Source of the DNA: a virus
Reading direction: 5' to 3' (one strand)
DNA: 19,601 bases
IMG/VR virus record: IMGVR_UViG_3300045988_015272
Location: 1 to 19,601 of that record
In this document: piece after piece, positions 1-19,601 of the stretch
Layout of the letters: the number at the start of each line of letters is the position of its first letter
Position numbering within the stretch: the stretch's first letter is position 1
The notes under the pieces: model-generated
The model's input: the letters and a program-made list of their open reading frames with translations, nothing else
Told to the model about the DNA's origin: nothing
The model's database searches: none
Program-made: the position numbers and the translations under genes

Positions 1-77
1 CGAATGATGATTTTATTGAAGCGTTCGAGAATGCGTGATAGGTGATAAATAAAGCCCCTAGGTTTATTGCCTAGGGG
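1..77. repeat. Left inverted terminal repeat (77 bp perfect, imperfect to about 133)
   Basis: Bases 1-77 are the exact reverse complement of 19525-19601, with the first mismatch at 78. Similarity resumes with an indel through the -10 element at 125-133. The repeat contains the hairpin CCCCTAGG-N7-CCTAGGGG (55-77) followed by a T-run. ITRs at the extreme ends are the hallmark of protein-primed linear genomes. Confidence 0.95.
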
Positions 78-124
78 TTTTTTATATGTTGTTTGTTTTT
101 ACGGCGTGTTGTGTTTTTTGTTTG

Positions 125-133
125 TGCTATAAT
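125..133 (+). promoter_or_regulatory. Left-end early promoter, extended -10 (TGcTATAAT)
   Basis: An exact TGnTATAAT lies 36 nt upstream of the first RBS/ORF. It is homologous to the mirrored element at the right end. The -35 region is poor. Confidence 0.6.
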
Positions 134-168
134 AAAAAAAATCAACCACAAGGGAGGTAAATAAAAAA

Positions 169-411
169 ATGGAAAATTATAAGCAAATCGTAAAGGAAGC
201 TGGCGTTAGTATTGAGAGTGTGCGGGAATTGATGGCGCGCGCTTGCGTCAAGAGGGTTGAGACGCCATACTATCGCACTACCGAAGACGGGCGTAAGGTG
301 GACGCGGTTGAGGTGTTTTATGCCGTTTACGCTGATCATTGTTGTCCCGTCGTTGTCTTGGGAACTGGAGACACTATCGCGGAAGCGGTAGCTGAAGCCT
401 TGACTCACTGA
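169..411 (+). CDS. Hypothetical early protein (80 aa)
   Basis: ATG is preceded by AAGGGAGG and this is the first ORF downstream of the left promoter. No recognisable motifs. Confidence 0.7.
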   Translation: MENYKQIVKEAGVSIESVRELMARACVKRVETPYYRTTEDGRKVDAVEVFYAVYADHCCPVVVLGTGDTIAEAVAEALTH

Positions 412-426
412 ATTGGAGGTAAGCAA

Positions 427-657
427 ATGTGGTATTTTATCATCACTAATGATGGGTTTCAGGTTTTCGAGATTTTGCCTGATTGCGTGAAGCCTAGTGG
501 CATGTTCCGCACAACGTCGTTGAAAGCGTCATTGGACGGCATACTATCTCATATTCGAAACGCCTATGCGGGTGTGGATGTGGACGTGGATATTGACAAT
601 GCCACGTTTGACATGGATAGTACTATGGTTGGCATGGTTAAGGTGGTGTTGGTATAA
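427..657 (+). CDS. Hypothetical early protein (76 aa)
   Basis: GGAGG RBS 7 nt upstream. Tightly packed after the previous stop. Confidence 0.7.
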   Translation: MWYFIITNDGFQVFEILPDCVKPSGMFRTTSLKASLDGILSHIRNAYAGVDVDVDIDNATFDMDSTMVGMVKVVLV

Positions 658-658
658 T
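650..658 (+). promoter_or_regulatory. Possible internal extended -10 element (TGgTATAAT)
   Basis: Exact TGnTATAAT at the junction of two ORFs. It could be fortuitous, because it overlaps the TAATG stop/start. Confidence 0.25.
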
Positions 659-824
659 GGTTGGCATGATTGTTGCCGTCTGCATACTTTCTGTACTGTT
701 TCTCACGATGGCTGCTGCGGTGTTTTGCGAACTGCCGCGTGATTGGCGTGACACGTTTTGTTTTTTGGTCATGCTTGCGGTAAGTGTGGCTATGGTTTTG
801 GTTTTTGTTGTGAAAGGTTTTTGA
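657..824 (+). CDS. Small membrane protein (55 aa, two hydrophobic helices), absent from the ORF track
   Basis: Hand translation gives MVGMIVAVCILSVLFLTMAAAVFCELPRDWRDTFCFLVMLAVSVAMVLVFVVKGF. The start overlaps the previous stop (TAATG). The stop at 822-824 lies 1 nt before the next ATG and exactly fills the gap. Confidence 0.55.
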   Translation: MVGMIVAVCILSVLFLTMAAAVFCELPRDWRDTFCFLVMLAVSVAMVLVFVVKGF

Positions 825-825
825 A

Positions 826-1071
826 ATGGCTGAACATGATATGAAGGTTGCTACGTTTTCCTCGCAGTTTGTGGGGGGTAATGTGGAATTATGGTATTGT
901 CCTCACGGTCAACGGTATGAGCTGAGGTATGCCGTCCGATTCCGTACTTCGGTCGGGTTTTGCAATGCGACTGCATTGTGTGCGTATGACGCGGGTGATG
1001 GTAGTCAGGTGGTTGATCTTATGCTGGACGCCATCGATATTGCACGAACTCCACTATTAGATAGGGATTAG
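826..1071 (+). CDS. Hypothetical early protein (81 aa)
   Basis: ORF is contiguous with its neighbours. No recognisable motifs. Confidence 0.65.
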   Translation: MAEHDMKVATFSSQFVGGNVELWYCPHGQRYELRYAVRFRTSVGFCNATALCAYDAGDGSQVVDLMLDAIDIARTPLLDRD

Positions 1072-1073
1072 TC

Positions 1074-1277
1074 ATGTATTTTCGTGGCTGGGTGCATTCA
1101 TGGACTTGTAAGGACTGTGTTTATGCGGACGTGTATTGGCGTTTGCGTGCGTTTTGGGCGGGAGCGAAACGCAAGGGTGACGCTTTCACGCCACCGAAAC
1201 GGTGTCCGAGTATGGACTTGTGGTTTGACATATGGTGGCTCGGTGCCGAGTCTGATAGTGAGGAATTGGAGTTTTAA
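1074..1277 (+). CDS. Hypothetical early protein (67 aa, Trp/Cys-rich)
   Basis: Starts 2 nt after the previous stop and ends 2 nt before the next ATG. This frame is preferred over the overlapping 1084..1323 frame because of that packing. Confidence 0.5.
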   Translation: MYFRGWVHSWTCKDCVYADVYWRLRAFWAGAKRKGDAFTPPKRCPSMDLWFDIWWLGAESDSEELEF

Positions 1278-1279
1278 TC

Positions 1280-1456
1280 ATGTACGAAACGTTTGTTGCA
1301 TTGGCGTATTTGAGACATGGTGATAAACCCCCTATCGAAGTGGGGTATGCCACCTCATACGATAAGGCCGCTGAGCTGATTCGGAAGTGGGCGGCAGTAC
1401 CCGCACACACGAGAAATATCGCATATTTTAAAGTGGAGAGGCGCTATTATGTTTAA
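1280..1456 (+). CDS. Hypothetical early protein (58 aa), absent from the ORF track
   Basis: Hand translation gives MYETFVALAYLRHGDKPPIEVGYATSYDKAAELIRKWAAVPAHTRNIAYFKVERRYYV. GGAG lies upstream. The ORF overlaps the next start by 8 nt and fills an otherwise empty 170-nt gap. Confidence 0.5.
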   Translation: MYETFVALAYLRHGDKPPIEVGYATSYDKAAELIRKWAAVPAHTRNIAYFKVERRYYV

Positions 1457-1967
1457 TCGTGGCAATGACCGGACGCCGATCTATCGTATGCGCCGGTTTG
1501 ATGATGCGATCATGGAATCGCCACGTATTGTCAAGGCTACGAAAGGCCGGAAACGTGAGCTGAATCTGAAACGGTACGATAAGGGGTACGGGGATTTTGA
1601 AACATGCTGCCGTGCCGTAAATATGCTATGCGAACTGTGGCGCGACGGGGCTAGCACATGGTTTACACAAGCGGTGATAACGGTATCGCAGATTTGCGGG
1701 AGCATGACCATATCGGACGGGTTTTCCGCCGCCCTGTCCAGAACGTATGATGTGGAATACTTGGACGGTCACATCAACCCGCCTAATCTGATTGCATGGT
1801 GTGCCGTCTGCGCGGTCAAGGGTTGCACGTCATATGATTGCTGTACGGTTTTTGATAGTCCACAGGCTCAAAATCTGATTATCGCCGTTTTTAAGAATTT
1901 TGACAGACTAGACATGACACGGTATAATGATGATGAATTGCAAAAAATCTTACTACAAGGGAGGTAA
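1449..1967 (+). CDS. Hypothetical early protein (172 aa) with a Cys cluster (CAVCAVKGCTSYDCC)
   Basis: GGAGAGG RBS 8 nt upstream. No family recognised. Confidence 0.7.
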   Translation: MFNRGNDRTPIYRMRRFDDAIMESPRIVKATKGRKRELNLKRYDKGYGDFETCCRAVNMLCELWRDGASTWFTQAVITVSQICGSMTISDGFSAALSRTYDVEYLDGHINPPNLIAWCAVCAVKGCTSYDCCTVFDSPQAQNLIIAVFKNFDRLDMTRYNDDELQKILLQGR

Positions 1968-2287
1968 TGCATATGGCTAGGACCAAAACCGATATTTTCC
2001 GCACGCGCGTGTATGCCGTGCTTAAGGGCATGGAGCTTGTTGACGGCGATTTTATGGAAGCCGAGCATGTCATCGACGGGCGACTTAAGGATGCGCGTGC
2101 GTATTCGATTCGCGCGAAGAAATTGTTTCCTAACTTCATCCCCCGTTCTATTCACATTTTTTCGCAAAAAGTCTCGATGAATGAGGAAACTTTTTACAAG
2201 TATGCGACTTTCGGGGAGCCGCAAGAGTGGGACCCCGAAGAGCATACAAAACGACACGCCGAAATTGAAAATAATGACGGTATGTGA
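1967..2287 (+). CDS. Hypothetical early protein (106 aa, or 104 aa from ATG 1973)
   Basis: AAGGGAGG at 1957-1964. The in-frame ATG at 1973 has better spacing than the ATG at 1967. Confidence 0.7.
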   Translation: MHMARTKTDIFRTRVYAVLKGMELVDGDFMEAEHVIDGRLKDARAYSIRAKKLFPNFIPRSIHIFSQKVSMNEETFYKYATFGEPQEWDPEEHTKRHAEIENNDGM

Positions 2288-2293
2288 TATAAA
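2285..2293 (+). promoter_or_regulatory. Possible extended -10 promoter (TGaTATAAA)
   Basis: Near-consensus element in the 62-nt gap upstream of the strongly RBS-ed gene at 2350. Confidence 0.35.
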
Positions 2294-2349
2294 AGATTTT
2301 AGGCATAAGCCTGAAAACAAAAACAATAACCATAAGGGAAGGAAATAAA

Positions 2350-2787
2350 ATGGAAAACACCAATACCGCACTCGTAGCATTCAATACCGAAAGCACCGAA
2401 CTCGGCACCGTCCAGCATTTCATCGACACTTCCACTCGCGAAGGCAAAATCAAGCTCTACTCGGCACTACAGAACGCCGAAAAGCTCGACGAACATTTGA
2501 ACGAAACACTGAACATGGTGAATGCCGTCGCACAGGCCGTACAGGTGACGGATGACCAGACTGGCGAAATCTCCAATACCGTGCGCGTCATCATCGTAAC
2601 CGATGACAACAAGGCGTATGCGGCCACCTCTCCCACTCTCGCTGCCGGATTGAACACCATGTTCGGCATTTTTGGAACCCCGAACACTTGGGAGGCACCG
2701 CTTGCTATCAAGGTGGTGGAACGTCGCTCCCGCCGTGGCTTCAAGTTTTTCAGCATCGAGCCGGTGGACGAAGAGAAAACCAAGTGA
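2350..2787 (+). CDS. Putative single-stranded DNA-binding protein (phage SSB-like, 145 aa)
   Basis: The CDS call is strong (AAGGGAAGGA RBS, its own flanking signals). The function is tentative. It rests on the position just upstream of the terminal protein and polymerase genes, as in phi29. It also rests on the pattern VTDDQTGE..VRVIIVTDDNKAY..S..L...L..MFGIFG.P..W..P, which I recall from Gram-positive phage SSB families. Confidence 0.5.
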   Translation: MENTNTALVAFNTESTELGTVQHFIDTSTREGKIKLYSALQNAEKLDEHLNETLNMVNAVAQAVQVTDDQTGEISNTVRVIIVTDDNKAYAATSPTLAAGLNTMFGIFGTPNTWEAPLAIKVVERRSRRGFKFFSIEPVDEEKTK

Positions 2788-2790
2788 ACT

Positions 2791-2799
2791 TGCTATAAT
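2791..2799 (+). promoter_or_regulatory. Extended -10 promoter (TGcTATAAT) upstream of the replication genes
   Basis: Nine bases identical to the elements at 125-133 and 5309-5317. It lies 4 nt after the stop of the upstream gene. Confidence 0.5.
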
Positions 2800-2822
2800 C
2801 GTTAAGTAGCGTTCGATCATAG

Positions 2823-2846
2823 AGAGCACCCAATCTTGGGTGCTCT
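2823..2846 (+). terminator. 10-bp hairpin (AGAGCACCCA-ATCT-TGGGTGCTCT) with no strong U-tract
   Basis: Perfect stem read directly from the sequence. It lies downstream of the -10 element, so it may be a 5'-UTR stabiliser or weak terminator rather than a full stop. Confidence 0.4.
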
Positions 2847-2869
2847 TGCCATCTTAAGAGGTGTGCACC

Positions 2870-3835
2870 ATGTCCCGTAGCCGGAATCAAAAGCATGTCA
2901 AGGCACGTCAAGCGGCGCAAGCACGCGCCGCACGCAATATCAAACAACTTGGCTCTTACTCCCGCTCGAATCTCGCAAAAACCGCCGATAAACAATTGGT
3001 CAATATCGCAAAAACCTTGGGCAAAGAGTGGGAGCGGCAGAAGAGACAGGCCATAGCGGAAGCGAAAAGCACGCCATACCATGCCACCGCCGTTGAAAAG
3101 CCGACGAAAAAAGACATTATGTTTGCCCAACGCACGCCCATCACGAATGCTCAGATCGAAGCGGAACCGGTGGCGAAACGGCGCAAGCTATTGCGGCAGC
3201 AGCAGCGTAAAATCAATGCGGCACGACGGAAAATCAACGAATGGAACAAGGCGCAGGCAATGCCGCAACGCAGTGTGTATGACCAGCGTATATCCGAGAT
3301 CACCGGCACTACCGGTGAGGGTTTCGGACGCACTCAGATCATCCCGTCAAAGCTCACTGATTTTTTGCAGATGACCAACGTATTGAGTGATGAAGCATTC
3401 GTGCGCTCCCAATTGGAGAGCGGTCACCGTAAGGAGCTGCTTGAGCAAATGCATGATGCAGCCGAAATCTTAGGATTGCGCACCGAACAGAAACGCAAGT
3501 CTAAAAGACAGGGGACGGGCAAAAAGAGTACAGACCTGTACGGTGAGCACGAGTGGCCGTCCTATATGAGTCGCGGACGTTACGAAGTGTTCGAAAAAAT
3601 CTTGGCAACCTCACTCGGTTCGAAACGATTGAAACGATTCCGTCAACTATCCGCAGCGCAAAAGAGAGCGTTTATCGAACAGACGGACGCCCCCCGAATC
3701 GTGTTCGATTGGACGGTGTATGACCCCGTTCGACACGGTTTCACGTCGATTTTCAAGGGCAGCAGTGAGGGCTATCAGCGCTCAAGACGGCAATTTGACC
3801 GGTGGATGTCGGAAGCTGGCGCACTGGAAAAGTAG
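2870..3835 (+). CDS. Putative terminal protein (321 aa, very basic)
   Basis: Lies immediately upstream of, and abutting, the protein-primed-type polymerase gene, which is the phi29 gene 3/gene 2 arrangement. It is K/R-rich (e.g. KRRKLLRQQQRKINAARRKINEWNK). AAGAGG RBS lies 8 nt before ATG 2870; the track start at 2861 is GTG. The call is by synteny only. Confidence 0.45.
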   Translation: MSRSRNQKHVKARQAAQARAARNIKQLGSYSRSNLAKTADKQLVNIAKTLGKEWERQKRQAIAEAKSTPYHATAVEKPTKKDIMFAQRTPITNAQIEAEPVAKRRKLLRQQQRKINAARRKINEWNKAQAMPQRSVYDQRISEITGTTGEGFGRTQIIPSKLTDFLQMTNVLSDEAFVRSQLESGHRKELLEQMHDAAEILGLRTEQKRKSKRQGTGKKSTDLYGEHEWPSYMSRGRYEVFEKILATSLGSKRLKRFRQLSAAQKRAFIEQTDAPRIVFDWTVYDPVRHGFTSIFKGSSEGYQRSRRQFDRWMSEAGALEK

Positions 3836-3864
3836 CGGTCAGCAACAAAGGGAAGTTATATACT

Positions 3865-5316
3865 ATGACAGTGAGTGATAATAGGGTGGGATTATGGTGC
3901 GCGGATAACGTCATACGCTGCACGGACGGCACCGTGCTGCGTGACGTTATCCAACCTAACCGTCTTTTGGCGTCCATCATGGCGGGAGGTAAACTCACTG
4001 TCTACGTGAGCAACCCCGACATTTTAGACCCGTTTATCGCACATGTCGTACACTCGCTCCCTCACGATGAGCATAATGCGAATTTGAGCTGGGATGCCAT
4101 CGTTTCCAAAAAGGGCAAGTTTTTTAGTTTTACGGTGCGTATCGACCGTGAGAATTCCGCACGGTTTTTCGATATTTCGAATCTTTTGCGAGAAAACTGC
4201 AAGCTTACCATGAACGATACTCAACTGCTCAACATATTACGTGAGTATGATCATCGCGGCCTATGCAAGATCACCGCAGGTGGGGCGAGTATGGAAGCGT
4301 TCGCGTCCGGCGAGTGGAAATGGTATTACGACAAATTCCCACAATTGGAATCGGACGCCAAAAAATCATTGCATGACGCCTATATCGGCGGATTCATGGT
4401 TTCGAAAGAGGGGGCATACGGTAAGGCTATTGACGTTGACTGCAATAGCATGTATCCGAGCATATTGCGGGACGAATGGCTCCCATGGGGGCTACCTGAA
4501 TCATATGACGGTGCGTATGTGCAGGATGATGATATGCCGTTGCATTGCGACGAATTGACATTTCGTGCCGAACTCAAACCAAACGGATACCCTTTTTTGC
4601 TCGACAATCGTAGCGTCTATGGACTGAATCGCCTCACCAGCACTAGGGGGTATGTGACAAGAGTATTGACTGACATTGACCAAAAACTGCTCTGCGAGAA
4701 TTACGAAGTGAGCATATACAAGCATGCGCGGGGGTGGAAGTTCCGGCAAAGCAAGGGGTTTTTTAGATCGTTCGTCGACGAATGGGGGGACTTGAAGCAG
4801 AAGGCGACGGGCGAAAAACGACAAACGGCCAAACTGGTCATGAATGCTTTAGTGGGGAAAATGGCAAGTCTACCCAAAGGTGCCGTCATGCTCCCCATGT
4901 CAAAAGACGGCATAACCCTTGACTGGAATATCGCACGACGCGAAGAATCGAATCTGAAAACCGACTACCTCCCCATACCCGTATGGGTCAACGCCTATGC
5001 CCGTCGCAAACTCATGGACGTCTGCCATGCCAATTCCGATAGGTTGCTGTATGCCAATACGGACGGGTGCATCCTATCCGGCTGGGAGCCGGTGGACTCA
5101 TGTGAAATCCACCCTACCGAGCTGGGCAAGTGGAAAATCGCAGCCCGATACGAAAAACTGACCATACTTGGAATGAACCGATATCAGGGGTGGAAGGATG
5201 ATGGGGACGTTGATATCTGCATGGCCGGAAGCCAATTTACGCAGCCCATCCCTTACGATCGGTTTCGTCATGGCGTGCAAGTCATGGACGATTACGGGAC
5301 AATGGTTATGCTATAA
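3865..5316 (+). CDS. Family-B DNA polymerase, protein-primed (phi29 gp2-like)
   Basis: Motif A is DVDCNSMYP, motif B is KLVMNALVGK and motif C is YANTDG. The blocks ITAGGAS and DAYIGGF align by eye with phi29 MTAGSDS and YAYRGGF. The A-to-B and B-to-C spacers have phi29-like length, consistent with TPR1/TPR2. ATG 3865 (AAAGGGAAG RBS) is preferred to ATG 3802, which has no RBS and overlaps the upstream gene. Confidence 0.9.
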   Translation: MTVSDNRVGLWCADNVIRCTDGTVLRDVIQPNRLLASIMAGGKLTVYVSNPDILDPFIAHVVHSLPHDEHNANLSWDAIVSKKGKFFSFTVRIDRENSARFFDISNLLRENCKLTMNDTQLLNILREYDHRGLCKITAGGASMEAFASGEWKWYYDKFPQLESDAKKSLHDAYIGGFMVSKEGAYGKAIDVDCNSMYPSILRDEWLPWGLPESYDGAYVQDDDMPLHCDELTFRAELKPNGYPFLLDNRSVYGLNRLTSTRGYVTRVLTDIDQKLLCENYEVSIYKHARGWKFRQSKGFFRSFVDEWGDLKQKATGEKRQTAKLVMNALVGKMASLPKGAVMLPMSKDGITLDWNIARREESNLKTDYLPIPVWVNAYARRKLMDVCHANSDRLLYANTDGCILSGWEPVDSCEIHPTELGKWKIAARYEKLTILGMNRYQGWKDDGDVDICMAGSQFTQPIPYDRFRHGVQVMDDYGTMVML

Positions 5317-5317
5317 T
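5309..5317 (+). promoter_or_regulatory. Extended -10 promoter (TGcTATAAT) overlapping the polymerase stop codon
   Basis: Exact TGnTATAAT. The predicted transcription start is about 5323-5325, at the base of the long-range helix described for the ncRNA. Confidence 0.55.
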
Positions 5318-5322
5318 AGTTG

Positions 5323-5491
5323 TGTCTTGTGAGCGTCGATTTTCGACTGGGAGCAACATAGGTTGGACTGCCACGGCTGAGAATGCCGCCGACCATGGAA
5401 TCACTATCGTGGCGGTAGTGCCCTACGATCATCACTTTTGCGCTCCGATAGGACGATTCAGACCCTCCGTGATTGGAGGGTCATTTTATTT
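5323..5491 (+). ncRNA. Candidate structured small RNA (~170 nt), proposed phi29-type packaging RNA (pRNA)
   Basis: The 230-nt gap has no RBS-led ORF and is bounded by a promoter (5309-5317) and an intrinsic terminator (5461-5491). Hand-folded helices are as follows. The 5'/3' helix pairs 5324-5335 with 5441-5454 (12 bp, 2 GU, 2-nt bulge). The C/E-like arm pairs 5361-5366 with 5389-5394 and 5374-5377 with 5385-5388, leaving a 5' bulge ACUGCCA. The D-like hairpin pairs 5402-5408 with 5414-5420 and has loop GUGGC, which is complementary to bulge GCCA(C). Confidence 0.5.
5461..5491 (+). terminator. Intrinsic terminator (8-bp GC-rich stem, loop GTGATT, then ATTTTATTT)
   Basis: GACCCTCC (5461-5468) pairs with GGAGGGTC (5475-5482) and is followed by a U-rich tract. 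Confidence 0.7.
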
Positions 5492-5502
5492 CCCCCGCAG
5501 CA

Positions 5503-5511
5503 TGATATAAT
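5503..5511 (+). promoter_or_regulatory. Late (morphogenesis) promoter, extended -10 (TGaTATAAT)
   Basis: Exact TGnTATAAT 36 nt upstream of the scaffold gene and directly after the terminator. Confidence 0.55.
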
Positions 5512-5546
5512 TTTGGTGGAAATATTACCTATCGTAAGGAGCTTGC

Positions 5547-5828
5547 ATGGCAGACCCAAACAATGAGAGCGACGAAAACACCACCCCGCCGCCCACTGAA
5601 GAAGAGAAGCAGACTGAAACCGTCGATGACGAAATCAAGCCGAAAGAGCCTGAGCAGGAACCGGAACCGTCCGAACCGGATGTGAGCGCGCGACTTGACT
5701 CGATCGAAAAGGAATTGGCCGCATTGAAAGCCATGATGGACACGCTCGGATATACCGACCCCGCCCCGTCCGACAATGACGGTGACGATGATGAAACGCA
5801 AGAGTCCATCGAAGATTTGTTCGACTAA
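5547..5828 (+). CDS. Putative scaffolding protein (93 aa, highly acidic, helical core)
   Basis: Lies immediately upstream of the major capsid gene, like phi29 gp7, and is similar in size. The termini are D/E/P-rich around a central LDSIEKELAALKAMMDTL helix. AAGGAG RBS. Confidence 0.6.
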   Translation: MADPNNESDENTTPPPTEEEKQTETVDDEIKPKEPEQEPEPSEPDVSARLDSIEKELAALKAMMDTLGYTDPAPSDNDGDDDETQESIEDLFD

Positions 5829-5849
5829 AAATAGTTAGGAGATAATATA

Positions 5850-7565
5850 ATGTCTGATATTCGACCATTGGCCGGCAAGGGTGACGTTGAGATCTTCAAC
5901 GCCGTCCGAAACGCCACGTCCCCCCAGTTTCAGGTGCGTATCCCAAGCGCCACACAAGGCAATATTCGCAATGCGGTGGATACCATGCGCAATTTTCCGT
6001 ATTTGCGCGACGAATTCACGGGGGTACTTATCCAGCGTTTGATCGGCCTGTACATCCAGCATGCAGACTGGGATGACCCGCTCAAGCTGATCGGCTCCCC
6101 CCGCACCTTGAAGCGTTACGGCAGCACTTATGAACAGGCCGCGGTTGGTCTTGTCAAGGCACGCACCCGTAATTTTAACAAGGAGTACCTTGGTGATGAC
6201 GTTTACGGACGTTACTCGCTGCCGACTGCTTCCGTATTCCACCCCCTTACTTTTGATCATTATTATCCGGTCACCATCCCGGAAGATGCGCTGCTTACAG
6301 CGTTCGACGGCGAAAGCGGCATGGCGGATTATATCGCGGAAATCATGAACGCGCCGATCTTGTCTGACCGTAATGATATGTACCTGATGAAGACTCAGTG
6401 CTTCGCCGAGTATGCTCGAAAGGGCGGTTTTTATCGAGTCCACACTCCCGACGTCGGTAAGGCCGACTCCACTGAAGCGGACGCCAAGGGATTGTTGCGT
6501 CTTATCCAGCAGGTGGCGAACGAATTGAAAGCATCGCCAATGTCGGCCATGCCACGATATAACGCCATGAGCTGGGTTACCCCATGGCGCGATTCGGAAG
6601 CCATTCTGTTCGCAACCCCGCAGGTGATCGCCGCGCTTAACGTGGAAGCATTGGCCGCAGCATTTAACATTGACAAGGTCAACGTGCCGTACCGTATTAT
6701 CCCCATTCCGGAAGACATGTTCGGCATTGGCGGTGCCGGTGGCAAGGTGCAGGCCGTCCTAACCACCGAAGATTTCTTCTTCTGCTGGGATGAAATGCTC
6801 GAAACCACCAATAGCCCCGTGAATCCGATTGACGGCACGCGCAACATCTTCTACAAGCACCGCGGCTCCATCACTCCTAACCCGTTTGCGAATGCCGTAC
6901 TGTTTTGGACGGGCGAAGGCTCCTCTGAGTCCGTGACGTTGCCGGATACGCTCACTACGAGCAAGCCGGAATTTACGCTGCGCGTACGCAAGTACGGACA
7001 GTCTGCCATCACCCCCGAAAACGTGTCGCGCGGTGATCTCGTGCAGGTCGAATCTGAGATCACAAGCGCCAACAAGGACACGGCAAGCTTCCAGCCGATC
7101 GGCATTAAGTACGCAGTCGAGGGAGCTTCCTCCCCGTTCACCTCAATCGACAACGGGGGTATTCTGCGCTGCGGTCTCGACGAAACCGCCGAAACGCTTA
7201 AGGTCACTGCTCAGGCAACCTATATCGACCCGGCCCACCCCGAGATTGATCAGACGGTTTCCGCAGCACTGTCCGTGCCGGTTGTCGGCGCTTGGTTGGG
7301 CGGCTGGAAGACGGGAGCCATCGAATCCATTGAGATTCAGGGCGAAAAGACGGTGAAGAACGGCGCACATATCGCGCTCAAGGCGATTGCCACCAAGACG
7401 GACGGCAACACGGCTGACGTGACCAATCTCGCCATGTGGACGGTAGACCAGCACGCGACCATCACCCCTAACGGAGTATTGACCGGCACCGCGGCAGGAG
7501 CGGCCAGCGTCACCGCGAAATTCGCGGGAGCCGTCGGAACGGCACGGATCACCGTCGCCGACTGA
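5850..7565 (+). CDS. Major capsid protein (phi29 gp8-like) with C-terminal Ig-like (Big_2-type) domain
   Basis: Blocks alignable by eye to phi29 gp8: VEIFNAVRNA vs YDIVNAIRNS, EDALLTAF vs DDSLKTAF, LAAAFNIDK vs LAKAFNMNR, and PFANAVLFWTG vs RFANAVAFVSG. The C-terminus (HIALKAIATKTDGNTADVTNLAMWTV..ITPNGVLTGTAAGAASVTAKFAG) is typical of a Big_2 domain. Confidence 0.9.
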   Translation: MSDIRPLAGKGDVEIFNAVRNATSPQFQVRIPSATQGNIRNAVDTMRNFPYLRDEFTGVLIQRLIGLYIQHADWDDPLKLIGSPRTLKRYGSTYEQAAVGLVKARTRNFNKEYLGDDVYGRYSLPTASVFHPLTFDHYYPVTIPEDALLTAFDGESGMADYIAEIMNAPILSDRNDMYLMKTQCFAEYARKGGFYRVHTPDVGKADSTEADAKGLLRLIQQVANELKASPMSAMPRYNAMSWVTPWRDSEAILFATPQVIAALNVEALAAAFNIDKVNVPYRIIPIPEDMFGIGGAGGKVQAVLTTEDFFFCWDEMLETTNSPVNPIDGTRNIFYKHRGSITPNPFANAVLFWTGEGSSESVTLPDTLTTSKPEFTLRVRKYGQSAITPENVSRGDLVQVESEITSANKDTASFQPIGIKYAVEGASSPFTSIDNGGILRCGLDETAETLKVTAQATYIDPAHPEIDQTVSAALSVPVVGAWLGGWKTGAIESIEIQGEKTVKNGAHIALKAIATKTDGNTADVTNLAMWTVDQHATITPNGVLTGTAAGAASVTAKFAGAVGTARITVAD

Positions 7566-7585
7566 CATTAGGCGATAACCGGTAA

Positions 7586-7625
7586 AATAGGTGTGGATAG
7601 ACTTTATCCACACCTATTATTTTTT
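7586..7625 (+). terminator. Strong intrinsic terminator after the capsid gene
   Basis: A 14-bp perfect stem pairs 7586-7599 with 7605-7618 (AATAGGTGTGGATA / TATCCACACCTATT). It has a 5-nt loop and is followed by ATTTTTT. Confidence 0.85.
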
Positions 7626-7636
7626 AGGAGGATTTT

Positions 7637-9877
7637 ATGAGCGCGAATGACCTACCGATTAATTTTTCGTACGCGAAATGGACGCCGAACACGCGTTTCA
7701 AACTGTGCAATGTTCCGTGGGATATGGGGTATAGGGATATCGTCAAATGGGATAGACAGTCTCAAAAAGAGTATTTTGACCGTTTGGATGGTATCGAATT
7801 TACCGACTGCACCATGGCAAAATACGGACTTCCGGTACGATTGCCTATCCCGTTCGCGCAAGCGTCGCAATATAATTATCTGATCGCCACGAACGACTAC
7901 GATTTTGATACCCCCCGTAGTTGGTATTATTTCGTGCAAACCTGTGACTATATCAATGCGAACACAACACAGCTCAATATCCAATTGGACGTGTGGCAGT
8001 CATTCCAGCATGATATTCAGCTGGGTAACGCCTATGTTGAAAGGGGGCATGTTGGGGTTGCCAACGAAAACGCATGGAAGGACTGGGGCAAAACCTATTT
8101 GGATTTGCCCGAAGGACTGGATACGGGCAAATGCACCGTACTCACCGACGAATCGTGGAAACCATTGATGGACGTGGCTGAACGTGACGGGGTGAAACAC
8201 ACGTCCTATGGGCTTATCGTCGTAAGCACCACCGATCTTGAGGCGGATACTGGCACCACGAATAATCCGGTAGTCAATACCGCCACCGGTAGCGCTTTCG
8301 AAAGTCAGCTTAACGGTACCAGCATGTACTATTTGGACACTCCCGCCGATATTGTCGCATTTTTCACCGAGGGCATGAATGCCCCATGGGTCACGCAAGG
8401 CATTTGCGGAATCTACGCAGTCCCCCACCTCCCACAAGCGCTATTGGACGGTCAACCGAAAAAAACGGAACTGTTCGGCCATTCAGTCAGCTTTACCGGC
8501 AATTGCTGGGAATTACGCAAGCGAAACGACAATTCCAACGCACGATACACGGACATTATCAACCTCAAGGATTTTCGCAACATGTTCCAATTGCCGGAAC
8601 GATACCGGTATCTGAAGAAATTCCTTACTGCCCCCTACGCGTATGTCGAATGCTCGTGTCTCAATGGTACGGTCATCACATATGAGCCTGAGCAGATACC
8701 ATCTGCCGATCTGATTATCAGGGAGACATGGAATTATGCGCCCCCCTCTCCTCGTTTGAATTTTTACGCGCGAGGCTATCATGCGGGCAATCTCGGTGAC
8801 CGTCAACCGTTGCCGGATGGTAAGGGGTTGCCGATCGATACGGGCGAAATGCTGAACGCGAGTTTTGGCATCACCAGTTTTCCAACGTTCATGGCCGTCA
8901 ACAACGGATCCGCTCTTTCCCTCGCAAATAGTGCTTACACGCGCCAGTACTCGCAACAGTCTGCGGACTGGGGGTATCAGAAAACCCAGATGGGCATTAA
9001 TAATGCGTATGCTCAAGCCCAGCTCGGTACACAATATGCAAGTGCCCAGAATCGGCTCGGCACGTCGAACCGTAACGCCATGAACGCGATCAGCAATCAA
9101 TCCGCGCAGATGGGTACCGATTTGACGTTGAAGAATCTTGGATTCAGTAATCAGATGGCGCAGTTGAATACGATTGGCAGTGGTGTGGCGAACGCGGTGG
9201 GTTCAGCCGTCACCGGCAATATCGGCGGCGTGGCAGGAGCCATAGCAGGCACGGCAATCGGCGCATGGACAAACCAACAAACCTACAATAATAATGTGAG
9301 CACGGCGAATCAACAATTAGCGAACACACAGACCACCAATAATGCAAGCACCTCACAGGCAAACGCCTACGGTCTCGCGCAAACCAACCTGAGCAATCAG
9401 CAGACCATGCAGTTGGCCGATATGAATAAGCAGCTTGCGCAGGCGACGGCGCAAGGCGATTACGAAAACACGATCGCCGGCATCAACGCCCAAGTGCAGC
9501 AGACCCAAACCGTACCCCCTACCACGTCGGGCGCGTTGGGGGGTGATGCATTCAACCTTGCTAACGGTCTGATTGGCGTCATGGTGCGTTTCCGGCAGAT
9601 ACCATCAGCCGCCATGCAAGCCATCGGGGAAGTATGGTTAAGGTATGGTTATTACGTGCAACGGTTTATGAAATTGCCCGAAACCCTTATGGCAATGAGC
9701 AATTTCACATATTGGAAACTGCACGAACTGTACGTACGCAGTGCGACATGTCCAGAAGAGTACCGGTTGACCGTGAAAGGCATTTTCGAAAGTGGCGTGA
9801 CGGTATGGACTGACCCCGATAAGATTGGCGTCACCGACTATGCGGACAATGCGCCACTGGCCGGTATCTCGTACTGA
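7637..9877 (+). CDS. Tail knob / distal tube protein (phi29 gp9-like, 746 aa)
   Basis: The N-terminal region aligns by eye with phi29 gp9: LPIPFAQASQYNYLIATN..SWYYFVQTCDYINANTTQLNIQLDVWQSF..AYVERGH vs [53 protein letters not shown]. Strong AGGAGG RBS. Confidence 0.85.
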   Translation: MSANDLPINFSYAKWTPNTRFKLCNVPWDMGYRDIVKWDRQSQKEYFDRLDGIEFTDCTMAKYGLPVRLPIPFAQASQYNYLIATNDYDFDTPRSWYYFVQTCDYINANTTQLNIQLDVWQSFQHDIQLGNAYVERGHVGVANENAWKDWGKTYLDLPEGLDTGKCTVLTDESWKPLMDVAERDGVKHTSYGLIVVSTTDLEADTGTTNNPVVNTATGSAFESQLNGTSMYYLDTPADIVAFFTEGMNAPWVTQGICGIYAVPHLPQALLDGQPKKTELFGHSVSFTGNCWELRKRNDNSNARYTDIINLKDFRNMFQLPERYRYLKKFLTAPYAYVECSCLNGTVITYEPEQIPSADLIIRETWNYAPPSPRLNFYARGYHAGNLGDRQPLPDGKGLPIDTGEMLNASFGITSFPTFMAVNNGSALSLANSAYTRQYSQQSADWGYQKTQMGINNAYAQAQLGTQYASAQNRLGTSNRNAMNAISNQSAQMGTDLTLKNLGFSNQMAQLNTIGSGVANAVGSAVTGNIGGVAGAIAGTAIGAWTNQQTYNNNVSTANQQLANTQTTNNASTSQANAYGLAQTNLSNQQTMQLADMNKQLAQATAQGDYENTIAGINAQVQQTQTVPPTTSGALGGDAFNLANGLIGVMVRFRQIPSAAMQAIGEVWLRYGYYVQRFMKLPETLMAMSNFTYWKLHELYVRSATCPEEYRLTVKGIFESGVTVWTDPDKIGVTDYADNAPLAGISY

Positions 9878-9885
9878 CTGGATAT

Positions 9886-9923
9886 AATGGAGAGAGCATA
9901 TTAACTCTCTCCATTATTTTTTT
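9886..9923 (+). terminator. Intrinsic terminator after the tail knob gene
   Basis: An 11-bp stem pairs AATGGAGAGAG (9886-9896) with CTCTCTCCATT (9905-9915). It has an 8-nt loop and is followed by ATTTTTTT. Confidence 0.85.
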
Positions 9924-9935
9924 AGGACGGTGACT

Positions 9936-10877
9936 ATGGGTAAACGCAATAATGCACGCAAGGCCGCGCATTGGGATAATCAGAGCGTGCTCGGCAGCAT
10001 GTGGGGCAATCTTAATCTGCCAGAAATGCGGCAGAGTCTCAGAATTAACCAGTACATGAAGCTTATCGAAATGTTGGCCGTATCACGTTTCAAATGGATT
10101 AACCTCCCCCCGTATATTGACGAAAGATATCTGGAATTGACGCTTTTTGAAAACGGTCTCGCCCTCTTTTTCCCCGACAAGCGTAAGGGCGTGAACCGTT
10201 TTATGGTCACTTCAGGCAATATCGGGGGGGTAAACAACTATAACAATCCAACCAGCTTCCAACCGGTTGCGACAAGTTATTCTCACCCGCAGATCGGGAG
10301 CAAGGAATGCGTGCCTATTTGGGATAACCAGCTGCGTTGCACCATGATCGACGTTATGTGGAATTATGCGACGCGATTGGCTATCGCAGACCGTGCGCTG
10401 GACGTAAATCTTGACAATATTAGCGTTCCGTTGATTATCGCCACGTCCGAAACCAACAAGCTCACCGCCCAAAATTTGATGAAGGCGCGTGAAGATGGCG
10501 ACCCCTATATTTACACATACGACTCGGCGGACATCACCGGAATGTTCCAGACATTCCCCAACGTCACCCCCTTTTTGGCTGATAAGATCATCACCACCAA
10601 AACGCAGATATGGAACGAATTGGTCAACTATTTAGGTATCGACAATAGCACCACCGAAAAAAAAGAACGATTGCTTGAAAGCGAAGTGACGGCAGGCAAT
10701 AGCCGTACGAACGTTTTCCGCCTAAGCTATCTTAAAGCAAGACAGCAGGCGTGCGATACGATTAACCGGTTGTGGCCGCAAATGGCCGACTCGGGATACC
10801 CTATCGGAATCGAATGGAACGACACCACGTCCGGCGGCTTATTGGACGTGGACGGAAACAAAGAGGAGGAAGAATAA
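9936..10877 (+). CDS. Portal / upper collar connector protein (phi29 gp10-like)
   Basis: LAVSRFKWINLPPYIDERYLELTLFENG matches [28 protein letters not shown] in phi29 gp10, and TKTQIWNELVNYLGIDNSTTEKKERLLESEV matches [33 protein letters not shown]. ATG 9936 is preferred to the GTG at 9930. Confidence 0.9.
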   Translation: MGKRNNARKAAHWDNQSVLGSMWGNLNLPEMRQSLRINQYMKLIEMLAVSRFKWINLPPYIDERYLELTLFENGLALFFPDKRKGVNRFMVTSGNIGGVNNYNNPTSFQPVATSYSHPQIGSKECVPIWDNQLRCTMIDVMWNYATRLAIADRALDVNLDNISVPLIIATSETNKLTAQNLMKAREDGDPYIYTYDSADITGMFQTFPNVTPFLADKIITTKTQIWNELVNYLGIDNSTTEKKERLLESEVTAGNSRTNVFRLSYLKARQQACDTINRLWPQMADSGYPIGIEWNDTTSGGLLDVDGNKEEEE

Positions 10878-11689
10878 TGGTGCAAGACTTGAGCATGTAC
10901 GCCATCAAGGACAGCATGGCCGATTATACGTTGACGCTCGGCAATCTGATCGACCGTGGTTTCAATACGGACGAAAAATTGCATTTAAGTTCGCAATATT
11001 ATCCGATTTTCGACGAAAACTATAGGGCGAAATTGAACGAGAAAATCGTAGCCCACTACGCACTGCGCGAAATCGGTTCAGAAACGCCGCAAATGTTCAT
11101 TTTTTATTTGGGGCGTACCATGCGCGAACAAATGGACTATTTCAACCAATTATATTTATCTGCGCAACGCAAGTTCGACCCGTTTATCACGTCCGATATC
11201 CGGCAGGAGATGGACTCAGCCAGCACGAACGAATCTTCCGGCAAGTCTTCGGGCACGCAATCCAACGAGTCCACGGCAAACAGCACGTCCGACACTACCG
11301 CCGATAATTCGTCGATGACTTTTAATTCAGAATTTCCGCAGACCCGTATTGACGATTTCCGCAAATACGCGACCACCGCAAGCCAAACGGACTCTACCGG
11401 CAATACGCATACCAGCACACAGCAGGATAGTTCGGCCACAGCGACTTCTACCAGCAATACGGATTACGCGCACTCGTCGGACAAGGGCAATAGTGTTTCG
11501 CATACGCTCGGCACGAGTGGTTCGCAATCGCAGCTTTTGCTTGACTGGCGTAATACCATGCTCAATATCGACATGATGGTAATCAACTCGCTGGAAGATC
11601 TTTTTATGGGCATGTGGGGTAGCGGGGATAACATGACCAATGTTCCGCAACCCTATGGCACGAGTCTCGCCTACAATCTCGGCCACTAG
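10877..11689 (+). CDS. Putative lower collar protein (270 aa) with a long Ser/Thr-rich insert
   Basis: Lies immediately after the portal gene, as phi29 gp11 does. GAGGAGGA RBS and a TAATG stop/start overlap. The 35-codon upstream extension in the track (from 10772) lies inside the portal gene and lacks an RBS. Confidence 0.65.
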   Translation: MVQDLSMYAIKDSMADYTLTLGNLIDRGFNTDEKLHLSSQYYPIFDENYRAKLNEKIVAHYALREIGSETPQMFIFYLGRTMREQMDYFNQLYLSAQRKFDPFITSDIRQEMDSASTNESSGKSSGTQSNESTANSTSDTTADNSSMTFNSEFPQTRIDDFRKYATTASQTDSTGNTHTSTQQDSSATATSTSNTDYAHSSDKGNSVSHTLGTSGSQSQLLLDWRNTMLNIDMMVINSLEDLFMGMWGSGDNMTNVPQPYGTSLAYNLGH

Positions 11690-11723
11690 AGTATACTTGA
11701 TTTGAGACAGATTGGAGGATTTT

Positions 11724-12242
11724 ATGGACGGAATCAACACATGCGCCGCTCCTTTGGATATCGACCCAAGACAGCGGTATTTTACGACGGTCCAGCCGTT
11801 TAGCTACCGTGATACGCTCACCGTGCTCGGGTATGTGCAGGAGGTGGCCGAGCATTTAGACCAGCTCAGGGATCAGCTCGATAATCTCGCCAAGGATGAA
11901 AACGCCGACATCGAAGCGATCAACAAAGTTCTCTCCGAGATCGCAGCGTGGCAAACCTCAGTCGATACCGCCTTGGATGATCTTGCGAAAAAGGTGGACC
12001 AGTATCAAACATCATCACTCACCTATAATCCAACCACGGGGCAATACGAGGATTCCAAAAACACCGATCGCGACATGTACCGCGAATTGGCGGTATTCGG
12101 CGCACGGGTGGACCAGATGGCAACCATGGCAACCAAACAGGCCGCACAATATGATTGCATTACATGGGCAGTATTGGGCAATCATGATATTTTCGGCAAC
12201 AAAGAACCGAGAGTAACCCCCCGAGAAAGGACGATACAGTAA
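11724..12242 (+). CDS. Hypothetical virion/tail-associated coiled-coil protein (172 aa)
   Basis: GGAGG lies 5 nt before ATG 11724; the track start at 11712 is TTG inside the RBS. A helical heptad-like stretch runs LDQLRDQLDNLAKDENADIEAINKVLSEIAAW. Placement in the tail module is the only functional clue. Confidence 0.6.
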   Translation: MDGINTCAAPLDIDPRQRYFTTVQPFSYRDTLTVLGYVQEVAEHLDQLRDQLDNLAKDENADIEAINKVLSEIAAWQTSVDTALDDLAKKVDQYQTSSLTYNPTTGQYEDSKNTDRDMYRELAVFGARVDQMATMATKQAAQYDCITWAVLGNHDIFGNKEPRVTPRERTIQ

Positions 12243-12406
12243 TGGTCAACGGTCGATACGATATAACGCAACACCTTGCATTGCCGCTCTATACGGACGA
12301 TACGCCAATGGACTTGCGAGACGGCTACAATAATTCCATGCGTATTCTAGATCAAAAAATTCACCAACTCGAAATCCTTATCAGAGAGTCCAAGGGGTCT
12401 GACTAA
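12242..12406 (+). CDS. Stand-alone tail-fibre N-terminal anchor module (54 aa), absent from the ORF track
   Basis: Hand translation gives MVNGRYDITQHLALPLYTDDTPMDLRDGYNNSMRILDQKIHQLEILIRESKGSD. It is a paralogue of the first ~45 aa of the next two genes, and 23 nt are identical (12320-12342 = 12481-12503). TAATG overlaps occur at both ends. Confidence 0.5.
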   Translation: MVNGRYDITQHLALPLYTDDTPMDLRDGYNNSMRILDQKIHQLEILIRESKGSD

Positions 12407-14154
12407 TGGGCACCATCTACGAAAAAACAAACAATTACCGACTGGACCTATACGGTAACAATGATCCGGCTGATCTTAGGGACGGCTACAATAATTCCAT
12501 GCGCACCATTGATGCCACATTGGAAACGCACCTCAACCGCATCGAAGACATGGAAGCGCGAGAAACCCACGATGAAGAAGTGGTCAGGGCACTGCTTGAC
12601 GACAATACAGTGGACAGTGCGACCAGTGCGAAAACAAAGTGGAATAAAGCGGTCACTGACGCAACAAGCGCAGATAGCCGTCTGACGTCAATTGGAGTAA
12701 CCGACATCACGTCCGGCGCGGCATTGCGAGAGTCAATTTCAAGGACAAACGCTATTCTACCTAGCTGTATCGTGACATTTGACAATATAGAGTCCATGCA
12801 GGATTCAAATCTTCTCACAGATGGCATGCAATGTCGCACCCTAGGTTTTTACAAAGCAGGCGACGGCGGCGGAGCGCATTATGTGATACATGCAGGCGGT
12901 GGCAACGCTACGGCAAATGGCATGGATGCAATATCTTGCAAAAATAATCTTATTGCAAAATTGGTGGCAGACAATAATTTCCTTAACATCAAACGGTATG
13001 GCGCACACGGAGACGGAATCTCTGACGATACTGAGGTGTTATCGTATGTATTGCGGAAACCGCGATCGGTCATATACATGCCTAGCGGCAAATATATGTG
13101 CCACACTTCAATCATTGTGGGAACTAATTCCTCCATAATCGGAGACGAATTGACCAACAGTTCTGTAAATGACGCAGGCACATGCCTACTGATGTATGAT
13201 ATCCCCGACACAACAGACCATACCCCAGCAGCTCTGACCATCTCAACGTTCAACTCCATAAGAAACCTATATATTAAAGGCAATCAGTGGAATATTACCG
13301 AAGATAGGGGTAAATTAAATCCAAAAGCAACAGATCATGGCGAATGGATGGTCCAGACTGCGGTAAATAAGACAATCAAAACAATCGGACTCAAAAGCGA
13401 GACCGTCTGTTATCTGCAAAACATTACCGTGCAGGGGTTTGAAACCGGATTTAAATTATCATCGCAAGGCAACGCAACGCAATTGATGGCGAGCAAATGC
13501 GTACTTGGATATAATATATACGGGGATATGAGAGCAACAAGCCTACAGGCCTCCTCATGTATAAAAGGATTCTTTTTTGGCGGAGGGAATGTTGAATGCT
13601 CACACCTTAGATGTGACGGTATCTTTGACCTAGGTTATGACATTTGGAATGGAGGCTCGTTCGTGGATCTGAGCGGTGACTTCATAGGCAATCAAATGCT
13701 TGTGACCTATCGTTTTACCGGCATCGTCCAAAACATACGAGCCGCTAGATGTTGCGTTAATTTCGCGGATGAAATGGGAACTTCAATCCAGACCAATAAT
13801 GCACAAGCATACGGAGTACAACTCCGTACTCCACAAAACGCCATCATCTCAGGATTGCTAGTGACAGGTGATGAATCAGTAGGAGACTCTGAGACTGAAC
13901 CAACGCACAACCTTAAGACAATTGGAAACGGAATTATCATTTCAGACATGAACGAAATTTCTAATTTTACCGTCGATTGCGAAAGCAATGCGGTGCCATT
14001 CTCAAAGACGGACAACTACACGACACAGGAGATCGAAAAAATTATTTATGTCAACCGGTATGCTTCTACCGAAGAAAAAAACAACACTTACGGGAGGGTC
14101 AGGTTTCGCAATTCGACAATCAAGGTAACGAAAGGGATTGTGGAAGTACAATAG
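12406..14154 (+). CDS. Tail appendage / tailspike with pectate-lyase-type beta-helix (putative polysaccharide depolymerase; phi29 gp12 analogue)
   Basis: Has the conserved fibre N-terminus (YRLDLYGNNDPADLRDGYNNSMRTID). The motif NIKRYGAHGDGISDDTEVLSYVL..VIYMPSGKY matches the GAxGDGxTDDT signature of the Pectate_lyase_3 / beta-helix glycosidase family. Confidence 0.8.
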   Translation: MGTIYEKTNNYRLDLYGNNDPADLRDGYNNSMRTIDATLETHLNRIEDMEARETHDEEVVRALLDDNTVDSATSAKTKWNKAVTDATSADSRLTSIGVTDITSGAALRESISRTNAILPSCIVTFDNIESMQDSNLLTDGMQCRTLGFYKAGDGGGAHYVIHAGGGNATANGMDAISCKNNLIAKLVADNNFLNIKRYGAHGDGISDDTEVLSYVLRKPRSVIYMPSGKYMCHTSIIVGTNSSIIGDELTNSSVNDAGTCLLMYDIPDTTDHTPAALTISTFNSIRNLYIKGNQWNITEDRGKLNPKATDHGEWMVQTAVNKTIKTIGLKSETVCYLQNITVQGFETGFKLSSQGNATQLMASKCVLGYNIYGDMRATSLQASSCIKGFFFGGGNVECSHLRCDGIFDLGYDIWNGGSFVDLSGDFIGNQMLVTYRFTGIVQNIRAARCCVNFADEMGTSIQTNNAQAYGVQLRTPQNAIISGLLVTGDESVGDSETEPTHNLKTIGNGIIISDMNEISNFTVDCESNAVPFSKTDNYTTQEIEKIIYVNRYASTEEKNNTYGRVRFRNSTIKVTKGIVEVQ

Positions 14155-14197
14155 CAATATAGAATCGACACAATAGTAAAAGAAGGGACTAAATAAA

Positions 14198-15655
14198 ATG
14201 GCTACCGTATATACAAAAACCGATAATTACGGCCTAAATTTGTATGGCGACAATGACCCCGCCGATCTGAGGGACGGCTACAACGGCTCCATGCGAACCA
14301 TCGATACCACGCTGGAAACGCACCTCAATCGTATCGAGGGCGTGGAAGCGCGAGAAACCCATGACGAAGCAGTGATGAAAGCACTGCTCGGCGACAATAC
14401 GGTGGACAGTGCGACCAGTGCGAAAACCAAATGGGATAAGGCCGGCACGGACGCAGTTGAGGCAATGGCGGATGCTGCTTCAGCAGTCGGAAAAGCCAAT
14501 GCGAATACCACTGTTCTTACCGCATTGGGAGCCGACACTACCGCACACGCAGCCGCGAATAAAACCAAGTGGGATAAGGCCGGCACGGACGCCACAACCG
14601 CCATCGGCAAGGCCGGCTCGAACAAGGATATTCTCGACGCGCTCGGCGCGGATTCCACCGATAATGCCACCGCTGCGAAAACAAGGTGGGATAAAAACAC
14701 TACGGATATCACCGCATTGTCTTCGTCGGTTTCCTCTAATGCGGCTCAGATTGTGGCGATCAAGGAAAAATTGGGTCAGGCGCAATATTCGGACGGATAC
14801 CTCGTAACGTTCGGTGACTCATATGCGGATAACACTCGCGAGCGTACGTGGTCCTACCAGTTGTCCGCCATGCTCCCAGAATTGACATGGAAAAACTATG
14901 CGAAAGCCGGTGCGGGCTTTAACGTGGCCGGTATCCCGACTTTTGCGCAGCAGATCGCCAACTGCGTTGCCGACCCTACCGTGGATAAGTCCAAGGTCAA
15001 GGTTGCCGTCTGCGCCGGTGGCCGCAACGATATCTTGAACTATGACACCGGACTTCCGAAGGCGCGTGAGGTTGTGTCGGCAATGGCGGCAGCGTTTCCG
15101 AACGCGATCGTCGTGATTGCTCCCATGCTGTTCGATCACGCCACTCTTAATGAGGATGGAATGAATAAATATAGTGGATTGTTCAACGGCGCGATCGCTG
15201 GCGGTTTGGGCAATCATCGTGTGGTGGTGGCCGATAGTGCTTACGTGTGGTGCAAGAGCGAAACCGGTTGGTTCCCATCGAATGATATTCACCCTAACGA
15301 GACGGGCGCTAAGGTCATTGCAAAATACCTGTACACGGCTTGCCGTGATAGTTACCGTGGCAGGCAGGAGTATGCCGTTTCCATGCTTGGCAGCATGCCG
15401 GTGGAATTCAAGCTGCAAAACGGCCTTATTGTTGCGGACGGGCAAGGTCGGATTCCATCGATCGGCGCAGGCAAGGGTGGAGATTTGGCGAAATGGGCGT
15501 ACCCACGTCACAATATTTGGCAGTGGATAGTCACCGGTGGCAGTACCGAAAAGCCAAAGTTGGCGTTCATTCAGCCCAACGGTGAGTGGGGGGTTTTCAA
15601 TCCAGTCGTAGGAGATCAGGGCAATGCAAGCTTCATGGCATCCTACGCAGCTTAA
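14198..15655 (+). CDS. Second tail appendage with C-terminal SGNH/GDSL hydrolase (esterase) domain
   Basis: The N-terminal ~85 aa are paralogous to 12406..14154. Three tandem KT(K/R)WDK repeats follow. SGNH blocks are present: FGDSYA (Ser block), CAGGRND (Gly/Asn block) and NDIHPN (DxxH block). Confidence 0.8.
   Translation: MATVYTKTDNYGLNLYGDNDPADLRDGYNGSMRTIDTTLETHLNRIEGVEARETHDEAVMKALLGDNTVDSATSAKTKWDKAGTDAVEAMADAASAVGKANANTTVLTALGADTTAHAAANKTKWDKAGTDATTAIGKAGSNKDILDALGADSTDNATAAKTRWDKNTTDITALSSSVSSNAAQIVAIKEKLGQAQYSDGYLVTFGDSYADNTRERTWSYQLSAMLPELTWKNYAKAGAGFNVAGIPTFAQQIANCVADPTVDKSKVKVAVCAGGRNDILNYDTGLPKAREVVSAMAAAFPNAIVVIAPMLFDHATLNEDGMNKYSGLFNGAIAGGLGNHRVVVADSAYVWCKSETGWFPSNDIHPNETGAKVIAKYLYTACRDSYRGRQEYAVSMLGSMPVEFKLQNGLIVADGQGRIPSIGAGKGGDLAKWAYPRHNIWQWIVTGGSTEKPKLAFIQPNGEWGVFNPVVGDQGNASFMASYAA
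14423..14706 (+). repeat. In-frame tandem repeats inside the fibre gene (periods 138 and 117 nt)
   Basis: AAAACCAAATGGGATAAGGCCGGCACGGACGC at 14423 and AAAACCAAGTGGGATAAGGCCGGCACGGACGC at 14561 differ at 1 of 32 positions. A degenerate third copy starts at 14678. A single copy occurs in the first fibre gene at about 12631. Confidence 0.85.
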
Positions 15656-15670
15656 TTCCCGCCGATAGTC

Positions 15671-15705
15671 AATAGCCATATCCTATAATTAAGGATATGG
15701 CTATT
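15671..15705 (+). promoter_or_regulatory. 14-bp hairpin sequestering the RBS and start codon of the tail lysin gene
   Basis: AATAGCCATATCCT (15671-15684) pairs perfectly with AGGATATGGCTATT (15692-15705), with loop ATAATTA. The 3' arm contains the SD (AGGA) and ATG 15697. Confidence 0.55.
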
Positions 15706-16908
15706 ACTTTTACGCAATGGATTGACCAGACGAAAAACCGTTTTTGGGACATGGACGGCGCGTATGGCGCGCAATGCTGGGACTTATGGGCCAAGTACAG
15801 TATGGACATGTACGGCATGTCCATTCAGGATTGCATAACCCCTACCGGCTATGCAGGAGGATTGTACACCGCATACCCCGTATCCGCACGGTGCGAACAA
15901 GTGTACGAACGGATTCCAGCAAACGGATACTCGCCAGTGGCTGGGGATGTGGCAATATGGGGGTACGGCGCGTACACCCCCTACACGCATGTCGCCATAG
16001 TCGCGGGAGACGGCGTAAAAGATGGCAGAATCTACGTGATCACGCAAAATCCTGACGCCAGCGCACTTAAATGGTTCCCGATCGACGGACTTTTAGGCTA
16101 TCTGCATCCCCGTACCATGTCTAAGCCGGACGTGGACAATCCCACCGGTGACAACAATCAAGGGAACCCCGACACCGCGCGCGGGGGAGCGTGGATACAC
16201 TGGCAGGGCGACAATCTCTACTTGCATGAAACCGACAACAGCGGTGCAAGGGCGCGTATTTTCTACAAAACCACCGCGAACAATTTTTCCGAAAAAGCGT
16301 CACAAGGTCAACCGTCCGATAGTAACGGTCAGGCGCACCCGTCAACCTCAGTGTCACCGGAAAACTCTTACGCTTTATACGTGGTCGGCACGGTGGAAGC
16401 CGGTTTACGGTGGGATGCAGTGGAAGCGGCCAATCTACAGGGTATCGGCATAGCTCAATGGAGTTTCGGTAGACGTTTGCAAGTGTTGAATGCGATGAAA
16501 TCTGCCGACCCGACCGGCTATGCAACATTCAAAACCTCAGCACCGCAGATCGCGGCACTCATGGAGAGCGGGGGAGATTTTACACGAACCCTGACACAAA
16601 CGGAAGCGTCCGCATTCAAGACGTGGGCGGCACGTAGTGAATCGCATGAGGGACAACGCAAGCAGTTCGCGGAAGATTACGCCGGATATCCACAAGAATA
16701 CGATGATGATAAAATGCAAATCTTGTGGGTGACCGCATATCACCAGTCACCCGCTAACGCGCTCAAAGTGCCGAAAGCGTCGAATCTTGCACAGCTCAAA
16801 ACCAATATTTTGAGCACGTATCCATTCCAACCATATACAAGTCGATACAATCAAGCATATTCACTATTGTCCGTATGGGATGGAAAATCGAATCCACCCG
16901 CATTCTAA
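15697..16908 (+). CDS. Tail-associated peptidoglycan hydrolase: N-terminal CHAP plus C-terminal phage tail lysozyme-like domain (phi29 gp13 analogue)
   Basis: CHAP signature is DMDGAYGAQCWDLW..YTHVAIV. The C-terminal QGIGIAQWSFGRR and WVTAYHQSPANA resemble phi29 gp13 N-domain GFGLVQWTPAS and FLASYERPANP. The position after the appendage genes matches gp13. Confidence 0.85.
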   Translation: MAITFTQWIDQTKNRFWDMDGAYGAQCWDLWAKYSMDMYGMSIQDCITPTGYAGGLYTAYPVSARCEQVYERIPANGYSPVAGDVAIWGYGAYTPYTHVAIVAGDGVKDGRIYVITQNPDASALKWFPIDGLLGYLHPRTMSKPDVDNPTGDNNQGNPDTARGGAWIHWQGDNLYLHETDNSGARARIFYKTTANNFSEKASQGQPSDSNGQAHPSTSVSPENSYALYVVGTVEAGLRWDAVEAANLQGIGIAQWSFGRRLQVLNAMKSADPTGYATFKTSAPQIAALMESGGDFTRTLTQTEASAFKTWAARSESHEGQRKQFAEDYAGYPQEYDDDKMQILWVTAYHQSPANALKVPKASNLAQLKTNILSTYPFQPYTSRYNQAYSLLSVWDGKSNPPAF

Positions 16909-16912
16909 AGTG

Positions 16913-16921
16913 TGGTATAAT
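16913..16921 (+). promoter_or_regulatory. Extended -10 element (TGgTATAAT) upstream of the packaging ATPase gene
   Basis: Exact TGnTATAAT 5 nt after the stop of the lysin gene. Confidence 0.45.
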
Positions 16922-16970
16922 AATCGATGTCGGCATGTGATAACTTCCCTTGAGCCGACCGTAACTACAC

Positions 16971-17006
16971 GGGGAGCGTAACGGCGGTCATGACGTTACG
17001 CTCCCC
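16971..17006 (+). promoter_or_regulatory. 13-bp GC-rich hairpin in the ATPase leader (terminator/attenuator or RNA element)
   Basis: GGGGAGCGTAACG (16971-16983) pairs with CGTTACGCTCCCC (16994-17006), with a 10-nt loop. It is followed by ATTACTTT, a weak U-tract, and then AGGAGG and ATG 17030. Confidence 0.5.
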
Positions 17007-17029
17007 ATTACTTTAGGAGGTGAGCAGAC

Positions 17030-18097
17030 ATGGCGTTACAGACATTGGCCGAAGATGACTACTACGACTTGCATGATCTGCTCACCCGTAACGCGCCGTG
17101 GAATTTTGTGATCGGGGCGCGTGGACTTGGCAAGACTTTTGCCGCAAAACGATACGGCATCAAAGAGTATATTAAGAACGGCCATGAATTTATTTATCTG
17201 CGTCGCACTGATGTGGAACAACACCGCAAGGAAACGTTTTTCAAGGACATTCAAGAATTTTTCCCCTCCTATGAATTTCGCGTGAATGGCGAAAAAGGGC
17301 AGATTCATAAGACGTCATGGGATGAGAAAGATTGGCGCACATGCTGCTATTTCATCGCACTATCGCAGGCAGGCGGATTGAAATCGGTAGCCTACCCTAA
17401 AGTTCATTTGATTATTTTCGATGAAATCTTTCCCGACAACCTACGATTTTTGAGCAATGAGGTAAACAGTTTTAGCGAATTTTACAATACTGTTGACCGT
17501 TGGCAAGATAGGACAAAAGTGCTGTTTTTGTCCAACGCAGTGCAAAAGGCTAATCCTTATTTCGCGAAATACCGGTTGGACATTGGCGCTCAGCAAGCCA
17601 ACCAGCAGCAATATAAGTTGTATTGTGGGGGGTTCGTGTGTCTCGAATTGGCTGATTACGGCGGATTCAGCGCGAAAGTCGCCAAGTCAAAGTTCGGACG
17701 GTTCCTTGAGCAGTACGACGTCGACTATGCCGACTATGCAATACGTAACAAATTCCGTGACGAATCGGACACGCTGCTAGCCCCCATCCCTACAGACGGA
17801 GAATTGTCCTACGTCCTAGACACTACCGATTATGCGCGTTTCGGTATATGGGTGAGTGTTTCCGAGCGTGACGGGCACGTTTCACAATATGTTTCACGAC
17901 GTATCCCGAAAGACAATACTCGCCCCGTCTACACGCTAGACCCCAATCACGTTGACGAAAAAACATGGTACGTCAAAAAATCAGATGATATCATACGGCG
18001 ACTCACCACCGGCTACCGACTGGGCAAGATAAGATTTGATGATTCACAGGTCAAGGCCGATTTTGGGTTGATCATTGGCGAACTGTTAGGAAAATAG
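17030..18097 (+). CDS. DNA encapsidation (packaging) ATPase, phi29 gp16-like
   Basis: Walker A is NFVIGARGLGKT near the N-terminus and Walker B is HLIIFDE. Size (355 aa) and motif layout match gp16-family ATPases. Strong AGGAGG RBS. Confidence 0.9.
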   Translation: MALQTLAEDDYYDLHDLLTRNAPWNFVIGARGLGKTFAAKRYGIKEYIKNGHEFIYLRRTDVEQHRKETFFKDIQEFFPSYEFRVNGEKGQIHKTSWDEKDWRTCCYFIALSQAGGLKSVAYPKVHLIIFDEIFPDNLRFLSNEVNSFSEFYNTVDRWQDRTKVLFLSNAVQKANPYFAKYRLDIGAQQANQQQYKLYCGGFVCLELADYGGFSAKVAKSKFGRFLEQYDVDYADYAIRNKFRDESDTLLAPIPTDGELSYVLDTTDYARFGIWVSVSERDGHVSQYVSRRIPKDNTRPVYTLDPNHVDEKTWYVKKSDDIIRRLTTGYRLGKIRFDDSQVKADFGLIIGELLGK

Positions 18098-18109
18098 GAG
18101 GCAATAGTA

Positions 18110-18481
18110 ATGACAATGACCCCAACGGACGTATGGTGCGTGTTCGCGGTAGTCTTTTTTATCATCGTAGACTACGTTACCGGACTTGCTAAAGCCATAC
18201 TCAACGACACGCTCAATTCGCAAAAAATGCGGCAGGGTTTATGGCATAAGTTCGCCTATCTCATGCTCACTCTCGTAGCATATTTCGTGGACATGATCAA
18301 CCTCCATGTAGACCTCGGACTGCCGGTCAGTGTATTCGTCTGCACCGTAGGCGGCATTAGTCTGATCGAACTCACCTCAATCCTCGAAAACATCACCGCC
18401 ATCAATCCAGAGTTGGCGGACGCACCATTTATGAGTGTATTCGCACAAAACGATACCCCCAAACATAAGAAGGAGAACTGA
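18110..18481 (+). CDS. Holin (phage_holin_4_1 / toxin-secretion holin family)
   Basis: Three hydrophobic helices are present. Family-typical DYVTGLAKA near the N-terminus and IELTSILEN in the last helix, followed by a charged C-terminal tail. It lies immediately upstream of the endolysin. Confidence 0.85.
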   Translation: MTMTPTDVWCVFAVVFFIIVDYVTGLAKAILNDTLNSQKMRQGLWHKFAYLMLTLVAYFVDMINLHVDLGLPVSVFVCTVGGISLIELTSILENITAINPELADAPFMSVFAQNDTPKHKKEN

Positions 18482-18482
18482 C

Positions 18483-19160
18483 ATGGATATTCGAACATGG
18501 ATGAACACGGTTAACGGTAAGATTATCGACATGGACGGCGCATACGGCGGGCAATGCTGGGACCTTTGGAGCAGCTACGCACGAAACGTTTACGGCATTC
18601 CAGCAGCCGACACCAACACGGTAGACGGATACGCGGCAAGCGTCTACACCGCGCGATACGATCGCTCCCAAGCATTGCAAAACGCTTTCACCCGCGAAGC
18701 AGGCAACTATACCCCCGTATATGGTGATGTGGCGTTTTGGGACGGCAACGGTATGAACCATGTCGCCATCGTAGTAAAAGACAATGGCAACGGCACACTG
18801 TCCACCATGTCACAAAATCCAGACAAGGCCGGATACGTCACACTCAGCAAGGCCGGAATCATCGGCTACTTCCACCCCCGCTCGGCAAACACGCCGGCAC
18901 CCGCACCGAGCAACAATACTGTGACTATCATCCCGCGCACCTACAAAGTCAACGTTGACGTGCTCAATGTTCGCTCGGCACCGTCCACTTCAGCACAGGT
19001 AGTCGCACAGTATCATTACGGACAAACCGTCAACCTTGCCGAAGGTGGTGTAATCGCAGACGGGTACATTTGGGCACACTATACCGGCGATTCAGGCGCA
19101 ACCCGATACGTTGCACTCGCCCCAGCCGACAAATCAGCATGGTATCTCGTATTCGCCTAA
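18483..19160 (+). CDS. Endolysin: CHAP amidase/endopeptidase plus C-terminal SH3b cell-wall-binding domain
   Basis: CHAP signature is DMDGAYGGQCWDLW..NHVAIV. SH3b signature is YKVNVDVLNVRSAPSTSAQVVAQYHYGQTV..GYIWAHY. AAGGAGAA RBS precedes ATG 18483; the track start at 18435 lies inside the holin gene. Confidence 0.9.
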   Translation: MDIRTWMNTVNGKIIDMDGAYGGQCWDLWSSYARNVYGIPAADTNTVDGYAASVYTARYDRSQALQNAFTREAGNYTPVYGDVAFWDGNGMNHVAIVVKDNGNGTLSTMSQNPDKAGYVTLSKAGIIGYFHPRSANTPAPAPSNNTVTIIPRTYKVNVDVLNVRSAPSTSAQVVAQYHYGQTVNLAEGGVIADGYIWAHYTGDSGATRYVALAPADKSAWYLVFA

Positions 19161-19176
19161 ATTGACCGCATAAAAT

Positions 19177-19205
19177 AAGCCCCTAGGTTACTCACCTAGG
19201 GGCTT
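19177..19205. terminator. Bidirectional intrinsic terminator between convergent genes
   Basis: An 11-bp stem pairs AAGCCCCTAGG (19177-19187) with CCTAGGGGCTT (19195-19205), with a 7-nt loop. T-rich tracts lie on both strands. It sits between the endolysin gene (+) and 19212..19457 (-). Confidence 0.75.
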
Positions 19206-19240
19206 TATTTATCACCACGTCCGAGCAAACGCTTCCATAT
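19177..19240. repeat. Internal third copy of the ITR inner segment (direct repeat of 19522-19587)
   Basis: CCTAGGGGCTTTATTTATCACC at 19195-19216 is 22/22 identical to 19540-19561. The hairpin arm CCCCTAGG at 19180-19187 equals 19525-19532, and AACGCTTC at 19228-19235 equals 19577-19584. Confidence 0.8.
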
Positions 19241-19457
19241 CCTCAGCGGAGAATAGAAGCAAACCATCATCCGTTTCATAAGGCAAAAGGAATTGATACG
19301 AATCATACAAGGCAACGCCGTAATCATCAACAACCTGATCACGATCAATCGAACTCGTAACACCGTCCTTGACGCCATGAAGAGTTACGGACGGGTCATC
19401 CCACAAAGTGGCGAGAAATTCGTTCTTTTCCTTGAAAGTCATATTTGAAATCATCAT
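19212..19457 (-). CDS. Right-end early protein, small and strongly acidic (81 aa)
   Basis: This is the only convincing - strand gene. AAGGAAGGA RBS, its own inward-facing promoter and the bidirectional terminator support it. About 16 D/E against 5 K/R by hand count. Confidence 0.7.
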   Translation of the reverse strand: MMISNMTFKEKNEFLATLWDDPSVTLHGVKDGVTSSIDRDQVVDDYGVALYDSYQFLLPYETDDGLLLFSAEDMEAFARTW

Positions 19458-19492
19458 TTCTATTTTTTCCTTCCTTTGAAGTCGATACTCAC

Positions 19493-19501
19493 ATCATAAC
19501 A
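19493..19501 (-). promoter_or_regulatory. Right-end inward promoter, extended -10 (TGtTATGAT on the - strand)
   Basis: The reverse complement reads TTTTTGTTTGTGTTATGAT, homologous to the left-end TTTTTGTTTGTGCTATAAT (115-133). It lies about 36 nt upstream of the - strand start codon. Confidence 0.55.
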
Positions 19502-19524
19502 CAAACAAAAACACATATAAAAAC

Positions 19525-19601
19525 CCCCTAGGCAATAAACCTAGGGGCTTTATTTATCACCTATCACGCATTCTCGAACGCTTCAATAAAATCATCATTC
19601 G
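19525..19601. repeat. Right inverted terminal repeat (77 bp perfect)
   Basis: Exact reverse complement of 1-77. Contains the same CCCCTAGG-N7-CCTAGGGG hairpin. Confidence 0.95.

Follow-up and report, generated by a model that had tools for sequence, protein, structure and literature searches.

The stretch of DNA analysed here (the window; 19,601 nt, IMG/VR record IMGVR_UViG_3300045988_015272) is the complete 19.6-kb genome of a phi29-like phage of gut Bifidobacterium, with 87% identity to phage BP1 and terminal inverted repeats of 99 nt. Phages BP1 and BD811P1-3 are grown in culture, with B. pseudocatenulatum and B. dentium as hosts. The phage encodes a protein-primed polB, and profile matches in the window include DNA_pol_B_2 (5.4e-27), Phi29_MCP (3.5e-57) and, in agreement with an earlier note that had recognized a gp10-type portal and a gp16-type ATPase, Phage_connector (2.2e-39) and Podovirus_Gp16 (7.6e-46, covering profile positions 6–319 of 331). 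The connector has a basic N-terminus (MGKRNNARK); in phi29 the RKR motif of gp10 binds the prohead RNA (pRNA). Between the polymerase gene (ORF 3802–5316) and a small ORF (5547–5828) upstream of the capsid gene lies a 230-nt gap (5317–5546), and no internal stretch of the window without a long plus-strand ORF is larger, as had been claimed. The gap is ordered as a promoter (5309–5317), a structured domain of ~131 nt (5324–5454), a terminator (5461–5491) and a second promoter (5503–5511), with the following individual features.

5309–5317, plus strand: extended −10 promoter P1, TGCTATAAT, overlapping the polymerase stop codon; TGYTATRAT in all relatives
5324–5328, plus strand: helix A outer, 5' strand GUCUU; partner 5450–5454
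5331–5336, plus strand: helix A inner, 5' strand GAGCGU; partner 5440–5445; 99.8–100% paired
5337–5345, plus strand: inner part of helix A, ambiguous; local hairpin or long-range pairs
5349–5351, plus strand: junction-closing helix, 5' strand GGG; partner CCC 5421–5423; 100% paired
5357–5366, plus strand: C helix 5' strand; 5357–5359 with 5395–5397 and 5361–5366 with 5389–5394, A5360 bulged; in the minimum free energy (MFE) structure
5367–5373, plus strand: 5' bulge ACUGCCA, CE loop equivalent; GCCA 5370–5373 complementary to the D loop
5374–5388, plus strand: E hairpin; stem CGGC/GCCG (5374–5377 with 5385–5388), 7-nt loop UGAGAAU
5389–5397, plus strand: C helix 3' strand, CCGACCAUG; no bulge facing the CE bulge
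5402–5420, plus strand: D hairpin; 7-bp stem (5402–5408 with 5414–5420), loop GUGGC 5409–5413
5421–5429, plus strand: CCC (junction helix 3' strand), then single-stranded UACGAU, nearly invariant
5440–5454, plus strand: helix A 3' strand; GCGCUC 5440–5445, internal loop 5446–5449, AGGAC 5450–5454
5461–5491, plus strand: intrinsic terminator, hairpin 5461–5482 and U tract; position of pRNA domain II
5503–5511, plus strand: extended −10 promoter P2, TGATATAAT; nearly invariant among relatives

The two promoter motifs (TGcTATAAT and TGaTATAAT) and the terminator lie exactly where the earlier note had placed them, and the promoter and terminator are kept among relatives as sequence features of the predicted transcript. 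Six TGNTATAAT sites occur in the window, all on the plus strand, against 0.83 expected, and six or more were found in none of 200 shuffles. Transcription from P1 is predicted to start near G5324, where helix A begins, and P2 is the predicted promoter of the small ORF 5547–5828 and the capsid gene. The terminator stem (5461–5482) consists of nine pairs, six of them G-C, with a 4-nt loop and the tail ATTTTATTT, and compensatory changes occur in three of its pairs (e.g., C-G in 39 and U-A in 16 sequences; G-C in 30 and C-G in 17). Together these elements predict that the locus gives rise to a discrete non-coding RNA of ~165 nt, from 5324 to about 5490.

A structured element immediately 5' of a terminator and of the late genes could also be a cis-acting leader or attenuator, in which P1 or polymerase read-through transcripts would fold to control termination at 5461–5491, and with it capsid expression, in a put- or riboswitch-like manner. 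The put element of phage HK022 consists of two stem-loops that act on the transcribing polymerase, and its downstream genes need read-through. The likeness is that of a structured RNA just 3' of a phage promoter and 5' of a terminator, whereas the window RNA differs in having an independent promoter after the terminator and in being a closed domain with self-complementary loops. The consensus P2 is conserved and follows the U tract by 12 nt, therefore the late genes would be independent of read-through. Further, there is no conserved terminator/antiterminator alternative, the terminator stem covaries separately, Rfam scans matched no riboswitch or leader family, and the domain is self-contained, being bounded by the 5'/3' closing helix, and stops 6 nt short of the terminator. 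A leader or attenuator is thus very improbable.

The gap contains ORF 5322–5510 (62 aa, GTG start), which is intact in the window and ~10 close relatives. In ~50 of 62 relatives, early stops or frameshifts break the frame within 3–30 codons, and the responsible indels are not multiples of three. The region is therefore non-coding, as the earlier note had it. Substitutions across the locus track base-pairing and not codon structure. The open frame in the close relatives, along with an unexceptional folding energy for the domain (z = −0.9), are the points in favor of a small protein gene or a chance fold in ordinary spacer, and such an origin is scarcely credible; it is refuted by the broken frames and the compensatory pairs, and each relative genome carries one high-scoring copy of the RNA.

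When the domain 5324–5454 is folded alone, the MFE structure contains every helix that had been drawn by hand from the window. Folding of the longer segment 5318–5495 supports that proposal in part, with the C/E arm and the terminator in the MFE structure, but the closing helix appears in the centroid only and a competing pairing displaces the D hairpin. The RNAalifold consensus of 21 relatives recovers all of the proposed helices and an additional GGG/CCC junction helix. The thermodynamic signal is weak, both for the 178-nt segment (z = −2.1) and for the 131-nt domain with the z-score given above, and the excess over chance rests on comparative evidence.

That evidence derives from 99 distinct relatives. 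Standard pairs account for 96.4% of pair cells in the MAFFT alignment and 98.1% in the model-fitted alignment, compared to 32–50% in slid-partner controls. The expected covariation among relatives was found, with compensatory changes at 19 pairs and 114–115 cells changed on both sides, and the observed values of all five pairing measures were reached by 0 of 500 shuffles. These changes are not fully independent, since all relatives belong to a single, fairly tight clade (≥84% identity in the capsid protein). The RNA is structured on the plus strand only; 354 G-U cells would be mismatches if read on the opposite strand. A covariance model of the window RNA family (R1; 134 positions, 39 pairs), which is too sequence-specific with an effective sequence number of 1.13, identified exactly one high-scoring copy per genome in the 99 relatives.

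Compensatory substitutions occur in each of the elements proposed initially, namely helix A, the C/bulge/E arm and the D hairpin. Both in the consensus and in the domain MFE structure, the C/E arm and D hairpin emerge from a multi-helix junction, and the helices follow the order A-C-E-D-A. The outer segment of helix A is 98.6% paired in the model-fitted alignment, with compensatory changes in two pairs (U-A to C-G in seven sequences); it is only 85% paired in the MAFFT alignment because of misalignment by 1-nt shifts. In the inner segment, 5335:5441 is G-C in 85 sequences and A-U in 12, 5334:5442 is C-G in 97 and U-A in one, and 5336:5440 is U-G, U-A or C-G. Two pairs in the middle of the closing helix as originally drawn lack conservation: of 99 sequences, 42 have 5329:5449 paired and 81 have 5330:5448 paired. 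The ambiguous segment 5337–5345 has two alternatives, a hairpin (5337–5339 with 5343–5345, loop UUU) or long-range pairs (5338–5339 with 5432–5433 and 5343–5345 with 5426–5428), each with one compensatory change (G-C to A-U in relative L255 and U-A to C-G in relative L214, respectively). The GGG/CCC junction helix, which was missing from the original list, is GAG/CUC in L214, a compensatory change, and contains G-U in two other sequences.

The C helix has compensatory changes in six of nine pairs. Its proposed pairing of 5361–5366 with 5389–5394 holds, but the helix is 3 bp longer than listed (5357–5359 with 5395–5397). The E hairpin is 99.7% paired, with the compensatory CGAC/GUCG in relative L239 and the loop alleles UGAGAAU and UGAAAAC. 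The D hairpin is 99.9% paired, has compensatory changes in five of seven pairs and contains no invariant pair.

The bulge GCCA (5370–5373) is complementary to UGGC of the D loop (5410–5413), and this complementarity, central to the earlier note, is maintained among relatives by covariation. The pair 5370:5413 is G-C in 81, G-U in 11 and A-U in six of 98 sequences and is never unpaired; A-C does not occur, and A-U arose in at least four separate lineages. Amongst the other positions (n = 98), 5371:5412 is invariant, 5372:5411 is C-G in 92 and U-G in six, and 5373:5410 is A-U in 90 and unpaired in eight, such that one of the four loop pairs (5370:5413) truly covaries. The fifth pair that had been suggested, C5374:G5409, does not stand, as C5374 is already in the invariant E stem. 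An extended helix (5367–5374 with 5409–5416, 8 bp in the window) was considered and rejected, since it breaks wherever the D stem covaries. The sequence evidence fits an intermolecular contact or an intramolecular pseudoknot equally well. In phi29 the loop pairing was modelled first as intramolecular and was shown later to be intermolecular, and by analogy we infer that the pairing in the window RNA would be intermolecular.

The proposed correspondence to the pRNA domain plan was borne out when phi29 pRNA was folded in the same way as the window domain for comparison of dimensions, with helix order and dimensions matching. In phi29 pRNA, helix C has 6+3 bp with one bulged nucleotide on the 5' side, followed by a 9-nt bulge, a 4-bp E stem with a 6-nt loop, a 3-nt linker, and a 6-bp D stem that has a 5-nt loop and abuts helix A directly. 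The corresponding values for the window RNA are 3+6 bp with one 5' bulged nucleotide, a 7-nt bulge, 4 bp with a 7-nt loop, a 4-nt linker, and 7 bp with a 5-nt loop, again with no spacer before helix A. In both RNAs the loop pairing draws on the 3'-terminal bases of the bulge, beside the E stem, and includes CC/GG. Pairing of two to five bp has been described for the loops of known pRNAs (PMC4201828), and, according to a 2025 Infernal survey, CC/GG is among the pairing bases in all known pRNAs (PMC12670572). The Bacillus-phage pRNAs (phi29, PZA, B103, M2/Nf, SF5, GA-1 and newer Salasmaviridae) resemble the predicted window RNA in size (about 165–175 nt) and in having a domain I of ~120–130 nt followed by a 3' terminator hairpin. 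Additionally, the phi29 promoter A1 is TGCTATAAT, as is P1 of the window.

There are also differences. The loop pair is GCCA/UGGC in the window RNA and AACC/GGUU in phi29, the host is Bifidobacterium, an actinobacterium, as opposed to Bacillus for the phages of the Rfam pRNA family (RF00044), and the RNA lies in the gap between the polymerase and the capsid module instead of at the left end of the genome. Helix A is longer than in phi29, with the ambiguous inner segment (a possible extra hairpin) and the separate GGG/CCC junction helix, and the spacer before helix C is 5 nt (AGCAA) compared to 1 nt. The Rfam covariance scan suggested by the earlier note did not link the two RNAs, as RF00044 had no match in the whole window at the gathering threshold (100 bits) and none in 5250–5600 at E ≤ 10, while the phi29 positive control scored 145.4 bits. 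Conversely, the R1 model had no match in phi29, BadAztec1 or Av-1, and neither phi29 pRNA nor the BadAztec RNA described below is significantly similar to the window RNA in sequence. Weak Rfam matches to mir-223, PAGEV and CssrB reflect terminator hairpins or chance. Among known pRNAs, only about 12% of the sequence is common, while the secondary structure is kept (PMC5066667).

This missing sequence-level link to RF00044 is among the observations that would suit a structured phage small RNA with another job, such as a regulator of the early-to-late switch, an RNA that binds RNA polymerase or sponges a protein, or a trans-acting RNA, in which the loop pairing would act as an intramolecular pseudoknot holding the fold in place. 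The location of the RNA, flanked by two promoters, coincides exactly with the early/late boundary, intra- and intermolecular pairing would leave the same covariation, and the invariant single-stranded E loop and UACGAU are possible sites for a protein or target. However, the order and lengths of the helices, the side of the bulge and the placement of the pairing bases match the pRNA plan throughout, the phage encodes the gp10/gp16 motor whose parts are bridged by pRNA in phi29, and Rfam scans of the window and of 5250–5600 matched no regulatory RNA family. Such a role is considered unlikely, though it deserves to be kept in mind.

Other phi29-like phages provide a further point of comparison. 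BadAztec1 and BadAargau2, more distant phages of Bifidobacterium asteroides, have the same gene order and an unannotated structured RNA, not known from the literature, in the same gap between the polymerase and the capsid module, with a promoter (TGCTATAGT), a 3' hairpin and a closing helix (GUGAGCG/CGCUCAC) that resembles GUGAGCG...CGCUC in the window. The candidate D loop is GUGGU, as in the window family, and this RNA can be aligned to the window RNA at the closing helix only. From two sequences representing two lineages, the BadAztec RNA folds strongly (z = −3.2), and BadAztec1 and BadAargau2 differ in it by two compensatory changes, A-U to G-C; its pRNA-like fold lies 6 kcal/mol above the MFE. 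A 24-nt stretch of BadAztec1 is identical at 19 of 24 positions to the phi29 CE/E arm, in the same position, and 5 of 2000 shuffles were as good. Protein-based searches of IMG/VR for distant relatives returned only the same tight clade among the best 80 loci, and a scan with a single 14-mer was non-specific.

It should be noted that the GenBank record of Actinomyces phage Av-1 (NC_009643) carries an unverified misc_RNA labelled 'packaging RNA' (16295–16402), so that a pRNA had been proposed before for a phi29-like phage of actinobacteria. On its opposite strand that segment overlaps two annotated genes, ORF C and ORF B; it lies at the right end of the genome and not in the polymerase/capsid gap, is no more stably folded than its shuffles (MFE −14.6, z = +0.5) and matches neither RF00044 nor the R1 model, so the annotation looks weak. 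In other actinobacterial phi29-like phages, namely Av-1, Reje and Mendel, the corresponding locus is occupied instead by a small ORF or a ribbon-helix-helix gene, and the gaps are shorter. Rfam scans of BadAztec1, Av-1 and the window gave no RF00044 match, which was obtained for phi29 only. The window RNA is unannotated and previously unreported. A 2024 review describes pRNA as a feature that only phi29 and its Bacillus-phage relatives have (PMC11476376), and in the part consulted of the 2025 survey the named pRNAs are from Bacillus phages only and Bifidobacterium is not mentioned (PMC12670572), which fits the earlier statement that pRNAs are established only for the Bacillus relatives of phi29.

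At a probability of roughly 70%, the RNA of this locus is the prohead or packaging RNA of an actinobacterial phage lineage and the functional counterpart of phi29 pRNA. On the model of phi29, the portal vertex of the prohead would be bound by the C/E and D arms, and GCCA of one copy would pair with UGGC of the next, so that a closed ring of RNA would encircle the connector. Helix A would point outward and dock the gp16-type ATPase, which would then pump the terminal-protein-capped DNA into the head, and the RNA would depart before tail attachment. The 3' terminator hairpin would be equivalent to the dispensable domain II.

It also appears reasonably probable, if with a little less confidence, that prohead RNA is ancestral to or widespread among phi29-type motors and has diverged past what sequence and covariance models detect, with the gut Bifidobacterium clade and probably the bee-gut BadAztec clade carrying versions of their own. 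The Bifidobacterium versions would then be set apart by a different genome position, the GCCA/UGGC interlock and a longer helix A.

Few natural RNAs are known to assemble into a homo-oligomeric ring within a molecular motor, and the pRNA, one of them, is a workhorse of RNA nanotechnology. Its origin, as a relic of the RNA world or a late replacement of a terminase domain, has been debated from one narrow group of Bacillus phages (PMC11476376, PMC5066667). Should the reading as a prohead RNA be true, the window RNA would represent a second pRNA lineage, unrelated in sequence and carried by cultivable phages from another bacterial phylum. It would allow the essential features of pRNA to be tested independently and would supply new junction and loop modules. 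It would also mean that current homology searches miss pRNAs, and whether all phi29-like phages have a packaging RNA would become a directly testable question. For this abundant group of human-gut phages, it would annotate a conserved gene that is absent from every deposited genome.

The window is a full linear phage genome (19,601 bp), because inverted terminal repeats of 99 nt occur at both ends. Its gene content, which includes a tail knob, and its Bifidobacterium phage relatives identify the source as a phi29-like podophage with an actinobacterial host. Nucleotide identity to Bifidobacterium phage BP1 is 87%, and identity to BD811P1-3 and one human faecal contig is 75-82%. The gp16-type ATPase and gp10-type portal named in the earlier note are both encoded.

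Genome features of the window
1-99 and 19503-19601: inverted terminal repeats, 99 nt, 95% complementary
3802-5316: protein-primed type-B DNA polymerase
5850-7565: phi29-type major capsid protein
9930-10877: gp10-type connector
17030-18097: gp16-type packaging ATPase

The phi29 connector gp10 binds pRNA through a basic N-terminus (RKR motif). The window connector ORF also begins with a strongly basic stretch (MGKRNNARKAAHW, starting MGKRNNARK; 9930-9970), which we take to resemble that motif. Near the genome ends, a palindromic terminator-like element (AAGCCCCTAGG...CCTAGGGGCTT) is present three times (41-88, 19169-19216 and 19515-19557).

The gap between the polymerase gene and the small ORF upstream of the capsid gene (5317-5546) holds an RNA domain at 5324-5454, and the promoter and terminator proposed to delimit its transcript, like the second promoter that follows them, lie at the predicted positions.

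Predicted transcription signals of the window
5309-5317, + strand: P1, extended -10 box TGCTATAAT, overlapping the polymerase stop codon
5461-5482: terminator stem of 9 pairs, followed by ATTTTATTT
5503-5511, + strand: P2, extended -10 box TGATATAAT
125, 650, 2791, 5309, 5503 and 16913, + strand: extended -10 boxes TGNTATAAT

The six exact TGNTATAAT boxes, all on the + strand, compare with an expectation of 0.83, and none of 200 shuffles reached six. They are probably the promoter set of the phage, as most of them closely precede a + strand ORF, the ATPase gene being one such ORF. Both copies flanking the RNA are kept in all relatives, and three pairs of the terminator stem show compensatory changes. 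A cis-acting leader or attenuator at this locus is quite improbable, given the conserved promoter downstream of the terminator and the lack of any conserved alternative pairing for the terminator stem.

Folded alone, 5324-5454 yielded a minimum free energy (MFE) structure with all of the helices listed in the earlier note. In the longer segment proposed for folding (5318-5495), the C/E arm and terminator were retained in the MFE structure, whereas the closing helix appeared in the centroid only and the D hairpin was out-competed. Folding energy by itself did not stand out, at z = -2.1 for the 178-nt segment and z = -0.9 for the domain. Sequences of the locus came from isolates in GenBank, from IMG/VR and from metagenome assemblies in ENA/JGI, with human gut as a frequent label; 99 of them were distinct, and RNAalifold on 21 of these recovered helix A, the GGG/CCC junction helix, the C helix, the E and D hairpins and the terminator. 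Standard pairs filled 96.4% of pair cells in an unbiased MAFFT alignment, compared with 33-50% when partners were slid by 1-3 columns, and 98.1% in an alignment fitted with a covariance model of the window family. The MAFFT alignment contained changes on both sides of 19 pairs (114 cells), and none of 500 shuffles reached the observed value of any of the five measures.

The compensatory changes that the earlier note proposed to look for among relatives occur at least once in every helix: U-A to C-G in outer helix A; G-C to A-U (12 sequences) and C-G to U-A (one) in inner helix A; a GAG/CUC variant of the junction helix; six of nine pairs in the C helix; a CGAC/GUCG variant of the E stem; and five of seven pairs in the D stem. 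The + strand is the one that gives the RNA, since on its complement the 354 G-U cells would turn into mismatches. Inner helix A (5337-5345 and 5426-5433) has two mutually exclusive pairings, each with one compensatory substitution: a local hairpin of 3 bp at 5337-5339/5343-5345, with its substitution in the relative L255, and long-range pairs at 5343-5345/5426-5428, with theirs in the relative L214. The two may reflect a four-way junction or a switch between conformations. The E loop (5378-5384) is UGAGAAU, UGAAAAC or, rarely, UGAGAAC among relatives, on an invariant stem, and this variation may follow that of a protein partner.

It is scarcely credible that this region is a protein gene or folds by chance. 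The ORF at 5322-5510 is open in the window, but of 62 relatives about 50 interrupt the same frame with a stop after 3-30 codons, owing to indels that are not multiples of three, and the GenBank records of BP1 and BD811P1-3 carry no annotation in the polymerase/capsid gap. Judged from these frames, the region is non-coding, as the earlier note had held, while the covariation on both alignments, unreached by shuffling, refutes a chance fold.

The proposed co-variation between bulge and hairpin loop was borne out, with GCCA (5370-5373) remaining complementary to the D-loop UGGC (5410-5413) among relatives. Across distinct sequences, 5370:5413 is G-C in 81, G-U in 11 and A-U in six and is never unpaired; 5371:5412 is invariantly C-G; 5372:5411 is C-G in 92 and U-G in six; and 5373:5410 is A-U in 90 and broken in eight. 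The A-U state at 5370:5413 occurs in four lineages that are not nearest neighbours (BD811P2, within a G-U clade, L255, the L263 group and L214), and the A-C combination in no sequence. An ordinary 8-bp extended helix could form in the window, but 13 sequences have A-C at 5367:5416 and six have C-A at 5368:5415. As these breaks coincide exactly with D-stem covariation, selection acts on a short loop-loop contact atop an intact D hairpin. This contact could be an intramolecular pseudoknot within a structured small RNA that serves some other purpose where early and late genes meet, a reading that we consider unlikely.

When the 120-nt domain I of phi29 was folded with the same tool, helix order and bulge side matched the window domain and helix and loop sizes came close to it, in agreement with the domain plan put forward. 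The phi29 pRNA runs from helix A through 1 nt, a C helix of 6+3 bp with one bulged 5' nt, a 9-nt 5' bulge ending AACC, an E helix of 4 bp with a 6-nt loop and no 3'-strand bulge, a UUU linker and a D helix of 6 bp with a 5-nt loop, back to helix A with no spacer. The window RNA runs from helix A through GGG, 5 nt, a C helix of 3+6 bp with one bulged 5' nt, a 7-nt 5' bulge ending GCCA, an E helix of 4 bp with a 7-nt loop and no 3' bulge, a GAAU linker, a D helix of 7 bp with a 5-nt loop and CCC, back to helix A with no spacer. The phi29 pRNA, and by prediction the window RNA as well, begins ~7 nt downstream of a TGCTATAAT box and finishes with a terminator hairpin. In each RNA the bulge pairs with the D loop through its four 3'-most bases, with CC/GG among the pairs, a feature common to all pRNAs according to a 2025 survey (PMC12670572). 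Loop pairings of known pRNAs span 2-5 bp (PMC4201828).

Known pRNAs have only ~12% of their sequence in common while secondary structure is kept (PMC5066667). The suggested scan with the Rfam pRNA covariance model (RF00044) gave no match to the window at the gathering threshold or, in 5250-5600, at E <= 10 (phi29 control, 145 bits), and the window RNA is not a member of RF00044 by formal test. The window-family model did not find phi29, and local sequence alignment to phi29 pRNA was not significant. Because these tests were negative and the structural and genomic features that define a pRNA are present, the RNA is best described as one that would work like a pRNA, with homology unproven.

With a probability of about 0.7, the element is an RNA made from P1 and terminated at 5490, whose C/E and D arms would contact the portal vertex, whose copies would close into a ring as GCCA of one pairs with UGGC of the next, and whose helix A would dock the gp16-type ATPase. 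Structure, loop covariation and gene content are the parts of this model shown by the analysis, and the remaining mechanism is carried over from phi29.

The bee-gut Bifidobacterium phages BadAztec1 and BadAargau2, both phages of B. asteroides, have ATPases 44% identical to that of the window and a 178-nt gap with a TGCTATAGT box at the same polymerase/capsid-module locus. The gap RNA folds strongly (z = -3.2), its closing helix is GUGAGCG/CGCUCAC, and between the two phages two A-U to G-C changes are compensatory. Its best local match to phi29 pRNA, AAACCCGUAUUAAGUUACGCCCAC, is identical at 19 of 24 positions to the CE-bulge/E-hairpin, which lies equally far from the 5' end in phi29, with compensatory stem differences, and only five of 2000 shuffles score as well; in IMG/VR this motif occurs only in BadAztec1 and three contigs consistent with phi29 and close relatives. 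RF00044 gave no match to the BadAztec RNA, and its pRNA-like fold lies 6 kcal/mol above the MFE. On the thin evidence of these two sequences, phi29-like phages of Bifidobacterium may carry RNAs of the pRNA type at this locus.

Loci in other phages
12690-12853, minus strand, BadAztec1 (L245): structured RNA
About 2423-2590, BadAargau2 (L279): structured RNA
4303-4611 in Actinomyces phage Av-1 (L246), 4676-5105 in L281 and 3729-4055 in L280: small-gene loci of other actinobacterial phi29-like phages

In Av-1, Mendel and Reje, actinobacterial phi29-like phages, a small gene lies between the polymerase and capsid module (ribbon-helix-helix in Mendel, ORF7 in Av-1, RHH-like by eye, and a hypothetical protein in Reje), followed by gaps of only 96-172 nt; the left end of Reje has 553 unannotated nt. 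The GenBank record of Av-1 annotates a "packaging RNA" elsewhere than this gap, at 16295-16402. This segment overlaps gene annotations of the opposite strand, has no more stable a fold than shuffles (z = +0.5) and matched neither RF00044 nor the window-family model.

According to a 2024 review, pRNA is at present known only from phi29 and its relatives among the Bacillus phages (PMC11476376). With phi29, GA1 and DLc1 as seeds, an Infernal survey of 2025 added 12 pRNAs; the phages it names appear to be Bacillus phages, and Bifidobacterium is never mentioned (PMC12670572). The novelty attributed to this RNA accords with these sources. Our literature search turned up no pRNA described for a Bifidobacterium phage, and the deposited relatives examined carry no annotation of the element. 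As both hosts and phages are cultivable, the prediction of a pRNA in the window is open to direct test.
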